A stretch of 44,924 bases of DNA. Origin: Candidatus Moraniibacteriota bacterium (GTDB taxonomy: Bacteria; Patescibacteriota; Minisyncoccia; Moranbacterales; GCA-2747515). Positions 1 through 44,924 of this stretch are shown here, piece after piece (position 1 is the first letter of the stretch; each line of letters starts with the position of its first letter). Where the stretch lies: the NCBI GenBank assembly GCA_030592425.1, contig JAUVJK010000002.1, positions 1 to 44,924 of the forward strand, in the 5' to 3' direction. Both the position numbers and the translations under genes were made by a program. The notes under the pieces are model-generated. The model did not search any database, had not been told where the DNA came from, and saw only the letters and a program-made list of their open reading frames with translations.

Positions 1-414
1 GTACGTGTCCATCGTAAGATCAAGGAAGGTGAAAAAGAGCGTATTCAAATCTTTGAAGGCATGATCATTGCAGTTAAAGGTGGTCAAAGCAGTTCCCCAA
101 TGATCACTGTGCGCAAAGTTTCCAATGGAACAGGCGTTGAGATCGTTGTCCCTGTCTATTCTCCAGCAATTGAAAAAGTAGAACTCATAAAACGTGCAAA
201 AGTCCGTCGCGCAAAACTCTATTACATTCGTGAAAAGGCAGCAAAAGCACTTCGATTCAAGTTCAAGGATATGAGGGGTGAAGCAACTACATCAGAGAGT
301 AGTACCACAAAAAAGGAAGCCGAAAAAACTCTTAGCGATACTTCTACTGAAGATGTTCTCAAAGAAGAGGAAGTTCCTACAGAAGAGGTCTCAAAAGCAG
401 AGGCTAAAGCATAA
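1..414 (+). CDS. rplS: 50S ribosomal protein L19, 5'-truncated by the window edge
   Basis: Frame 1 is open from nt 1 (VRVHRKIKEGEKERIQIFEGMIIAVKGG..VRKVSNGTGVEIVVPVYSP..KVELIKRAKVRRAKLYYIR), which is the typical L19 core. TAA at 412-414. The last ~50 aa form an acidic, Ser/Thr/Glu-rich tail. Confidence 0.9.
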   Translation, partial: VRVHRKIKEGEKERIQIFEGMIIAVKGGQSSSPMITVRKVSNGTGVEIVVPVYSPAIEKVELIKRAKVRRAKLYYIREKAAKALRFKFKDMRGEATTSESSTTKKEAEKTLSDTSTEDVLKEEEVPTEEVSKAEAKA

Positions 415-423
415 ATTTTCTTT

Positions 424-447
424 AAACGGGCTCTTGCCCGTTTTTTG
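424..447 (+). terminator. Rho-independent terminator after rplS
   Basis: AACGGGC-TCTT-GCCCGTT hairpin followed by a T-run. Confidence 0.75.
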
Positions 448-504
448 TTTTCGTGATATTTACAAAAGAGCAAAAAGCCTCTATGATAGATAAGTCGTCA
501 ATTT

Positions 505-587
505 GCCCAGGTGATGGAATTGGTATACATGCTAGGTTGAGGGCCTAGGCTCTCCGGAGCGTGCGGGTTCGAGTCCCGCCCTGGGCA
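505..587 (+). tRNA. trnL: tRNA-Leu (anticodon GAG), class II long variable arm
   Basis: Cloverleaf by hand: acceptor GCCCAGG/CCTGGGC, anticodon arm CTAGG-TTGAGGG-CCTAG, variable hairpin GCTC-TCCG-GAGC, T arm GCGGG-TTCGAGT-CCCGC. No encoded CCA. Confidence 0.9.
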
Positions 588-773
588 CATACAGCTACAT
601 GAAAGATATTGACGTTCGCTTCTATTCACTGTATCTTTGATATAAAGTTTGCATTACAAGTTATTAGGCAGGCATGCTTAGCTCCCGCCAATGGGAAAGG
701 CGGGCAGGTTGTGGTCAAGGAGAATGATATCGATTTAATAACAGATTAGTTTTAAAATAAGTAGTTATATTAT

Positions 774-847
774 GCACGCTTAGCTCAGTTGGTTAGAGCA
801 TCTCGTTTACACCGAGAGGGTCGGGAGTTCGAGTCTCTCAGCGTGCA
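774..847 (+). tRNA. trnV: tRNA-Val (anticodon TAC)
   Basis: Acceptor GCACGCT/AGCGTGC, D arm GCTC..GAGC, anticodon arm TCTCG-TTTACAC-CGAGA, T arm GGGAG-TTCGAGT-CTCTC. Confidence 0.9.
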
Positions 848-859
848 CACAATGAAAAT

Positions 860-899
860 GCCGAGGTAAACTCCGCCTAGTGGTGGATGATTAGCAATA
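860..899 (+). pseudogene. Decayed 5' portion of a tRNA-Phe gene
   Basis: GCCGAGGTA (860-868) is identical to nt 1-9 of the intact tRNA-Phe 66 nt downstream. It is followed by ..CTC..AGTGGT.GA..AGCAA, which matches D-arm blocks with indels. Confidence 0.55.
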
Positions 900-909
900 T
901 AACCTTCAA

Positions 910-1007
910 CAATTTCTTGTCCTAAGCCGAGGTAGCTCAGTGGTAGAGCAAAGGACTGAAAATCCTTGTGTCGAGAGTTCAATTCTCTCCCTCGGCACAA
1001 GAAATTG
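910..1007. repeat. 11-bp perfect inverted repeat bracketing the intact tRNA-Phe
   Basis: CAATTTCTTGT (910-920) is the reverse complement of ACAAGAAATTG (997-1007). The right arm starts at the discriminator base. Confidence 0.8.
926..997 (+). tRNA. trnF: tRNA-Phe (anticodon GAA)
   Basis: Acceptor GCCGAGG/CCTCGGC, D arm GCTC-AGTGGTA-GAGC, anticodon arm AAGGA-CTGAAAA-TCCTT, T arm GAGAG-TTCAATT-CTCTC. Confidence 0.9.
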
Positions 1008-1032
1008 TGACGGGAAATTCATTCCCTCGGCA
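1007..1032 (+). pseudogene. Decayed T-arm and 3' acceptor piece of a tRNA-Phe gene
   Basis: GTGACGGGAAATTCATTCCCTCGGCA aligns with GTCGAGAGTTCAATTCTCTCCCTCGGCA of the intact gene. The terminal 10-mer TCCCTCGGCA is identical. Confidence 0.55.
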
Positions 1033-1066
1033 TAACATTGTATAAAAAGAGAATTCCAATTTATCT

Positions 1067-1432
1067 GGGACCGTAGCTCAGCGGTTAGAGCGACCGGCTC
1101 GACAAGTTCATTCTAAATTGTGTTAAGAATTATGTAATTCAGTATGAATGTTCTTAGCAGGGCTGCCTGAAAAGTAATTTTCTGGTGAATATCTGTCAAA
1201 TTCGGGGAAATCTAAAATTTGATCGCATGATCAGATCAAGACAATCCCGAGCCAATCCATATATCCTACTGATGTGTGGCAGGTGTAGAGACTAGACGGC
1301 AGACACCCTTAATTCGTTCATCAAATGAAGGGTGAAGGGATAGTCCAGCTCACAAATTTGAAAAAAGTTGCGAAAGCAATAGTGAGACGCATAACCGGTT
1401 GGTCGCAGGTTCAAATCCTGCCGGTCCCACCA
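1067..1432 (+). tRNA. Intron-containing tRNA with CAT anticodon (elongator Met or lysidine-dependent Ile2); exons 1067-1099 and 1390-1432
   Basis: The joined exons give GGGACCGTAGCTCAGCGGTTAGAGCGACCGGCT|CATAACCGGTTGGTCGCAGGTTCAAATCCTGCCGGTCCCACCA, a perfect cloverleaf with loop CTCATAA. G1-C72 and the absence of a GGG/CCC anticodon stem argue against an initiator. CCA is encoded. Confidence 0.85.
1100..1389 (+). ncRNA. Group I intron (IC3-like) in the tRNA anticodon loop, no ORF
   Basis: Follows U1099 and ends in G1389. Core blocks are GTCAAATTCGGGGAAATCTAA (1195-1215), CCCGAGCCAATCC (1246-1258) and GGTGTAGAGACTAGACGGCA (1282-1301). GNRA-capped hairpin at 1166-1185. A GGCT guide at 1161-1164 can pair with exon GGCU. 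Confidence 0.85.
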
Positions 1433-1486
1433 CAATCGCTCTCGAGCGACGTGGCGAGCCACAAATAGCACATCCATCTCGTTAAT

Positions 1487-1511
1487 GCAGGCGCGCCTGC
1501 CTAAATTTTTT
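1487..1511 (+). terminator. Terminator-like GC palindrome plus T-run inside the tRNA cluster
   Basis: GCAGGCG/CGCCTGC palindrome followed by CTAAATTTTTT. Confidence 0.35.
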
Positions 1512-1535
1512 ATTGAAGATAAAAAACTTTGGCAG

Positions 1536-1607
1536 GCGAGTGTCGTATAGTGGTTATTACACCACCTTGCCAAGGTAGAAACGGCGGTTCGATTCCGCTC
1601 ACTCGCT
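1536..1607 (+). tRNA. trnG: tRNA-Gly (anticodon GCC)
   Basis: Acceptor GCGAGTG/CACTCGC, anticodon loop TTGCCAA, T arm GGCGG-TTCGATT-CCGCT, discriminator T. One C:A mismatch in the anticodon stem and one T:T in the D stem. Confidence 0.8.
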
Positions 1608-1616
1608 CAGTTTAAA

Positions 1617-1641
1617 AACATCCCCTACTGGGGTGTTTTTT
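1617..1641 (+). terminator. Rho-independent terminator ending the tRNA cluster
   Basis: AACA(T)CCCC-TACT-GGGGTGTT hairpin with one bulge, then TTTTT. Confidence 0.6.
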
Positions 1642-1717
1642 ATTTGTGAAAATAATACGAAACATTTATACTAAATAAAGGGTACTACTAAATGTAACCA
1701 TTTATCAGATTAAAATA

Positions 1718-2923
1718 ATGCGTAATTTCCTTCGTAGAAATAAAATTCCGATTGCAATCTACAGTATTGGAGCGATTTTTGTTGTGCTTATTTTACTATT
1801 TATCCGACCAATTGAACCAACTCCCTCTGGTGCAGATCTTACAATTAAACATACATCCCCATTTGCTGATGCTGGACTGAGAAAATTACCAGACGCGCCT
1901 CACCAATCGCTACCTATTGCACAGCTCCCTGCCCCCGACATGGAGCGTATAAAAAGTGAGGGATGCATCGCAGATGGACTTCTTTCTGGTTATAATCGTA
2001 CCAGTAAGGATCTTAAAGTCATTAATAATTCTGAGTGTTATTACCTTCACCGCGCTCTCGAAACATGGCTTGATGCACCGGATTTTGAAAAGGCACGAAT
2101 GATCAAAGGAAAGATCACAAAGAGTAACATGATCTATGGTATGTTCATTGCAGAGGCAATCAATAAAAAAACAAAATATCACTATGAAGAAGAAGGTCGG
2201 CAGTTTAATTTTGCAGAAATGTGCCGAAAAGGAAGTAAAAATTTTTGGGGTGAACATACCTGCAAGCCATCCTTTGAAGAAAAGGAGTATCGTGCATATC
2301 TTAAACAGATCACAGAGGATGCAATGGATATAGGTATCCAAGTATTCATGTTTGGACAAATTTATCTACAAGACGCAGACGATCTTGATGACACTTATGC
2401 GCCAGAGATCATTGAAGAAATGCACAAATATGCAGATGAGAATAATATCAAGATCATCATTGGAGCTCAAACAAATGACATTGAAGAGGAAGAATATTTA
2501 CGTCTCTTTGATTTCATCGAGGGCGGTACAGGACTCTCACCTAGCGGTGCTATTGAGAATAATGCCTGCTATTCTCGCTGGTACAAAAAAGAAGGCGATT
2601 GGTGCTGGGCACTCTTGTGGCATGAACAGTTCGCATCCAAAGCAAATAACGTTTTAATTCATCTTGATTGGAGTGGTCGCATTGGTGATGATATGAGTAC
2701 ATTCACACGCATGGATGAAGATCTGCGCCACCAAACACTTTCAGATCTCCATAGTAAATTCACCAATGACAATATTGGGTTCCTTTTCCCACTTCTTACA
2801 CCGCTACATAAAGAAAATAATGGCTGTCATGGACCACGAAAAAGTTTTTATTCACCACACATGAAATATGAATGCAAAGATCTCGACACAATCAATCAGA
2901 TCCTCTCTCAGACAGATGAATAG
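1718..2923 (+). CDS. Hypothetical membrane-anchored or secreted Cys-containing protein (401 aa)
   Basis: Long ORF with an N-terminal hydrophobic segment (IPIAIYSIGAIFVVLILLFI) and 8 Cys in the predicted extracytoplasmic part. I recognise no family motif. Confidence 0.7.
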   Translation: MRNFLRRNKIPIAIYSIGAIFVVLILLFIRPIEPTPSGADLTIKHTSPFADAGLRKLPDAPHQSLPIAQLPAPDMERIKSEGCIADGLLSGYNRTSKDLKVINNSECYYLHRALETWLDAPDFEKARMIKGKITKSNMIYGMFIAEAINKKTKYHYEEEGRQFNFAEMCRKGSKNFWGEHTCKPSFEEKEYRAYLKQITEDAMDIGIQVFMFGQIYLQDADDLDDTYAPEIIEEMHKYADENNIKIIIGAQTNDIEEEEYLRLFDFIEGGTGLSPSGAIENNACYSRWYKKEGDWCWALLWHEQFASKANNVLIHLDWSGRIGDDMSTFTRMDEDLRHQTLSDLHSKFTNDNIGFLFPLLTPLHKENNGCHGPRKSFYSPHMKYECKDLDTINQILSQTDE

Positions 2924-2983
2924 CAGTATGATATACTATCATAATAAGTGTATAAACTTTTTTAATGAATTAACTATTATTTT

Positions 2984-3613
2984 ATGAATAAGAATTTTAT
3001 CATTGGCGGTGTAATTATCTTTGTATTATTTGTTATTGGACTGATCTGGCTGGCAAGTCAGGATGTAAATCAGACAAGCGAAGAAGCTGATGTGCTTAGA
3101 AATACATTTGTACAATACGCGCAAGAACTCAGTCTTGACACAGAGAAATTCCTCTCAGATTACAATAGTGCGGATATTACAGCGCGTGTAGAGGCAGATA
3201 CGAATGTTGCAAATACCCTTGGTGTCAATGCAACGCCAACGTTAATGATTGATGACAAGAAACTACAATATAATACATATGATGACATTAAAAAGCTTAT
3301 TGATGCAAAAATTGCGCAAGATTCAATTCAAGAGATTACAGACCCAGCCCATACGAAGGGTTCAGATACTCCAAAGGTACTTATAGTTGAATTTAGTGAT
3401 TTTCAGTGTCCAGCATGCGCTACCTTTACACCTTTTGTTTCACAGATCATTGCTGATTATCCAAATGACGTTGCTGTTCATTATCGTCATTTCCCCCTTC
3501 CGATGCACCCTTTTGCTGATGAAGCAGCGCAAGCAGCTGAAGCTGCAGCAGAACAAGGAAAATTTTGGGAGATGCACGATCTCCTCTTTGACCGCCAAAA
3601 CGATTGGAGTTAG
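2984..3613 (+). CDS. DsbA/BdbD-like thiol:disulfide oxidoreductase with circularly permuted module order
   Basis: N-terminal TM helix. CxxC site in VLIVEFSDFQCPACATF. The ..LGVNATPTLMIDDKKL.. (cis-Pro loop) block precedes the CxxC block instead of following it. Confidence 0.75.
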   Translation: MNKNFIIGGVIIFVLFVIGLIWLASQDVNQTSEEADVLRNTFVQYAQELSLDTEKFLSDYNSADITARVEADTNVANTLGVNATPTLMIDDKKLQYNTYDDIKKLIDAKIAQDSIQEITDPAHTKGSDTPKVLIVEFSDFQCPACATFTPFVSQIIADYPNDVAVHYRHFPLPMHPFADEAAQAAEAAAEQGKFWEMHDLLFDRQNDWS

Positions 3614-3754
3614 GTACGGTCATAAAGTTTGTAAAGTCGAAAGTCTCTAAAGACACAACAAAATCACATAATCCAAGTAGTCCAAGAAATAAGCTGTTTA
3701 AGAGCTCCAAATCAAGAACTGTGCCTTATTTTAGGGCTTTTCCTATGCATTCCC

Positions 3755-3783
3755 TTGACAATTTGTGCTATATATGCTAGTAT
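3755..3783 (+). promoter_or_regulatory. Sigma70-like promoter TTGACA-17-TAGTAT
   Basis: TTGACA 3755-3760 and TAGTAT 3778-3783. Followed by a weak hairpin plus T-run (GGCCAATAAGGCTGTTTTTT). Confidence 0.35.
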
Positions 3784-3812
3784 TCTCCGTTGGCCAATAA
3801 GGCTGTTTTTTA

Positions 3813-3840
3813 TTGACTGCCCTTTGGACAATTATACAAT
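3813..3840 (+). promoter_or_regulatory. Sigma70-like promoter TTGACT-16-TACAAT upstream of the 3D-domain gene
   Basis: TTGACT 3813-3818 and TACAAT 3835-3840, about 90 nt before ATG 3929. Confidence 0.45.
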
Positions 3841-3928
3841 TCTCTCAATAATTGCGTAATGCCAACCATGTTTAGTACGAGAAAAGATTTCGAAGTATCG
3901 TACGCATGCTAAAGATTATTACCGCGTA

Positions 3929-4465
3929 ATGCGGATATCATTAATACTATTCCTCCTAGCTGTGGTTGTGATCTTCTGGGTTCAAACAGCTAGTGCTAGC
4001 GCAAATGAAAAAAACTACCAGTACGATAAAACTATATTACTCACAAAAAATACACAGATCCCTTCCTATTTTGCTTATGCGCAATATGAAGTCTCAGAAA
4101 AAACACTCCTTACAAAAATAATCCCCCAAGATACATATCTCCAGAAAGAAGAAATTAAAGAAGAAGCTGTATCTACTCAAAATTCATTTACAATTAACGC
4201 ATCCGCTTATACAGCATCTGCTGATGAATGTGGCAATAGTAAAGGTATCACTGCTTCTGGTGAACTAGTTCGTGCCAATTATACACTCGCATGTCCTCCA
4301 CAATATGCATTTGGCACACAAATCGAAATTGAAGGATATGGGACATTCACATGTAAAGATCGTGGTGGCGCAATAAAAAATAACCACTTTGATATTTATA
4401 TGGAAACAAAGGCCGAAGCATTTGCATTTGGACGACGCATGCTCACAGCATACGTTGTTAGCTAG
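3929..4465 (+). CDS. Secreted 3D-domain (MltA/YabE-type) cell-wall-binding or lytic protein
   Basis: Signal peptide MRISLILFLLAVVVIFWVQTASA. C-terminal ASAYTASADECGNSKGITASGE...CKDRGGAIKNNHFDIY matches the 3D domain pattern. Confidence 0.8.
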   Translation: MRISLILFLLAVVVIFWVQTASASANEKNYQYDKTILLTKNTQIPSYFAYAQYEVSEKTLLTKIIPQDTYLQKEEIKEEAVSTQNSFTINASAYTASADECGNSKGITASGELVRANYTLACPPQYAFGTQIEIEGYGTFTCKDRGGAIKNNHFDIYMETKAEAFAFGRRMLTAYVVS

Positions 4466-4469
4466 CACA

Positions 4470-4499
4470 AAAAACACTTCCCGTATGGGAAGTGTTTTT
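4470..4499. terminator. Bidirectional terminator hairpin
   Basis: AAAAA-CACTTCCC-GTAT-GGGAAGTG-TTTTT, between the + strand 3D gene and the - strand tRNA operon. Confidence 0.8.
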
Positions 4500-4504
4500 A
4501 TATG

Positions 4505-4589
4505 TGCCGCGGGTGGGACTCGAACCCACACGACGTTGTGCGTCAAGAGATTTTAAGTCTCTCGTGTCTACCAGTTCCACCACCGCGGC
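4505..4589 (-). tRNA. trnL: tRNA-Leu (anticodon TAA)
   Basis: Minus strand GCCGCGGTGGTGGAACTGGTAGACACGAGAGACTTAAAATCTCT...GTGGGTTCGAGTCCCACCCGCGGCA, with a long variable arm. Confidence 0.9.
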
Positions 4590-4613
4590 ATGTATTGCGT
4601 AAAATGAATATTG

Positions 4614-4684
4614 AGATCCGGAGCGGATTTGAACCGCTGTACAGGGTTTTGCAGACCCTTGCCTAACCGCTCGGCCACCGGACC
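4614..4684 (-). tRNA. trnC: tRNA-Cys (anticodon GCA)
   Basis: Minus strand GGTCCGGTGGCCGAGCGGTTAGGCAAGGGTCTGCAAAACCCTGTACAGCGGTTCAAATCCGCTCCGGATCT. The discriminator is U73, as expected for Cys. Confidence 0.9.
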
Positions 4685-4689
4685 ATAAT

Positions 4690-4935
4690 TCAATACTTCA
4701 ATCTTTTTAATACCATTTCTTTTTGCTGAGAATTCTTTTTTATTGCCATCTCTCTTGAGCGTGCCTGTGCTAATGTCGTATATGCTTCATAATATAAAAG
4801 ATCAAAAGGCTTATAGGGCTTTGTTGACTTTACCGTACCAGCGATATGCATACTGAATCGCTGTTGTAAATCTGATGTTGATCCAACATAAACCCAATTA
4901 CTACTTCTACTTTTTAGAAAATATACGTAATACAT
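4690..4935 (-). CDS. Stand-alone GIY-YIG domain protein (UPF0213/YhbQ-like), 81 aa
   Basis: MYYVYFLKS..NWVYVGSTSDLQQRFSMH..LLYYE..REMAIKK fits the GIY / YIG / R / E pattern. I prefer ATG 4935 (GGGAGG 13 nt upstream) over the track start at 4992, which lies inside tRNA-like sequence. The TGA stop is 5 nt before tRNA-Cys. Confidence 0.8.
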   Translation of the reverse strand: MYYVYFLKSRSSNWVYVGSTSDLQQRFSMHIAGTVKSTKPYKPFDLLYYEAYTTLAQARSREMAIKKNSQQKEMVLKRLKY

Positions 4936-4970
4936 ATAATTTGTTTTGCCTCCCTGTGGGAGATCACCCG

Positions 4971-5058
4971 AAGGGTGACAGACCCTTGACACGTCGTTCG
5001 CGAATCACGTGTATTGCCTAGCCGCTCCTCCCTACGGGAGACAGGCGGCCACCGGACC
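4971..5058 (-). pseudogene. tRNA-Cys-like 5' half with two hairpin insertions and no T arm
   Basis: The minus strand keeps GGTCCGGTGGCCG (13/13), AGCGGCTAGGCAA (12/13) and AGGGT-CTGTC-ACCCT in tRNA-Cys order. These are interrupted by CCTGTCTCCCGTAGGGAGG and ACACGTGATTCGCGAACGACGTGT. Confidence 0.7.
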
Positions 5059-5079
5059 ATCTTTATCACTACAAGATTT

Positions 5080-5108
5080 AGATTATCAAAATAGAGTCCT
5101 TACGTCAA
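5080..5108 (-). promoter_or_regulatory. Sigma70-like promoter TTGACG-17-TAATCT for the tRNA-like leader / GIY-YIG / tRNA-Cys / tRNA-Leu unit
   Basis: On the minus strand: TTGACG (5108-5103) and TAATCT (5085-5080), about 20 nt before the tRNA-like 5' end. Confidence 0.5.
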
Positions 5109-5236
5109 TCGCGACCATTGCTCATATACTCGTTTTATGCTAAAGTTTACGTGTCCTGACATGACTGATATTTATAGAAGTGCTGTATCATCACTCTTTT
5201 TGTACCTCAACAATTAAACATCAATAGGAGATTCAA

Positions 5237-5923
5237 ATGTCTACTCAAAGATCCCAAACAATTCTTCCAGTTAAACAACATGCCAAAAATGGAACTATTT
5301 CCCAACATATTTTAAAACTCCTTGGACTACGCCTCTGCGCAATGATATCAGTACGTGTTTTTAAAGAGAATTTTGTGAACAATTTAATTGTTTACGGCAT
5401 ATCAACTGACACATCCCTACGCTCAGAGAAAATTATTGACAATGGACGATCTGGTGACATCAAAACGATTGCACTGCTCTTGTATCCTGAGAATCCAAAT
5501 GATCCAAAAAGTAATAAGTCACGATTGCGGGATACTGGTTCACTGTATCGATGCGATATAAAAGTTCTTCCACAAAGAAATGCCCGCAAGTTAGCAGTGT
5601 CCATCGCAGCCAATCTTAAAAGAGGTTATCAAATTACAAAAAATGCCACTTTTGAGCTAACGCCACTAGCCTCAAAAAAGATGTCTAAGAACATTCCTCG
5701 CCAATCAGTCGATGTCCTAGTGAACGGCATTGAAATTCTCTTATCTTCTTTGAGCGATTGCCTCAAAAACATTCGGACCATTACAATCCAAAAAGATAAA
5801 GGATTTCTAACACAGGAAGATTCGTGCTCAGATATCCGTGAACAGTGCCTAATACTTGAACGTCTCAATATGCGAATTGATCAAAAGTGTCACGCATTAG
5901 ACATTCAGGGCATTCACTATTAG
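5237..5923 (+). CDS. Hypothetical basic cytoplasmic protein (228 aa)
   Basis: AGGAG 8 nt upstream of the ATG. No TM segment or signal peptide and no motif I recognise. Followed by its own terminator. Confidence 0.65.
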   Translation: MSTQRSQTILPVKQHAKNGTISQHILKLLGLRLCAMISVRVFKENFVNNLIVYGISTDTSLRSEKIIDNGRSGDIKTIALLLYPENPNDPKSNKSRLRDTGSLYRCDIKVLPQRNARKLAVSIAANLKRGYQITKNATFELTPLASKKMSKNIPRQSVDVLVNGIEILLSSLSDCLKNIRTITIQKDKGFLTQEDSCSDIREQCLILERLNMRIDQKCHALDIQGIHY

Positions 5924-5963
5924 TGTCAGTATAAGAACATCCACTTTCGCAATATCTATCTAG

Positions 5964-5994
5964 CTCGCTGTTTACAATAACCAGCGAGTTTTTT
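5964..5994 (+). terminator. Rho-independent terminator
   Basis: CTCGCTG-N11-CAGCGAG followed by TTTTTT. Confidence 0.75.
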
Positions 5995-5995
5995 C

Positions 5996-6024
5996 TTGCC
6001 TTAAAAACTACTCTTTGCTACAGT
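5996..6024 (+). promoter_or_regulatory. Promoter-like TTGCCT-17-TACAGT upstream of purH
   Basis: Hexamers at 5996-6001 and 6019-6024. Confidence 0.35.
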
Positions 6025-6049
6025 AACAGCATCGAATAATTGTATTCGT

Positions 6050-7714
6050 ATGGAAGATCGAGCCAAGAAGCTCGATTTTCGTGTTCCTGAACAACTTATG
6101 GTGAAAACTATGAAACTTCAAAAAATAGCACTCCTCTCCGTCTATCATAAAGACGGTATCGTCGAGTTTGCCCAAAGACTGATCACGCTCGGCTGGCGCA
6201 TCATTTCATCTGGTGGCACTGCCAAAACACTATCTGAAGCTGGCGTATCCGTTGAGGACGTTGCCAAACTCACAGGTCGTAAGGCAATTCTTGGGCACCG
6301 TGTTGTCACACTGGACCCAGCAATTCATGGTGGACTTCTGGCAACAGAAGATATGCGTATAGAGCTCAAAGAACTCGGATTCCCCTGGATTGACCTTGTC
6401 TGTGTAGATCTTTATCCACTCAAGGAGGCCATTGTAAATCCAGAAGCGACCACAATGTCTGTTATTGATCAGACTGACATCGGCGGTCCAACAATGTTGC
6501 GTTCTGCAGCAAAAGGGCGTCGCATTGTTATCGCTGACCCTGGTGATCGTGCAGAAGTACTCACATGGATCGAGAATGGCCAACCAGATAAAGAGTCCAT
6601 GCTCACAAAGCTAGCAGCAAAAGCTGAGGGCATCATCGCTGATTACTGTCTCGCTTCTGCTCGTTTCCACAGCAAAGGAAAAATTGATGGCATGGTCGGC
6701 ACACAAGTGCGTGAATGCAAATATGGTGAAAACGGATGGCAAAAACCAGCCGGACTATATACAACACAGACAAATGATTCACTAGCAGTCGATCAATTCT
6801 GTCTCATTACAAAGAACAAAGTTCCGGGATTTGTAAATGAATGTGATCATGACCGACTACTTCAGACGATCACACATATCGCAGCAGCATTTGATCTAAA
6901 CTATGGAACTGTTCCGTATATCGCAGTTGTCGTAAAGCATGGCAATGCCTGCGGTGCAGGCATTGGCGAATCACCGATTGATGCCCTAAAAGGGATGATT
7001 GATGGGGACCCAATCGCAATATTTGGCGGCGTAATGATCACAAACTTTCCGATTGATAATACTGAGCTTGATTGTGTGCGGACTTACAAATCCACAGAGA
7101 GCAAGCGCTTTCTTTCTGGAATCATCGCACCACAAATTTATGATGACGCCTCAGAAGAACTTGCAAAGAGCAACTGTTATCTCCAAGAAGTTACAGAGCT
7201 CGAAAACTTAACGCAGGAAAGCCTCCTAACAGGAGCAATGCTACGACCAGTACGCGGAGGCTTCCTCAAGCAACAAGCCTTCACATTCGTACTGAATCTC
7301 AGTTCTGAACTAAACAGTGTCACAACTGGATTTGCACTAACTTCGGCACAGCGACAAGATATTCTCCTTGCGTGGGCAATTGGCTCAACAAGTACAAGTA
7401 ATACCATCACGCTCGTACGACACGGTATCCTTATCGGTAACGGCACCGGACAACAGGATCGAGTGAAAGCTGCTGAACTCAGTGTTGAAAGGGCACGGAG
7501 AGGAGCTCACAAGATCGAAGGTTCTGTTGCCTATTCTGATAGTTTCTTCCCATTTCCAGATGGCGTTGAGGTCCTTACCAAGGCTGGCGTAAAGGCAATC
7601 TTTGCATCAAGTGGCTCCAGGGGGGATGAAGCAGTTGTAGAACACTGTGTAAATGCTGGTGTTACGCTATGCATGTTACCTGACACAGTCTGTCGCGGAT
7701 TCTACGGACACTAA
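6050..7714 (+). CDS. purH: Bifunctional AICAR formyltransferase / IMP cyclohydrolase
   Basis: KIALLSVYHKDGIVEFAQRL..SSGGTAKTL..DIGGPTMLRSAAK (MGS-like/IMPCH domain), VVVKHGNACG and DSFFPFPDG (AICARFT domain). The true start may be an internal Met (MVKT or MKLQK, 6098-6110). Confidence 0.85.
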   Translation: MEDRAKKLDFRVPEQLMVKTMKLQKIALLSVYHKDGIVEFAQRLITLGWRIISSGGTAKTLSEAGVSVEDVAKLTGRKAILGHRVVTLDPAIHGGLLATEDMRIELKELGFPWIDLVCVDLYPLKEAIVNPEATTMSVIDQTDIGGPTMLRSAAKGRRIVIADPGDRAEVLTWIENGQPDKESMLTKLAAKAEGIIADYCLASARFHSKGKIDGMVGTQVRECKYGENGWQKPAGLYTTQTNDSLAVDQFCLITKNKVPGFVNECDHDRLLQTITHIAAAFDLNYGTVPYIAVVVKHGNACGAGIGESPIDALKGMIDGDPIAIFGGVMITNFPIDNTELDCVRTYKSTESKRFLSGIIAPQIYDDASEELAKSNCYLQEVTELENLTQESLLTGAMLRPVRGGFLKQQAFTFVLNLSSELNSVTTGFALTSAQRQDILLAWAIGSTSTSNTITLVRHGILIGNGTGQQDRVKAAELSVERARRGAHKIEGSVAYSDSFFPFPDGVEVLTKAGVKAIFASSGSRGDEAVVEHCVNAGVTLCMLPDTVCRGFYGH

Positions 7715-7744
7715 GACCCTTCCCCGGTTCATTGAACCATCCAC

Positions 7745-7789
7745 ACGGAGACTCTCTTTCTATCACAGAAGAGAATTCTCCGTTTTTTA
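7745..7789 (+). terminator. Rho-independent terminator after purH
   Basis: ACGGAGA..TCTCTT / AAGAGA..TCTCCGT long hairpin followed by TTTTT. Confidence 0.75.
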
Positions 7790-7918
7790 TTATCTACATA
7801 TTAAATTCTTGCTTTTCTCCATTAATCACGCTAAAGTACCCCTACCAATAAATTGGTACGAAAAGCTAGTAATCTACTAGTTTTGTTATTTTAAAACTCA
7901 ATATATGGGGTACTTGCC

Positions 7919-9307
7919 ATGACCACAAATAAATTAACCGAGCTAAATGCAATCAGCTCTATTGATGGACGCTATGGGGGGAAAACAGCTACATTGAGAT
8001 CTACCATGAGTGAGGAAGGCCTGATACGCAGGCGTTTATTCATGGAGATCCTCTACTTGATTTTCCTCAGCCGCAAAGAAGGCATTGATATTCCACCGAT
8101 CACCGACGAGGATGCAGAATCACTTCTCAAAATTCCGAAAAATACTGATGCGCCAGCGATGGTGAAGCATATTGAGAAGACGACCAATCATGATGTTAAG
8201 TCTACGGAGTATTATATCGTTAGCTGCATCAGAGGCACAGAACTCGAGAAGTATATCAATTATGTGCATTTCGCTCTCACATCAGAAGACACAACCAATA
8301 TCGCCCTTGCCCTCATGGTAATGGAAGCGATCAGTGAAGTACTCCTGCCAAGTTTAGATGACGTGATGCACACACTCAGGTATATGATTCTTGCGTATGC
8401 AGATCTTCCGATGCTTTCACATACACATGGGCAACCCGCATCGCCTACAACTGTCGGAAAGGAGATCTCTGTGCACTACAAGCGCCTGGAACGCCAAATA
8501 GAAAAGCTTAAGCAATTTATTATTCTCATCAAGCTTAATGGAGCATCTGGAAACTATAATGCACATCAATCTGCTTACCCACAAGAAGACTGGCCTAAGT
8601 TTACCCAAGACTTCACTGCTTACCTTCAATCTGAGACTGGGATCAAGCTGGAAGCCAATTTGCACACAACACAGATTGAGCCGTTTGACGCGTTTGTTGA
8701 GCTATTTCAAATTTTCCACAACATCAACATGATAACACTGGATTTCTGTCAGGATACGTGGCAGTACATCAGTGATGATTACTATGGTCTCAAGCCAAAG
8801 GACGGGGAAATTGGCTCCTCAACGATGCCACACAAAGTAAATCCTATAAACTTTGAGAATGCCGAGGGTAATCTTTTGATAGGCAACGCGCTATTTGACT
8901 GCTATTGCAACGTACTGCAGAAATCACGTCGCCAACGCGATCTCAGCTGTTCAACCATCTCTCGCACCTTTGGAACAGCATTCGCGCACTGTCTAGTTGC
9001 CTATAAATCATTGCAAGATGGTCTTGGCAAGCTACTGGTCAACAAAGCTGTTTTGAATGATGATTTGGAGGGCAACCCAGCTGTAATTAGCGAGGCTCTG
9101 CAAACGATCATGCGGGATAATGGAGTTGACAAGCCTTATGAAGTTCTGAAGAAATTTACACGAAGGAAGTCCCACGTTACACTCGAGGACTTCCATACAT
9201 TTATTGATAAGCTTGAAATTGATGATTCCCTCAAGGAGCAAATGAAAGCTATTACCCCATCGAACTATACCGGGATCGCAGGCACATTGGCAAAAATGGC
9301 TGAATAA
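7919..9307 (+). CDS. purB: Adenylosuccinate lyase
   Basis: ISSIDGRYG start region. Fumarate-lyase signature GSSTMPHKVNPINFENAEGN. 462 aa. Confidence 0.9.
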   Translation: MTTNKLTELNAISSIDGRYGGKTATLRSTMSEEGLIRRRLFMEILYLIFLSRKEGIDIPPITDEDAESLLKIPKNTDAPAMVKHIEKTTNHDVKSTEYYIVSCIRGTELEKYINYVHFALTSEDTTNIALALMVMEAISEVLLPSLDDVMHTLRYMILAYADLPMLSHTHGQPASPTTVGKEISVHYKRLERQIEKLKQFIILIKLNGASGNYNAHQSAYPQEDWPKFTQDFTAYLQSETGIKLEANLHTTQIEPFDAFVELFQIFHNINMITLDFCQDTWQYISDDYYGLKPKDGEIGSSTMPHKVNPINFENAEGNLLIGNALFDCYCNVLQKSRRQRDLSCSTISRTFGTAFAHCLVAYKSLQDGLGKLLVNKAVLNDDLEGNPAVISEALQTIMRDNGVDKPYEVLKKFTRRKSHVTLEDFHTFIDKLEIDDSLKEQMKAITPSNYTGIAGTLAKMAE

Positions 9308-9333
9308 CATTCATTAACATTTTTCCAATAGTC

Positions 9334-9368
9334 AACCAGGGGAGCATCTGCTCCGCCTGGTTTTTTAA
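9334..9368 (+). terminator. Rho-independent terminator after purB
   Basis: AACCAGG-GGAGCA-TC-TGCTCC-G-CCTGGTT followed by TTTTT. Confidence 0.85.
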
Positions 9369-9513
9369 TTTTATAATGAGTCTTGATGATTTTCTTGCCT
9401 TTTCTAGAAAATTCATATAAAGTACCCATATCGAATTATTTCAATTCGTAAGAAGGAATTAAGTAACAAACTTGATTCTTTTTCGTTCTTGAACAACTTA
9501 TAGGTATCGTATC

Positions 9514-10044
9514 ATGGAAATGAAAGTGGGTATTTATCTCGGAAGTGATTCTGATAAAGATCTCTTTGAAGCTTCACAAGCGCAGGAAATCCTAAAATAC
9601 ATGGGAATTCCTGCATCCTCATCTATTGCGTCTGCTGATCGCAATCCCATCAAGCTTAACGAACACTGCAAAGATGCAGTCGACAATGGAGTTGGGATTT
9701 TTATCGCTGCAGCAGGGCTTGCAGCAGTTCTTCCAAGTATTATTGCTGTAAATACTGCACGACTTTTCCCTGTCATTGCTGTGCCTTTACCAGGCGGTAC
9801 AGCCCTTGGCGAGAGTGCGTCACTGCTAACATCCCTTATGAAACCATCAGGCGCACCAATTCCTGTTACTGGAGCATTCGGCAAAGCGGGCTTTGATAAT
9901 GCTGCCCTCCTTGCCGCGCAGATCATCGGTCTCTCGCGTCCTGATATACAAGCAAGACTCCTGCGCTACTTTGCAGATCAAGACAGCATTCACAAACCTA
10001 TCCAGAGTAATTTCTGGACAACCACACCAAACACTGGAGAATAA
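9514..10044 (+). CDS. purE: PurE-like (AIR carboxylase / N5-CAIR mutase family) protein with substituted catalytic histidines
   Basis: [30 protein letters not shown] and [15 protein letters not shown] are collinear with PurE. SAHRTP reads SADRNP, and AAHLPG reads AAVLPS. Confidence 0.7.
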
Positions 10045-10046
10045 AC

Positions 10047-10937
10047 ATGAAACAAGGTCAATCTTTACACTCATCAGATCTACCCGATCTGCAACTCCTC
10101 AGCCGTGGCAAAGTACGAGACATTTATGCATGGGGCGATAATCACTTATTAATCGTCACTACTGACCGACTGTCCGCATTTGACGTCATTCTGCCCCAAG
10201 CTATACCTGGAAAAGGAGAAGTGCTGACACGTGTAGCCAACTTCTGGTTCAAGCGTACCGAAAACCCGGTCCCCAACCACCTGTCCAACCTGCCACTTGA
10301 AGGAGTGGTTTCGGATCCTGATGAACGTCTCGCCTTAGGTGATCGCGCTATCGTTGTCAAGAAACTGACGCCACTTCCAGTCGAGGCTATCGTCCGCGGC
10401 TACCTAATCGGCTCTGGATGGAAAGACTATCAAAGCAGTGGCGCAGTCTGTGGTATCGAACTGCCCAAAGGCCTCCAGTTGGCTGACAAGCTACCCGAAG
10501 CCATCTACACTCCATCAACCAAGGCTGAAGCTGGTAAACACGATGAGAACATCAGTTACAATAAAACTGTCGTTCTGCTTAGTGAAGAATTAGCAGAACA
10601 AGTGCGTGACCTCAGCCTACAGATCTACACCGAAGCTGCAGAATATGCCCTGACTCGGAACATCATCATCGCTGATACCAAGTTCGAGTTTGGCTTGGAC
10701 ACTAACGGTGCACTCCATCTGATCGACGAGGTGCTGACACCCGATTCCTCCCGCTTCTGGCCAGCAGACCAGTATCAACCAGGTATGAGCCCACCGAGCT
10801 TCGATAAGCAATACGTTCGCGATTATCTCGAAACTCTGGACTGGAACAAAAAAGAACCTGGTCCCAAATTGCCCGAAGAAGTCATACAAATCACAGCACA
10901 GAAGTACCGCGATGCGGAACGACTACTGACAAGCTAA
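10047..10937 (+). CDS. purC: SAICAR synthetase (long form)
   Basis: [54 protein letters not shown]. The ATG is 2 nt after the purE stop. Confidence 0.9.
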
Positions 10938-10962
10938 TTTCAGCAGTTCGCAAAGCTACAAC

Positions 10963-10997
10963 GTCGCAGATTGCCTAACGGCAACTGCGACATTTTA
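10963..10997. terminator. Hairpin terminator between convergent purC and udg
   Basis: GTCGCAG-A-TTGCC-TAAC-GGCAA-CTGCGAC followed by ATTTTATT. Confidence 0.7.
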
Positions 10998-11015
10998 TTA
11001 TCAAAATAGACAACA

Positions 11016-11600
11016 TTATTTTTTTTTCTTAATTTTCTCTAAAAGTTTCGGGACAGTACTAAAGTCCTTAATCAATGTTTCACGTAAGCTTCCATTATAA
11101 AGTGCTGCTGCTGGATGATAGAGTGCAAAATAATCGCGGGAGCCGAGTCCTGATACTTCCCTTCTAAAAGAGTTACCATGTGCCTCAGAGATTTTTTGTC
11201 CTGGCACAAAACGCTCAAGCGCATGACGACCCAGTGGCACGATCAATAAAGGATCAATAAGATCGATCTGTCCACAAAGCCACATCCAACAATCCTCAAC
11301 CTCCTGCGGTGATGGATCACGGTTGTCAGGTGGTCGATACTTCACCACATTTGTTATATAAATATCTTCACGAGACAGTTTCACAGATCCTAGCATCTCA
11401 TCAAGGAACTTTCCCGCCGCACCAATAAACGGTTCACCTTTCTCATCCTCTTTCTTCCCAGGTGCCTCACCAATAAAGACAATATCTGCGTCAGCACTTC
11501 CCTTCCCAGAAACAACATTGATCGCCGTTGCTTTTAGTTTACAAGTACACATCTCATGCATCGATGTGTTCAATTTTTGCAATTCTCTTTTCTTATTCAT
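11016..11600 (-). CDS. udg: Uracil-DNA glycosylase, family 4
   Basis: IVFIGEAPGKKEDEKGEPFIGAAGKFL motif and C-terminal HPAAALY motif. Confidence 0.85.
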   Translation of the reverse strand: MNKKRELQKLNTSMHEMCTCKLKATAINVVSGKGSADADIVFIGEAPGKKEDEKGEPFIGAAGKFLDEMLGSVKLSREDIYITNVVKYRPPDNRDPSPQEVEDCWMWLCGQIDLIDPLLIVPLGRHALERFVPGQKISEAHGNSFRREVSGLGSRDYFALYHPAAALYNGSLRETLIKDFSTVPKLLEKIKKKK

Positions 11601-11670
11601 ACACTTAGGATACTAAAGTCTCACAGATGATTCAAATTCAGCTATCTCAAGATATCAAAAAATAACATTG

Positions 11671-12630
11671 CTAAACGATTTCCCATTCACCATTATGATC
11701 AATGATTTTTCCATCCATCTCAAATCCACTCGCTAAAGGATGTCCACCACCCCCAAATTGATGTGCGATTTTTGATACATCTACACCTGCATCCTTCTGC
11801 GCTCGCAAACTCGCTTTGATCCGACCCTTACTGATCTGGAAAATAATCAATGAATACCTTGTGTCTGGAACAGTGCTCAAAATCGAAGCGACTTCCTTAA
11901 TATCCTCTGAGGAAGGCTGTTGCCCATTGAGATCTTCACTTGTCAGGGCAGTAACGATCATACCGGTCTTTGTATCAAGGCGCGCTTTTTCCAAAGCAGT
12001 TCCCCACAACTTCAGTGTTTCAATTTTTTTATTTGCAAAAACGCGCTCCATAATGCATGACGTATCAGCGCCATGCTGCATCAGATCTGCTGCAGCCTTC
12101 ATGACATGTGCCGACGTATTCGCATGCTGAAAGCCACCCGTATCTCCAAGTATTCCAAGTAAAAGCGTTGTTGCAATTTCTTTTGTGATAACAAGCTCTA
12201 CAAAAATAAAATATTCATACAAGATTTCACATGTCGCTGCATAGGTTGGGTCGATGATCAAAACATCTGCATCAAGAACAATGTCATGATGATGATCAAT
12301 TGCCACTGTTACGCAGTCCTCATTAAGATTTTGAATAATATCGGCAAAACCACGATCAACACTATCACAACCGATCACAACATCATAAGAAGAAAGATCG
12401 AGGTCATCAGGATGAGAGAAATGACCATCTAACATATTGATTAAAAATTCAGGGAAAGGGCTATAACAAGCAATTTCTACGATGATACTTTGTTCCTCGA
12501 GATATTCTTTCATGGCCAAAACAGACCCAACAGCATCAGGATCTGGTCGTGTATGCGCTACAAGGAGAAGTTTCTTTGCATGCGCTACAATATACTGCAG
12601 TGTGGTGAATTCCTGTTTAAAAGCGTGCAT
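11671..12630 (-). CDS. nrnA: DHH/DHHA1 family phosphoesterase (NrnA-like oligoribonuclease / pAp phosphatase)
   Basis: HTRPDPDAVGS, AIDHHHD and GGGGHPLASG motifs. Confidence 0.8.
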   Translation of the reverse strand: MHAFKQEFTTLQYIVAHAKKLLLVAHTRPDPDAVGSVLAMKEYLEEQSIIVEIACYSPFPEFLINMLDGHFSHPDDLDLSSYDVVIGCDSVDRGFADIIQNLNEDCVTVAIDHHHDIVLDADVLIIDPTYAATCEILYEYFIFVELVITKEIATTLLLGILGDTGGFQHANTSAHVMKAAADLMQHGADTSCIMERVFANKKIETLKLWGTALEKARLDTKTGMIVTALTSEDLNGQQPSSEDIKEVASILSTVPDTRYSLIIFQISKGRIKASLRAQKDAGVDVSKIAHQFGGGGHPLASGFEMDGKIIDHNGEWEIV

Positions 12631-12631
12631 G

Positions 12632-12964
12632 TCATACGTCTTCGCGGATCAATCGTTCAAGTTCATCTGCCTTTTCCTCGATATCTGTCTGAATAAAACG
12701 AATGCGTGGCAATGGTTTCATATGCAATCTCCGATTAAGATCTCCCTGCAATGCATACATCTCATGCGCAAGGGTTTTGAGAACATAATCAGCTTCTGTC
12801 ACTGGGAAAATACTAATGAACACATTAGTGTATCGAAGATCGACAGAGGTGTCAATTTTCTCGATCGTTACAAAGATACCAGACTTAAAAGTGATATTCT
12901 TTATTATTAATTCGCCTAATTCTTTTTTTAAAAGTTGATTAACCTTTTCAATTCGTTCTGACAT
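12632..12964 (-). CDS. rbfA: Ribosome-binding factor A
   Basis: 110 aa. MSERIEKVNQLLKKELGELI..IDTSVDLRYTNVFIS pattern. Its stop abuts the nrnA start. Confidence 0.8.
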   Translation of the reverse strand: MSERIEKVNQLLKKELGELIIKNITFKSGIFVTIEKIDTSVDLRYTNVFISIFPVTEADYVLKTLAHEMYALQGDLNRRLHMKPLPRIRFIQTDIEEKADELERLIREDV

Positions 12965-13122
12965 AATGATAAAAAATTATAGTAAAATTATTTCTTATAA
13001 AAATCAACAAACAGACTGACTGCAAGCTAAAGCGCTATAGCAATCTTTACATGACGATTTCTCAATCAGATATGGTTAGTAAAGATTATAATTTCTTCTC
13101 AGACAAACATTGTATAGACTTG

Positions 13123-13194
13123 TGCCCCAACCAGGAGTCGAACCTAGATCTGATCCTTAGGAGGGATCCGTTCTATCCATTGAACTATTGAGGC
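13123..13194 (-). tRNA. trnR: tRNA-Arg (anticodon CCT)
   Basis: Minus strand GCCTCAATAGTTCAATGGATAGAACGGATCCCTCCTAAGGATCAGATCTAGGTTCGACTCCTGGTTGGGGCA, with anticodon arm GATCC-CTCCTAA-GGATC. Confidence 0.9.
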
Positions 13195-13460
13195 ATATCA
13201 TGGCGCAACAGAAGTTACTTACAACGTATTAATGCGATTCTAGCGCATAATGACATTCCTGACAACATTAAATAGAAAATTTATTGCAAAATATTATTGA
13301 GACCCTAGGATCTTACTTATTTTATGTTTCATATTATGCCATATTTTTCTATATTTGCCAAGTTATGTGAGCTGCATTCTAACCCTAATCTTAATTTCTT
13401 TCCATAAAAAGACATTGTCCCTGTATAATTGTTTAGCGTCAAAACATAACAATTAATACG

Positions 13461-13645
13461 ATGAAGAGATTTCTCACAAACATATTACACCAGATTAGGT
13501 ATCAGGGATAGCTATATTCAAAAGATCAAAATTCTTACAGAAAACTATCGCCAAGATGATTGGTGTGTCACCAAGTACAATCTCACAAATTTTGTTTCAC
13601 GTGAAACAAAATTTTATACTTTTTCTTAAATCTTATATTTTTTAA
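13461..13645 (+). pseudogene. Frameshifted remnant of an XRE-family helix-turn-helix gene
   Basis: MKRFLTNILHQIRYQG* (13461-13511), then in the next frame ..KRSKFLQKTIAKMIGVSPSTISQI.. up to TAA 13643-13645. The QKTIAKMIGVSPSTISQI segment matches the XRE HTH pattern. Confidence 0.4.
13587..13614. repeat. 28-bp perfect palindrome AAATTTTGTTTCAC|GTGAAACAAAATTT
   Basis: Checked base by base. The core TTGTTTCACGTGAAACAA is identical to the site at 14009-14026. Confidence 0.9.
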
Positions 13646-14008
13646 ATGCTAAAAATTTAACCAGTACTATATTTAGGTAAGCTAATTTGTCCAGAAATAT
13701 TCTATCCAAATAAATGAAAAAATAACTACAACATTCCTTCTTACCACCCCAAAGATGAGATCTCTAAACAATTATGAAAAATAAGAAAATAAGCTATGAA
13801 AAAATACGCCGCTATTAATACGTCATTATTCAAAATGCTCTTACAGCATTAGGTAGAGAACACTTGCGGTAAAAGCGCATCACTATAAATAAGATAGTTC
13901 TTAGGAATAATCCTAATTCTATCATACAAAAGAACTGTCTCATCAACAGAAAGTATTTTTAGTGAGTAAAATTTAGGTATTCACAGAGATGGCATATAAT
14001 AAATTTTA

Positions 14009-14026
14009 TTGTTTCACGTGAAACAA
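14009..14026. repeat. 18-bp perfect palindrome TTGTTTCAC|GTGAAACAA (second copy)
   Basis: Identical 18-mer, 422 bp from the first copy, in the same gene desert. Confidence 0.9.
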
Positions 14027-14639
14027 ATTAGTTACAACTTTTCTAACCACTAATAAGACAACTTTTTCAAACTCCACAAGACAGTTTTATTCATCGACGA
14101 AAACTAATGAAATAAGCTGATCAAAATTATATAGTGTGATAACTAAGTAAATATTACAACCAAATATCTAAAAATCATGTAGAAAATGCTAATAACTCGC
14201 AAGAAGTATTAAATGAGGATGAATTCTAGTCTTTTTCAACATATTTTCTTATTACTGTCAAGTCTTTGATGTAATTACACAAAAATCACTGACTATTGAT
14301 ATACTTATATATTGCCTATAACTCTCACATACAGTCTACATCGGATTAGGGTGTTAAGAACTAGCAAATAAGAACCAAAAGGATGATAATAGTAATTATT
14401 TCAATATAATTAGTTAAAATACACTTCTAATTGATAATTTAATACAATTAGAATCTCTTATTGTATAAACTATTTCAGGCTGATTTACTCAACATTATAG
14501 TAAGAATTTGCGCATATTTAAAAAAACTGTTTTGAAATAGGGGAGTATAGATCATTAACTTCCAAGATCACTAAAGTTATTAACAGAAATAACTATTCCT
14601 TTTCCAAAATTTATGGTATGATTACATCATAGAAAAAAT

Positions 14640-15644
14640 ATGCAAGCACAAAACAAATACAGTTTAGTGGAATTACTACCAGCGGTCACAATTTTTGTGG
14701 TACTGCTTTTAATTTCCCTCTCAATGCATACGCTTGCTGAGACCCCTACAGATAGTGCTAGTATTTTCGAGGATAGAGATCAAGACGGCCTCAGCGATGA
14801 GGAAGAAAAAGCACTTGGCACTGATCCGCTCCTAAAAGATTCTGATGGTGACAGTTATTCAGATGGTGTCGAAGTAGAAAGCGGCTATGATCCATTGATC
14901 CCAGCACCAAATGATAGACCAGCAGTTAATGGCATGGGAGGGGAAGACCCTGAGCTATTAGAGCTAGAAGATAATGAGGATACAGAAGTTTCAGCAACAG
15001 AAGAGTTTACAGAGAACTTTAGTGATTATCTCGAGGAAAGTATTGCCTCTGGAAAAGAAGATATTTCTGTTGACGAGATTACGGCCATCGCAAATGCATC
15101 CGTAAGTGAGCCTCTCACTTTCGGACAACTTCCTGACATCTCAATGGATGATATTCTTATCAAAGAACAGAACTACAACAACCTCTCAGATGATGAACAC
15201 CTAGAGAAAAAACGCCAAGATGCAATTGAATATTTCACAGGTAGTGCATTTATTCTTTCATCACATCTACCTGTAACGCCTGGCGGATCCACAGAGCTCA
15301 TGGACGTCATGGATTATGTCATGTCCAATATGAATACGATTGGGACATCGGCACCATCCCCTTATCTTATAGAACTCGCAGATACCAGTGAGAAAGCATT
15401 AGATGACTTAAAATCTGTCGAAGTCCCACAAGAATATCTAGATGTCCACATCAGAGGATTACAATTGGCACGCTATGGCTCCATATTAGGTCAAGATATA
15501 GAAATGTCTGAAACAGACCCACTTTCGACAATCAGTACACTTTCTCAGATTCAAGGACTCTTCTCACTCTCTGGAGAATATGTAAATGAAATGACAACAT
15601 TACTTAACGATATAAAGATTCTGGAAGAAGAGATCGATCTATAA
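14640..15644 (+). CDS. Acidic secreted or membrane-anchored protein with TSP3-like Ca-binding repeats and a pilin-like N-terminus
   Basis: N-terminus KYSLVELLPAVTIFVVLLLISL (Glu at +5 relative to Y). DRDQDGLSDEEEKALGTDP..DSDGDSYSDGVEVESGYDP repeats. Very Asp/Glu-rich. Confidence 0.7.
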   Translation: MQAQNKYSLVELLPAVTIFVVLLLISLSMHTLAETPTDSASIFEDRDQDGLSDEEEKALGTDPLLKDSDGDSYSDGVEVESGYDPLIPAPNDRPAVNGMGGEDPELLELEDNEDTEVSATEEFTENFSDYLEESIASGKEDISVDEITAIANASVSEPLTFGQLPDISMDDILIKEQNYNNLSDDEHLEKKRQDAIEYFTGSAFILSSHLPVTPGGSTELMDVMDYVMSNMNTIGTSAPSPYLIELADTSEKALDDLKSVEVPQEYLDVHIRGLQLARYGSILGQDIEMSETDPLSTISTLSQIQGLFSLSGEYVNEMTTLLNDIKILEEEIDL

Positions 15645-15655
15645 CCATATTTATT

Positions 15656-16936
15656 ATGCCAAAAACAATTCTATTATCGTTACTTCTTGCTGTATTAATA
15701 GCAACAGCAAATACCAACTCAGTACATGCAGGCGCATGGGGAGAGGCTTTTGCAGCTGCTTCAGCTAAACAAGCCTGGGAAACGATGGAGAAACAAATTT
15801 GGGAAGCTGCAGAGGTAGCTGCGAAGCAGGCAGCTGTCATGATCATTAACGATTCGATTCAGATGCTCATGACAGGGAACAATGGGAAATCTCTAGTCAT
15901 CTCTAATCCACAAGATTATTTATTTGGTGGCCCAAAACGTGATGCATCTGCGTATATGGATAATTTTTTCTCAGTAACAGCACGAGGAAGAGACTCAGAA
16001 GGGAATTACCATGCATTTGGTTCCACTGGCGCAGGCGGTAAAATGTCCTACGAAGGACAACTTGTCAATGGTGCGCGCGCGTCGCTTGGCATGTCCGGCG
16101 GCCAGACAAAAGGTGGTATAGATCTACGAAGTTATTGTCCTCCAAATCCAAAAGATGTCTTCGGCGATGGTAATTTTCGTTGCTTCAGTGCAATTACATC
16201 AAATCCATACAATAATCCCTACGGCTATAATCTCGCAGCTCAATCAGCCTATTCAAATCAATACCAGAAAAGCGCAAAAGCGGCAGAAAGCGTCTTTGTT
16301 GCAAATAAGGGTATTCGCAATATCAAAGATAGTAAAGGTAATGTGATCACGCCTGGTTCATTTGTCTTTGAAGTACAGGTTGGAAGTCTTAAACTCCCTC
16401 TTGATATGCTTGCAAATGCGGATGGAGCTGCAGCAGCAACCATCATGCAAGCTGCTGCAACATCCATCATCACTTCAACGATCCAGCAGGGCATTGGTTA
16501 TGTAGCAAGTCGTGTCAGCAGTGAGATCAACAAACCACTTAAACGTATACACGATCAAGTAGTAAGTAAAATTCCGATCAAGGGCCCCCAGATACAGTTC
16601 AACGCTTACGATGACAACAGCAATGCTACGGCCATTAGTAGTGGAAATAATTCTGGTAGCATCACAACAAGAGGGAGTAATACTATAACTGTTGGGAGTA
16701 AAGCAACTAACGCTAATCCTACAAATACTTGTACTGGAACATGTCGACCATCTTCCGGAGAAAGTTGTGAAGATGATGGTGATGACACACTGCCAGGCTC
16801 ATGTGGCTCAGGATATATCTGTTGTGGAACAGCGCCAAAATATTGGTGCAATAAAGCAGTATCAGTTTGCTATAATACTAAAAGTGACTGCGAATACATA
16901 GAAGGAGTTGGAGAGTGCGTTCAAGGAAATACTTAA
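15656..16936 (+). CDS. Secreted hypothetical protein with a Cys-rich C-terminal module (426 aa)
   Basis: Sec signal MPKTILLSLLLAVLIATANTNSVHA. 10 Cys in the last ~70 aa (CTGTC..SC..SC..ICC..WC..VC..DC..EC). Starts 11 nt after the upstream stop. Confidence 0.7.
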   Translation: MPKTILLSLLLAVLIATANTNSVHAGAWGEAFAAASAKQAWETMEKQIWEAAEVAAKQAAVMIINDSIQMLMTGNNGKSLVISNPQDYLFGGPKRDASAYMDNFFSVTARGRDSEGNYHAFGSTGAGGKMSYEGQLVNGARASLGMSGGQTKGGIDLRSYCPPNPKDVFGDGNFRCFSAITSNPYNNPYGYNLAAQSAYSNQYQKSAKAAESVFVANKGIRNIKDSKGNVITPGSFVFEVQVGSLKLPLDMLANADGAAAATIMQAAATSIITSTIQQGIGYVASRVSSEINKPLKRIHDQVVSKIPIKGPQIQFNAYDDNSNATAISSGNNSGSITTRGSNTITVGSKATNANPTNTCTGTCRPSSGESCEDDGDDTLPGSCGSGYICCGTAPKYWCNKAVSVCYNTKSDCEYIEGVGECVQGNT

Positions 16937-17086
16937 AGAATTTTTTATCAAGCAAAGCATATTCTGTAAAATAGACTAATTTGAACATAAAACTGAACTA
17001 CTTTTTTCAATATTATCCGCCCGCCTAGAAGAAATTAACCTGAGCATAGAACATTGGAATTACTAGTATGAAGTTCTACAGATTAT

Positions 17087-17120
17087 AAAAAGCCCTCATC
17101 CGTTGCGACGGTTGAGGGCT
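17087..17120. terminator. Terminator hairpin between convergent genes
   Basis: AGCCCTCA(T)CCGT-TGCG-ACGG(T)TGAGGGCT, with an A-run on the left that gives a T-run for the minus-strand gene. Confidence 0.75.
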
Positions 17121-17137
17121 TTGACTCTATATTTTGT

Positions 17138-17557
17138 CTAATTTGTTATTAGATGCAGGGCGAAATAGTATGCATCCAGTTCCTTCTTGTGTCCTGGAAG
17201 ATAGATTTTCATCGACTTCATATAATGATTCGATGAAACATTCACTGACCAGCCAGTCTGACCATGATGTATACATGCTTTTTTGACGATCTTCTCGAAA
17301 GAGGATTGCCCAATCGGCACCTTTGCCAGACAACATTCTTTTGCAACAGAACTATCATAGGCATACACGATATCATACCTACTGGACCGTGCTACGATCA
17401 ATCCCTTTCCTTTTAAAAGTCCACAAGATTCAGGAACTGATACAAGCTGCGAATATTGGCCTCCAACACGCGACCCTAGATTATAACTTTCTGCCAAGGT
17501 GCTTTGTGAAAGGAATACAACTGAGAGGAGTGTCAACATTGTTATGTGATATCTCAT
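17138..17557 (-). CDS. Secreted hypothetical protein (139 aa)
   Basis: Signal peptide MRYHITMLTLLSVVFLSQSTLA. Starts 2 nt after the stop of the upstream lipoprotein gene. Confidence 0.6.
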   Translation of the reverse strand: MRYHITMLTLLSVVFLSQSTLAESYNLGSRVGGQYSQLVSVPESCGLLKGKGLIVARSSRYDIVYAYDSSVAKECCLAKVPIGQSSFEKIVKKACIHHGQTGWSVNVSSNHYMKSMKIYLPGHKKELDAYYFALHLITN

Positions 17558-17559
17558 GA

Positions 17560-17994
17560 TTAATATACTCCGGCTCGCTTGAGCATAAGAACCTTACCCA
17601 CAATATAGGCCTCTTTTTCTGAGGTATACTTATGCGGAAAGGGATATTTAGGATGACCAACACCTCGCGTTTCCACGAGAACCCAATATCGTTGACCTGG
17701 CGGATGAAGAACACAGACCCAATGCTCACGTTTACTCCGACCAGCAATCGCATACGAGGTTGCCCCATTGGGTTTAACTAAAATGAAGCATCGGGCATCA
17801 TCTTCCTCAACGTGCATATAATAGATCTTCCGTCCGTCGACGAGTTTTTGAACAAGATAGAACTTATTCATCGCTCTGATCGGAATTCCATATTCTTTAT
17901 CAACACTACCATCGGGTAGTTGATTACTTGTTGCACACCCATTCAATGTGAGACCAACAATAAATAATAAAGAAATCATCTTTTGAATATTCAT
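17560..17994 (-). CDS. Putative lipoprotein (144 aa)
   Basis: Lipobox-like LTLNGC after a hydrophobic N-terminus. AGAGGA RBS. Consensus promoter upstream. Confidence 0.65.
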   Translation of the reverse strand: MNIQKMISLLFIVGLTLNGCATSNQLPDGSVDKEYGIPIRAMNKFYLVQKLVDGRKIYYMHVEEDDARCFILVKPNGATSYAIAGRSKREHWVCVLHPPGQRYWVLVETRGVGHPKYPFPHKYTSEKEAYIVGKVLMLKRAGVY

Positions 17995-18036
17995 TCTGAA
18001 TCCTCTTTGTTAATGAACGCGGAATGCGAACTCTAT

Positions 18037-18065
18037 ATCATAGCAGATTTCTCTATCTATGTCAA
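18037..18065 (-). promoter_or_regulatory. Sigma70-like promoter TTGACA-17-TATGAT for the lipoprotein operon
   Basis: On the minus strand: TTGACA (18065-18060) and TATGAT (18042-18037). Confidence 0.6.
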
Positions 18066-18153
18066 TGGCTGAGTTGTAAAGCTTCCTGTCATAACTTCAT
18101 GCAATTGTATTCTAGAAAATACCCCATTATTTATCTAGCATTATTAATTAACC

Positions 18154-18180
18154 AAAAAAACACTCTTTTGAGTGTTTTTT
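18154..18180. terminator. Bidirectional terminator downstream of tRNA-Val(GAC)
   Basis: AAAAAAA-CACTC-TTTT-GAGTG-TTTTTT. Confidence 0.7.
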
Positions 18181-18184
18181 ACTG

Positions 18185-18258
18185 TGGGCGATACAAGATT
18201 CGAACTTGTGACCTCTTGCGTGTCGAGCAAGCGCTCTAACCAACTGAGCTAACCGCCC
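18185..18258 (-). tRNA. trnV: tRNA-Val (anticodon GAC) with C at position 33
   Basis: Minus strand GGGCGGTTAGCTCAGTTGGTTAGAGCGCTTGCTCGACACGCAAGAGGTCACAAGTTCGAATCTTGTATCGCCCA, with anticodon arm CTTGC-TCGACAC-GCAAG. Confidence 0.8.
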
Positions 18259-18289
18259 TGAAAGGAGAGATTATCCCTCCTAAATATCT

Positions 18290-20287
18290 CTATTTCACAT
18301 TTTCTTCCTTTTTTTGTTCATTCTCTTTCACGACATTCTCAGTTATAGCGTCTGTTTTATCAGAGGGGACTTTGTCAATATTTTTCTCATTTTGAACGTC
18401 GTCCTCACTTTTATCAGTCTCAATGTCATCTTTCTTCTTTTCTTCTTCTGTTACCGGTGCAACATACTCTTTTCCTGCCACAATCGCATCAAATTCATCT
18501 TTTTCAATGGTCTCAACTTTAAGTAAACGCTGAGCGATCTTATCCAAAGTGCTGCGATTATCAATGAGGATCTGCGTTGCCCGCTTCTTTGCATCAAGAA
18601 CATACTTTGATACAGCATCATCAATTGCAATCGCCGTTTTTTCAGAATAATTTCTCTCCTCTGAGATCTCCTTCCCAAGAAAGACCATTTCTTCTTTTCG
18701 CCCAAAAGTGCGGGGCCCAAGGTCACTCATTCCATAACGCGTAACAATATCATGTGCCATATGTGTCACTCTTTCGAGATCATTCGATGGTCCTGTCGTC
18801 ACATCGTCAAAGATCAACTCTTCCGCAACATACCCACCGAGAAAGACGGAAAGCTCATCAACAAAATATGCGCGAGAGTGTAGCGTACGATCGTTTTCCG
18901 GAACTGCCAATGTATAACCCCCGGCACTACCACGAGCGACAATCGAGACTTTATGTACAGGATCAGCATTCTCAAGCTTTGCCCCTACAAGCGCATGTCC
19001 ACTTTCGTGATAAGCAATAATCTTCTTTTCTTGATCGGTAATGCGACGGCTTTTCCTCGCTGGTCCAAGCATTACTTTCTCGATCGAATCGATAATATCA
19101 TCCATTGTAACGATCTTTCGATCATTACGTGCTGCAAAGAGAGCTGACTCATTTAATAAATTCGAGAGATCAGCACCAGAAAAGCCTGGTGTACGTTGAC
19201 CTATACGACGTAAATTCACATCTTTTCCAAGTGGTTTATTTTTACCATGAATCTTCAGAATTGCAATGCGTTCTTCTATATCAGGCAGATCCATTGTGAC
19301 ACGTCGATCAAAACGACCTGGCCGCAGGAGTGCCGGATCAAGGACATCTGGACGGTTCGTCGCTGCAATAACGATGACACTTGAATTCGTTTCGAAACCA
19401 TCCATCTCGACAAGGATCTGATTAAGTGTTTGCTCTCGTTCATCATGACCACCGCCAAGCCCGGTTCCACGCTGACGACCAACGGCATCAATCTCATCAA
19501 TAAAAACAATTGCAGGTGCATTCTTCTTCGCTTGTTTGAAAAGGTCACGTACACGAGATGCACCAACACCGACAAACATTTCTACAAATTCTGACCCACT
19601 AATATTAAAGAAGGGAACACCCGCCTCACCAGCAACGGCCTTTGCCATGAGCGTCTTTCCCGTTCCTGGAGGCCCGAGAAGAAGAACTCCCTTAGGAATT
19701 TTTGCACCCATATCAAGGAATTTTTTTGGTGCTTTCAAGAAATCGACGATCTCACCAAGTTCTTCCTTTGATTCTTTCGCTCCTGCTACATCTTTGAATG
19801 TTACACGATTTTTCTTGTCATTTGGATCAACCATCCGCGCACGGCTAGAGCCAAAACTCATCGCTTGATTGTTACCACGCGTTGCTTGTCGCATCATAAA
19901 CCAGATCAAACCACCAATCAGGAGAATTGGAATCATGAAAGGAAGAATATTTGTCGCAAAGATCATTCCTGTTGAAGGACCCTCTAAAATAAGCTCTACT
20001 TTATCAGACTTCTGCGCTTCAACACCATAATTTGTTAGTGTTTCTGTAAGAGAACTCTCTGTCTCTTTACGTGTTTTCTGCTCTGTTCCGTCTGTTTTCT
20101 CGACCTCAAGATCATTTCCATTTACCGTGATCTTCGCAACTTCTCCAGCATTGATCTGTTCAACTAATTTTGACAGTGAGATCTCCTCTGGATCACTTAC
20201 ATCGCTCATCATCAGAAAGATGATTCCAGCGATCAAAAATAAACTCGCTGCAATGTACCAAATATTTTTTAATTGATTTTTTTCCAT
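18290..20287 (-). CDS. ftsH: ATP-dependent zinc metalloprotease FtsH
   Basis: N-terminal TM segments, Walker A GPPGTGKT, zinc site HESGHAL, Lys/Glu-rich C-terminal tail. Confidence 0.95.
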
Positions 20288-20352
20288 ATAGAAATTAACG
20301 TGATTTTAAATATAATTACCCTCATTTCAAGTAATGAATTATCATTCTATCA

Positions 20353-21318
20353 TTACTTAGTTGTAAACTTTACTGTATCACCTTTTCGTTGCATTTTCAA
20401 GCCTCTCATCTTCACATTTTGATGCTTGTTCTTAATACTTGCAATTGCCTTATGAAGCTCTGCAATATTACGCGATGTAACGTTAATGTCATCTTTTTGG
20501 AGATATACAATAATCTGATGCAAGCGGACACGCTGCAAAGCACGGTGACATGAACAATAACGCTTTGCAGAAAAAGCCACTGTAACCTCACAGAATTCAG
20601 CGGGAAGGTACTTTCTCGCCATTTCCTCAAGGTAATTATAATCAACAGAGACCTGGTCTGCTGTTACGGAAAGGGTTTTGATAATCTCCCTATTAAATCC
20701 TTTTTGTAAGAAAGGAAGGAGTTCATTTCTAATATGATTACGTGTGAAAGAATTATCACTATTTGTTTTATCCTCTGCGAAAGTAATATGATGATCTTCA
20801 CAATACCTCAGAATATCCTTCCGTTGAACTTTTAAGAATGGTCGAATCACCGCACTACGACGATGTCGCATCCCTTGCAATCCGTTTAGACTCGTCCCAC
20901 GAAGAAGATGTAGCAGTAATGTTTCAGCCTGATCATTTGCATTATGAGCAACGACAATATGATCAGCTTTCTGCGTACGTCGGACCTCTTCAAAATATGC
21001 ATAACGTTGCTTTCTCCATAGAGCCTCAGACCCCTCCAACCCTTCGTTCTTGATCATTTTTACATGAAGAGGGAGGTGATACGCCTCACAAGTAGCTCTT
21101 ACATTATTCTCATCAGCATCAGAAGCTTCTCCGCGCAATCCATAGTTAACGTGCGCAACAACGAGCATCAGATTTTCTTTCTTTGTTAATTGTGCCATGA
21201 GGTTAAGGAGGCACATGCTGTCAGCGCCACCAGAAACACCAATGAGCAAGCTATCACCACGAGACCACAAATGCTCTTGCGCATTGATATTTTGTACAAA
21301 TTTTAGAAGATTCTTCAT
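20353..21318 (-). CDS. tilS: tRNA(Ile)-lysidine synthetase (short form)
   Basis: PP-loop LIGVSGGADSMCLL. 321 aa. Confidence 0.85.
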   Translation of the reverse strand: MKNLLKFVQNINAQEHLWSRGDSLLIGVSGGADSMCLLNLMAQLTKKENLMLVVAHVNYGLRGEASDADENNVRATCEAYHLPLHVKMIKNEGLEGSEALWRKQRYAYFEEVRRTQKADHIVVAHNANDQAETLLLHLLRGTSLNGLQGMRHRRSAVIRPFLKVQRKDILRYCEDHHITFAEDKTNSDNSFTRNHIRNELLPFLQKGFNREIIKTLSVTADQVSVDYNYLEEMARKYLPAEFCEVTVAFSAKRYCSCHRALQRVRLHQIIVYLQKDDINVTSRNIAELHKAIASIKNKHQNVKMRGLKMQRKGDTVKFTTK

Positions 21319-21381
21319 AGAAAAGCCTTTCTAGTCACAAAATGCATTCTTACAATCGCTTAAAGGGACCATAAAAAATAA

Positions 21382-21942
21382 TCATTTGTCATTATGGGAG
21401 CGAATGATCGTAGCGATCTCATTTACGGCCGTATTAAGTGCGCCATCACTATTGATCACTGTGTAATCATACAGATCTATGTGCTTAAGCCATTCCTTTG
21501 TATACGCCATACGTTCCTGTACATACTGCTCGCTAGCATTGCTACGCCCGCGAATACGTCGCTCAAGTGTTGCAAGATCAGGTGTCATCAAAAAAATTGC
21601 GATGATCTCAGGAAAGAGTTTCTTTGCCTTTTCAACACCTTTATAATCAATTTTCCAAATACCAATACCACCAGCATTCTGAACACGTGTTAATTCAGTC
21701 TTTGTCACACCATAATATTGTCCATTGTAATGTTGTGCCCATTCAAGATAATTGCCTTTATTTATTCCAATTTCAAATTCTTCGCTCGAAATGAAATAAT
21801 AAGGATTTCCTTCCGATTCACCATCTCGTGGCGAACGTGTCGTTGTCGTAATAACAACATTAACACCAAAGATTTTATCAAGCTTTTTAATAACGGAATC
21901 CTCTCCCGCACCCGAAGGGCCAGAGATAATAAAAAGGTTCAT
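21382..21942 (-). CDS. gmk: Guanylate kinase-like protein with a non-canonical P-loop
   Basis: Collinear with Gmk (TTTRSPRDGESEGNPYYF, YYGVTK, RIRGR), but the P-loop reads GPSGAGEDS (GAG GAT checked in the DNA). I prefer ATG 21942; the track start at 21957 is a GTG. Confidence 0.75.
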   Translation of the reverse strand: MNLFIISGPSGAGEDSVIKKLDKIFGVNVVITTTTRSPRDGESEGNPYYFISSEEFEIGINKGNYLEWAQHYNGQYYGVTKTELTRVQNAGGIGIWKIDYKGVEKAKKLFPEIIAIFLMTPDLATLERRIRGRSNASEQYVQERMAYTKEWLKHIDLYDYTVINSDGALNTAVNEIATIIRSHNDK

Positions 21943-22004
21943 GCAGGTAGTATTCACTATTTATTTAACTGAGAAAAGACTGGGCAAGCGCCCGAGCATC
22001 ACCA

Positions 22005-23333
22005 CTATTTCTTTTCTGTCGTTTTTGTTGCGCTTTTCTCTGGATTATTTTTTTTCTTCGTCTCGGTCTGTGTTTTTAAAGGTTTTTTTGTTGCTGATTC
22101 TGTATTTTCGTTCTCACTTTCTGCAACGATAAGCCCATCTACCAAGACGAGTCCCATACGGTGTTCTTTTGCATCAATCGAAAGAATTTTCCAATTGAAT
22201 TGCTTCCCGACAGCAATCATATCTTCCATCTTCTTACCAGGAAAATTTTCTTGAAACTCACTCACATGCGCAAGGCCATGAATGTCACTATCGAGATAAA
22301 CAAATGCACCAAAGTGATTGATCTTATCTACTATCCCTTCATAAACCTCACCAATCGTATATTTCTCAGTGATTACACTCCATGGATCGCGCTTAAGAGC
22401 TTTCATCGATAGAGAGATTCGTGTGTCATCAATACCAATGATCTTTGCTTCTACTGCGTCACCAACTTTTACAAGCTCGCGTGGATTATCAATCAATTGC
22501 CATGCCAATTCTGATATATGAACAAGCCCCTCTAATTGATCACCTTCTTCACGTCCTGGTGGTTGAAATTTAACAAAAGCACCAAAATCAACAACGCCAC
22601 TCACTTCGCCCTTAATAACCTCGCCTTTTGCTAGTTCAGAAATAACTTTACGTTCTTGTTCACTCTGTGCAGCTTTTTCAGAAACGATGAGCTTTTCAGC
22701 GTCTTGATCGGCATCCAAGATACGCACACCGAGCTCTTGATTAACCAATTGCTTTAAAAGTTCAAGAATTTTATTACGATCACCATCATCAACACGTGGA
22801 TAGTTTTGACTCGACAACTGTGAAACTGGCAAAAATCCCGTAATACCGTTTACTTCTACCATCAATCCTCCCTTATTTGCATCAAGGATACGCGTTGAGA
22901 CTGTATCTTCATTCTTCATTTTATTGCGGAGATCCTCCCAGGCCTTTTCATAAGAAGCCTCACGAATCGATAGCTCAATATAGCCATCATCATTCTCAAG
23001 ATCGATCAACGTCGCCGTTGCTTCATCACCAATTAGCATCTTTGCGTTCATTGCAAGGCCATCTTTTGTTTCTTTTCCCAAAACAATTCCCGTACCAATT
23101 GGCCCAAGATCCAAATAGATCGCGCTCGGTGAAACATCAATAACAATACCCTTTAATACATCTCCAACGGCAGGAAAAGCCACAACTGCCTCATCTGTTA
23201 CAAGATCATCCATCGTCATTGCCTTATGAGAGGGATTTGCAGGTTTTTCTTCAACTACAACTTGTTTCTTTGGAGCATCAGCTGTTTGCACATCTTCTAC
23301 GATCTTGTCGAGAAGATCTTGTTCTTTTGTCAT
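22005..23333 (-). CDS. rpsA: 30S ribosomal protein S1 (multi-S1-domain)
   Basis: Repeated S1 motifs (GDVLKGIV, GFLPVSQL, GEVIKGEVSGVVDFGAFVKF, GLVHISEL, GEVYEGIVDKINHFGAFVYL). Start taken at MTKEQD; an alternative upstream ATG is at 23375. Confidence 0.85.
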   Translation of the reverse strand: MTKEQDLLDKIVEDVQTADAPKKQVVVEEKPANPSHKAMTMDDLVTDEAVVAFPAVGDVLKGIVIDVSPSAIYLDLGPIGTGIVLGKETKDGLAMNAKMLIGDEATATLIDLENDDGYIELSIREASYEKAWEDLRNKMKNEDTVSTRILDANKGGLMVEVNGITGFLPVSQLSSQNYPRVDDGDRNKILELLKQLVNQELGVRILDADQDAEKLIVSEKAAQSEQERKVISELAKGEVIKGEVSGVVDFGAFVKFQPPGREEGDQLEGLVHISELAWQLIDNPRELVKVGDAVEAKIIGIDDTRISLSMKALKRDPWSVITEKYTIGEVYEGIVDKINHFGAFVYLDSDIHGLAHVSEFQENFPGKKMEDMIAVGKQFNWKILSIDAKEHRMGLVLVDGLIVAESENENTESATKKPLKTQTETKKKNNPEKSATKTTEKK

Positions 23334-23697
23334 ATTATTTAAAATGCACATGTGACACAAAACATGTGACAGCATTAATAATTATAATTGCGTGTCTTTT
23401 ATTAGCAGAAGATATAAACAAAAATACCCACAAAAGTAGGTATATGAAGACAAACGCCTAATGCGCTAGACTGATTAGACTGTCCAAAAATTATCTGAAC
23501 AGATCAGCTATAAGATTGTCTAAATAATTACACTTCGTCCCGAAAGTATACCCGATAAGTATAAAAAATGCAAGGCGACAACTTCTCTCTCATCATCTTT
23601 TCGCTCGACACCTTATATTCCTTGTGATACTATTATAAATACATTTCAATTCTAAACGTTTTATTTTCTTTTCTCTATAAGAGAATTTTTTGATGCT

Positions 23698-24357
23698 ATG
23701 ATCATTCAATACTATGGGCTTTCTTGCTTCAAAGTCACAACAAAACCAGAGGGACGTGGCGGAGCAGATGTTATAATCTTTTTTTCACCCTTTGATAAGG
23801 TCACTGGTTTGCGTCCACCGCAAGGAGCTGCGGATATCGTCTTCATACCACATCATTCGCCAGCATTTAATAATGTAGCATCTCTCAAAAATGATCCCAA
23901 GATCTTTGATATGCCTGGAGAGTATGCTATTAATGGCGTAAGTGCAATTGGGACACAGGCTCTGGCCGATCACGATAATGGATCACAACGAGGCAATACA
24001 ACGATTTTCACTGTTCAATCTGAAGGGTTGACACTCTGCCACCTTGGAGCACTCGGCACAGACCTCAATGCGGAACAATTTGATCACATTGGTGACATTG
24101 ATGTTCTTTTTGTACCAATCGGTGACAACATTGGTATTACTGCAAAAATGGCAGAAAAAGTCTGTCGTAGCATACAGCCACGGATCATCATCCCGATGCA
24201 TTATAAGATCAAGGGTATAAAAGAAGTTCTCAATGATAAAAAGGATTTTTGCGCAGAAATTGGCAGTTGCCCGAAAGAATCCCTCCAAAAACTTACTATT
24301 AAAAAGAAGGATATTGAAGAAAAAACCATGGAGGTTACACTTCTTGATACAATTTAA
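23698..24357 (+). CDS. Metallo-beta-lactamase-fold protein (UPF0173-like) with a degenerate metal motif
   Basis: MIIQYYGLSCFKV.., ..LCHLGALGT.., ..DVLFVPIGD.., ..IIIPMHYK are collinear with the family. The HxHxDH position reads PHHSPAFNN. Confidence 0.65.
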   Translation: MIIQYYGLSCFKVTTKPEGRGGADVIIFFSPFDKVTGLRPPQGAADIVFIPHHSPAFNNVASLKNDPKIFDMPGEYAINGVSAIGTQALADHDNGSQRGNTTIFTVQSEGLTLCHLGALGTDLNAEQFDHIGDIDVLFVPIGDNIGITAKMAEKVCRSIQPRIIIPMHYKIKGIKEVLNDKKDFCAEIGSCPKESLQKLTIKKKDIEEKTMEVTLLDTI

Positions 24358-24372
24358 AATAGAAATAATAGT

Positions 24373-24765
24373 ATGAGTCTCGATAAAAAATTAGATGAAA
24401 TCCGCAGGAAGCCAGAATACATTCGCAAAAGATATGTCTGGATAAGCGTCATCCTATGCATGATCTTTGTTCTTATCATATGGTTCTTCTCCTTAAAAAC
24501 AAATTTCTCTAATACAAATAATGAAAATACACAACCTTTTACTGATATTCAAGAACAATTTAATGAAACAGAGGGAGTTCTTCCACAAATGCCGTCAATC
24601 GAAGATTTTGTGACAGCAGAAGGACAAATTTCGCCAGAAAATACATCAAAAACAACTTCTCAAGAGCAACAACCACAAATTTCTGATACCAATACGACAG
24701 AAGATGTCAACACTTTCAGTGAAAAGGAAGCTACATTAGAAGAAGACTCTCGTAACCGTGAATAA
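24373..24765 (+). CDS. Hypothetical single-pass membrane protein (130 aa)
   Basis: TM segment YVWISVILCMIFVLIIWFF followed by a low-complexity Thr/Gln/Glu-rich tail. Confidence 0.55.
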   Translation: MSLDKKLDEIRRKPEYIRKRYVWISVILCMIFVLIIWFFSLKTNFSNTNNENTQPFTDIQEQFNETEGVLPQMPSIEDFVTAEGQISPENTSKTTSQEQQPQISDTNTTEDVNTFSEKEATLEEDSRNRE

Positions 24766-24793
24766 CATCTATTATCCATTAGATTGAACTAGA

Positions 24794-27253
24794 ATGCCAA
24801 AAAACAACGACCCAGAACAAATGGTACATAAAATAGCGGAGCCGATGCCAATTGTAACAGAAATGAAACGCTCTTACCTCGAGTATGCAATGAGTGTCAT
24901 TATTGCTCGCGCACTTCCTGACGTTCGTGATGGACTCAAACCTGTCCATCGCCGCATCCTTTACTCGATGTGGAAAACAGGTCTCCGACCAAGTGCAAAA
25001 TTTCGTAAAAGTGCGACGGTTGTCGGTGAAGTACTTGGAAAGTACCATCCGCATGGCGATACAGCAGTTTACGATACAATGGTTCGTATGGCGCAAGATT
25101 TCTCCCTTCGTTATCCACTTGTCTGGGGACAAGGAAATTTTGGTTCGATGGATGGTGACAGACCAGCTGCATATCGTTACACAGAAGCAAAACTGAAAAA
25201 AATTGCCGAAGAAATGCTTTTTGATATTGAAAAAGAAACTGTTGATTTTGTTCCAAACTTTGACGGTCTTCATCAAGAGCCATCTGTGCTCCCTGCAAAA
25301 TTGCCACAACTTCTTCTTAATGGATCTATGGGAATCGCTGTCGGAATGGCGACAAATATCCCTCCACACAACCTTCGTGAACTCTCTGAAGGTATTGTTT
25401 ACCTGATCGACAATCCAAAAGCAGACGTTGATAGCCTCATGAAATTTATTCCCGGGCCAGACTTTCCAACAGGTGGCGTAATTTACAATGCTACTGATGT
25501 AAAACAGGCTTATGCAACAGGACGTGGAAAGATCGTCACGCGTGCAAAAGCACGCATTGAGGAAGGTAAGCGCGGGCTCTTTACGATTGTCATCACAGAA
25601 ATGACATACCTCACAAACAAAGCAACTCTCGTAGAGAAAATTGCCAATCTCGTTCGTGACAAAAAAATCATTGGTATTAGAGACCTACGTGATGAATCAT
25701 CGAATAAAGATGGCGTCCGTGTCGTTGTTGAACTAAAGAAAGAGGCTTACCCGCAAAAGATCCTCAATCAACTCTATACACTTACGGATCTGCAAAAAAA
25801 CTTCAATGTAAACATGCTTGCACTTGTCGATGGCATCGAACCACGTATTCTCAATCTTAAAGAGATTCTTGAACATTACATTACTCATCGTACAAATGTT
25901 GTTATACGTCGTACAAAATTTGATCTCAAACGTGCAAAAGAACGTGCACACATCCTAGAAGGACTCAAAATTGCTCTTGATAATATCGATGCTGTTATTG
26001 AAACGATCAAAAAATCAAAAACACGCGAAGATGCTCACAAGAACTTACGAAAAAAATTTAAACTCTCTGATCTCCAAGCTACAGCAATCCTAGAAATGCG
26101 TCTTCAAACCCTTGCAGGATTGGAGCGTCAGAAGATCGAAGACGAACTCAAGGAAAAGATTGTCCTAATCAAGGACCTCGAAAAAATCCTTGCGAGCAAG
26201 AAACTCATCAAAGGGATTGTAAAGAGTGAGGTATCACAGCTCGTAGAAGACTATGGTGATGCACGACGAACACGTGTCATTAAAGGTGTCGTTGGTGAAT
26301 TTAAACAAGAAGATCTCGTACCAAATGAGGAGGCAATCATTACAATGACAACAAACGGCTACGTCAAACGCATGAGTCCAAATGTTTATCGTGTGCAAAA
26401 ACGCGGTGGCAAAGGCGTCATTGGCGCAAATACAAAAGATGATGCAACTGTAGCGCACATGTTATCGATCATGTCTCATGACAATCTCATGTTCTTTACA
26501 AATTCTGGAAAAGTCTACCAAACAAAGGCTTATGAGATACCAGAATCCAATCGAACATCACGTGGCAATGCACTAGCAAATTTCCTTCAACTTTCACAAG
26601 AAGAATCTGTTACAGAGATCATTGCATTCAACAAAGGTGATCAATTCAAATTCCTTCTCATGGCAACGCGTTATGGCGTTGTAAAGAAAGTTAAGATCGA
26701 AGACTTCGATAATGTTCGCCGTAGCGGCCTAATTGCCATCAAACTAGAAAAAGGTGACGAGTTAGGCTGGGTAGAACCAACAACTGGTACTGATGAAGTA
26801 ATCCTCACAACCAAGAAAGGTATGGCAATCCACTTCAAAGAAAAGGATGTTCGTGCCATGGGCAGAAGCGCTGCTGGCGTTCGCGGCATTCGACTAAAAG
26901 GCGATGATGGCGTTGTCGGCATGGATACGATCTTTGCAAAACAAAAAGGAACGCAACTTTTTATCATGATGAAGAAAGGACTTGGAAAACGAACAGATCT
27001 CAAATTCTACAAAATTCAAAAACGTGGTGGCGGTGGGATCAAAACAGCAAAAATAACAACGCGCACAGGTGAGATCATTAGTGCACACATCGTAAATGCT
27101 GATGATGAATCGGACATTGTCATCACATCGGCCAATGGACAGATCATGCGCACGCCTCTCACTGATATCTCCGTTCTAGGACGAGCAACACAAGGGGTAA
27201 AGATCATGAAACCAAAAGCAGGCGATACAATCTCCGCTGTGACAGTGCTCTAA
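24794..27253 (+). CDS. gyrA: DNA gyrase subunit A
   Basis: [35 protein letters not shown]. Active-site [11 protein letters not shown]-terminal beta-pinwheel repeats. Confidence 0.95.
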
Positions 27254-27266
27254 GGAGAATACACTT

Positions 27267-27321
27267 GTCACGTCGCTCGACACAGTCGTTCGAGAACGAC
27301 GTGTCTCGTGAGCGACGTGAC
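27267..27321. repeat. Compound GC-rich hairpin after gyrA, related to the hairpin at 4988-5012
   Basis: Outer arms GTCACGTCGCTC / GAGCGACGTGAC. Inner GACACAGTCGTT-CGAG-AACGACGTGTC. No T-run follows. Confidence 0.8.
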
Positions 27322-27349
27322 TTGCATCATTGTAAATATGTGCTATAAT
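27322..27349 (+). promoter_or_regulatory. Promoter TTGCAT-16-(TGc)TATAAT upstream of rpsO
   Basis: TTGCAT 27322-27327. Extended -10 TGCTATAAT ending at 27349. Confidence 0.6.
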
Positions 27350-27421
27350 TTCTCCGTACGATAATTAATAATCCTCGTGCGTAGTGGTATGAAATACGAC
27401 TACGTTGCAGAAAAAAAGACT

Positions 27422-27700
27422 ATGTCACTTTCATCACGACAAAAGACAAACGCGACAAAAGAAGTAAAACGCCATGATACTGATACTGGTTCTCCAGAAT
27501 ATCAAGTAGCTCTCTTTACAACGCGCATCAAGAAACTAACAGCACACCTCAAAAAGAACCCAAAGGATTTTCATTCTCGTCGTGGACTTCTCAAAATGGT
27601 TGCGAAACGTCGCAAACTCCTAGAATATCTCAAACGAACTGATGAAAAAACGTATAAGAAACTTGTAAAACAACTCAATCTGAAAGAGCGAAAAGCATAA
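27422..27700 (+). CDS. rpsO: 30S ribosomal protein S15
   Basis: [52 protein letters not shown]. Start taken at the MSLSS ATG 27422; the track ORF begins at an upstream GTG. Confidence 0.9.
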
Positions 27701-27724
27701 GAGGAGTTTAAAATACATATCTTC

Positions 27725-27751
27725 AACCATTCCTTCCTTGGAGTGGTTTTT
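27725..27751 (+). terminator. Terminator after rpsO
   Basis: AACCATTCC-TTCCTT-GGAGTGGTT followed by TTT. Confidence 0.6.
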
Positions 27752-27802
27752 GTACCATTATGCAAACAATGATACACTAAGATTAATCATTTATAAAAAA
27801 TT

Positions 27803-28303
27803 ATGTCAAAATTTAAAGAACAACGTGTTGGTGTCCTTGTTGACGTACAAAATCTCTATTATAGCGCGCGTGTCCTTTACGGGAAGAAATGCAATTTCAA
27901 AAATCTCCTTACAAGCGCCGTTGATGGCCGCAAGTTGATTCGTGCAATTGCCTACGGCATTTCGACAGAAGAAGCACACGAAGAAAAATTCTTTGAAGCT
28001 CTCGAAAATGCTGGTTACGACGTGAAAACAAAAGACCTTCAAATTTTCCCTGGTGGTCAGAAAAAAGGAGATTGGGACGTTGGCATTGCTATGGATGCTG
28101 TTAAAATGTCCCAAAGTCTTGATGTGGTGATCATTGCTTCTGGTGACGGGGATTACATTCCCCTCGTTGAATACATCCAAAATACGACTGGCGCTCGTGT
28201 TGAAGGCATCGCTTTTGCAAAATCAACGAGTAATCTCCTTATTGAGCATTTAGACGATTTTTATGATCTCGCTGACAATCCACGCAAATTTTTGATTGGC
28301 TAA
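27803..28303 (+). CDS. NYN-domain (LabA/DUF88-like) protein
   Basis: RVGVLVDVQNLYYSA...LIRAIAYG...VVIIASGDGDYIPLVEYIQ pattern of LabA-like PIN/NYN nucleases. Confidence 0.75.
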   Translation: MSKFKEQRVGVLVDVQNLYYSARVLYGKKCNFKNLLTSAVDGRKLIRAIAYGISTEEAHEEKFFEALENAGYDVKTKDLQIFPGGQKKGDWDVGIAMDAVKMSQSLDVVIIASGDGDYIPLVEYIQNTTGARVEGIAFAKSTSNLLIEHLDDFYDLADNPRKFLIG

Positions 28304-28330
28304 CATTACCCCAGTCACATTCACAACAAT

Positions 28331-28362
28331 CTCCTACTGAAATATCTCGGTAGGAGGTTTTT
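28331..28362 (+). terminator. Terminator after the NYN gene
   Basis: CTCCTAC-N12-GTAGGAG followed by GTTTTT. Confidence 0.65.
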
Positions 28363-28432
28363 AACTCTAGATTGTCTCTTATACTATTATTCACTTTATA
28401 TTCTAATAGAATTTTTTCGAACAATAATCAGA

Positions 28433-28480
28433 TTGACAGTGCATCATATATTACCTACACTACACTGTAGGTAATTTTTT
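28433..28480 (+). promoter_or_regulatory. pnp leader element: TTGACA-17-TACACT overlapping a 9-bp hairpin plus T-run
   Basis: TTGACA 28433-28438 and TACACT 28456-28461. TTACCTACA-CTACAC-TGTAGGTAA (28451-28474) followed by TTTTTT. Confidence 0.4.
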
Positions 28481-28582
28481 ATTGCAAAAGATCTCACTAG
28501 AGCTGTAGACACACTTGTTTTCTTAATTTAATTGAGTATACAAGCGTGTTTAGACCTAGAGGAATCTTTTGTACAACATAAT

Positions 28583-30721
28583 ATGACAGAAGCAAAAAAG
28601 TGGTCGCTCCAAGTTGGTGATCGCGAACTCATCATTGAGTCTGGATGGTGGGCAAAACAAGCTAATGGTGCTGTGACCGTACGTTACGGAGATACACAGA
28701 TCATGGGAACGGCCGTTATGAGTGAAGGTATGGGATTTGCACGCGCATATTTTCCACTTATGGTGGACTATGAAGAACGTTTTTATGCAGCTGGCAAGAT
28801 CAAAGGATCTCGCTTTATGAAGCGAGAAGGACGCCCAAGCGATAACGCAGTTCTTACTGGACGCATTGTCGATCGTACGATCCGACCACTCTTTAATGGA
28901 CGTATGCGTAACGATGTACAAGTTGTTGTTGGTGCACAGTCTTTTGACGGAGAGAATGAGCCAGATACACTTTGCGTAATCGCAGCATCAACAGCTCTTT
29001 CGATTAGTGATATTCCTTGGGGAGGGCCAGTTGCTGCAGTACGCGTTGGTATGATCAATGATGAAATTGTCATCAACCCAACAAAATCACAGCTCGTTGA
29101 TAGTACACTCAATCTCACACTTGCCGGGACAAAAGACATGATCAATATGATCGAAGCCGGTGCACAAGAAGTGTCAGACGATGATATGATTCGTGCATTT
29201 GAAGCAGGACATAAAGTAATAACTGAGATTGCAACATTCATCGAGAAAATTACAGCAGAGATTGGAAAGGAGAAGACAGCTCCATTCCTCATGAAACTTG
29301 ATGATGATATCGAAGAAATGATCCGCACAAAAGCACTTGCAGCGAGTTTGGAAGATGCTCTCTATGGCAATAAATCTGAAATCGCAGCACAAACGACAGC
29401 AGCAAAGGCTACAACAAAAGAAGCCGCTCTTACAGAGCTCGGCGATAGTGTCCCTGAACTTTTCGAAGATGCCTTTGAACTCGTTTTTGATGAGCTTGCA
29501 GATGAACTTGTTCACAAAAATATTTTAGAAACAGAAAAACGTCCAGATGGTCGCAAGATCGATGAGGTACGTCAGATCACATGTGAGGTTGGTGTATTGC
29601 CACGCCCACATGGTACAGGTGTTTTCACCCGTGGCGAAACACAGGTACTCAACGTGACAACACTCGGATCACCTGGAGATGAACAGATTATTGATACAAT
29701 GGAGGTAGATATCAAAAAACGCTATATCCATCACTACAACTTTCCAGCATACTGTGTTGGTGAGGTACGCCCAAACCGTGGGCCAGGCCGTCGCGAGATT
29801 GGTCATGGTGCGCTCGCAGAAAAAGCTCTTTTTCCTGTTATTCCCGAAAAAGAAGACTTTCCATACACAATTCTCCTTGTTTCGGAAGTTATGGAATCCA
29901 ATGGGTCAAGTTCAATGGCAAGCACATGTGGTTCAACACTCTCACTTATGCATGCTGGTGTGCCGATCAAACGACCAGTTAGCGGTATTGCGATGGGCAT
30001 GATCACAAATAAGACTGGTGATTTTAAAGTTCTCTCTGATATTCAAGGCGCTGAAGACCACTATGGCGACATGGACCTCAAAGTCGCTGGATCCCAAAAG
30101 GGCATTACTGCACTTCAGATGGATGTAAAACTTGATGGCGTAACGCTTGAAATGCTCAGCGCCGCAATCAAACAAGCAAATCTCGGACGAGCACATATCC
30201 TTAGTGAGATGCTCAAAGTAATTCCGGAACCGAACAAAGAGATGTCTCCGTATGCACCACGTATCACAACGTTGCACATTAATCCGGAAAAGATTCGTGA
30301 TGTGATTGGCAAAGGCGGGGAAATGATCAACAAGATCATTGATGAAACTGGTGTCACGATCGATATTGAGGATGATGGATCCGTATTTATCGCATCAAGT
30401 GATAAAGACGGTTCCGAAAAAGCAATCCAATGGGTAAAAGATCTTACACGTGAAGTAAAAGCAGGAGAATTATTTCAAGGAAAAATTACACGCATTATGA
30501 ATTTTGGTGCGTTTGCAGAAGTTCTTCCAGGTCAGGAAGGTCTTATTCATATTTCACAACTCTCTGACAAGCGCGTTGAAAAGGTGGAAGATGTTGTAAA
30601 AGTAGGTGATGTTATCCCTGTTCTCGTTCAAGAAATTGATGATCAAGGCCGTATCAATCTCTCATTGAAAGATGCTCTCAAGAAACAAAGTGCTTCAACA
30701 ACACAGGAGCCAAAACTCTAG
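28583..30721 (+). CDS. pnp: Polyribonucleotide nucleotidyltransferase (PNPase)
   Basis: Two RNase PH-like cores (GSSSMASTCGSTLSLM), then KH (GKGGEMINKI) and S1 (GKITRIMNFGAFAEV) domains. Start taken at the MTEAKK ATG 28583. Confidence 0.95.
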   Translation: MTEAKKWSLQVGDRELIIESGWWAKQANGAVTVRYGDTQIMGTAVMSEGMGFARAYFPLMVDYEERFYAAGKIKGSRFMKREGRPSDNAVLTGRIVDRTIRPLFNGRMRNDVQVVVGAQSFDGENEPDTLCVIAASTALSISDIPWGGPVAAVRVGMINDEIVINPTKSQLVDSTLNLTLAGTKDMINMIEAGAQEVSDDDMIRAFEAGHKVITEIATFIEKITAEIGKEKTAPFLMKLDDDIEEMIRTKALAASLEDALYGNKSEIAAQTTAAKATTKEAALTELGDSVPELFEDAFELVFDELADELVHKNILETEKRPDGRKIDEVRQITCEVGVLPRPHGTGVFTRGETQVLNVTTLGSPGDEQIIDTMEVDIKKRYIHHYNFPAYCVGEVRPNRGPGRREIGHGALAEKALFPVIPEKEDFPYTILLVSEVMESNGSSSMASTCGSTLSLMHAGVPIKRPVSGIAMGMITNKTGDFKVLSDIQGAEDHYGDMDLKVAGSQKGITALQMDVKLDGVTLEMLSAAIKQANLGRAHILSEMLKVIPEPNKEMSPYAPRITTLHINPEKIRDVIGKGGEMINKIIDETGVTIDIEDDGSVFIASSDKDGSEKAIQWVKDLTREVKAGELFQGKITRIMNFGAFAEVLPGQEGLIHISQLSDKRVEKVEDVVKVGDVIPVLVQEIDDQGRINLSLKDALKKQSASTTQEPKL

Positions 30722-30750
30722 TAGCAAAACACGCGAACCTGCTGTATAAT

Positions 30751-30780
30751 AAAGACACTTAAAATGTGTCTTTATTTTAT
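30751..30780 (+). terminator. Terminator after pnp
   Basis: AAAGACAC-TTAAAAT-GTGTCTTT followed by ATTTTAT. Confidence 0.7.
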
Positions 30781-30795
30781 TACACTCAAATATCT

Positions 30796-32142
30796 ATGTT
30801 CGGTAAAAAGAAAAATCAAAATAGTCAATCTCTTTCACAATCTTCCGATAATATTTCTGTCCATACCATGCAAGACGATATCAACACAATGAACGGGAAG
30901 CCACAAGCAGCACTAGAGCAACTAGGAGATTCCCCTAGCAATGCACAGCAACCGACAGTCGCGTCAGCTCCTCAAGAGACTAAAAGCGGTAAGCCATTTG
31001 TTGTTACAGCAGCAAAAATAGCTACATCACAAAAACAATCGCCAGAAAAAATCTCAGATGTTGATGGAATAATTCCAGAGCCTAATACTCTAGATCATTC
31101 CAGTCCTTTTGCTGATACAGATTCAATACCTCCTAGTGCCACATCTGAAGCATCTCAAGAAAGCGTCTCAATAGCTGCACAACAACTTGCAGCTGACAAC
31201 ACTCAATCAGCAACGCCTCAGTCGAAAAGTAGTCTACCAGCAAATTCACCTTTTAATGCACCACCAGCTAATCAAGCTGCCAAATCTCTCCCTCAAACAC
31301 CAACTGTAGGAAATCCACCGACGCTTGAAAATGAGATCTCCAAGATTCAACAAGAGTATGGTGAAATACAAAATTCAGATGATACCCCAAAAGCAAAAAA
31401 AGCTTCCTGTATATTATTTATTTTTATTATTCTTATCATTTTGATCATTGCTGGCAGTGGTTATTACTATTGGATGTCACAAACACCAGATGCGGACACA
31501 ACACTTGTCGAGATCGGAAAAGATACCTACAATGACATCGTTAATGGCGATGACACTATTACCAAGGAAGTAGATCAACAAACGCATGAATATTCTCAAA
31601 CACTTCCTCATTATATTTTAATCGATACACAAAGTGATACAGCCCTTAACGATTTCACTCAAAAGATAGAAACAATCAAAGAAAATATCAGGACACAACA
31701 ACCGCTCAGCGCAATTTCCTTTATTATTACTGATGAAAATAGTAAGCCTCTTTCATTTGATCAATTCGCACTCTTAACAGGCATAACGCTGCCACAAGAA
31801 GTATTAGATCAGATTGATGAATCATTCCTTCTTTATGGCTATTATGATAATGGTGAAGTCCGGCTTGGTCTATCAGCTCAAACTATTGATCCTGACTTAG
31901 TACTCAATGCAATGAAAGATGCTGAGCCGACACTTGTCATGGCTCTCAGACCACTCTTTGCTGGAGAAGTACCCGAAACAACAACTCCGACATTTACTGA
32001 TGGCATATACAATCAAACACCTATTCGCTATGCGAATCTCAATACCATTGAAACACTCTCTATTGATTACGCAACCTATTCTGACGACCTCGTGATCGGA
32101 ACAAGTAAAGAAACGATTCGGGCAATTATTAATACACTCTAA
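30796..32142 (+). CDS. Hypothetical single-pass membrane protein with a disordered Ser/Gln/Pro-rich N-terminal half
   Basis: TM segment CILFIFIILIILIIAGSGYYYW near residue 205. Start taken at the MFGKKK ATG 30796, because the track start (GTG 30766) lies inside the pnp terminator stem. Confidence 0.65.
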   Translation: MFGKKKNQNSQSLSQSSDNISVHTMQDDINTMNGKPQAALEQLGDSPSNAQQPTVASAPQETKSGKPFVVTAAKIATSQKQSPEKISDVDGIIPEPNTLDHSSPFADTDSIPPSATSEASQESVSIAAQQLAADNTQSATPQSKSSLPANSPFNAPPANQAAKSLPQTPTVGNPPTLENEISKIQQEYGEIQNSDDTPKAKKASCILFIFIILIILIIAGSGYYYWMSQTPDADTTLVEIGKDTYNDIVNGDDTITKEVDQQTHEYSQTLPHYILIDTQSDTALNDFTQKIETIKENIRTQQPLSAISFIITDENSKPLSFDQFALLTGITLPQEVLDQIDESFLLYGYYDNGEVRLGLSAQTIDPDLVLNAMKDAEPTLVMALRPLFAGEVPETTTPTFTDGIYNQTPIRYANLNTIETLSIDYATYSDDLVIGTSKETIRAIINTL

Positions 32143-32180
32143 AAATTTCATTTCTATTCCTTTTTAAGTATTTTTCTTGG

Positions 32181-32255
32181 TTATGCACATGATATTCATT
32201 AAAATGTGAATATACTGAGTAAATTCATACGAAATAGTGGATAACATGTGGATAA
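32181..32255. promoter_or_regulatory. Cluster of DnaA-box-like 9-mers
   Basis: TTATGCACA (32181-32189, 8/9), AGTGGATAA (32236-32244, 8/9) and TGTGGATAA (32247-32255, 9/9), compared with TTATCCACA/TGTGGATAA. Confidence 0.35.
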
Positions 32256-32373
32256 GTTTGACAATTTTATTAAGTAATTTTGTTAAAAAATCGATCAAAT
32301 TTTCCATAAACAAAAAAGCACCTAGTTTAACTGTCAATTATCCTTCTATTAGTGCATTATTGGCCACATCATA

Positions 32374-32402
32374 TTGACGAAAGCCTTTTTTCCTGCTATA
32401 AT
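32374..32402 (+). promoter_or_regulatory. Near-consensus promoter TTGACG-17-TATAAT with no downstream CDS
   Basis: TTGACG 32374-32379 and TATAAT 32397-32402. Confidence 0.55.
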
Positions 32403-32552
32403 GGATTTATCAGATGACAAAAGCACATTTAAAACCAATATGGTAGAAGTATTTCCAGTCACAATTTCCCCCTATTTGTGATTGGAATACTTCTACTATT
32501 CTATAGAGACACAAACATGTGATCTCTCGTCAGTATTTCTCTCGCTGACACC

Positions 32553-32591
32553 AAAACAAAAATAAAAATCTTTTTAAAACAAAAATAAAAA
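32553..32591. repeat. Two 16-nt A-rich direct repeats AAAACAAAAATAAAAA
   Basis: Copies at 32553-32568 and 32576-32591. Confidence 0.8.
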
Positions 32592-32897
32592 ATAAAAAGT
32601 AATCAGTTCTTTACAACAGGGGGCATCCATAGAATAGTACGAAGGAAAAAGTTTCATTTTGATTCAAAAGAATCATCGAAGAGAAAATGAAATGAAAAGA
32701 TATGTATAAACTCGTATGTGAACCTGGTAACATAGAACATTGCGTTTCCTCACCCGGACGTAAGATATGTTCAACAGTTACATACTGATATATATCAATA
32801 GTTGGGCACCACCCACATATTATTATTATAGGGGCTCGGTGCCCAACAAATCCATTTAGATAAATACTCATAAATGATTTGTTGGTAATTATCTCGT

Positions 32898-32926
32898 AAA
32901 AAACACCGTCATGCACGGTGTTTTTT
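32898..32926. terminator. Bidirectional intrinsic terminator
   Basis: AAAAA-ACACCGT-CATGC-ACGGTGT-TTTTT. Confidence 0.8.
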
Positions 32927-33012
32927 ATTTACTTCAATAATAAAGCCTTTTAAAGGAATGTCGAGAGCGCATTGGCTTTCCTCTATGAGCAACTTCACGC
33001 TATACTTACATT

Positions 33013-33423
33013 ATGCTATTTGATCATTTCAAAAAAAGGTCACACGCCTCCGTAGGAAAACACGGGGAAGATCTTGCGACAGTTTACTTGAAAAAAAAAC
33101 ATTATAAGATACTCACGCGCAACTATCGCAACAAATACGGTACACAAGTTGGCGAAATTGACATTATCGCCAAAAAGAAAGACCTTCTTATTTTTGTAGA
33201 AGTAAAGACACGAACCGTTTCATCTTCTACGATCGAACAAACACTTCCAGAGGAACAGATCACTGCAGTGAAATTACAACGATTACAAAAAGCTGCAACA
33301 GTATATCTCCATGAAAATAATGTTATCAATTTACCACATCGATTTGATGCAATCAGCATCAAGATCTTTAACAATAATGAACAACCACCAATCATCGATC
33401 ATATAAAGAGTATTTTTTTATAA
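33013..33423 (+). CDS. yraN: YraN family (UPF0102) endonuclease-like protein
   Basis: GKHGEDLATVYLKKKHYKILTRNYR...GEIDIIAKKKDLLIFVEVKTR pattern. Confidence 0.8.
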   Translation: MLFDHFKKRSHASVGKHGEDLATVYLKKKHYKILTRNYRNKYGTQVGEIDIIAKKKDLLIFVEVKTRTVSSSTIEQTLPEEQITAVKLQRLQKAATVYLHENNVINLPHRFDAISIKIFNNNEQPPIIDHIKSIFL

Positions 33424-33517
33424 AAGGAAATAATATATTTTTTACAATGCTTCCAAAATAGACAACTTCTCTTGATTTTGATACACTAAAACTATAAGAA
33501 GACTAATAAACAAGCTT

Positions 33518-33877
33518 ATGCCTCTCTCACAAGAAGTCCAAAATAGCCTCAAAGAGCAACTCCTTTCAACAAAGGAACGTATTGAAGGTGAATTAAGTCG
33601 CTTCAGCAAATCATCAGCTGATGGCACTGAATTTAAGACAAAGTTTCCAGATGATATCGGATCAACAAATGATGAAAACGCTACTGAGGTAGAAGAATAT
33701 ACTGACAATCTTGCAATTGAAAAAGATCTCAAAGAACAATTAGATGATATAAATGACGCATTGAAGAAAATAGAAGCTGGAGAATATGGCAAAGATGAAG
33801 AGACAGGGGAAGACATCAATCCAGAACGACTGCAAGCATACCCAGCAGCACGTACCAATGTGCGTGATACCGCATAA
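33518..33877 (+). CDS. DksA/TraR-like protein lacking the four zinc-finger cysteines
   Basis: Coiled-coil N-terminus. The C-terminal AGEYGKDEETGEDINPERLQAYPAARTNV aligns to G.YG.C..CG..I...RL.A.P.A..C..C, with the Cys positions reading D, T, T and R. Confidence 0.6.
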   Translation: MPLSQEVQNSLKEQLLSTKERIEGELSRFSKSSADGTEFKTKFPDDIGSTNDENATEVEEYTDNLAIEKDLKEQLDDINDALKKIEAGEYGKDEETGEDINPERLQAYPAARTNVRDTA

Positions 33878-33898
33878 CTCAGAGGATTTTACATATCT

Positions 33899-34330
33899 AT
33901 GTTACATAAACTTCAAAACACGTCCTTGATTTCTGGCGTGTTTTTTTGTATTTTTCTAATTGCTATCGATTTTGTGATCAAATATATGATCGTTCATTCA
34001 GATCTGACGTACTTCTGCAATAATGGCGTGGCACTAAGCATTCAATTGCCTGTATTCCTAATGATTATGCTTTGGATCATCTTTGTAATAGGATTCTCTG
34101 TACACATCTACAAAGAAAGGAGTCGTTCTTTGCGCACACTTCTGCCATCATTTCTCATCCTTGCTGGAGCCATCGGCAATGCAATTGATCGATTCCTCTA
34201 TAGTTGTGTCATTGATTACATTCACTTTTTTTCTCTTTCCGTTTTTAACTTTGCTGACATACTTATCACAATTGGTGCTATACTACTAGTATGGGATCTT
34301 TTCCACGAGAAGAATGACCATTCCACATAG
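33899..34330 (+). CDS. lspA: Lipoprotein signal peptidase (signal peptidase II)
   Basis: NNGVALSI, GAIGNAIDRF..VIDYIHF and FNFADILITIG motifs, with 4 TM segments. Confidence 0.85.
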   Translation: MLHKLQNTSLISGVFFCIFLIAIDFVIKYMIVHSDLTYFCNNGVALSIQLPVFLMIMLWIIFVIGFSVHIYKERSRSLRTLLPSFLILAGAIGNAIDRFLYSCVIDYIHFFSLSVFNFADILITIGAILLVWDLFHEKNDHST

Positions 34331-34416
34331 AACAAATTGTGATAATTGTTAGCGGATTCCCCCATATTATATTAATATTCGTTATTAGAAATTAGTAATT
34401 CGTTATTATCTACATC

Positions 34417-35943
34417 ATGTCATCAACTGTCTTTTCTGCAGCAACGATTGGTCTTGATAGTGCATTTGTTGAGGTAGAAGTCGATGTTCTCACAGCCGGC
34501 CTGCACAATTTTACGATCGTTGGACTCCCAGACACAGCGATCAAAGAATCGCGTGATCGTGTATCGGCAGCGCTAAAGAATAGCGGTTTCAAACCACCAC
34601 ATCAGTGCGGGCGCATCACCGTCAATCTTGCTCCAGCTGATCTCCCAAAAGTCAGTCCTATTTATGATGTCGCAATTGCTCTCGGTCTCCTCCTTACAAC
34701 AGGCCAATTAGCCTTTGACCATACAAACAAACTCTTTATTGGCGAATTAGCACTTGATGGGAAAATTCGTTCCATTCATGGCGTTCTCCCTATCGCACTT
34801 TTTTGTAAAGAACATGGTATCACACAATTATTCGTACCTCAAAAGAATGCCGAGGAAGCAAGCGTCGTTGACGGCATAACAGTCATTCCAATGACAGATC
34901 TCGCTGGACTCTACGCACATCTTAGTGGCAACACACACATCACACCACAAGAAACAACAAAATTTCAGGCGGTCAGAAAGAACGATGGTGAATCACTTGA
35001 TATGAGTGATATCAAAGGACAAGAACACGCTAAGCGAGCACTCGAAATTGCCGCAGCTGGTGGACATAACGTCCTTTTCAATGGGCCTCCTGGATCTGGT
35101 AAAACATTACTTGCGAAAGTCTTCCCATCGATCATTCCATCATTAACACTCAACGAAAGCCTTGAGGTCACAAAAATTCATTCGATTGCCGGCCAATTAC
35201 CAGATAATACACCCTTGATCATTGAACGCCCTTTTCGTGCACCGCATCATAGCGCATCAGCTGTTTCTCTCATTGGCGGTGGAACCTACCCAAAACCAGG
35301 TGAGATCTCACTTGCACATCGTGGCGTACTTTTCCTCGATGAATTCGCGGAATTCCCAAAGAACGTGATTGAAAGCATGCGCCAGCCACTTGAAGATGGT
35401 CTCGTGAGCGTTTCGCGTGCCCGTGGAAGTGCGACATTTCCAGCACATTTTATCTTAATTGCTGCAATGAATCCTTGCCCATGCGGCAATGCCACTGATC
35501 CTGATAAAATGTGTATCTGTACACCTGCCAATATCGCAAAATATGAACGCCGTATCTCTGGTCCAATCCTTGATCGTATTGATATGCATATCGAAGTGCC
35601 GCGCCTTGCAGCAGAAAAACTAGATGATATAACACCAGGAGAAGCAAGTGATCACATTCGAAAGAGAACATCTTCTGCACGTAAAAGACAACAAAAGCGC
35701 TTCGATAAAACAAAGATCATCACAAATGCTGAAATGAATGCTCGTGATATCAAAAAATATTGTCTGCTCGACAAACAATCACGTGATCTCCTCACAACAG
35801 CAGCAACATCATTAAAACTAAGCGCTCGTGCCTATCACCGCACGATCAAGATTGCCCGCACCATTGCTGACCTTGGAAATGAAGACGTGATCATTCATAC
35901 ACATATTGCAGAAGCACTTCAATATCGCGTCCATACAGAGTGA
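34417..35943 (+). CDS. comM: YifB/ComM family Mg-chelatase-like AAA+ protein
   Basis: N-terminal Lon-protease-like domain, Walker A GPPGSGKT, LFLDEFAEF, and the Cys cluster NPCPCGN..CIC. Confidence 0.9.
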   Translation: MSSTVFSAATIGLDSAFVEVEVDVLTAGLHNFTIVGLPDTAIKESRDRVSAALKNSGFKPPHQCGRITVNLAPADLPKVSPIYDVAIALGLLLTTGQLAFDHTNKLFIGELALDGKIRSIHGVLPIALFCKEHGITQLFVPQKNAEEASVVDGITVIPMTDLAGLYAHLSGNTHITPQETTKFQAVRKNDGESLDMSDIKGQEHAKRALEIAAAGGHNVLFNGPPGSGKTLLAKVFPSIIPSLTLNESLEVTKIHSIAGQLPDNTPLIIERPFRAPHHSASAVSLIGGGTYPKPGEISLAHRGVLFLDEFAEFPKNVIESMRQPLEDGLVSVSRARGSATFPAHFILIAAMNPCPCGNATDPDKMCICTPANIAKYERRISGPILDRIDMHIEVPRLAAEKLDDITPGEASDHIRKRTSSARKRQQKRFDKTKIITNAEMNARDIKKYCLLDKQSRDLLTTAATSLKLSARAYHRTIKIARTIADLGNEDVIIHTHIAEALQYRVHTE

Positions 35944-36035
35944 GGACGAGAGATTAGGAAAGATGACTAAGAGGTCAGAAGTGGCAAAAATAAACGAAGT
36001 TCCACACAAACTATTTATTGATGCTTTATTATTGT

Positions 36036-36055
36036 AATTAATCACGTGATTAATT
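36036..36055. repeat. 20-bp perfect palindrome AATTAATCAC|GTGATTAATT
   Basis: Shares the TCACGTGA core with the palindromes at 13587 and 14009. Lies about 75 bp upstream of the -35 of the 36165 gene. Confidence 0.85.
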
Positions 36056-36127
36056 GGGTAATTAACGGGATGAGGAGCGTCTCTTTATCCTCTCATACCA
36101 CGTACAAAGCAAGAGCTAGCATTAGAC

Positions 36128-36156
36128 TTGACCATCGCCATTTCACACGCTAGAGT
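36128..36156 (+). promoter_or_regulatory. Promoter TTGACC-17-TAGAGT placed for a leaderless or very short leader start
   Basis: The -10 ends at 36156 and the ATG is at 36165. Confidence 0.5.
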
Positions 36157-36164
36157 ATGAGAAC

Positions 36165-37142
36165 ATGAAGCGTAAAAATTATCGTCTACGAAGAAAGATC
36201 AAACTCTTAGTAGCCTTCTTTGCTCTTGTAGGAGGTGGCATTTTTCTCTACTCTTCTTCACAAAACAAACCAGACGATCATCAGCATTTTAACAGTGAAA
36301 CCAAAGACAACATCACCGTTATAGATGACCGATCGACATTTATCATTCCACAAACACAAGCAGAAACAATCGACCTCTTTTTGCAAGAGCAAGCGATCAA
36401 AATCGGAGAACATGATACGTTCAGTCATGATCGTAATGATACTATTTTCTCTGGAGAGATTCTCACGATCACACGCGGAAAGAAGGTTATACTACTCGCC
36501 GACAATACACAAGAAGAATTCTATGCACGCAGTTACTCTATCAAAGAAGCGCTTAAACAAAAAAATATTTCATTGGGAACATTCGACATCATCACACCAC
36601 CGTTGATCAATGCTCTTTCATCACAACAGGAGATCGAGATCATTCGTGTCCGTGTTGATGAAGAAGTACGCACAAAAAAGATTCCTTTTGATACCATTGC
36701 GCAAACAGATGATAAAATGGGTTGGCGAGAAGAAAAAGTGACGCAAATTGGTACTTCTGGATCAAAAGAGATCATCGAACGCGTATCTTACCATGATGAT
36801 ACCGAAGTAGGTCGTGAAGTGATTAGCGAAGAGATCGTTTCGAAACCAACAGATGAGATCGTTACAGAAGGGACTTATGTAGAACTCGGAAAAAAACACA
36901 AAGGAGCAGCTTCATGGTATGCACATACTGGCACACTTTCAGCTGCGAATCCATGGATGCCAATTGGTTCCTATGCGAAAGTGACAAATACTGCTAATGG
37001 AGAGTCTGTGATCGTTCGTATCAATGATCGCGGACCCTTTGTCCCTGGACGCATCATTGACCTTGATAAAGTTGCCTGGCAAAAGATTGCCTCTCTCGGT
37101 GCTGGCGTCATCAATGTCAAAGTAGAAGAAGTCCTCAACTAA
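36165..37142 (+). CDS. DUF348-G5-RlpA-like (double-psi beta-barrel) cell-wall protein
   Basis: TM anchor. G5 domain (KIPFDTIAQTDDKMGWREEKVTQIGTSGSKEII). C-terminal GAASWYA...VIVRINDRGPFVPGRIIDLD, an RlpA-type DPBB. Confidence 0.8.
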   Translation: MKRKNYRLRRKIKLLVAFFALVGGGIFLYSSSQNKPDDHQHFNSETKDNITVIDDRSTFIIPQTQAETIDLFLQEQAIKIGEHDTFSHDRNDTIFSGEILTITRGKKVILLADNTQEEFYARSYSIKEALKQKNISLGTFDIITPPLINALSSQQEIEIIRVRVDEEVRTKKIPFDTIAQTDDKMGWREEKVTQIGTSGSKEIIERVSYHDDTEVGREVISEEIVSKPTDEIVTEGTYVELGKKHKGAASWYAHTGTLSAANPWMPIGSYAKVTNTANGESVIVRINDRGPFVPGRIIDLDKVAWQKIASLGAGVINVKVEEVLN

Positions 37143-37191
37143 TATTCCTTCTTTATTGACCTTTCACTTTTAACTTTAGACTAAAAATCCT

Positions 37192-37995
37192 ATGCCGACA
37201 AAACTTGGCCAAAATTTTTTGATCGATACTGAGATCGCAAAAAAGATCGTGCAGTCAGCCAATATCACACGAGACGACATTATTATTGAAGTTGGACCAG
37301 GTACTGGCGCGATCACGGCGCTACTTGCAGCACAAGCAAAAGAAGTTTATGCCATAGAGTTGGATCGCTCTCTAGCCCAAAAGCTTGAAGAAAAATACAC
37401 TTCTGTTGATAATATTCACATTATTCAAGCTGATATTCTCAAAGCGCAGATCTCAGAGATTCTCCCATCACGATCATATAAAGTCGTTGCAAATGTGCCG
37501 TACTACATCACATCAAAAATAACACGTCTCTTTCTCGAATCAAACCTACCACCAACGGAGATGGTCCTTTTGGTACAAAAAGAAGTAGCACAGCGGATCA
37601 CAGCACAACCTGGCGCAATGAGTATCCTCTCTGCCTCAGTACAATACTATGCAGAACCTTCTTATCTTTTCACTGTACCAGCAGAAAGTTTTGACCCAGT
37701 ACCGCGTGTAGAAAGCGCTGTTATTAGAATTGTCACAAAAAATGAGACTGGTCATAGCAAAGAGGAGCAACGACTTTTTTTCCGAGCAGTAAAAACAGGT
37801 TTTTCTGCAAAACGCAAAACTCTCTGCAATAATCTCGCAAATGGATTTTATACAGATAAGCCAGAAATACTCACGATCTTTGACACCATTGGCCTCGCAC
37901 ATAATATTCGTGCTCAAGAACTATCCCTAGAGCAGTGGTATGCACTTGTTGCGGCACTAGAACAGAAGGGTTGCTACCAAAATAGCGCCATATAG
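37192..37995 (+). CDS. rsmA: 16S rRNA (adenine1518/1519-N6)-dimethyltransferase
   Basis: KLGQNFLID, EVGPGTGAIT, and the NVPYYITS motif. Confidence 0.9.
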   Translation: MPTKLGQNFLIDTEIAKKIVQSANITRDDIIIEVGPGTGAITALLAAQAKEVYAIELDRSLAQKLEEKYTSVDNIHIIQADILKAQISEILPSRSYKVVANVPYYITSKITRLFLESNLPPTEMVLLVQKEVAQRITAQPGAMSILSASVQYYAEPSYLFTVPAESFDPVPRVESAVIRIVTKNETGHSKEEQRLFFRAVKTGFSAKRKTLCNNLANGFYTDKPEILTIFDTIGLAHNIRAQELSLEQWYALVAALEQKGCYQNSAI

Positions 37996-39624
37996 ACCTG
38001 TTAGAAGAAAGATCCACGCAAGAACATTCCGTGAGGTAATGATCTTCATGCGTCCATCACTGGCAATAATGAGCCAAAAGGCAATACCACCACAAAGTAC
38101 AGCCCATATAAATAGCTCCTGCATCCGCAAGAACACAACAGACAGAAAAAAGGAGAGGAGAACGCCGCTAGCAATGATCAAGCGCGCTTTTTTTGCGCCC
38201 AGAAGGACTGGCAGTGTCCACGTGCCCATTTTCTTATCACCTTCGATATCTTTCAGGTCTTTCAGTGGCAAAGAGATCGTCAAAACGATCACAAAAAGCG
38301 CACTGATCACAAATGGGAAGGAAACAATACTATATTGCGGTGTAAAAATACTGTATCCCATCAGAATAATGAGAAGGGAGGCTACCGCCGCGGTAAAAGA
38401 AGCGACAAGAGGGAGGCGTTTCAGCCGCAATGGTGGCACATTATAGAGCCAGGTCAACGCAAGATAGGCAATTATGAATCCTGCAACCTTTGGGTTGATG
38501 ATTGCCGCAGAGAAAATCGCAAGTCCAGCAAAGAGCCATGCCATAAGATGATATTGTCCGACCGTAAAAGTCCCACGGATCAGTGGCCGCTCTTTATTTG
38601 AGATCCGATCTGTTTCTTGATCAAAGAGATCATTCACAAGTGTTGCACTGATCCACGCACTGACAACGCTAATACATAGCACAGCAAACGCACTGATCGT
38701 AAAAAAGTTGACGAACCAGATCTCATCCGTAAGGAGCATACCAATACCCATTCCAACACATAGAAGACCGACGTGATATACCATCTGTAACGGACGCATC
38801 GCAAAAAAGAAGGTTCGTGAACACGCGCGAGCCTTCACCCAAAATAGGAGTCCTGCGCTAAAACAAATGATAATTGTATAAAGAAGACTCATTTTAGCAT
38901 TGAGAGCATTGAGGAATCCTGGCAGATCGTGAACGAAGATACGTGTTGGCGATAAAAATATTTGTGCAACGTCAGAGGCTTGTACTGTAAGAAGGTCTAA
39001 TGACCAAACACTCCCGATGAGCGTAAGCCACGCCGGAAATGTACCAAGTACAAAAAAGACAATATAAGCAGGGATCAAAAAAAGGAAAGCTCGCCAAAAG
39101 CTCTTCGATACAACGATACCATAAATAAAGATCAGCATAAGGACAAGAGCGACTTCAATACGCACGCCATATGTAATACCATTGGTCGGATCATCACCGT
39201 AAAAAGTATAAAAACGTGCGACAAGACCGCGCAGTGAATCAAATTCATAATAACTCAGGAAAGATTGCCCAGGATAATATGCTATTTCGATCACGACATC
39301 GATCAATGGTGGTAAAATGATGACAATGAAACCACAGAGGAATACCGTCGCAACACGTTGCAATGAACGAGAAAAATACCATGCAAAAAGTGTAATGATA
39401 AGGATGAAGGTCAATGTGAAGAAAGTGAGTGTATGTGAAAATTCATAAAGATAATACGACCCTGATATCCGCGTATAACCAAAAACGCTATTCTCGACAA
39501 AAAGACGGACACCGATCAAAGCGAAAAATGAGCCGATCAAGAGAGGGAGAGAAACAGCTGTTCTTTCAATACGTTCGATCACGATTGTCAGTAGTTGATA
39601 GATTTTTTCTGCACTATTTTTCAT
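37957..39624 (-). CDS. UbiA-family prenyltransferase domain fused to a ~300-aa polytopic N-terminal extension
   Basis: NDLFDQETDRISNKERPL and DLKDIEGDKKMG Asp-rich motifs in the C-terminal half, with many TM segments throughout. The 3' end overlaps the rsmA 3' end by 39 nt. Confidence 0.75.
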   Translation of the reverse strand: MKNSAEKIYQLLTIVIERIERTAVSLPLLIGSFFALIGVRLFVENSVFGYTRISGSYYLYEFSHTLTFFTLTFILIITLFAWYFSRSLQRVATVFLCGFIVIILPPLIDVVIEIAYYPGQSFLSYYEFDSLRGLVARFYTFYGDDPTNGITYGVRIEVALVLMLIFIYGIVVSKSFWRAFLFLIPAYIVFFVLGTFPAWLTLIGSVWSLDLLTVQASDVAQIFLSPTRIFVHDLPGFLNALNAKMSLLYTIIICFSAGLLFWVKARACSRTFFFAMRPLQMVYHVGLLCVGMGIGMLLTDEIWFVNFFTISAFAVLCISVVSAWISATLVNDLFDQETDRISNKERPLIRGTFTVGQYHLMAWLFAGLAIFSAAIINPKVAGFIIAYLALTWLYNVPPLRLKRLPLVASFTAAVASLLIILMGYSIFTPQYSIVSFPFVISALFVIVLTISLPLKDLKDIEGDKKMGTWTLPVLLGAKKARLIIASGVLLSFFLSVVFLRMQELFIWAVLCGGIAFWLIIASDGRMKIITSRNVLAWIFLLTGLYGAILVATLLF

Positions 39625-39733
39625 TATGACATCCTTTATGTCTTATTTCCGCCATTGAACCCATATTTTTACTCCCTTCATGCTACCATCTCATCCGCAT
39701 TGAGTGCAAGGTAAGATGTGCTACAATACATAC

Positions 39734-41926
39734 ATGAAAGACCCTATTCTTCACAATCTCAATGCACCCCAAAAAGAAGCTGTTACAGCACTTGATGGTC
39801 CTTTTTTGATTCTCGCTGGTGCAGGATCAGGAAAAACAAAAACACTCACACACCGCATTGTCTATCTTATGACAGTAAAAAAAGTACCTGCGCAAAGCAT
39901 TCTTGCTGTTACATTTACCAATAAAGCTGCTAGTGAAATGCGTGATCGTGTCGTTTCACTCCTCAACACGATTACTAGTGAGAGAACGTCAGACACCTCA
40001 CCATCACCGACATATTATAGCATCCCCCTCATCGGCACCTTTCATAGTGTCTGCGCTAAAATTCTCCGTGCAGAGATTCATCATTTGGGCTATGAAAGTA
40101 CATTTAATATCATGGATGCGCAAGATCAAGAGGTCTTGATCAAGAAAACCTTCAAAAAACTTGATCTTTCCACAAAGCAATTTTCACCACGAACTGTTCG
40201 TGAAACGATCTCTCACGCAAAAAACGATCTTATTGATCCACGAGACTTTAGCAAGAGCATCGATAGTTATTATGAGGAGCGTGTTGCTGACGTTTATACT
40301 CTTTATCAAAGCGCACTCAAAGAGAGCAATGCACTTGATTTTGATGATCTGATCCGTCTGACGATCTTACTCTTTGAAAAGCGCCCTGACGTCCTTGCAA
40401 AATATCAAAAACAATTTCGCTATATCCTCGTTGATGAGTATCAAGATACTAATCATGCACAATACAAACTGATCTCGCTTCTGGCCGCTGTCCACAACAA
40501 CCTCTTTGTGGTCGGTGATGACTGGCAATCGATCTATGCATGGCGTTTTGCTGACATTAGCAATATTCTCAATTTTGAAAAGGACTATACGCAAGCGCGT
40601 ACGATCAAGCTTGAACAAAACTATCGCTCAACACAGGTAATTCTTGATGCAGCGTTCTCAGTGATCGAGCATAATACAGATCGCACCAATAAAAAGATCT
40701 GGACAGATAAAACGACAGATGAAAAACTCATTTCCTATGAGGCAAGAGATGAAATGGATGAAGCAACATTTATCGCAGATACTATTATAGCCCTTCGTGC
40801 AGAAGAAAAGAGGAAATTTGGAGACTTTGTTGTTCTCTATCGCACAAATGCACAATCCCGCCAGATCGAGGAAATGTTTCTTTCCTGCGATATTCCTTAT
40901 CGTATTGTCGGTGGTATCAAATTCTATGCACGTAAAGAAGTGAAAGATATCGTTGCTTATCTCCGACTTGTTGATAATCCTCATGACCGTATCTCACTGG
41001 AACGTGCTATCAGCGAGCCTCGCCGAAGTATCGGCACAAAAACATTGGAACAATGGCTCACAGAAGCAGAAGAGCAGAAAAAAGATCCCCTCGCCTATGG
41101 CAGCACGCTTTCACCAGAGATCACAAAACTCGCACAAAAGAAACAAACAGTGATCACCAATTTCTGCAAGATGATCCTTCTTGCGACTGAGAAAAGGAAA
41201 GACCTTTCGCTCACAGAATTAATCTCATTCGTCTACAAAAAAAGTGGTTATGAAAGCGCTCTTTTGAAAGAGGGCACAGAAGGAGAAGTGCGACACGAAA
41301 ATGTCCAAGAGCTTCTCTCTGTTGCAAAAAAATATGATCAACGAGAAAATGCTCTACAGGAGTTCCTCGAAGAAGTTTCTCTCGCTGCCGATACAGACAA
41401 AATTGATGCAGATGCTGACAGCGTCCATCTCATGACACTCCATAGTGCAAAAGGCCTCGAATTTCCCATTGTCTTTATTACAGGACTTGAAGAAGGTCTT
41501 CTCCCACACTCTCGCGCTATGCTTGCGCCAACGGAAATGGAAGAGGAGCGTCGTCTCATGTACGTTGGCATTACCCGCGCAATGGAAAAAGTACACCTCC
41601 TTTTTACAAGAGAGCGTCTCCTTTTTGGACAGACCCAGATGAATGCACCTAGTCGTTTCCTTGATGATATTCCACAACATCTTATTGAAAAGAATAGCGC
41701 AGAAGTAGAAAGAGCAGATAAACAATTTTTTTCACAAAAAAAAGAATCAATGACAGGTGAGAGCTCTGGAAATACACAGCGGTTCCTCGATGGTGATAAG
41801 GTCCGTCACAATGATTTTGGAGAAGGTGTTGTTGTCGCACAAGATGACGACGTGATTACAATCGTTTTCAAACAAAAAGGCCTAAAAAAACTCGCAAAGA
41901 GTGTTGCTCCATTAGAAAAATTATAA
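39734..41926 (+). CDS. pcrA: ATP-dependent DNA helicase PcrA/UvrD
   Basis: LILAGAGSGKT, VDEYQDTN, YRS and TLHSAKGLEF motifs. Start taken at the MKDPIL ATG 39734; the track ORF begins at an upstream GTG. Confidence 0.9.
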   Translation: MKDPILHNLNAPQKEAVTALDGPFLILAGAGSGKTKTLTHRIVYLMTVKKVPAQSILAVTFTNKAASEMRDRVVSLLNTITSERTSDTSPSPTYYSIPLIGTFHSVCAKILRAEIHHLGYESTFNIMDAQDQEVLIKKTFKKLDLSTKQFSPRTVRETISHAKNDLIDPRDFSKSIDSYYEERVADVYTLYQSALKESNALDFDDLIRLTILLFEKRPDVLAKYQKQFRYILVDEYQDTNHAQYKLISLLAAVHNNLFVVGDDWQSIYAWRFADISNILNFEKDYTQARTIKLEQNYRSTQVILDAAFSVIEHNTDRTNKKIWTDKTTDEKLISYEARDEMDEATFIADTIIALRAEEKRKFGDFVVLYRTNAQSRQIEEMFLSCDIPYRIVGGIKFYARKEVKDIVAYLRLVDNPHDRISLERAISEPRRSIGTKTLEQWLTEAEEQKKDPLAYGSTLSPEITKLAQKKQTVITNFCKMILLATEKRKDLSLTELISFVYKKSGYESALLKEGTEGEVRHENVQELLSVAKKYDQRENALQEFLEEVSLAADTDKIDADADSVHLMTLHSAKGLEFPIVFITGLEEGLLPHSRAMLAPTEMEEERRLMYVGITRAMEKVHLLFTRERLLFGQTQMNAPSRFLDDIPQHLIEKNSAEVERADKQFFSQKKESMTGESSGNTQRFLDGDKVRHNDFGEGVVVAQDDDVITIVFKQKGLKKLAKSVAPLEKL

Positions 41927-42026
41927 TTTATGAAAAAAGAAGTAAGAAATATGAAATAAGACATCGTTATGATTATAACCTGCCTAATACTGCATCTATA
42001 ATATGATCTTTCCTATTTTTCTTTAA

Positions 42027-42074
42027 AAAAAGAATTACTGAATTAAATCAGTAATTAATTCAGTAATTCTTTTT
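42027..42074. terminator. 20-bp perfect-stem bidirectional terminator between pcrA and xerC
   Basis: AAAAAGAATTACTGAATTAA-ATCAGTAA-TTAATTCAGTAATTCTTTTT. Confidence 0.8.
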
Positions 42075-42157
42075 GTAACAAATCTTTGATGCCAACGAAC
42101 AGGAGTTAAACAGGTCATTACTTCAGATTTCTTTTTTCATCATTCATATTTCTTCTG

Positions 42158-43090
42158 CTATTTCTGTTTTCCATGAAACTTCTTATGAACCTCTTTGAGA
42201 CCTTTATTGGTTACATGCGTATAGATTTGCGTCGTTGTAATATTTGCGTGACCCAACATCGCCTGTACACTACGAATATCTGCACCACCCTGGAGAAGAT
42301 CTGTCGCAAAAGAGTGACGCAATGTATGCGGATGTACATTTTTGATAATCCCAGCCTTGAGCGCATATTTTTTGACAATGCGCTGTACACTTCGTGGTGT
42401 TAACCGCAGACCTTTCGCATCCGCTTCCTTATTTGTCCCTGTTTTCACACGAATAAAGAGAGCTGGATCAATATCATGTCTTTTTGCCATATATTTTTCA
42501 ATTGCTTTCCTTGCTGTATCAGAGACAAAGACAATGCGAATTTTGTTACCTTTTCCACGAATGGAGAATTCCTGTCGATCGAGATTGATTTGATCACGAT
42601 CCACGCTAACAAGTTCTGACACACGCAATCCAGCAGAAAAAAGCAGTTCTAAGAGGGCTCGATCACGACATACACCAAGATTCTCACCTGAAGCTACCTC
42701 AAGAAGACGTTCTACTTCTTCTGGTTCGAGAAACTCAACCTGACGTTCTTCATTTTTTCCCACATCGATTTTGTCAGCACTAAGTGTTACGATGTCACGT
42801 TTTGCGAGATACTTTAAGAAATTGCGCAAAGCGATCACATGATAATTTTGTGTACTCGCCTTGAGAGGTGCGCCATCAACCATAGTAAAGCGATTAAGAT
42901 AAAGACGATATTTTCGTACAACCTCAAGTGTGATCTTTTCTGGCGTTGTGATGTTATAATTTTCCTGTACAAACACTAAAAACCGACCAATATAATGTTC
43001 GTAATTTTCCACTGTTTTTTGACTCCGGGTACGTTCGATCTCAAGATATTCAAGATACTCTACGAGGAGTACTGAAAGTTTCTGGGACAT
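42158..43090 (-). CDS. xerC: XerC/XerD-family tyrosine recombinase
   Basis: HPHTLRHSFATDLL and LGHANITTTQIYTHV. N-terminal SAM-like core-binding domain. Confidence 0.85.
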   Translation of the reverse strand: MSQKLSVLLVEYLEYLEIERTRSQKTVENYEHYIGRFLVFVQENYNITTPEKITLEVVRKYRLYLNRFTMVDGAPLKASTQNYHVIALRNFLKYLAKRDIVTLSADKIDVGKNEERQVEFLEPEEVERLLEVASGENLGVCRDRALLELLFSAGLRVSELVSVDRDQINLDRQEFSIRGKGNKIRIVFVSDTARKAIEKYMAKRHDIDPALFIRVKTGTNKEADAKGLRLTPRSVQRIVKKYALKAGIIKNVHPHTLRHSFATDLLQGGADIRSVQAMLGHANITTTQIYTHVTNKGLKEVHKKFHGKQK

Positions 43091-43277
43091 AGATACTAAC
43101 TAAGCTATGAATTACACCACAAGAACTATGAGGGGGAAACCATACTACTGTAGTATTGTACCATAAGTAACATTGTACCAATATTTTTGTTAAAAATCAT
43201 TTTAGCAATGTGTTTTTACAAGAAATATCGCATACTTATCTCTTCTTTCATTTTTCGCACTTCTCGCTTTGTAACAT

Positions 43278-43305
43278 TTGACAAGTGATGTTAATAATCT
43301 ATAAT
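43278..43305 (+). promoter_or_regulatory. Consensus promoter TTGACA-16-TATAAT
   Basis: TTGACA 43278-43283 and TATAAT 43300-43305, upstream of the LysM-CHAP gene. Confidence 0.6.
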
Positions 43306-43339
43306 GAAGTAACGATAAATTATTTATGGTATCTCGCAG

Positions 43340-44566
43340 ATGATCCTTCAATTGCAAGGATCTCACGCTAAGAGCCTATTTAAGGGAAATAGCTTTATTA
43401 TTCTCCATTCTGACGACCCTTCACCCGAAGAGAAGGGCAACAAAAAGTCGCCTTTACATCCTACGCACCAGCGTACCTTGACTTCGGATTATGCTTCTTC
43501 ACGTATTACAGCAATTTTAGACATTATTCAAAATTACGCAGCTCTCTCAATTGTGATTGTCTGCGCTGTTTTAGTTGTCGGCATCAATACCGCTGCAGGT
43601 CTCACATCCGAGAAACCAAAACATGATTCTGCTGAAGATGCGAAATGGAACACTGGACAAGTGCGCGGCGTTGCAACAACCAACTTCTCCAATCCTCATG
43701 CAAAGAATGATGAGGAAACGATCGCAAAAGATGAGGGAGCGGCACTTCTAGCTGCCGCAGAAGAAAGTCAAACCCTCACACAAACACTTGCTGCAACATC
43801 TGTTAAAACGGATGCACAAGACCCTGAGAATGAGGGTGATGTGAGCCTCTATACAGTGAAAGATGGTGATACACTCGGCACGATCGCACAAAGCAACGAT
43901 ATCTCTATCCAGACTCTCTACTGGGCAAATGAGATCGATGATGTTGATGATATTGCACCTGGTGACACACTTTTCATTCTTCCTGTCTCTGGCATAAAAC
44001 ACACAATTGCTACTGATGATACAATCGATGTCATTGCCAAGGAATATAACGCGGATAAAGTACAGATCATCGCATTTAATCAACTTCCTGCAAATGGAGA
44101 ACTAATCGTTGGTGCGGAGATCATCATCATCGGTGGCAATAAGGATCTTCCTGAGCCAGAACCTATCGCAACACCAACACTCGTCCGACGTGACTACGTC
44201 AGTGCAAATGGCGCAGAAACAGCAGCCCTTACTGGTGGCACAGAGAAAAGTCGCAAAGGTGGCAATAGTTTTCCTTATGGCTACTGCACCTATTATGTTG
44301 CACAGAAAAAGAATGTGACATGGCGTGGCAATGCCGGTGCATGGCTTTATAATGCAAAAGCTCAGGGCAAAAAAACGGGCTCAAAACCAAAAAGTGGCTC
44401 GATCGTCGTCACAACAGATGACCCCTACTATGGACATGTTGCCTATGTTGAGAAAGTAAAAGGGGATAGTATTGTGATCTCTGAAATGAACTATCGTGGT
44501 TGGGGAAAGGTCAATACACGTACGATCCCGATCAAAAGTCGCTCTATCCGTGGATATATCTATTAA
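43340..44566 (+). CDS. Membrane-anchored 2xLysM + CHAP peptidoglycan hydrolase
   Basis: LysM repeats (YTVKDGDTLGTIAQSNDISIQTLYWAN; HTIATDDTIDVIAKEYNADKVQIIAFN). CHAP domain FPYGYCTYYVA...GHVAYVE. The start codon is uncertain. Confidence 0.8.
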   Translation: MILQLQGSHAKSLFKGNSFIILHSDDPSPEEKGNKKSPLHPTHQRTLTSDYASSRITAILDIIQNYAALSIVIVCAVLVVGINTAAGLTSEKPKHDSAEDAKWNTGQVRGVATTNFSNPHAKNDEETIAKDEGAALLAAAEESQTLTQTLAATSVKTDAQDPENEGDVSLYTVKDGDTLGTIAQSNDISIQTLYWANEIDDVDDIAPGDTLFILPVSGIKHTIATDDTIDVIAKEYNADKVQIIAFNQLPANGELIVGAEIIIIGGNKDLPEPEPIATPTLVRRDYVSANGAETAALTGGTEKSRKGGNSFPYGYCTYYVAQKKNVTWRGNAGAWLYNAKAQGKKTGSKPKSGSIVVTTDDPYYGHVAYVEKVKGDSIVISEMNYRGWGKVNTRTIPIKSRSIRGYIY

Positions 44567-44606
44567 AACAAGAAATTTGAACAGTGGAAGAGGAAATATA
44601 ATCAAT

Positions 44607-44637
44607 AGTACACATTAATTTGTGTGCTATTTTTTTC
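44607..44637 (+). terminator. Terminator after the LysM-CHAP gene
   Basis: AGTACACA-TTAATT-TGTGTGCT followed by ATTTTTTT. Confidence 0.65.
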
Positions 44638-44775
44638 TAAAGTGACATTTATTGCAATTTTCTACGACTTATTTATAAAAGGCCTTTCTGATGCATATAC
44701 ACTTACAGCAACCCGTGTGCCACATCTTTCATAGACATATTTCGTTCCTTCTCATAAATGCTGTATAATCAATGC

Positions 44776-44924
44776 ATGACAACAATTCCTCCACACTATA
44801 CATCACCACTACGTGTTTCAGAGACTTCTGGACAAGAAGACTCCAGTAATACCTATTTTGAGCGCTGGGAAAAATATAGCACGCTTCCACTAGAAACACA
44901 GGAAAAGCTTGAGTCTGAGGAAAC
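44776..44924 (+). CDS. 5' end of an unidentified ORF running off the window (possibly leaderless)
   Basis: ATG 44776 is open to the window end (MTTIPPHYTSPLRVSETSGQEDSSNTYFERWEKYSTLPLETQEKLESEE). TATAAT at 44764-44769 lies only 6 nt upstream. Confidence 0.3.
   Translation, partial: MTTIPPHYTSPLRVSETSGQEDSSNTYFERWEKYSTLPLETQEKLESEE

Follow-up and report, generated by a model that had tools for sequence, protein, structure and literature searches.

In the genome of an uncultured, ultra-small bacterium of the Moraniibacteriota (CPR), an intact tRNA-Phe(GAA) gene is nested between the decayed 5' and 3' ends of a second tRNA-Phe. The window, that is, the whole 44,924-nt stretch of DNA analysed, carries the intact gene at 926–997, and the nesting made out in the original prediction was confirmed by the sequence, by a repeat finder and by shuffle-tested alignments. 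Only 926–997 is a gene; the remainder is a scar. We consider it probable that the segment is the debris of DNA-level double-strand-break repair after invasion of a tRNA gene, with no nuclease ORF at this place.

Anatomy of the tRNA-Phe locus

The inner gene scores 76.5 bits with the Rfam tRNA model RF00005 (gathering threshold 29 bits) and is called Phe-GAA by ARAGORN. The features of the locus and of its neighbours are listed in Table 1.

Table 1. Features at the tRNA-Phe locus and at neighbouring tRNA genes of the window.
Feature	Position	Strand	Evidence
tRNA-Val(TAC) 5' stub with hairpin CCCGCC-AATGGGAAA-GGCGGG	667..710	+	stub 672–684, 12/13; match to model R1
Outer 5' stub: acceptor 5' strand plus U8 and A9 of second tRNA-Phe	860..868	+	9/9 identical to 926–934
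GC hairpin TCCGCC-TAGT-GGTGGA, inserted in 5' stub	872..887	+	motif CCGCC N3–10 GGYGG
Rest of 5' stub, decayed, approximately tRNA positions 21–44, CTTGT at end	888..920	+	local alignment
Leader of inner gene, 5 nt, CCTAA	921..925	+	read from sequence
tRNA-Phe(GAA), intact, presumably functional	926..997	+	Rfam RF00005, 76.5 bits; ARAGORN
Right arm of inverted repeat: discriminator A, trailer CAAGAAA, TTGT starting 3' stub	997..1008	+	12/12 inverted repeat
Outer 3' stub, tRNA-Phe positions 41–72	1005..1032	+	alignment to inner gene
Trailer copy TAACATTGT	1033..1041	+	965–1008 aligns with 1004–1041 through trailer
tRNA(CAU) with ORF-less group I intron in anticodon loop	1067..1429	+	RF00028, 83.9 bits, 1142–1370
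GIY-YIG nuclease ORF, 81 aa, catalytic domain only	4690..4935	-	Pfam PF01541, E = 1e-16
Pseudo-5' half of tRNA-Cys, exact blocks	4941..5058	-	positions 1–13, 14–26, 26–33, 34–40

The 5' stub (860–920) starts 11 nt past tRNA-Val, the compact Val-Phe spacing of relatives being 3–27 nt. Its first nine nucleotides (GCCGAGGTA, 860–868) were found by the repeat finder to equal 926–934, so that the predicted repetition of tRNA-Phe nucleotides 1–9 is exact. The ‘D-arm blocks’ said to follow this 9-mer are weak, and a GC hairpin (872–887) is found there instead. Local alignment of the whole stub with inner positions 1–44 gives a score of 26, which was reached by 29 of 2000 shuffles.

The 3' stub consists of the variable loop, the T arm (with GTTC missing from the T loop), the acceptor 3' strand and the discriminator, and aligns to the inner gene as TTGTGACGGGA----AATTCATTCCCTCGGCA. 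The score of the 3' flank against inner positions 33–72 is 34, reached by none of 2000 shuffles. Identity of the terminal 10-mer (TCCCTCGGCA, 1023–1032 and 988–997) had been predicted correctly; it belongs to an extended match of 17/20 (1016–1035 against 981–1000). The alignment of 965–1008 with 1004–1041 has a local score of 31 (shuffles 13 ± 2.6, maximum 25). As read from this alignment, some 39 nt, with TTGT as the boundary, were duplicated head to tail to give the 3' stub, and since the duplication carries the trailer, it took place at the level of DNA rather than RNA. Tandem Repeats Finder reported nothing on 840–1080; a two-copy, indel-bearing duplication of 39 nt is below its threshold.

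The breakpoints of both stubs coincide at TTGT (tRNA positions 41–44), and only 5 nt on the 5' side and 7 nt on the 3' side separate them from the inner gene. The anticodon arm of the outer gene, previously described as missing, is arguably there as decayed copies at both junctions (..TCAACAATTTCTTGT upstream, GAAA-TTGT downstream). The 5' stub is far more decayed than the 3' stub. An outer inverted repeat (858–869/1022–1033) matches at 11/12 positions.

The stubs are dead and non-functional: the Rfam tRNA model (E ≤ 10, 1.3-kb search of 400–1700) had no match on 860–925 or 998–1066, and none of 1475 excision variants of 860–1032 yielded an outer tRNA with ARAGORN. Under the covariance model, which the original prediction had named as a test of the fragments, they are thus not tRNA-like. 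This test is too insensitive for stubs of 9–30 nt, however, and the direct alignments to the inner gene, on which the tRNA origin of the stubs is based, are not overturned.

The tRNA-Phe site in related genomes

Related loci, given here by L numbers, were gathered with rplS as anchor. This gene was chosen because four of five loci found via the adjacent 401-aa ORF had no tRNA cluster nearby. The gene order rplS-Leu-Val-Phe-Met-Gly is conserved among the relatives. Six of them (L007, L010–L014) carry a 72-nt tRNA-Phe identical to the inner gene (72/72) at a clean, compact site free of stubs. The Val-Phe spacers are 16–27 nt in five of the six (L011 has no called tRNA-Val), and the Phe-Met spacers are about 10 nt in L012 and L014 and about 95–106 nt in L010, L011 and L013. 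The conserved tRNA-Phe target thus shows a presence/absence polymorphism, being empty in these six relatives and filled in the window, which points to the scarred site as the derived state. Aligning the Phe-Met spacers gave no indication as to which copy is the ancestral one, and no relative was found in which the tRNA-Phe site is filled in the same way or is at a stage in between.

An independent assembly (L086) is identical over 860–1035, which excludes an assembly artefact. Strain-level contigs (L086–L090) are 99.8–99.9% identical, with no indels at the locus and no informative polymorphism.

Scars and insertions at other tRNA genes

Invasion signatures at neighbouring tRNA genes had been pointed out before, rightly but with understatement: tRNA-Val has a 5' stub, tRNA(CAU) a group I intron and tRNA-Cys a GIY-YIG cassette. 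The tRNA-Val scar is of the same kind as that of tRNA-Phe. The blocks of the tRNA-Cys pseudo-5' half are split by three hairpin inserts, and the GIY-YIG ORF ends 5 nt ahead of the intact tRNA-Cys (4684–4613). The acceptor halves of tRNA(CAU) pair; the gene is intronless in L005, L010 and L012–L014. With a promoter-like site at 459–487 and terminators at 424–443 and 1614–1640, the tRNA cluster looks like one operon.

The 45-kb window has just two sites with the hairpin motif CCGCC N3–10 GGYGG, 685–703 and 873–886 (0.11 expected). At the latter the motif lies 3 nt after the Phe 9-mer; at the former it directly abuts the Val 13-mer, is palindromic and matches both strands. The same hairpin follows tRNA 5' stubs in seven relatives (L008, L020, L029, L035, L044, L050, L103). 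A covariance model (R1), built only from the hairpin-bearing 5' stubs of relatives, matched the tRNA-Val stub (E = 1e-4, 23.1 bits). It did not match the Phe 5' stub at E ≤ 10, so that membership of this stub in the class is based on the 9-mer, the hairpin motif and the position. A conserved two-hairpin module, which in relatives lies between tRNAs and their 3' duplicates, is absent from the window and has no match in Rfam.

Stubs and nested tRNAs recur across the lineage, in association with GC hairpins and GIY-YIG ORFs. For 211 tRNA genes taken from related contigs, an exact copy of the first 9 nt was found within 400 nt upstream in 12 cases (none in a reversed-sequence control) and a copy of the last 9 nt downstream in 19 cases (one in the control). 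Matches of at least 10 nt numbered 71, versus 13 in the control. Locus L035 contains two intact outer tRNAs without ORF (Val-CAC, 838–1021, and Pro-CGG, 1805–1990), each holding an inner tRNA flanked by an inverted repeat of 10–14 bp. The outer tRNA-Val(CAC) reconstitutes once the insert is removed. The same locus has three different tRNA-Phe alleles layered at a single site. In L044, the same CCCGCCCACCTTT/AAAGGTGGGCGGG repeat as in L035 surrounds a different inner tRNA-Val, and the outer gene is decayed. Tandem pseudo-units are present at the tRNA-Ile of L015. The architecture of the window is seen in relatives at every stage, from the intact outer tRNAs of L035 to the nuclease-bearing arrangement of L091 described below.

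GIY-YIG nuclease ORFs beside tRNA genes

All eight GIY-YIG ORFs of the rplS-anchored loci lie inside tRNA clusters and are co-oriented with them. The layout of a pseudo-5' half with hairpins, the ORF and a tRNA is found in L008, L023 and L049 as well as at the tRNA-Cys of the window. For homologues elsewhere, the ORF is located 3–81 nt upstream of tRNA-Ser or tRNA-Trp in seven of ten distinct contexts, and at least five of these contain pseudo-pieces (L091, L093, L094, L103, L105). The cassette ORFs of the lineage are 80–100 aa long, and a nuclease ORF lies inside the inserted segment in L008, L023, L049, L091, L093, L094, L096, L101, L103 and L105. In L091, a GIY-YIG ORF and an inner tRNA are enclosed by matching outer halves (GGAAGGG/CCCTTCC), which pair mutually and differ from the inner gene.

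The 57 nt at 869–925 of the Phe locus hold no nuclease ORF or recognisable remnant of one. When the translations from the larger inserts in the clusters of relatives were read, HNH-like and other endonuclease-like ORFs were recognised and no integrase-like ones. We found no description of GIY-YIG/tRNA nesting in CPR in the literature; a paper on rRNA insertions in CPR does not mention tRNA.

The inverted repeat around the inner gene

A perfect inverted repeat brackets the inner gene (ACAATTTCTTGT, 909–920; ACAAGAAATTGT, 997–1008). It had been predicted to be perfect, as it is, and 11 bp long; the length is 12 bp. The left arm is formed by the final 12 nt of the 5' stub and derives from tRNA positions 34–44, the right arm from the discriminator, the 7-nt trailer and the TTGT that starts the 3' stub. 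Since the arms are assembled from tRNA, trailer and TTGT parts, they are junction sequences and not element ends. The repeat may be a by-product of these junctions, perhaps sharpened by quasi-palindrome template switching. In a co-transcribed precursor it would lengthen the acceptor stem, and it would not be required for processing.

Junction chance does not fully account for the perfect match at 12 of 12 positions.

No other copy of the 12-mer with up to one mismatch was found in the window, and two-mismatch matches look unrelated. Other loci contain no exact copy; four one-mismatch matches there are unrelated. The 12-mer as terminal inverted repeat of a repeated element or MITE was rejected, as it has no further exact copies. 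Of the TIR-like cassette in the anticodon region that had been envisaged, an interruption at the anticodon-stem/variable loop with a working gene inside is retained, while the terminal repeat of a repeated element is not.

A related possibility is that a tRNA gene bounded by an inverted repeat forms a discrete non-autonomous mobile unit, which transposes or homes into cognate tRNA genes and is mobilised in trans. The ORF-free outer tRNAs of L035 with their repeat-flanked inner tRNAs, the repeat shared by L044 around another inner tRNA-Val, and the perfect repeat hugging the inner gene of the window would all fit. We nevertheless regard such a unit as unlikely at the Phe locus, where the arms are junction sequences, no transposase is present, and the 12-mer, besides having no exact copies elsewhere, shows no sequence relationship with the CCCGCCCACC-type repeats found in L035 and L044.

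Quite improbable is a functional RNA, in which the inverted repeat and the pairing of the outer acceptor-like sequences would join leader and trailer in a helix, and this helix would direct or regulate how pre-tRNA-Phe is processed within a polycistronic transcript. The minimum free energy fold of 850–1045 is indeed a cloverleaf on a long leader-trailer stem (z = −6.4, 0/200 shuffles), the repeat is perfect and the cluster is operon-like in its promoter-like site and terminators. The z-score, however, is inflated by the tRNA itself and by the duplicated acceptor strands, and the flanks are demonstrably decayed gene copies. In the six relatives with the identical tRNA-Phe, the flanks are unrelated and not complementary, which argues against the processing stem of the original prediction as a conserved stem. 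Leader-trailer repeats of at least 12 nt occur at only three of 203 tRNAs, all three in scarred loci, though this is more than by chance (one of 999 mismatched leader/trailer pairs).

Origin of the scar

We propose that the resident tRNA-Phe was broken at the anticodon-stem/variable-loop boundary (TTGT, positions 41–44). In a one-event route, the break would have captured a whole copy of tRNA-Phe together with 5 nt of leader and 7 nt of trailer. In a two-event route, two microhomology-mediated partial tandem duplications (1–44, and 41–72 plus trailer) would have occurred at the same spot. Both routes are compatible with the result and are not separable here; since the 5' stub is more decayed than the 3' stub, two events fit better than one. 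By either route, the inner copy alone would be complete and functional, and the outer pieces would have decayed later by insertion of the GC hairpin, by other indels and by loss of the T-loop GTTC.

The break was likely made by a minimal GIY-YIG nuclease (about 80–100 aa, catalytic domain only) colonising the tRNA genes of this lineage. The usual order of its cassette is a hairpin-studded pseudo-5' half, the nuclease ORF and an intact tRNA. Such a cassette spares a complete tRNA or brings one along, which would make the invasion tolerable. As for the Phe locus, its nuclease ORF may have been lost, or a nuclease may have acted in trans, e.g. that of the tRNA-Cys copy 3.7 kb away. What we infer is that a nuclease cut here, in which order the steps followed and how the inverted repeat came about; the anatomy, the empty site of relatives and the recurrence across the lineage, with its link to GIY-YIG ORFs and hairpins, are observed directly. 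Stubs and inner gene have one and the same acceptor sequence, so that a foreign origin, demonstrable in L035 and L091, is not demonstrable at this locus.

Alternatively, tRNA-Phe could have been triplicated in tandem, copies one and three then decaying reciprocally; this would account for three copies, partial or complete, in the same orientation, was already considered in the original prediction and is reminiscent of the tandem pseudo-units of L015. We hold this to be very improbable: a tRNA-Phe is called in 28 related loci, in none of them as a tandem, the spacers are merely 5 and 7 nt, and the outer copies are complementary halves meeting at TTGT instead of randomly decayed full genes. An attachment-site scar, left at the tRNA-Phe 3' end by an integrase-type island that entered and later departed, is hardly credible: direct repeats of the tRNA 3' part are a classic integration product (PMC9897764 / 10.1101/2022.07.05.498093) and the repeat does span the variable loop to beyond the 3' end, but the gap between gene and repeat is just 7 nt with no recombinase-bearing island in it, a 5' stub exists too, the repeat includes the trailer and is bounded by microhomology, and the ORFs recognised on reading the translations from the larger inserts of relatives are endonuclease-like and not integrase-like.

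It is conceivable, though we doubt it on balance, that CPR bacteria contain a family of homing cassettes, so far undescribed, of a self-compensating ‘tRNA-in-tRNA’ kind, of which the Phe locus would be a decayed, ORF-less member. Such a cassette would insert into loops of its cognate tRNA gene and encode, directly upstream of the replacement tRNA and with short palindromes on both sides, a minimal GIY-YIG nuclease without DNA-binding domain, which perhaps recognises hairpin or cruciform structures of the tDNA. L035 and L044, in which a tRNA stands between inverted repeats and no ORF is present, would then hold non-autonomous copies that depend on mobilisation in trans. By interrupting direct repeats, the GC hairpins that gather in the displaced halves would stabilise the element. 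A wilder corollary would be that RNase P and RNase Z free the inner tRNA while an intact outer tRNA persists in two pieces held by the helix of the inverted repeat.

Relation to known systems and significance

The locus adds a new variant to homing-endonuclease biology, with a mechanism that we infer. While tRNA genes are usually seen as passive landing pads of integrases, they look here like direct targets of tiny GIY-YIG nucleases, the damage apparently being neutralised because every time a complete tRNA is either remade or brought in. This would explain the bloated tRNA operons of CPR/Patescibacteria, a steady source of horizontal tRNA allele replacement in them, and annotation traps such as stubs and nested genes missed by tRNA finders. 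It would carry the recently demonstrated connection of SegB-type nucleases with tRNA gene amplification beyond phages, into the chromosomes of bacteria. Nucleases of 81 aa with apparent tRNA-gene specificity become available as experimental objects; the practical message for the Phe locus itself is modest.

The phage protein SegB has about 220 aa and includes a DNA-binding region, whereas the CPR ORFs are chromosomal, 80–100 aa long and consist of the catalytic domain only. SegB, a GIY-YIG nuclease, cleaves inside tRNA genes at RAWTSGAAC and drives tandem segmental amplification with junction microhomology (PMC13096335), and its homing in the tRNA cluster of T4 has been described (PMC2330249). 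The reverse complement of its site, GTTCSAWTY, appears to resemble the T-loop coding sequence. Common to both systems is a free-standing GIY-YIG gene (in T4/T6-like phages in the case of SegB) that is embedded among tRNA genes and statistically associated with them. Similar, too, would be cuts within tRNA genes, with a repair that spreads the gene or gives tandem segmental duplications with microhomology at the junctions. The CPR cassettes differ in being enclosed by the two pseudo-halves of a cognate tRNA gene. Neither hairpins inserted in such halves nor the nesting of one tRNA in another is described for SegB, and the Phe locus itself differs in having no nuclease ORF.

Free-standing GIY-YIG ORFs of organelles, such as that of Allomyces atp6, insert together with a replacement gene part, the displaced original remaining as a pseudo-fragment, and the Allomyces case has double-hairpin elements. 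It resembles the CPR loci in self-compensating insertion, in the partial gene duplicate beside an intact gene and in GC-rich hairpin or double-hairpin elements at the borders (cf. L008, L029, L096). The targets there are mitochondrial and protein-coding, whereas here they are chromosomal tRNA genes of bacteria, and an entire tRNA can serve as the compensating unit.

The tRNA fragments described by van der Gulik et al. are att duplications on either side of integrase-carrying islands of kilobase size (10.1101/2022.07.05.498093). They likewise are non-canonical partial tRNA genes adjoining a canonical one, and an annotation nuisance; here, however, the fragments lie 5–7 nt from the gene, on both sides and without integrase. 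Archaeal split and multi-intron tRNAs comprise the Nanoarchaeum halves with complementary flanks and bulge-helix-bulge introns at D-loop and anticodon positions (PMC3978253). The succession of 5' half, complementary sequence, partner and 3' half is alike, as are inserts in tRNA loops. The outer tRNA-Phe here, in contrast, cannot be reconstituted (no tRNA calls), what lies inside is itself a complete tRNA-Phe, and the host is a bacterium. The group I intron (RF00028, 1142–1370) is a selfish tRNA-gene insertion in the same operon. It differs in self-splicing as RNA, whereas the Phe scar lacks a ribozyme and restoration of the gene takes place in the DNA. In relatives, the tRNA group I intron sometimes carries a homing endonuclease.

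The tRNA-Phe gene lies between two partial copies of itself

The window derives from a bacterial chromosome, as it carries rplS, purine-synthesis genes and ftsH; its relatives are Candidatus Moraniibacteriota and Pacebacteria MAGs, both CPR. The tRNA-Phe locus is part of a tRNA operon 3′ of rplS. Given the operon layout, with a promoter-like site and terminators, the decayed partial gene copies (stubs) described below are co-transcribed spacer.

The intact tRNA-Phe(GAA), along which tRNA positions are numbered, was found by Rfam (76.5 bits) and assigned as Phe-GAA by ARAGORN. As originally predicted, GCCGAGGTA (860–868) repeats its first 9 nt, and 1023–1032 is an exact copy of its last 10 nt (17/20 matches across 1016–1035). 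The locus (860–1035) is identical in L086, an independent assembly from a different sample. At E ≤ 10, the general tRNA covariance model did not match the stubs, whose short length and damage preclude a hit, and ARAGORN called none of 1475 variants of an outer tRNA generated by interior excision. Aligned directly to the inner gene, both flanks match significantly: the 3′ flank scores 34 against positions 33–72, reached by none of 2000 shuffles, and the 5′ flank scores 26 against positions 1–44, reached by 29 of 2000.

The decayed stretch of the 5′ stub aligns with indels to positions 21–44 and terminates in CTTGT. The 3′ stub equals positions 41–72 with a T loop lacking GTTC, and is directly followed by TAACATTGT, a copy of the trailer. 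Segments 965–1008 and 1004–1041 repeat a TTGT-bounded unit of about 39 nt head to tail (local score 31 vs 13 ± 2.6 in shuffles, maximum 25), a two-copy array missed by TRF. Since the non-tRNA trailer was copied too, the duplication occurred in DNA. Both stub breakpoints fall on a single tetranucleotide, TTGT at positions 41–44.

The inverted repeat reported around the inner gene is indeed perfect (12/12), its length being 12 bp, not 11 bp. Its arms are junction sequence. An outer repeat (858–869/1022–1033, 11/12) consists of nothing more than the outer copy's two acceptor strands.

Coordinates of features in the window and of the two-hairpin module in related loci
Locus	Feature	Position (strand)	Remarks
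Window	Terminators	424–443; 1614–1640	
Window	Promoter-like site	459–487	
Window	tRNA-Leu(GAG)	505–588	
Window	tRNA-Val(TAC)	774–848	
Window	tRNA-Phe 5′ stub		Order: positions 1–9, AAC, GC hairpin TCCGCC-TAGT-GGTGGA (872–887), decayed stretch (AGCA..; ..TCAACAATTTCTTGT)
Window	12-bp repeat, left arm	909–920	Decayed positions 34–44
Window	Inner-gene leader		CCTAA, 5 nt between CTTGT and start of intact tRNA-Phe
Window	tRNA-Phe	926–997	
Window	12-bp repeat, right arm	997–1008	Discriminator, 7 nt of trailer, TTGT
Window	Downstream of tRNA-Phe		Order: discriminator, CAAGAAA, TTGTGAC-GGGA-AATTC-ATTCC-CTCGGC-A
Window	tRNA(CAU)	1067–1429	
Window	tRNA-Gly(GCC)	1536–1608	
Window	tRNA-Cys cassette	4613–5058 (−)	Pseudo-5′ half 5058–4941, ORF 4935–4690, intact tRNA-Cys
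L005	~65-nt module	4240–4300, 3945–4010 (−)	
L011	~65-nt module	~2320–2400	
L025	~65-nt module	~4215–4300, ~7110–7190	
L031	~65-nt module	~4050–4125	
L039	~65-nt module	~4010–4090	
L052	~65-nt module	~4020–4100	
L063	~65-nt module	~4570–4660	

The stubs are a derived state

A metagenome scan anchored on rplS yielded 80 loci, in which the order Leu-Val-Phe-Met-Gly is widely kept. Six of them (L007, L010–L014) have a tRNA-Phe identical in 72/72 positions, without stubs, hairpin or leader–trailer complementarity; the Val–Phe spacer is 16–27 nt in the five with a called tRNA-Val, and among loci with the identical tRNA-Phe the Phe–Met spacer is as short as 10 nt. Tandem tRNA-Phe genes were absent from all 28 related loci in which a tRNA-Phe was called. 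The state in the window is therefore derived.

These loci also contradict two alternatives raised in the original prediction. If the inverted repeat were a conserved leader–trailer processing stem, the six relatives with the identical tRNA-Phe should share the pairing, which they lack. Triplication with reciprocal decay conflicts with the absence of tandem arrays in relatives, and with outer halves that are complementary and share a single breakpoint. An att scar left by an integrase is contradicted by the spacing of just 7 nt between gene and repeat, by the additional presence of a 5′ stub, and by the larger inserts in relatives' clusters, on reading of which no integrase-like ORF was recognised. 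A repeated, TIR-bounded transposon conflicts with the 12-mer being unique: beyond its two arms it has no copy in the window at ≤1 mismatch and, in other loci, no exact copy and only four unrelated one-mismatch matches.

tRNA stubs and GC hairpins recur in the lineage

The fetched loci contain 211 tRNA genes. For 12 of these, the first 9 nt recur exactly in the 400 nt upstream; for 19, the last 9 nt recur exactly in the 400 nt downstream; and for three (Leu in L005 and L053, Phe in the window), both hold. The same search with reversed tRNAs gave none upstream and one downstream, and matches of at least 10 nt numbered 71 vs 13 in the control. The 3′ copies typically begin within the T loop and frequently extend 5–15 nt beyond the tRNA end; the 5′ copies terminate in the D loop, anticodon loop or variable region. 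The stub phenomenon is lineage-wide.

The pattern CCGCC N3–10 GGYGG occurs at only two places in the 45-kb window (0.11 expected), right behind the Val and Phe 5′ stubs. The same hairpin follows 5′ stubs of tRNA-Val (L008, L020, L029), tRNA-Phe (L035, L044, L050) and tRNA-Ser (L103). The Val site (667–710, +) comprises a tRNA-Val(TAC) 5′ stub (672–684, 12/13 vs 774–786) and the hairpin CCCGCC-AATGGGAAA-GGCGGG; stub and hairpin (672–703) lie about 90 nt upstream of the intact gene. The Val and Phe scars are of the same type. A covariance model built solely from the relatives' stubs recovered the Val stub (E = 1e-4); the more decayed Phe stub was not recovered. A promoter-like site (609–637) is located just upstream of the Val stub.

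Two inserts in series, each with the same copy of the last 18–19 nt of the tRNA at its end, are present in L046 (1311–1588, Pro) and L049 (4378–4671, Val), and therefore indicate repeated events at one T-loop breakpoint. In L015 (4382–4650), two tandem tRNA-Ile pseudo-units (5′ part and leader) precede the intact gene, the distal one having one hairpin insert more than the proximal, as if hairpins accumulate with age.

GIY-YIG nuclease ORFs are nested in tRNA genes

The complete form consists of a stub, an ORF for an 80–100-residue GIY-YIG protein (Pfam PF01541, catalytic domain only) and the intact tRNA, and occurs at tRNA-Val in L008, L023 and L049. In the tRNA-Cys cassette of the window, the pseudo-5′ half contains four exact blocks separated by three hairpins, two of them CTCCC-NNN-GGGAG; the ORF (81 residues) ends 5 nt before tRNA-Cys. 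This design recurs almost unchanged in L103, where the first of three hairpin inserts is TCCGCC-CAA-GGCGGA.

The rplS-anchored loci contain eight GIY-YIG ORFs, every one of them within a tRNA cluster. Homologues of the window ORF on unrelated contigs end 3–81 nt before tRNA-Ser or tRNA-Trp in seven of ten distinct contexts, with pseudo-pieces of the cognate tRNA nearby in at least five of the seven (L091, L093, L094, L103, L105). In L091, the outer halves (GGAAGGG.../...CCCTTCC) form pairs with one another, are distinct from the inner tRNA-Ser and therefore reflect a foreign cassette inserted into a resident gene. The nuclease ORF is fast-evolving, since 4 of 10 strain SNPs over 5.9 kb are in or beside it (strains are 99.8% identical overall) and some strains have a truncated 53-residue form. 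In mitochondria, GIY-YIG ORFs insert together with hairpin elements and a replacement for part of the gene.

Intact tRNAs are nested in relatives

Insertion of one tRNA into a cognate tRNA, with an inverted repeat tightly around the inserted copy, as proposed originally, is real in this clade. In L035 (838–1021, +), the D loop of a complete tRNA-Val(CAC) holds a second, different tRNA-Val(CAC) flanked by CCCGCCCACCTTT/AAAGGTGAGCGGG, predicted to fold as a cloverleaf within a cloverleaf. A tRNA-Pro pair of like build (1805–1990, +) has a 14-bp inverted repeat and a half-preserved outer Pro-CGG. Inverted repeats of the L035 nests are 10–14 bp long (CCCGCCCACC/CCCCGTCACC type), and that locus also has three different tRNA-Phe alleles layered at its tRNA-Phe site. 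L044 has the L035 repeat around tRNA-Val(TAC), within a decayed outer gene. The Phe locus of the window looks like an old, ORF-less example of such nesting. No description of nested intact tRNAs of the L035 type was found in the literature searched.

Proposed origin of the tRNA-Phe scar

The resident tRNA-Phe may have been broken at TTGT (positions 41–44) and then repaired, either by capture of a full gene copy or by two partial, microhomology-mediated duplications; two events are slightly favoured because the 5′ stub is more decayed than the 3′ stub. The likeliest source of the break would be a GIY-YIG nuclease directed at tRNA genes, a role proposed for the Phe locus by analogy only. The perfection of the 12-bp repeat is beyond junction chance alone, and might reflect template switching at a quasi-palindrome or a weakly selected precursor fold (z = −6.4).

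Phage SegB cuts inside tRNA genes at RAWTSGAAC and promotes tandem segmental amplification with junction microhomology; its association with tRNAs extends across phages (PMC13096335; PMC2330249). SegB is the experimental precedent for the tRNA-gene-cutting GIY-YIG nuclease proposed in CPR. By its sequence, the reverse complement of the SegB site appears to resemble that coding for the T loop.

tRNA gene fragments left by integrating elements have been published (10.1101/2022.07.05.498093). A survey of CPR rRNA insertions makes no mention of tRNA, and the literature searched contained neither GIY-YIG/tRNA nesting nor hairpin-studded pseudo-halves in CPR, which is not proof of novelty. In itself, the Phe locus is a dead scar, of interest because it points to a recurrent, apparently undescribed colonising of bacterial tRNA genes by minimal nucleases.

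Further elements near tRNA genes

The tRNA(CAU) gene of the window (+) has its anticodon loop split by a group I intron that lacks an ORF (Rfam 83.9 bits, 1142–1370) and is absent from the orthologues in L005, L010 and L012–L014. The split gene extends over about 700 nt in L011 and L018, where an opposite-strand ORF of 121 residues with HNH-like Cys/His motifs lies within it; ARAGORN does not call the gene in its split form. The region 1482–1540 (+) contains the palindrome GCAGGCGCGCCTGC and a 20-bp hairpin (1494–1513/1519–1538), extending into the 5′ end of tRNA-Gly; the equivalent site of L005, between its tRNA-Met and tRNA-Gly genes, carries an inserted GIY-YIG ORF. A 1.45-kb AT-rich stretch (13195–14640, ~35% GC) 5′ of tRNA-Arg(CCT) has no ORF ≥50 residues; the 16-bp palindrome TGTTTCACGTGAAACA occurs in it twice without mismatch (13593–13608, 14010–14025; 0.01 expected).

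A ~65-nt module containing two covarying hairpins (GGGGTCGGGAAA..TTTCCCG..GGAGGAAAG..GAAAACC-GTG-GGTTTTC), without Rfam match and absent from the window, is conserved across related loci. It separates tRNA genes, of six types in all, from a duplicate of their final 16–24 nt; an inverted copy of the tRNA T loop/3′ strand often precedes it. A longer repeated sequence (..TTTCCGCCTACGGCGGAAGCCGTGAAATCCCATAATTCCCCCCAGCG..) is found inverted, about 1.5 kb apart, in L054 (1937–1949 and 3435–3447) and also 3′ of tRNA-Leu in L070 (1669–1681); these repeats may mark the termini of a further mobile element.

Follow-up and report, generated by a model that had tools for sequence, protein, structure and literature searches.

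A group I intron of a catalogued type between U33 and C34 of a tRNA(CAU) gene in Candidatus Moranbacteria, with an apparent remnant of an antisense HNH gene

The window, by which we mean the whole 44,924-nt stretch of DNA analyzed here (contig JAUVJK010000002.1 of an ultra-small Candidatus Moraniibacteriota bacterium), opens with a cluster of tRNA genes, Leu-GAG, Val-TAC and Phe-GAA, followed after a gap by Gly-GCC. The gap is filled by a split tRNA gene on the forward strand. Its 5' exon (1067-1099) comprises tRNA positions 1-33 and ends in U33; this is followed by an insert of 290 nt (1100-1389) and by a 3' exon (1390-1432) that runs from C34 to A73 and includes an encoded CCA at 1430-1432. 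When joined, the exons fold into a 76-nt cloverleaf with the anticodon loop CU|CAUAA, as a sequence-only reading of this DNA had claimed; the insert, described there as 290 nt that follow a U and end in G, has exactly these flanks. At its default settings, ARAGORN did not find the intron-split tRNA(CAU) in the window. With introns allowed (option -i), it found the split tRNA and reported 'Intron Insertion Position(33-34)', the same position that had been proposed from the sequence.

Since C1100 and C1390 are the same nucleotide, the junction is uncertain by exactly 1 nt, an ambiguity that the sequence-only reading had already recognized. Only the left placement (1099|1100...1389|1390) yields U(-1) together with a terminal guanosine (omega G, G1389); the other gives C(-1) and a terminal C. 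All 31 homologous intron copies have U(-1) and omega G, with CATAAC after the G. A true junction one nucleotide rightward (34/35) would leave the mature tRNA identical, and one C(-1) intron type, Leu.3Cg, has been reported (Williams 2020, bioRxiv 10.1101/2020.01.27.920355). However, such a junction would replace omega G by a terminal C, which is unprecedented, and would run counter to the 31 copies; moreover, U33.G1161 already occupies the splice-site wobble position, with C1100-G1160 as the next pair. We therefore consider the rightward junction extremely improbable. The intron at 1100-1389 sits between U33 and C34 of tRNA(CAU).

The split gene is the only one in the window with an encoded CCA, as had been noted before, but two other, intronless tRNA genes encode the full CCA in the genome as a whole. 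All 35 intronless tRNA genes of the genome have C after the discriminator base, and in 29 of them this is 'CA' (in the window at 998-999, 848-849, and 1608-1609), compared with a CA dinucleotide frequency of 7% in the genome. N73-CA is also the 3' end of most homologous tRNA-Ile2 genes in the order, making it a conserved partial 3' end. A link between the encoded CCA and the intron was considered and dropped, CCA being absent from most homologous intron-bearing genes.

The insert is a group I intron. An Rfam search, which the sequence-only reading had suggested as a check, matched Intron_gpI (RF00028) to positions 1142-1370 over the full model (positions 1-253) with a score of 83.9 bits (E 4.8e-20; gathering score 50 bits), and this is the only RF00028 match in the genome (0.91 Mb in 97 contigs, 91% complete). 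The three sequence blocks on which the group I assignment had first been based lie at 1196-1216, 1246-1258, and 1282-1301. The internal guide sequence, which had been given as GGCT at 1161-1164, is indeed present there, but is better written as GGGCUG (1160-1165). As read from the sequence, it yields a continuous P1 helix in a single register, 1096-1100 with 1160-1164: C1100-G1160, U1099.G1161, C1098-G1162, G1097-C1163, and G1096.U1164, with the U.G wobble at the 5' splice site lying inside the helix. A further pair, C1095-G1165, is optional and competes with the closing pair of P2. None of the 31 copies departs from GGGCTG or from the exon end GGCT|C, so that no covariation can be counted in P1.

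For the remainder of the core, we counted base pairs in a structure model comprising P2, P3, P4, P5, P5a, P6, the P7 pseudoknot, P8, and a three-helix P9 domain, using 30 aligned cores. The P2 hairpin (1165-1186) carries a GUAA (GNRA) loop at 1174-1177, and seven of its nine pairs are changed on both sides. The 5' strand of P3 (1192-1197) is paired with 1298-1303 in 100% of cases, with compensatory changes in two of six pairs. The segment 1201-1251 contains P4 (1201-1207/1245-1251), which is near-invariant, P5 (1211-1212/1240-1241; compensatory changes in one of two pairs), and P5a (1217-1220/1233-1236; four of four). In the hairpins P6 (1257-1279) and P8 (1304-1334), seven of seven and five of six pairs, respectively, are compensatory. 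P7, the guanosine-binding helix and pseudoknot, has its 5' strand at 1288-1293; positions 1288 and 1290-1293 pair with 1342-1346 and leave A1289 bulged, and the five pairs are invariant in 30/30 sequences. The P9 domain (1349-1386) consists of an outer stem (1349-1353/1382-1386) around two GAAA-capped hairpins (1357-1366 and 1367-1380), all three helices showing compensatory changes. The L2 GUAA loop and both GAAA loops are conserved among the aligned copies.

Over the 30 sequences, 97.0% of the cells of this 59-pair model are paired and 33 pairs are changed on both sides; none of 500 shuffled controls scored as high on any measure, and sliding the partner strands by 1-3 columns lowered the paired fraction to 38-48%. 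As P4 and P7 never vary, covariation is silent on these two helices. RNAalifold, when given the core lacking the 5' exon, folded the guide GGGCU against the 3' strand of P7 and placed a small hairpin in J6/7-P7; both features were rejected and exchanged for the P7 pseudoknot before pairs were counted. The homologues thus share a conserved P3-P9 fold that includes the P3/P7 pseudoknot and the bulged P7 nucleotide. When aligned with Ile2.5Ug introns from Rhodocyclaceae and Chitinibacter and with an fMet.2Ug intron from Planctomycetia, the window intron displays the compact core of subgroup IC3, lacking P5abc, and shares the blocks J3/4-P4, J6, P7-P3', and J8/7; the P7 block is identical to that of the Azoarcus type. 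The Rfam score, the covariation among the 30 homologues, and the block identity with the Rhodocyclaceae introns together uphold the central proposal of the sequence-only reading: the anticodon loop of a CAU tRNA is interrupted by a group I intron of the Azoarcus-like IC3 kind.

The host tRNA had been described as an elongator Met or Ile2 tRNA. The Ile2 half of this description is favored by the tRNA body and the tRNA set, while the role of elongator Met is filled by a separate gene: two further CAU tRNAs are encoded on contig C77, one with an initiator-like body and a mismatched 1:72 pair, the other an ordinary elongator. When compared with E. coli references, the body of the split tRNA scores 44 for Ile2, 30 for Met, and 24 for fMet, and its D-arm, variable loop, and T-arm follow the pattern seen in the betaproteobacterial tRNA-Ile2 hosts of the Azoarcus-type intron. 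A tilS-type gene (PF01171 domain, 184.1 bits, the single match in the genome) lies on the minus strand at 20722-21249, 19.6 kb away, in agreement with the 19 kb stated earlier for tilS. TilS is the enzyme that would turn C34 into lysidine. In 334 long ORFs, AUA accounts for 8.7 of every 1000 codons, and the 91%-complete assembly yielded neither a tRNA-Ile(UAU) nor a second CAU candidate for AUA. The host could instead be a second elongator tRNA-Met, since the CAU anticodon by itself cannot separate Met from Ile2, and the published seed alignment includes a 'Met.2Ug' type (Williams 2020, bioRxiv 10.1101/2020.01.27.920355). This we judge very unlikely in a genome that already has an initiator-like and an elongator tRNA(CAU), that uses AUA codons, and whose tilS would otherwise be without a substrate; the body scores and the betaproteobacterial Ile2 pattern also speak against it. 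Because of the separate initiator and elongator tRNAs, the similarity of the body, the single tilS-type gene, and the use of AUA, the host tRNA is probably of the Ile2 (lysidine) type. As the only one found in the assembly, it is probably also the sole AUA reader of the organism, although an intronless tRNA-Ile2 or a tRNA-Ile(UAU) may lie on the missing sequence.

Between the 5' splice site and the guide, the window copy has a stretch of 60 nt, for which an extra hairpin of about this size had been claimed. The length was right, but the stretch appears to be the remnant of a gene rather than an unusual element. In 18 of the 31 intron copies, it measures 405-411 nt and contains an intact antisense ORF of 120-128 aa, with its stop codon 8 nt away from the 5' splice site; in four copies the ORF is frameshifted, and nine copies are without it. 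The encoded protein displays an N-terminal CxxC...CxxxC zinc ribbon and the motif CxxC..FHH..N..CxNCHxELH. The intact ORF of one relative (G039) matches the Pfam HNH family (PF01844) with 23.9 bits, just above the cut-off of 21.4; such a match is found in 20 of 30 family members, and a profile of the ORF family gives weak matches to solved HNH nicking endonucleases and McrA (E 0.004 and 0.043).

In the window, the L1 loop of P1 (1101-1159), when read on the minus strand, retains the last 11 codons and stop of this gene at 1108-1143 and, at about 1144-1159, the region that preceded its lost start codon (ATG). Translation of the reverse strand yields ..HTELHNS*HNLE*, compared with CHTELHNPQHNLE* in the intact G039 ORF, so that 1108-1143 gives TELHNS*HNLE* against TELHNPQHNLE*. 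An intact endonuclease ORF is absent from the window intron; what is left of it has an internal stop. The 60-nt L1 aligns at its two ends to the two ends of the 409-nt L1 of G039, and the hairpin that it can form is ordinary in folding energy (z -1.0; 32 of 200 shuffles fold as well).

An alternative reading would see the 60 nt as a selected structural element, either a P1 extension or a peripheral docking hairpin. An imperfect hairpin closed by P1 can indeed form, and an L1 of similar length, about 65 nt, is found in L169, an Ile2.2Ug intron from another phylum. Against this, one half of the stretch shows homology to the 3' end of the antisense HNH gene and the other to the flank upstream of that gene, the fold of the stretch is unexceptional, and the ORF-less copies, with L1 lengths of 12, 13, 35, 49, 52, 53, 60 (window), 66, and 70 nt, differ in their deletion end points. 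We consider a selected element highly unlikely. Given the alignment at the two ends, the residual codons, and a fold no better than that of shuffled sequences, the extra hairpin is, as judged from its sequence, the deletion scar of a 121-aa antisense HNH gene and not a new structural domain. The ancestor would have been a mobile intron with a 121-aa HNH homing-endonuclease gene on the opposite strand in its P1 loop, of which the window copy would have lost about 350 nt and kept 60. With the HNH gene lost, the window intron is probably no longer mobile on its own.

The association between the antisense gene and this intron type extends far beyond the order. An HMM built from the Moranbacteria ORFs found antisense matches in 17 of 17 long Ile2.2Ug introns among the matches listed, including introns from Chloroflexota and Gracilibacteria, and in none of eight long fMet.2Ug introns among the same matches. 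The protein family comprises at least 247 clusters in public data, nearly all of 121-131 aa and mostly annotated as hypothetical. The Williams 2020 preprint mentions that introns above about 400 bp may hold genes and is silent on the antisense HNH gene and on remnants of it (bioRxiv 10.1101/2020.01.27.920355), and a limited literature search found no description of the family as the endonuclease of the Ile2.2Ug intron. The antisense HNH gene may thus be new, in a modest sense. We lean slightly toward viewing the Ile2.2Ug intron and the 121-aa HNH gene antisense to it as parts of a single mobile element, one that passes between only very distantly related bacteria as well as within lineages. 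Its putative homing endonuclease would target the DNA that encodes the anticodon arm of tRNA-Ile2, and the window copy would then represent a stage in which the ORF is lost and the ribozyme kept. If this is true, the intact, frameshifted, and deleted copies display the homing cycle of gain, decay, and loss and constitute a clean natural series of the life cycle of a homing endonuclease at one tRNA site, and a small, uncharacterized HNH family with a defined putative target is indicated.

One genome bin (G067) contains two split tRNA-Ile2 copies on separate short contigs, G067:C1 (L036) and G067:C10 (L069). One has an intact HNH gene (intron of 639 nt) and the other has none (279 nt), and their cores are nearly identical. 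This pair probably reflects strain heterogeneity within one bin, in which forms with and without the ORF coexist.

Loss of the ORF does not appear to be coupled to decay of the ribozyme, for eight other ORF-less copies keep the core. Where at least 27 of the 29 other sequences agree on a column, the window copy deviates only by a 4-nt insertion in the P8 loop, and all modeled helices are intact. The conservation pattern of the intron suggests a ribozyme under selection, and the window copy bears no apparent sign of decay. Since none of the highly conserved core positions has changed, we consider it very probable that the window intron is competent for splicing. It could alternatively be a decaying, non-splicing relic in a tRNA pseudogene, with AUA read by a gene in the 9% that the assembly lacks: the window copy no longer has its endonuclease gene, and the assembly, in 97 contigs, is 91% complete. 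However, a relic would hardly be expected to combine zero substitutions at highly conserved core positions, a full set of helices, and exons that give a perfect cloverleaf; the same core is kept by the other ORF-less copies, in other genomes, and a DNA search of the genome found no second copy. A relic is therefore distinctly unlikely. For the reading as a whole, namely a splicing-competent IC3 intron at 1100-1389, between U33 and C34 of tRNA-Ile2, that is descended from a mobile, HNH-carrying form, the sequence evidence gives us a high degree of confidence.

These observations suggest the following course of splicing in vivo. In the precursor, tRNA nucleotides 30-33 and the first intron nucleotide would pair with GGGCUG (1160-1165) to form P1, with U33.G1161 marking the 5' splice site. 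A free guanosine, held in P7 beside the bulged A1289, would attack after U1099. G1389 would then enter the same P7 pocket, C34 would displace C1100 opposite G1160, and the exons would be ligated to give the loop CUCAUAA. Such a replacement of C1100 by C34, in a P10 of at most one or two pairs, would explain why C is found at both sites in the 31 copies. Because C34 is the first nucleotide of the 3' exon, TilS would convert it to lysidine only after ligation, which would result in AUA reading. A bacterium with a 0.9-Mb genome thus appears to depend on a ribozyme for maturing what is possibly its only AUA-reading tRNA.

For genome annotation, the consequence is that a tRNA split in this way is invisible to default tRNA finders, so that the genome would score as lacking an AUA decoder. 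Allowing introns does not always help: in related copies, ARAGORN often misplaces the junction and calls Leu, Ser, or Thr. We rejected its junctions in these relatives (for example 'tRNA-Leu caa', ggctcaa|...CAT|aacc), which give A(-1) and a terminal U.

To place the window copy among its relatives, we searched 319 genomes of the order (Candidatus Moranbacteria, part of CPR/Patescibacteria) with the DNA of the intron core. The intron was found in 30 of them, representing 21 of 106 genera and at least eight families, and the core matches always run into the same 3' exon. The 31 copies compared above are from this order. In most of 40 close relatives, the tRNA gene is unsplit, the matches to the two exons adjoining each other directly. 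The intron tree has little resolution, with good support for 5 of its 27 branches. On this tree, the window copy groups with a clade of another family (f2; support 92/75), apart from the other copies of its own family, and family labels are partly, though not fully, clustered (12 changes; the minimum is 7, and shuffling gives a mean of 19). The distribution of the intron is sporadic, and the tree is compatible with vertical descent combined with some transfer and many losses; given its resolution, we stop short of firmly claiming that the window copy was acquired horizontally.

Group I introns are common throughout this lineage. Group I matches occur in 156 of the 319 genomes, with up to five per genome, and many of them lie in tRNA-Phe(GAA) or in a tRNA that is read as Asn or Thr. 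The syntenic tRNA cluster of G039 carries introns in both tRNA-Phe and tRNA-Ile2; the intron in its tRNA-Phe(GAA) is inserted after U33, belongs to type Phe.2Ug, and scores 86.9 bits (L022, G039:C16, 1750-2010, minus strand). The tRNA-Phe(GAA) of the same cluster is intron-bearing in other relatives as well, for example G209; in the window, tRNA-Phe (926-998) is without an intron. A further intron family (L023, L040, L047, L049, L032, and L041) allows two junctions that both obey the U(-1)/omega G rule, placing the intron either at 33/34 of a Thr(UGU) tRNA or at 35/36 of an Asn(GUU) tRNA. The tRNA body (U1-A72, G73) is Asn-like, and the ARAGORN calls disagree between loci. The tRNA genes of the Moranbacteria lineage are, in short, heavily parasitized.

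Beyond the order, we scanned one genome per species for the exact P7-P3' block and typed the tRNA introns by asking which of the eight loop positions gives U(-1) together with omega G. The block was found at 120 loci or more, in Betaproteobacteria, Chloroflexota, Planctomycetota, Omnitrophota, Acidobacteriota, several CPR lineages, and others, and 102 of the loci listed lie in tRNA genes. Among these 102, CU|CAUAA is the commonest insertion site, with 65 introns (35 in Ile2-type and 30 in initiator bodies); 25-26 lie at CUCAU|AA, all in Ile2 tRNAs of Betaproteobacteria, and four at Leu CUU|AAAA. A review statement (PMC4033280) that places most bacterial tRNA introns at 37/38 was set aside, as it clashes with the exon lengths of the Azoarcus precursor and with the mapping by Williams. 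That mapping recognized four classical types, Leu.3Ug, Arg.5Ug, fMet.2Ug, and Ile2.5Ug, added 17 new ones, and reported 0.49 interrupted tRNA genes per genome in assemblies from unnamed phyla (Williams 2020, bioRxiv 10.1101/2020.01.27.920355); Lui et al. (PMC8172020) likewise mention group I introns in tRNAs of circularized CPR genomes. The phylogenetic informativeness that the sequence-only reading attached to an intron in this kind of genome is accordingly weaker than assumed, as such introns are common in the lineage and already on record in uncultured phyla. Nor can the 33/34 site be called unusual, being the classical tRNA-fMet site, the site of the published Ile2.2Ug type, and that of 65 of the 102 introns listed.

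Compared with the small HNH nicking and McrA-type proteins (PDB 9qgx, 9qgv, 6ghc; PF01844), the ORF product of the relatives shares the HNH beta-beta-alpha-metal motif and the zinc-binding CxxC pairs. The similarity is weak (E 0.004 to PDB), however, and the family, which has no characterized member, is set apart by its own N-terminal zinc ribbon and by its antisense position in the P1 loop.

The Azoarcus-type intron resides in the same host tRNA species and has the same compact IC3 core; its Rhodocyclaceae representatives match the window intron exactly or almost exactly in the P3-P4, J6, P7-P3', and J8/7-P7' blocks, in line with the near-identity to Azoarcus that the sequence-only reading had pointed out. 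In contrast, its insertion site lies three nucleotides further 3' (CUCAU|AA, 36/37), so that the 3' exon measures 40 nt instead of 43 nt, and its guide is GUG instead of GGGCUG. At 205 nt, compared with 290 nt, it has a short L1, a simpler P9, and no trace of an endonuclease gene, and among the matches listed it is confined to Betaproteobacteria.

The cyanobacterial tRNA-fMet intron (fMet.2Ug) shares the CU|CAUAA site, the IC3 core block, and a sporadic occurrence, and some copies carry an endonuclease gene; its host is the initiator tRNA, whereas that of the window intron is probably of Ile2 type. The endonuclease I-Ssp6803I is an example, which we take to be a PD-(D/E)XK enzyme. It is encoded by the Synechocystis copy of this intron (Biniszkiewicz et al. 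1994; Bonocora and Shub 2001).

The closest counterpart is the Ile2.2Ug type, represented in the published seed alignment by Gba28.Ile2.2Ug, alongside Sba135.Met.2Ug and Mba55.Phe.2Ug (Williams 2020, bioRxiv 10.1101/2020.01.27.920355). Like it, the window intron follows the second nucleotide of the anticodon loop (CU|CAUAA), with the same host tRNA, the same U33|C34 site and junction GGCU|CA, and the same U(-1) and omega G, and nothing essential differs between them. Among the matches listed, at least 35 Ile2.2Ug introns are found in assemblies of CPR, Chloroflexota, Planctomycetota, and Bacillota. With type, site, and frequency in uncultured phyla already on record, the knowledge of group I introns as such is unchanged; by its sequence, the window intron adds one more example to a catalogued type, and such introns are frequent in its lineage.

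Follow-up and report, generated by a model that had tools for sequence, protein, structure and literature searches.

A putative minimal selfish element with a single small GIY-YIG nuclease gene in tRNA transcription units of Patescibacteria

SegB of phage T4 is encoded by a stand-alone GIY-YIG gene located among tRNA genes (PMC2330249). Seg genes are presumed to spread when an allele without the gene suffers a double-strand break and is repaired from one that has it. The locus described here resembles SegB in its arrangement, and a similar mode of spread can be considered. There are, however, differences from the Seg genes. Seg proteins have about 200 amino acids and contain DNA-binding domains, whereas the protein reported here is an 81-amino acid catalytic domain of the UPF0213/Slx1 branch. 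Seg genes are phage genes in intergenic positions, with no partial tRNA copies or hairpin modules described; the genes reported here belong to cellular chromosomes.

Genomic islands and prophages that carry integrases insert in tRNA genes and leave one complete and one partial tRNA copy (PMC9897764). The present locus also has direct repeats of tRNA sequence around an insert and keeps one functional tRNA. Unlike the islands, it has no integrase, and the insert is 0.3–0.45 kb rather than 5–100 kb. In addition, duplication often concerns the tRNA 5′ part, the ORF always abuts the tRNA in the same orientation, and the repeats hold hairpin insertions. The repeat in the window comes from the tRNA 5′ part (nt 1–40), and 3′-part repeats are seen only in relatives termed group C and in the related locus L043. 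Williams is said to have described in 2002 the sublocations of integrases in tRNA genes as the anticodon loop, the T loop and the 3′ end, and the insertion positions found here coincide with these.

Insertions in rRNA genes of CPR bacteria, some of which encode GIY-YIG proteins, are unlike group I or group II introns (PMC11270868); tRNA genes are not mentioned in that paper (0 occurrences of ‘tRNA’). The host group, the nuclease superfamily and the use of structured-RNA genes as sites are the same as in the locus reported here. The rRNA insertions, however, break up the functional rRNA gene itself, and the RNA either loses or tolerates them, whereas here a second, intact tRNA copy is always present.

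Two further systems offer partial parallels. Fungal mitochondrial GIY-YIG ORFs of the Allomyces atp6 type reportedly bring a replacement gene end with them, and the displaced resident end is left as a pseudo-fragment. The parallel is a nuclease ORF that enters an essential gene, with a duplicated segment preserving the function of that gene and the displaced piece left to decay; but the atp6 case concerns a protein-coding target in an organelle and an in-frame fusion, with no tRNA, no hairpin modules and no co-transcription linked to tRNA processing. The REP/RAYT elements and the ends of IS200/IS605 depend on HUH (Y1) transposases, and their repeats are dispersed in intergenic DNA. They share with the present locus short palindromes in which pairing is conserved beyond sequence, as well as an associated small nuclease gene. 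Here, in contrast, the modules occur in tRNA-derived fragments only, alongside an enzyme of the GIY-YIG type.

The window, i.e. the whole stretch of DNA analysed, comprises 44,924 nt of a Candidatus Moraniibacteriota contig (JAUVJK010000002.1). All elements named in an earlier sequence-only reading were found when the sequence was re-read, and all features of the unit given below are on the minus strand. A promoter-like TTGACG (5108–5103) is separated by a 17-nt spacer from TAATCT (5085–5080), as that reading had it; GATAAT at 5087–5082 is an alternative to the latter. The pair (5080–5108) is kept in two other species (TTGACG...GATAATCT in L040 and TTGACG...GATACTCT in L043), although a simple consensus promoter scan did not flag it. 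It is probably the promoter of the whole unit, consisting of a pseudo-tRNA, the ORF, tRNA-Cys and tRNA-Leu.

The 81-codon stand-alone GIY-YIG ORF (4690–4935) extends from an ATG at 4935 to a TGA at 4692–4690. An intact tRNA-Cys(GCA) begins 5 nt past the stop (4613–4684; found by ARAGORN and by the Rfam tRNA model at 59.5 bits) and is followed by tRNA-Leu(UAA), the second tRNA of the operon (4504–4589; tRNA scan and Rfam), an order the sequence-only reading had given correctly. The same tRNA-Leu(UAA) stands behind tRNA-Cys in L040 and L043. A terminator-like hairpin with a 13-bp stem and a T run closes the unit (4470–4499); it was not reported by a terminator scan, though it is kept in L040. 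The GIY-YIG gene is the sole ORF between the repeats and the genes around the unit are housekeeping genes; no tyrosine or serine recombinase gene was found among the ORFs between the repeats or among the neighbours. The tRNA cluster of the window contains further tRNA fragments, two of them with hairpins, and a window-wide repeat search found no other copies of the ORF or of the leader.

The 116 nt that precede the ORF are a copy of tRNA-Cys nt 1–40 carrying three hairpin insertions. Gapped local alignment of this leader with tRNA-Cys gives a score of 52.6, compared with 19.0±3.7 (maximum 44) for dinucleotide shuffles (n=2,000) and 12–27 for the other seven tRNAs of the window; the likeness to tRNA-Cys is thus better than that of shuffled controls. 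The copy begins with nt 1–13 (GGTCCGGTGGCCG; 5046–5058), identical to the intact gene at 13/13 positions, and continues with nt 14–26 (AGCGGCTAGGCAA; 5014–5026), identical at 12/13. Both matches, in tRNA order, had been noted before and hold at 5058–5046 and 5026–5014. Between them lies module 1, a 19-nt hairpin in the D loop (CCTGTCTCCCGTAGGGAGG, which reads CCTGT-CTCCC-GTA-GGGAG-G; 5027–5045). A relative of module 1 is found at the matching position in L043, and L040 has none. Module 2 is a 26-nt palindrome, ACACGT-GAT-TCGCGA-ACG-ACGTGT, at the junction of D arm and anticodon stem (4988–5013). At this site L040 has GACCTGTCGC-TCGCGA-GCGACAGGTC, so the stem sequence is swapped and the palindrome is kept.

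The next tRNA segment, AAGGGTCTG (4979–4987), comprises the 5′ strand of the anticodon stem through anticodon base 1. Module 3, a double hairpin, is located between anticodon bases 1 and 2 (4949–4978). Its hairpin one, TCACCC-TTC-GGGTGA (4978–4964), is identical in L043; within its hairpin two, TCTCCC-ACA-GGGAGG (4963–4949), lies the sole Shine-Dalgarno-like GGGAGG, 13 nt upstream of the ATG. Thereafter CAAAAC (4943–4948) supplies anticodon bases 2–3, the loop and the start of the 3′ stem strand, where the copy ends. The tRNA sequence resumes in a similar way in two other loci (AAAACC in L011, AAAAC in L038). This resumption alters part of the sequence-only reading, which had recognized two insertions, of 19 and 26 nt, in a copy of nt 1–34: both insertions are present, but there is a third at 4978–4949 and the copy comprises nt 1–40. 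That reading had also proposed an intact AGGGT/ACCCT anticodon stem with a shortened loop. The proposed stem is a hybrid and not a conserved feature, because AGGGTCTG is tRNA sequence up to anticodon base 1 and ACCC belongs to the inserted TCACCC-TTC-GGGTGA, which also occurs beside unrelated tRNA-Ser anticodon stems.

The predicted single-sequence fold of the leader is not unusually stable relative to shuffles (z=−0.9), and stability alone therefore provides no evidence for structure. No Rfam family other than tRNA matches the region 4400–5300, even at E≤10; the presence of a group I intron, T-box or known tRNA-like element is thereby excluded. As to a group I intron in the anticodon loop, RF00028 has no match in that region, and a complete tRNA rather than a 3′ exon follows the ORF. 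In the same window RF00028 does detect a true group I intron, at 1142–1370 (83.9 bits).

The hairpin modules are GC-rich and occupy the D loop, position 26/27, the anticodon and the T loop of partial tRNA copies. The earlier claim of hairpin insertions in the copy stands, with the amendment that they are recurrent sequence modules rather than random expansions. In 158.6 kb of sequence there are 40 module matches, each no more than 452 nt from an intact tRNA at a locus of this type; no module was found in a non-tRNA context in that sequence or as a dispersed repeat in the 45-kb window. TCACCC-TAC-GGGTGA is found in L011 and L012, beside differing anticodon stems, and the form with a TTC loop is in L043. 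The stems covary (TCACCC/GGGTGA, TCTCCC/GGGAGA and TCGCCC/GGGCGA; also GGC/GCC to GGT/ACC), and in a hand count most of their mismatches were G.T when read on the sense strand. The group-B hairpin CCTGYYTGC..GCAGGCAGG hardly varies among loci whose proteins share 40–55% identity; conservation of this one hairpin family exceeds that of the protein. Modules are also present in 3′ pseudo-halves downstream of the ORF or the tRNA (L040, L043, L007 and L010), and in L014 one module abuts an otherwise intact tRNA-Ser.

The ORF product matches Pfam PF01541 over residues 1–71 (59.4 bits against a cut-off of 22.6; E=4.3e-16). In a PDB profile search the UPF0213 structures 1zg2 (E=1.9e-16) and 1ywl (E=1.8e-12) rank ahead of SLX1, I-TevI and UvrC. 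The AlphaFold2 model (pLDDT 95.4) places strands at residues 2–9, 15–20 and 44–52 and helices at 23–32, 55–67 and 69–78, i.e. a three-stranded sheet with flanking helices (beta-beta-alpha-beta-alpha-alpha). Foldseek matches include UPF0213, Slx1, the I-TevI catalytic domain and the UvrC N-terminal domain, with query-normalised TM-scores of 0.59–0.68 for UPF0213/Slx1. The GIY-YIG fold and motifs are intact, and the protein is nearest to UPF0213 and to Slx1, a structure-specific nuclease. The motif residues Y3, Y5, Y16, G18, R26, H30 and the catalytic E62 are invariant among 32 sequences; at residue 31, the second position of a consensus HN pair, the window copy has I and not N. The ORF differs from those of seven conspecific contigs by three non-synonymous changes, one of which is N31I, and by no synonymous change. 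The change in the conserved HN pair, together with the lack of synonymous changes, suggests that the window copy may be decaying.

The best sequence and fold matches are thus UPF0213 proteins (BH0048, PDB 1zg2; EF2693, PDB 1ywl; the E. coli YhbQ type) and eukaryotic Slx1. UPF0213 proteins likewise have a single GIY-YIG domain and a similar size (about 80–110 amino acids), whereas Slx1 requires Slx4 and has a RING domain. No extra DNA-binding domain is present, as all 81 residues form the catalytic domain according to the Pfam span and the AlphaFold2 model. It should be pointed out that the protein thereby lacks the part through which GIY-YIG homing enzymes such as I-TevI and the Seg proteins recognise long targets, which counts against homing. 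The NCBIfam model for group I intron endonucleases reaches residues 4–39 only, at 20 bits compared with a cut-off of 56. A word-indexed search retrieved 41 homologues, and 9,921 cluster representatives match at E≤1e-10; the family comprises about 10^4 clusters at 50% identity. Classical UPF0213 proteins have the motif GKGAKYT(R), and the tRNA-linked clade has G-x-V-K-S-T-K instead. By sequence, the protein is a UPF0213/Slx1-like GIY-YIG nuclease of this ‘KSTK’ subclade, with a predicted activity.

Relatives were collected with the pattern NW[VF]YVGST and a few look-ups, and the loci are therefore not an unbiased sample; in all 23 independent loci, from CPR/Patescibacteria MAGs and with proteins of 38–69% identity, the gene adjoins an intact, co-oriented tRNA gene. 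The partner tRNAs are those for Cys, Ser (four anticodons), Glu (two), Gln (two) and Trp, and protein clades match tRNA identity and layout. The distance between ORF and tRNA is usually 0–20 nt, or the two overlap. The tRNA is downstream in 17 loci, with a gap of −23 to +11 nt in 14 of these, and in four loci the ORF stop codon lies inside the tRNA. In group B the D-arm AGGA is 8–13 nt before the ATG. The pattern used found no relatives in viral contigs.

A significant partial copy of the adjacent tRNA is present on the ORF-distal flank in 17 of the 22 loci tested (z 3.7 to 19). The sequence-only reading had proposed a search for further GIY-YIG ORFs that lie immediately 5′ of tRNA genes and are accompanied by partial tRNA copies, and many such loci were encountered. 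Most loci duplicate the tRNA 5′ part, with copies that range in extent from 26 to 43 nt; other lineages have the ORF 3′ of the tRNA and duplicate the tRNA 3′ end, and the group C repeats comprise 14–18 nt of that end. The possibility that group C elements bring a tRNA 3′ end with an encoded CCA was rejected: other tRNAs of those contigs encode CCA too, so the encoded CCA is uninformative on an element-borne 3′ end. Unlike these relatives, the classical UPF0213 member P0031 (GKGAKYTR) is in an ordinary operon with no tRNA within 1.5 kb. This suggests that tRNA linkage is a trait of the KSTK subclade, a contrast with the classical type that is our own, is drawn from one classical member and is not a curated family criterion.

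Two loci give information on the history of the tRNA-Cys unit. L040 is syntenic with the window, with the same gene order and a purH that is 70% identical. It has kept the promoter and the pseudo-half, and the last 12 nt of the ORF are fused to tRNA-Cys; it also contains a 3′ pseudo-half, and the 3′ end of tRNA-Leu is repeated there. A tblastn search of L040 revealed no ORF remnants at the protein level, the 12-nt tail alone being recognisable. The sequence-only reading had regarded the same leader without a GIY-YIG gene as an argument against itself. Formally L040 presents this state, but the 12-nt tail fused to tRNA-Cys indicates loss of the ORF. In L043 the ORF is 3′ of the intact tRNA-Cys, between 5′ and 3′ pseudo-copies. 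Further loci display tandem units, nested copies or a truncated ORF (L037, L019 and L030), L037 having a tandem ORF duplication and L030 the truncated ORF.

Empty sites with an uninterrupted tRNA-Cys had been suggested as a comparison, and no pristine one was found in relatives. The 228-aa neighbour, used as a query for empty sites, gave a conspecific homologue only, and a purH homologue at 59% identity showed no synteny. The ORF is present in the window and in 7/7 conspecific contigs. Thus loss and rearrangement were observed, and insertion was never directly seen. A split or permuted tRNA was also considered for L007/L010, L040 and L043 and was rejected: there is an intact copy in every case, and the flanks lack complementarity (by eye, none was seen between pseudo-half flanks in L043 and L040).

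The pseudo-copy changes along with the real tRNA. Between the window and L043 it mirrors 4/4 species-specific substitutions of tRNA-Cys, in segments between hairpins that are only 6–20 nt long. Between the window and L040 it is 25/26 identical, while the neighbouring spacers no longer align. Selection on the leader would explain the mirrored substitutions no less well than gene conversion.

The findings are probably best explained by a family of minimal selfish elements of CPR/Patescibacteria, about 0.3–0.45 kb in size, with a single GIY-YIG gene of about 80 codons. As established by sequence comparison, the gene always lies in an apparent tRNA transcription unit, in tRNA orientation and against an intact tRNA, and a partial copy of the same tRNA flanks the gene on its other side. 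The partial copies are broken at loop or junction positions by short hairpin modules found only at such loci, and the ORF can evidently disappear with relics remaining. The nuclease would break tRNA genes that lack the element, and the break would be mended from the occupied allele. The tRNA-derived flanks of the ORF would act as homology arms, usable in any genome that has the tRNA in question. The product would retain one complete tRNA and a displaced fragment, and with a complete tRNA retained the host would survive. The cassette proposed in the sequence-only reading, inserted in a resident tRNA-Cys, fits the comparative data well as far as the partial and functional copies are concerned; the break, however, is at nt 40 and not in the anticodon loop.

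No promoter belonging to the ORF itself is recognisable, and the gene is probably transcribed from the tRNA promoter; the pseudo-tRNA would then serve as the 5′ UTR of the ORF, and RNase P or RNase Z would release the tRNA. The hairpins might act on the sense strand, as RNA structures that insulate or stabilise the leader, or might disrupt the target in the dead copy. We infer both the homing by tRNA-derived arms and the role of the hairpins. Self-immunity is conceptually problematic, as the intact tRNA copy keeps any target internal to the tRNA, and the scheme does not explain how the element escapes its own nuclease. A structure-guided variant, possible but doubtful, is that the 81-aa Slx1-like nuclease, though devoid of a DNA-binding domain, is specific for tRNA genes because it recognises a structure their DNA can adopt (a cloverleaf/cruciform or the displaced strand of an R-loop) and cuts loops and junctions, mobilising its own gene of about 0.3 kb together with non-autonomous hairpin modules.

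Other explanations have to be weighed against a selfish element. The hairpin-bearing tRNA-like leader could be a functional RNA kept by selection, e.g. a decoy, a processing switch or a translational regulator. This is unlikely, yet it would account for the mirroring of the four tRNA-Cys substitutions in L043, the 25/26 identity with L040 despite unalignable spacers, the nearly invariant group-B hairpin alongside diverged proteins, and the bias of mismatches to G.U on the sense strand in the hand count. Hairpin two of module 3 would sequester the GGGAGG before the ATG, and the stop codons within the tRNA at four loci suggest competition between processing and translation. However, the modules in the 3′ pseudo-halves of L040, L043, L007 and L010 cannot be part of a leader, the copy varies in extent or comes from the 3′ end, the leader outlasts the ORF in L040, and neither the fold (z=−0.9) nor Rfam points to a structured RNA. 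A functional leader would, moreover, be compatible with a mobile origin and does not exclude one. Perhaps the modules themselves are the primary mobile units, akin to REP or MITE elements. The GIY-YIG protein would then mobilise them much as a RAYT transposase serves REP sequences, by recognising DNA structure (hairpin, cruciform or cloverleaf) instead of sequence, and the tRNA fragments would merely be sites that tolerate hits. We consider this rather unlikely. Insertion is precise, with no tRNA bases lost, at each of the four sites (D loop, 26/27, anticodon and T loop); sister lineages hold different module sequences at one site; several copies, also in tandem, occur per locus; and a module abuts the otherwise intact tRNA-Ser of L014. 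The absence of modules away from tRNA-linked loci and the structural proximity to Slx1, a cutter of branched DNA, can be read in the same way. But the lack of modules in a non-tRNA context and of a dispersed repeat in the 45-kb window speaks against independent mobility, recombination with occupied alleles could equally carry modules along, and we know of no mechanism by which a GIY-YIG enzyme inserts DNA, which also counts against this explanation.

It is very unlikely that the gene encodes a non-mobile housekeeping nuclease co-transcribed with tRNAs, with the fragments arising by local tRNA duplication and decay. The partner tRNA differs between loci and represents five or more amino acids; L040 has lost the ORF, L030 keeps it in truncated form, L037 has it in tandem, and L043 carries it on the other side of the tRNA. 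A partial copy of the cognate tRNA accompanies the ORF in 17/22 loci tested. In favour of a resident host gene are the wide distribution of UPF0213 (9,921 cluster representatives) and the tRNA-Cys insertion common to lineages whose purH proteins are 70% identical, which indicates long vertical inheritance. A complete and a partial tRNA copy around an insert are also the classic signature of integrative elements (PMC9897764), and the 14–18 nt 3′-end repeats of group C resemble attachment-site cores. The repeats might be remnants of ordinary attachment sites, left by integrase-type elements or by ones that a recombinase of the host or of a phage mobilised in trans, with the GIY-YIG gene a passenger or leftover. 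This is most improbable: there is no recombinase gene and the insert is essentially an ORF of about 250 nt with its leader, the same ORF family is present each time and is co-oriented with the tRNA in 23/23 loci, and the duplicated part is mostly from the tRNA 5′ side, with the repeats interrupted by hairpin modules.

The best reading is that the minimal selfish elements proposed here, of about 0.35 kb, form a family not described before. The full-text literature searched, which covers part of the journals, yielded neither an account of tRNA-linked GIY-YIG genes in CPR bacteria nor a paper that assigns a function to the UPF0213/YhbQ-like family. With roughly 0.3 kb and one 81-aa protein, the element would rank among the smallest autonomous mobile units known, and it raises the question of how a bare catalytic domain finds tRNA genes. 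The stop codon within the tRNA suggests a built-in competition between tRNA maturation and translation of the nuclease. There may also be a link to the unexplained non-intron GIY-YIG insertions in CPR rRNA genes. If the structure-guided reading is true, it would define a new class of tRNA-gene-specific mobile element, provide a role for part of the UPF0213 family and perhaps explain those rRNA gene insertions. More generally, CPR tRNA operons would have been repeatedly invaded and littered with pseudo-tRNA halves and hairpin modules, which bears on tRNA annotation and on the evolution of tRNA genes in reduced genomes. A clade of the very large UPF0213/YhbQ-like family would thereby acquire a concrete biology, that of selfish elements resident in tRNA genes.

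On the minus strand of the window, a promoter-like TTGACG (5108–5103), separated by a 17-nt spacer from TAATCT (5085–5080), precedes a 116-nt stretch derived from tRNA-Cys (5058–4943). After a 7-nt spacer comes an 81-codon open reading frame (4935–4690) with a GIY-YIG domain (Pfam 59.4 bits, E=4e-16), then 5 nt, the intact tRNA-Cys(GCA) (4684–4613), tRNA-Leu(UAA) (4589–4504) and a strong terminator-like hairpin (4499–4470). With positions numbered along the tRNA gene, the leader consists of nt 1–13 of tRNA-Cys (GGTCCGGTGGCCG, 5058–5046), a hairpin module (CCTGTCTCCCGTAGGGAGG, 5045–5027), nt 14–26 with 12/13 identities (AGCGGCTAGGCAA, 5026–5014), a second module (TACACGTGATTCGCGAACGACGTGTC, 5013–4988), a segment up to the first anticodon base (AAGGGTCTG, 4987–4979), a double hairpin (TCACCCTTCGGGTGA plus TCTCCCACAGGGAGG, 4978–4949) and a resumption of the tRNA, CAAAAC (4948–4943). 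The sequence-only reading placed the end of the copy at nt 34; it extends to nt 40, and what was read as a short-looped anticodon stem, AGGGT/ACCCT, combines tRNA and inserted-hairpin sequence by chance. Its recognition of a tRNA-Cys-derived leader before the ORF is borne out by gapped local alignment, in which leader and tRNA-Cys score 52.6; dinucleotide shuffles score 19.0±3.7 and none of 2,000 reaches 52.6. The other seven tRNAs of the window score 12–27 against the leader. An Rfam search of the region returned the two tRNAs only, with no other match even at E≤10, and the fold energy of the leader is ordinary (z=-0.9).

Relatives were gathered via contigs encoding homologues and by scans of genome and metagenome collections. 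With each distinct protein counted once, they make up 23 loci, the window among them; all sequences come from metagenome assemblies. The sources are CPR/Patescibacteria genomes labelled Moraniibacteriota, Saccharibacteria, Paceibacterota, Buchananbacteria and others, and one labelled gammaproteobacterial. A same-strand tRNA gene adjoins the ORF in 23/23 loci, a figure that describes the KSTK clade, recovered by a peptide pattern and a few look-ups, and not all small GIY-YIG proteins. The tRNA lies downstream in 17 loci, with a stop-to-tRNA gap of -23 to +11 nt in 14 of these, and in four (L014, L017, L018 and L023) the stop codon falls within the D loop. Partner tRNAs are Cys, Ser (GGA, TGA, GCT, CGA), Glu (TTC, CTC), Gln (CTG, TTG) and Trp. 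The ORF-distal flank carries a significant partial copy of the partner tRNA in 17/22 loci tested (z 3.7 to 19); L007/L010, two assemblies of one species, and L034 have 3′ tRNA fragments beyond the tRNA instead. The earlier proposal of a nuclease cassette in a resident tRNA is broadly right and extends to a family. The one classical UPF0213 member examined (P0031, motif GKGAKYTR) lies in an ordinary operon without a tRNA, so tRNA linkage is a trait of the clade whose motif reads G-x-V-K-S-T-K. In a neighbour-joining tree, proteins that share a tRNA partner and a layout group together.

Three layouts recur. In Group A (the window, L011, L012, L038, L036 and L019) a 5′ tRNA copy to nt 26–43 is followed by the ORF and the intact tRNA, with a double hairpin at 26/27 or within the anticodon and frequent extra D-loop hairpins. 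Group B (L013–L018, L021 and L023; tRNAs Glu and Gln) shows nt 1–12, the hairpin CCTGYYTGC(n0-3)GCAGGCAGG, nt 13–26 and an ATG 4–11 nt on, the D-arm AGGA occupying the expected Shine-Dalgarno position. Group C (L020, L029, L030 and L037; tRNA Ser) has the intact tRNA with terminal CCA, a conserved leader that starts GACTACG and holds 1–4 hairpins GTCTGGCARGCCAGAC, the ORF, and a 14–18-nt repeat of the tRNA 3′ end; L037 contains two such units in tandem.

Some loci are more complex. In L019 (1694–2352) there are three consecutive 5′-part copies of tRNA-Glu(TTC); copies 1 and 2 each carry a different double hairpin within the anticodon, the ORF follows copy 1, about 120 nt of unidentifiable sequence follow copy 2, and copy 3 is the intact gene. 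Successive invasions seem to be recorded in this sequence. In L010 (2840–3073) four or more units, each a hairpin TCTCCC-GGA/GAA-GGGAGA plus a tRNA 3′ half, are arrayed after tRNA-Ser(GGA) as far as the contig end; 3′ halves of two different long-arm tRNAs alternate. L007 has a single unit, which may reflect genuine variation or the assembly. In L011 (2380–2800), a locus only partly readable owing to a run of masked N bases, the ORF is flanked by a direct repeat that continues for 57 nt or more upstream of the tRNA-Ser(TGA) copy and takes in the 5′ part of another long-arm tRNA.

Three lineages can be compared at the same locus. L040, a contig from another assembly, has the gene order of the window (DsbA-like gene, 3D-domain gene, tRNAs, 234-aa gene, purH; purH proteins 70% identical) and the same promoter. 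Its pseudo-copy comprises nt 1–25 with no D-loop hairpin. The 26/27 hairpin, GACCTGTCGC-TCGCGA-GCGACAGGTC, has a stem wholly unlike that of the window, and the palindrome around the same TCGCGA is kept. There follow AAGGG, about 55 non-aligning nt and AGATTGAAGTAT, the final 12 nt of the window ORF, joined directly to the intact tRNA-Cys; no further ORF remnant was detectable in L040 beyond this tail. A relative with the leader and no GIY-YIG gene, which the sequence-only reading had held to speak against its cassette, thus exists, but since the last 12 nt of the ORF remain, L040 represents ORF loss and not an ORF-independent leader. A further relic lies 3′ of tRNA-Cys, a 3′ pseudo-half covering the tRNA from variable region to 3′ end and bearing a hairpin CCTGCCTGCCGGTAGGTAGG in the T loop. 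About 110 nt downstream of tRNA-Leu(UAA), the second tRNA of this operon, a 17-nt repeat of its 3′ end (GAGTCCCACCCGTTGTA; 3940–4072, minus strand) is preceded by GC-rich hairpin-like sequence, with no ORF, which suggests that tRNA-Leu was formerly occupied as well.

L043 encodes the closest non-conspecific relative (69% identity), in the order window-type promoter, 5′ pseudo-copy, intact tRNA-Cys, ORF, 3′ pseudo-copy, tRNA-Leu. The 5′ pseudo-copy has a D-loop hairpin and a TCACCCTTCGGGTGA identical to that of the window; the 3′ pseudo-copy, which spans the anticodon stem to the 3′ end, carries a double hairpin in its anticodon and a further hairpin in its T loop. The ORF is 3′ of tRNA-Cys here and 5′ in the window, so sister lineages carry the ORF unit on opposite sides of the functional tRNA. 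This unit is little beyond the ORF itself, and the flanking dead copies resemble a resident gene broken into two halves. In nt 1–34 the two tRNA-Cys genes differ by four substitutions, each of which is matched in the respective pseudo-copy.

The hairpin modules fall into four families: TCNCCC-n3-GGGN'GA, in which N/N' covary as A-T, T-A or G-C; CCTGYYTGC..GCAGGCAGG; GTCTGGYARRCCAGAC, with compensatory variants GGC/GCC and GGT/ACC; and TCCGCC-n3-GGCGGA. Across 158.6 kb (the window and 26 loci), a pattern search found 40 instances, 40/40 within 452 nt of an intact tRNA at element loci and none away from them. Insertion costs no tRNA bases, and occurs in the D loop (after nt 10–13), at nt 22/23 or 26/27, within the anticodon or in the T loop. 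Stem mismatches, counted by hand, are mostly sense-strand G.T (about nine vs two A.C), a bias that speaks for folding in the transcript or in sense-strand DNA. Within Group B the hairpin hardly varies, and the proteins of its loci are just 40–55% identical. L014 has a second Group B hairpin, CCTGCCTGCGCAGGCAGG (2393–2410), about 70 nt from the one in its pseudo-tRNA-Glu; it directly adjoins the 5′ end of a minus-strand tRNA-Ser(CGA) that appears intact, and it is the sole module seen outside a pseudo-tRNA fragment or element leader.

Elsewhere in the window (plus strand), a degenerate copy of the tRNA-Phe 3′ half, GAAATTGTGACGGGAAATTCATTCCCTCGGCA (1001–1032), lies immediately 3′ of tRNA-Phe with no ORF; it aligns to nt 32–72 (z=4.1, a score reached by 1/500 shuffles) and has the look of a relic from a similar event. 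At 860–887, GCCGAGGTA, 38 nt upstream of tRNA-Phe and 9/9 identical to its start, is followed by the hairpin TCCGCC-TAGT-GGTGGA with one G.T wobble, possibly another relic, its significance being roughly judged. At 672–703, GCATGCTTAGCTC matches 12/13 of nt 1–13 of tRNA-Val(TAC), 70 nt downstream, and the hairpin CCGCC-AATGGGAAA-GGCGG directly 3′ repeats the 'hairpin after nt 13' layout of the tRNA-Cys leader, with no ORF; gapped alignment of this region is not significant (z=1.3), neighbouring tRNAs being confounding. A tRNA with anticodon CAT (1069–1432), not called by ARAGORN, carries a group I intron in its anticodon loop (Rfam RF00028, 1142–1370, 83.9 bits; exons by eye about 1069–1103 and 1393–1432).

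A profile of 32 family members, searched against solved structures, matches best the UPF0213 proteins BH0048 (E=2e-16) and EF2693, then Slx1, the I-TevI catalytic domain and UvrC. The AlphaFold2 model (pLDDT 95.4) has GIY-YIG topology and the same set of best structural matches. The family alignment is invariant at Y3, Y5, Y16, G18, R26, H30 and E62, and the catalytic domain makes up the entire 81-aa protein, which lacks a DNA-binding extension. With 9,921 cluster representatives at E≤1e-10, the superfamily is very large. Between the window ORF and seven conspecific contigs (L001–L006, L009) there are three non-synonymous and no synonymous differences (S28/R, I31/N, L47/V), and merely 1–2 differing positions in the remainder of the ~780-nt region. 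At I31 the consensus 'HN' pair has lost its N; perhaps the window copy is decaying.

The direct result of these sequence comparisons is a family of nuclease genes that are linked to tRNA genes of various identities and surrounded by partial cognate copies, the ORF being lost, truncated, tandemly duplicated or relocated at some loci, with relics that lack it. A selfish element resident in tRNA genes is the most economical explanation, and a homing-type mechanism is considered most likely. The nuclease would break a naive tRNA gene, and repair from an occupied allele would use the tRNA-derived sequence flanking the ORF as homology. Such arms would be usable in any genome with that tRNA, and the product would necessarily retain one complete tRNA and displace a fragment. 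No never-occupied allele was observed among the loci examined. The ORF would be read from the promoter of the tRNA, with RNase P or RNase Z then processing the transcript, because of the co-orientation in 23/23 loci, the near-zero spacer, the D arm at the ribosome-binding position and the stops inside the tRNA. That the enzyme recognises tRNA-gene DNA structure and also mobilises the hairpins is a bolder and less likely extension, prompted by the enzyme's resemblance to Slx1, by the absence of a DNA-binding domain and by the module positions at loops and junctions.

Fungal mitochondrial GIY-YIG ORFs bring a replacement gene end, a logic shared with the present element, although the target differs. 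T4 SegB is a free-standing GIY-YIG homing enzyme of a tRNA cluster (PMC2330249); it is a multi-domain phage protein and is not known to be accompanied by partial tRNA copies or hairpin modules. Integrase-type islands leave a complete tRNA copy together with a partial one (PMC9897764), but the element here has no recombinase, its insert is ~0.3 kb and the repeated part is often 5′. Some CPR rRNA insertions, which are not introns, encode GIY-YIG proteins; tRNA genes are unmentioned there (PMC11270868), yet these insertions may be the nearest relatives of the tRNA-linked phenomenon. No description of the GIY-YIG/tRNA arrangement was found in the full-text literature searched, whose coverage is incomplete, so that an earlier description is possible. 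The arrangement is best classed as a new variety of homing-type selfish element, with a potentially novel mechanism.

Follow-up and report, generated by a model that had tools for sequence, protein, structure and literature searches.

A probable large structured noncoding RNA of a new family, near-universal and single-copy in Candidatus Moranbacteria

The window analyzed here is a 44,924-nt stretch of DNA from a Candidatus Moraniibacteriota bacterium (contig JAUVJK010000002.1 of assembly GCA_030592425.1). Within it, an 870-nt spacer between a gene for a 458-aa membrane protein (30766-32142) and yraN (33013-33423) houses a unit bounded by a promoter and a terminator, whose parts are listed in the Table. 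The promoter, with a TG extension, scored 11 of 12 and was the top-scoring site in a promoter scan of positions 31500-33600. The terminator has an upstream A-run, a CACCGT/ACGGTG stem, a 5-nt loop, and a downstream T-run; it was found by a purpose-written script and is absent from the list of a standard terminator scan, probably because the flanking A/T runs lengthen the stem into the tail. The longest plus-strand ORFs in the unit are 35 and 30 aa, with none of 60 aa or more, and comparison of folding energy with that of shuffled sequences gave z = -9.8 for the plus strand and z = -4.9 for the minus strand. An earlier sequence-only reading of this DNA, which described a near-consensus promoter and a strong intrinsic terminator around a region with no plus-strand ORF of at least 60 aa, was thus correct on all three counts. 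These signals predict an independent and probably strongly expressed transcript, which would start from its own extended -10 promoter and end at the intrinsic terminator.

Table. Predicted features of the RNA locus (positions in the window)
Feature	Position	Strand	Basis or remark
DnaA-box-like 9-mers AGTGGATAA (32236-32244) and TGTGGATAA (32247-32255), 11 bp apart	32236-32255	.	sequence; outside transcript
Sigma-70-type promoter, TTGACG-17-TATAAT plus TG extension	32374-32402	+	11/12 matches; kept in homologues
Predicted RNA, ~518 nt	32409-32926	+	start from the -10 element, end from the terminator
P1 hairpin, 24 bp; loop UUUCCCCCUAU at 32465-32475	32440-32499	+	helices 1 and 2, 95-99% paired
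Lower P1 strands: X (5'), Y (3')	32440-32449 (X); 32489-32499 (Y)	+	parts of P1
P2 hairpin, AGAGACACA...TGTGATCTCT	32505-32527	+	7/7 pairs with changes on both sides
P3 hairpin, GTCAG-N11-CTGAC; loop 32534-32544 with UUUCUCU at 32536-32542	32529-32549	+	homologue stems
A-rich tract AAAACAAAAAUAAAAA (32553-32568) plus P4	32553-32599	+	invariant A columns in alignment
P4, CUUUUU/AAAAAG; loop repeats the A-rich motif	32570-32599	+	
GUUCUUU (32606-32612), small P5 hairpin (32619-32628), block H AUAGAAUAGUACGAAGG (32629-32645)	32606-32645	+	alignment
P6; AGAGAAA at 32680-32686 is the proposed P3-loop partner	32652-32692	+	predicted fold
P7, long-range two-part helix (32701-32719 with 32780-32796) enclosing P8a and P8	32701-32796	+	covariation
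P8 region, inside P7; loop with near-invariant UCACCC at 32750-32755	32735-32772	+	
P10, GUUGGGCACC...GGUGCCCAAC (GC-rich), plus inner 3-bp stem	32801-32847	+	covariation
Intrinsic terminator (A-run, CACCGU stem, 5-nt loop, ACGGUG, U6; bidirectional form)	32898-32926	+	sequence and script

The unit is conserved throughout the order. In blastn comparisons with 40 relatives, the apex of the big hairpin was 83-97% identical across many families, and a 21-nt degenerate pattern of this apex matched at least 119 species records, nearly all of which carry the title Candidatus Moranbacteria/Moraniibacteriota or unclassified Patescibacteria, as well as at least 120 metagenome contigs. Transcript-sized metagenome contigs carrying the motif, which were sought as evidence of expression, were not seen; the contigs listed all measured at least 1 kb. 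R1, a covariance model built on the 5' part, detected the RNA at one locus, never more, in 133 of 151 genomes from the order, representing 70 of 77 genera and all 12 families. A second model, of the 3' domain (R2), detected the RNA in all five R1-negative genomes tested (four genera), where the P1 apex, including its CCCCC loop, is unrelated sequence and the rest of the RNA is kept. The expression signals are conserved as well, as expected for a stand-alone noncoding RNA gene: an extended -10 element occurs in 97 of 103 homologues and a -35 element at a distance of 16-18 nt in 96 of 103, the distance from promoter to terminator in 75 homologues is 417-768 nt (median 542), and the terminator lies 460-550 nt past P1 in most. 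Together, promoter, unit, and terminator are kept in well over 100 species. These counts show or strongly imply a single-copy, near-universal gene of one CPR order, Candidatus Moranbacteria, and near-universality, single copy number, and a strong promoter in bacteria with a reduced gene set argue for an important function.

Beyond the order, R1 and R2 detected no RNA in any of 145 genomes that represent other orders of the class, with 19 candidates per genome scored under strict filters. We also looked for homologues beside relatives of the membrane protein in 16 other-order genomes, where a single locus (L351:1732-2280) was the sole convincing look-alike. This ~540-nt unit has a promoter, a terminator, and a folding z-score of -7.3, stands in a matching gene order (membrane protein, unit, dksA-type gene, lspA), and carries the A-rich motif, a GUUCUUU...AAAGAAC helix, a AGAACUAGAAG block, and a nested GC-rich stem. 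Its R2 score is weak (E ~0.03-0.04), and we regard it as a possible distant relative outside the order.

No known family accounts for the unit. Rfam 15, with models that include OLE, ROOL, GOLLD, HEARO, raiA, 6S, SRP, RNase P, tmRNA, and ribozymes, was run on positions 32100-33050, a check that the sequence-only reading had proposed, and no family matched at its gathering score, either there or in the window at large. At E values up to 10 the region gave only noise, the best match being 26 bits against a gathering score of 54, on the terminator, and no match was obtained in 19 homologous loci. We found no paper linking Moranbacteria or the CPR to such an RNA, and by the standard of Rfam 15 and the searchable literature the predicted family is new. 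The inability of the sequence-only reading to recognize tmRNA, RNase P, SRP, or 6S signatures was borne out by the Rfam search of the region.

RNase P RNA (RF00010/RF00011), small SRP RNA, and 6S RNA were not found in the source assembly of 97 contigs, and SRP RNA was found in none of 40 relatives, which would be expected if the locus encoded a strongly diverged form of one of these universal RNAs. Several results make this extremely improbable. First, RNase P RNA matched RF00010 in 40 of 40 relatives, always at loci different from those of the RNA homologues. Second, an SRP-type helix 8 was not seen in the region even at E values up to 10; RF00169 and RF01854 matched in none of the 40 relatives and none of 151 genomes of the phylum, and gave no match in 5 genomes even when E values up to 10 were allowed; and no SRP_SPB domain, SRP54 domain, or DTAGR motif was found, which leaves nothing for an SRP RNA to bind. 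Third, RF00013 had no match in the genome or the region, and the consensus folds into multiple helices without the long helix and central bubble of 6S RNA. Finally, tmRNA was rejected as a candidate, with a tmRNA located on another contig (G000:C71:6200-6619, 103.5 bits) and none reported by ARAGORN in the window.

The same very low probability attaches to a gene for a protein or micro-peptide at this site. A 101-aa ORF on the minus strand speaks for such a gene, but relatives do not retain it and Pfam gave no match, so the protein homology that the sequence-only reading had named as evidence against a noncoding RNA is absent. The tiny ORFs are likewise not conserved. ORF length varies among homologues, with the longest plus-strand ORF at a median of 46 aa and the longest minus-strand ORF at 53 aa; the ORF that begins at a conserved AUG in P7 is mostly 6-10 codons long. 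The leader or micro-peptide role that had been offered as an alternative is unsupported, given this variation and a downstream gene that is convergent in several lineages.

Comparison of homologues shows or strongly implies that the RNA folds into at least ten helices arranged in two halves. The helices named in the sequence-only reading are all present, and covariation in relatives backs those that were tested. A 21-bp hairpin placed at 32443-32496 is P1, with its ends shifted to 32440-32499 and with covariation in relatives; a hairpin with an AACA loop is P2; the GTCAG-N11-CTGAC element is P3; and a long-range stem placed at about 32801-32846 is P10, which reads GTTGGGCACC...GGTGCCCAAC in the DNA. 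Compensation was observed for 14 of 19 pairs in P1 (helices 1 and 2), 15 of 16 pairs in P7 (helices 1 and 2 of the 3' domain), and 14 of 14 pairs in P10 (helices 3 and 4 of the 3' domain, which are 98% and 88% paired). P7 is made from four CAUGUA-like segments; local hairpins for these segments were considered and rejected, as covariation at the would-be loop columns fits the long-range pairing. Pairing of the 5' leader with GUUCUUU showed no consistent covariation by eye.

Loops and single strands are often better conserved than the stems that present them. The P1 loop UUUCCCCCUAU is invariant in most genera, although the P1 apex is replaced by other sequence in four. The P8 loop reads YUCACCC in consensus; its UCACCC core occurs in 99 of 104 homologues and is closed by ~40 different stems. 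In 89 of 104 homologues a hairpin corresponding to P3, for which 64 different stems were counted, lies directly 5' of the A-rich tract. The A-rich tract is colinear with P1 in relatives.

Covariation also distinguishes these helices from controls. In the 5' part (P1 and P2; 99 sequences aligned to R1), 95.9% of cells were paired compared to 74.7% in shuffles, and changes on both sides compensated 22 of 27 pairs. In the 3' domain (81 sequences aligned to R2), 95.5% were paired compared to 74.3% in shuffles, with 29 of 30 pairs compensated; these and all other shuffle-based measures reported here are inflated by the relatedness of the sequences. None of 500 shuffles attained the observed values for either part, and controls with slid register gave 33-47% pairing for the 5' part and 21-52% for the 3' domain. 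Compensatory change beyond such controls is a general mark of noncoding RNA, and its absence in relatives had been named beforehand as evidence against one; in fact it is abundant in the helices. Taken with the conserved unit and the lack of protein homology, it supports the earlier proposal of a large structured noncoding RNA, and from this comparative evidence we conclude that the region is very probably a real, independent, structured noncoding RNA gene of ~520 nt that belongs to a new family.

The two halves of the RNA appear to be tied together by a loop-loop contact. Across relatives, the loops of P3 and P6 are complementary and covary, with pairs that include UUCUGAC:GUCAGAA, UUCUGAG:CUCAGAA, UUCUAAC:GUUAGAA, CUCUAAC:GUUAGAG, UCCUGAG:CUCAGGG, CUCUGG:CCAGAG, and GUUCCCGG:CUGGGAAU. 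Matched partners scored 6.84 and permuted partners 6.15 ± 0.14, with none of 200 permutations attaining the matched value. Other ornate RNAs are known to self-assemble, and the contacts read here as lying within one molecule could instead join separate molecules. For the RNA in the window, in which the P6 partner sits in an internal loop, the proposed contact between UUUCUCU (32536-32542) and AGAGAAA (32680-32686) is read from complementarity only.

Strand Y, on the 3' side of lower P1, can pair with either of two partners but not with both at once: X, or block H ~190 nt downstream, which can pair with Y plus the next 4 nt. The X:Y helix was 93.9% paired compared to 78.8% in shuffles. The H:Y helix, in a MAFFT alignment of 33 sequences, was 86.0% paired compared to 79.3% in shuffles, a modest gain, with 40 double-change cells compared to 17.8 ± 3.2 in shuffles and 34-58% pairing in slid controls. 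A change from GUUC:GAAC to GUCC:GGAY (20 U-A, 9 C-G) falls outside X:Y, and where Y is very different (e.g., CGUGAGUAC), H has changed along with it. Because both X:Y and H:Y covary, the RNA probably adopts two alternative folds, or changes its fold once the long P1 duplex has been processed. We grade a switch between X:Y and H:Y as likely because relatedness inflates the shuffle controls and the H:Y measurement rests on 33 sequences. In one coherent model, the perfect 22-24-bp duplex of P1 would be the precursor form and a plausible substrate for RNase III; once P1 is cut or opened, pairing of Y with H would enclose P2-P5 and so close the 5' domain. Competition of X and H for Y would thereby give two states.

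Mutually exclusive helices are also what a cis-acting leader would use as its switch, and the locus has other properties of one. yraN starts 86 nt past the terminator on the same strand and is the next gene in 79 of 103 loci, and the promoter scan found no plus-strand promoter between 32930 and 33013. The unit could then serve as a very long 5' leader, with its terminator governing how far transcription continues into yraN, a dksA-like gene, lspA, and comM. We consider this highly improbable for three reasons. First, a leader or riboswitch should always lie directly upstream of the gene that it regulates and in the same orientation, but in at least six lineages (L042, L059, L112, L145, L147, and L148) either a convergent gene comes next or kilobases separate yraN from the RNA, and both the RNA and its terminator are retained. 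With the downstream gene convergent in several lineages, the RNA cannot be an obligatory leader. Second, the competing helices lie at least 250 nt upstream of the terminator and do not overlap it. Third, the block from pnp to comM is wholly syntenic, and adjacency of the RNA to yraN therefore says little on its own.

The only constant neighbor of the RNA is the upstream membrane-protein gene. Its product belongs to no Pfam family, and its protein-atlas clusters are annotated only as 'hypothetical'. A role as a lineage-restricted partner of the RNA was considered and is unsupported, as the C-terminal domain of the protein has relatives in 59 of 145 other-order genomes in which the RNA was not detected.

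The spacer also carries a conserved pair of putative DnaA boxes, ~150 bp upstream of the RNA promoter. DnaA boxes with no more than one mismatch occur at 4.3/kb in the 350 nt upstream of homologous RNA genes, at 0.49/kb in flanking DNA, and at 0.13/kb in the RNA itself. At least one box is present in 80 of 93 loci, the proximal box has a median position of -147 from the -35 element, and 11 bp is the commonest spacing. Such a cluster is a feature of replication origins, the region is A-rich, and dnaA is 40-53 kb from the RNA locus in two complete relatives (G014 and G278). If the spacer were part of an origin or some other DNA element bound by DnaA, then the A-rich tracts would be an unwinding element and the hairpins would be incidental. 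GC skew decides against an origin. In G014, skew around the RNA locus, at 496 kb, is uniformly negative (-0.15 to -0.24); the sign changes at 535-545 kb (minimum 535-540 kb), the site of dnaA. This places oriC at dnaA, 40 kb away, and the spacer is therefore not the origin. In the window, the skew likewise does not turn at 32 kb, and the genes on both sides share one strand. Moreover, compensatory changes, strand-asymmetric folding energy, and G-U pairs indicate selection on RNA rather than DNA, and the boxes lie outside the transcript. We thus assign a negligible probability to the view that the spacer is part of an origin or another such DNA element with incidental hairpins, and conclude that it is not oriC but carries a predicted DnaA-box cluster, 40-53 kb away from the origin region. 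The box pair may tie expression of the RNA, or its locus, to DnaA.

What would the RNA do? If it is the gene that we describe, then our favored guess is that it works in trans, as an RNP or scaffold RNA whose fold can switch, and we infer action in trans as an RNP scaffold only tentatively. The C-rich hairpin loops (UUUCCCCCUAU and UCACCC) would be presented as binding surfaces, and the two copies of an A-rich single strand (AAAAYAAAAAYAAAAA) would likewise be contact surfaces. One of these surfaces has a limit: replacement of the CCCCC loop in four genera means that it cannot be essential to a function that is universal. Pairing of the C-rich loops with the 3' end of 16S rRNA, at helix 45 and the GGGUGA stretch, was considered and rejected; 13 of 14 relatives have GUAGCGGAAGC as helix 45, and the GGGUGA stretch is variable. 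A 16S gene was not found in the source assembly. Hfq, sought as a reader of the A-rich tracts, was not found in the genome.

The same loops and tracts would suit a base-pairing regulator, in which the pyrimidine-rich loops (UUUCCCCCUAU and YUCACCC) seed on G-rich ribosome-binding sites, as in RsaE/RoxS, or a sponge whose A-rich tracts titrate an A-rich-binding protein, as in CrcZ. The loops, C-rich and unpaired, are conserved much better than the stems; sub-threshold Rfam echoes of RsaE (~20 bits) and CrcZ (13.5 bits) fall on these parts; and one of three sites in the source genome, outside the gene, that are complementary to the L1 loop is ~8 nt before an ATG. However, the Rfam scores are far below the gathering values of 79 and 95 bits, the genome yielded no Hfq, four genera that otherwise retain the RNA lack the CCCCC loop, and seed-type sRNAs are much simpler than an RNA of 520 nt with ten helices and tertiary contacts. 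On balance we consider a regulator or sponge unlikely.

Less probable again is a ribozyme or self-contained RNA machine with an active site formed by a core of P7, P8, P10, and the loop-loop contact, which we regard as doubtful. Large size, long-range helices, a tertiary contact, and invariant islands in a lineage that evolves fast are hallmarks of RNAs that act as catalysts or machines, but no ribozyme family of Rfam 15 matched and the genomic context gives no pointer to a substrate. To our knowledge, OLE, ROOL, and GOLLD are equally ornate without catalysis having been demonstrated.

The most speculative proposal, to which we give very little credence, is that the RNA is the core of a lineage-private machine, a catalytic RNA or a membrane-linked RNP with a switched fold and a DnaA-coupled locus that carries out a housekeeping task. 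Such a machine would switch between X:Y and H:Y, perhaps after cutting of the P1 duplex by an RNase III-type enzyme, and would take over the task in cells that seemingly lack SRP proteins and SRP RNA. As stated above, a trans-acting RNP or scaffold RNA is our best guess.

Beyond the predicted family itself, the analysis brings to light a covarying loop-loop contact, two competing partners of Y, a near-invariant UCACCC loop, and a conserved pair of putative DnaA boxes. It further adds order-wide counts from two covariance models, the replaced P1 apex, a skew test of the locus against oriC, and a possible distant relative. Large and intricate bacterial RNAs are rare, and RNase P, tmRNA, group I and group II introns, OLE, ROOL, and GOLLD each opened new biochemistry. 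The RNA described here, ~520 nt with at least ten helices, and with a proposed loop-loop contact and a proposed two-state helix that can both be tested, is a defined target for metatranscriptomics, probing, and cryo-EM. The adjacent conserved DnaA boxes raise the possibility of a link between a structured RNA and the replication initiator, and the family suggests that CPR genomes contain RNAs missed by current catalogues.

Comparison with known systems places each part of the locus in context. The upstream element resembles the DnaA-box clusters found outside oriC (datA and DARS in E. coli, and clusters in B. subtilis) in having at least two consensus boxes with helical-turn spacing in an intergenic region, tens of kb from oriC and conserved among relatives. 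It differs in having only 1-5 putative boxes, for which DnaA binding is predicted, and we know of no counterpart at those clusters of the RNA gene that always adjoins the boxes here. Like the RsaE/RoxS-type sRNAs (RF01820), the Moranbacteria RNA has C-rich hairpin loops, left unpaired, to which G-rich ribosome-binding sites could pair, but it is ~5 times larger, has long-range helices and a loop-loop contact, scores ~20 bits against a gathering score of 79, and can dispense with one of its two C-rich loops in some genera. With CrcZ-type sponges (RF01675) it shares repeated, conserved, A-rich single-stranded motifs (AAAAYAAAAAYAAAAA, twice), but it scores 13.5 bits against 95, has only two copies of the motif in a genome where no Hfq was found, and is mostly a rigid fold rather than a string of motifs. 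The ornate orphan RNAs OLE (RF01071), ROOL, GOLLD, and raiA match it in neither sequence nor structure and come from different phyla than the CPR; in contrast to OLE-type RNAs, the Moranbacteria RNA has its own promoter and terminator instead of lying inside an operon, and its neighboring membrane protein is not limited to genomes that bear the RNA. It nevertheless falls in the same size class as these four RNAs (~0.5-0.6 kb), with many covarying helices and invariant islands, and like OLE and other ornate orphans it is a single-copy gene of one bacterial lineage. The ole gene adjoins oapA, and the Moranbacteria RNA is likewise a constant neighbor of a membrane-protein gene.

The gene 5' of the predicted structured RNA encodes a membrane protein that shares with its relatives a conserved N-terminal motif, lysine-rich at first and then F-x-V-H-T-M-x-x-D. 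Between this motif and the C-terminal domain of ~200 amino acids lie a long cytoplasmic stretch of low complexity and then a single membrane helix. No Pfam family was assigned to the protein; a relative gave a weak echo of DUF3352. A pair of DnaA boxes also precedes the RNA, being found ~150 bp 5' of its promoter in 80 of the 93 related loci. In two complete relatives, the pair lies 40-53 kb from dnaA. GC skew ruled out a role for this pair as the replication origin; the boxes may serve to titrate DnaA or be under DnaA regulation. On the 3' side, we found no plus-strand promoter-like site between the RNA terminator and the start of yraN (window 32927-33012), and thus, in this genome, terminator read-through may be needed to express yraN, the dksA-like gene, and lspA.

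Coordinates of the features discussed, in the window unless a locus is named
Feature	Position	Details
Group I intron match	1142-1370	RF00028, 83.9 bits; inside tRNA cluster
tRNA-Phe	926-998	flanks intron match
tRNA-Gly	1536-1608	flanks intron match
Membrane-protein gene	30766-32142	relatives always 5' of the RNA in other loci
DnaA-box pair	32236-32255	11-bp spacing; mostly TGTGGATAA on RNA sense strand; conserved in relatives
ORF-free structured unit, ~540 nt	L351:1696-2280	genome G370, from a different order of the same class; z = -7.3; carries a promoter and a terminator

Elsewhere in the window, ARAGORN called no tRNA around the group I intron match, which may therefore mark an intron-split tRNA gene. 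The window's own assembly (G000) consists of 97 contigs and is 91% complete; the 3' end of 16S rRNA and RNase P RNA are missing from it, and because both were found in relatives, these absences probably reflect gaps in the assembly and not loss from the genome. Across this whole genome, 40 relatives, and 151 genomes of the phylum, searches that were positive in well-known control genomes found no SRP RNA (RF00169, RF01854), no Ffh M domain (PF02978), no full SRP54-type GTPase domain (PF00448, for which matches were partial and only of P-loop length), and neither the DTAGR motif nor a PS00300-type signature. Either these bacteria truly lack SRP or have a highly diverged form of it, or the first-look filter of the search missed it.

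Variants of the RNA occur at five loci (L322, L323, L324, L325, and L326; genera g24, g14, g5, and g9). These variants retain the lower stem of the 5' hairpin P1, the A-rich tracts, block H, and the 3' domain, and carry an unrelated hairpin sequence in place of the otherwise invariant P1 apex and CCCCC loop. The unit at locus L351 went undetected by the covariance models of the RNA. Flanked by a relative of the membrane protein on one side and dksA-type and lspA genes on the other, it contains the A-rich motif, a GUUCUUU...AAAGAAC helix, and a AGAACUAGAAG block, and is a possible distant homologue of the RNA.
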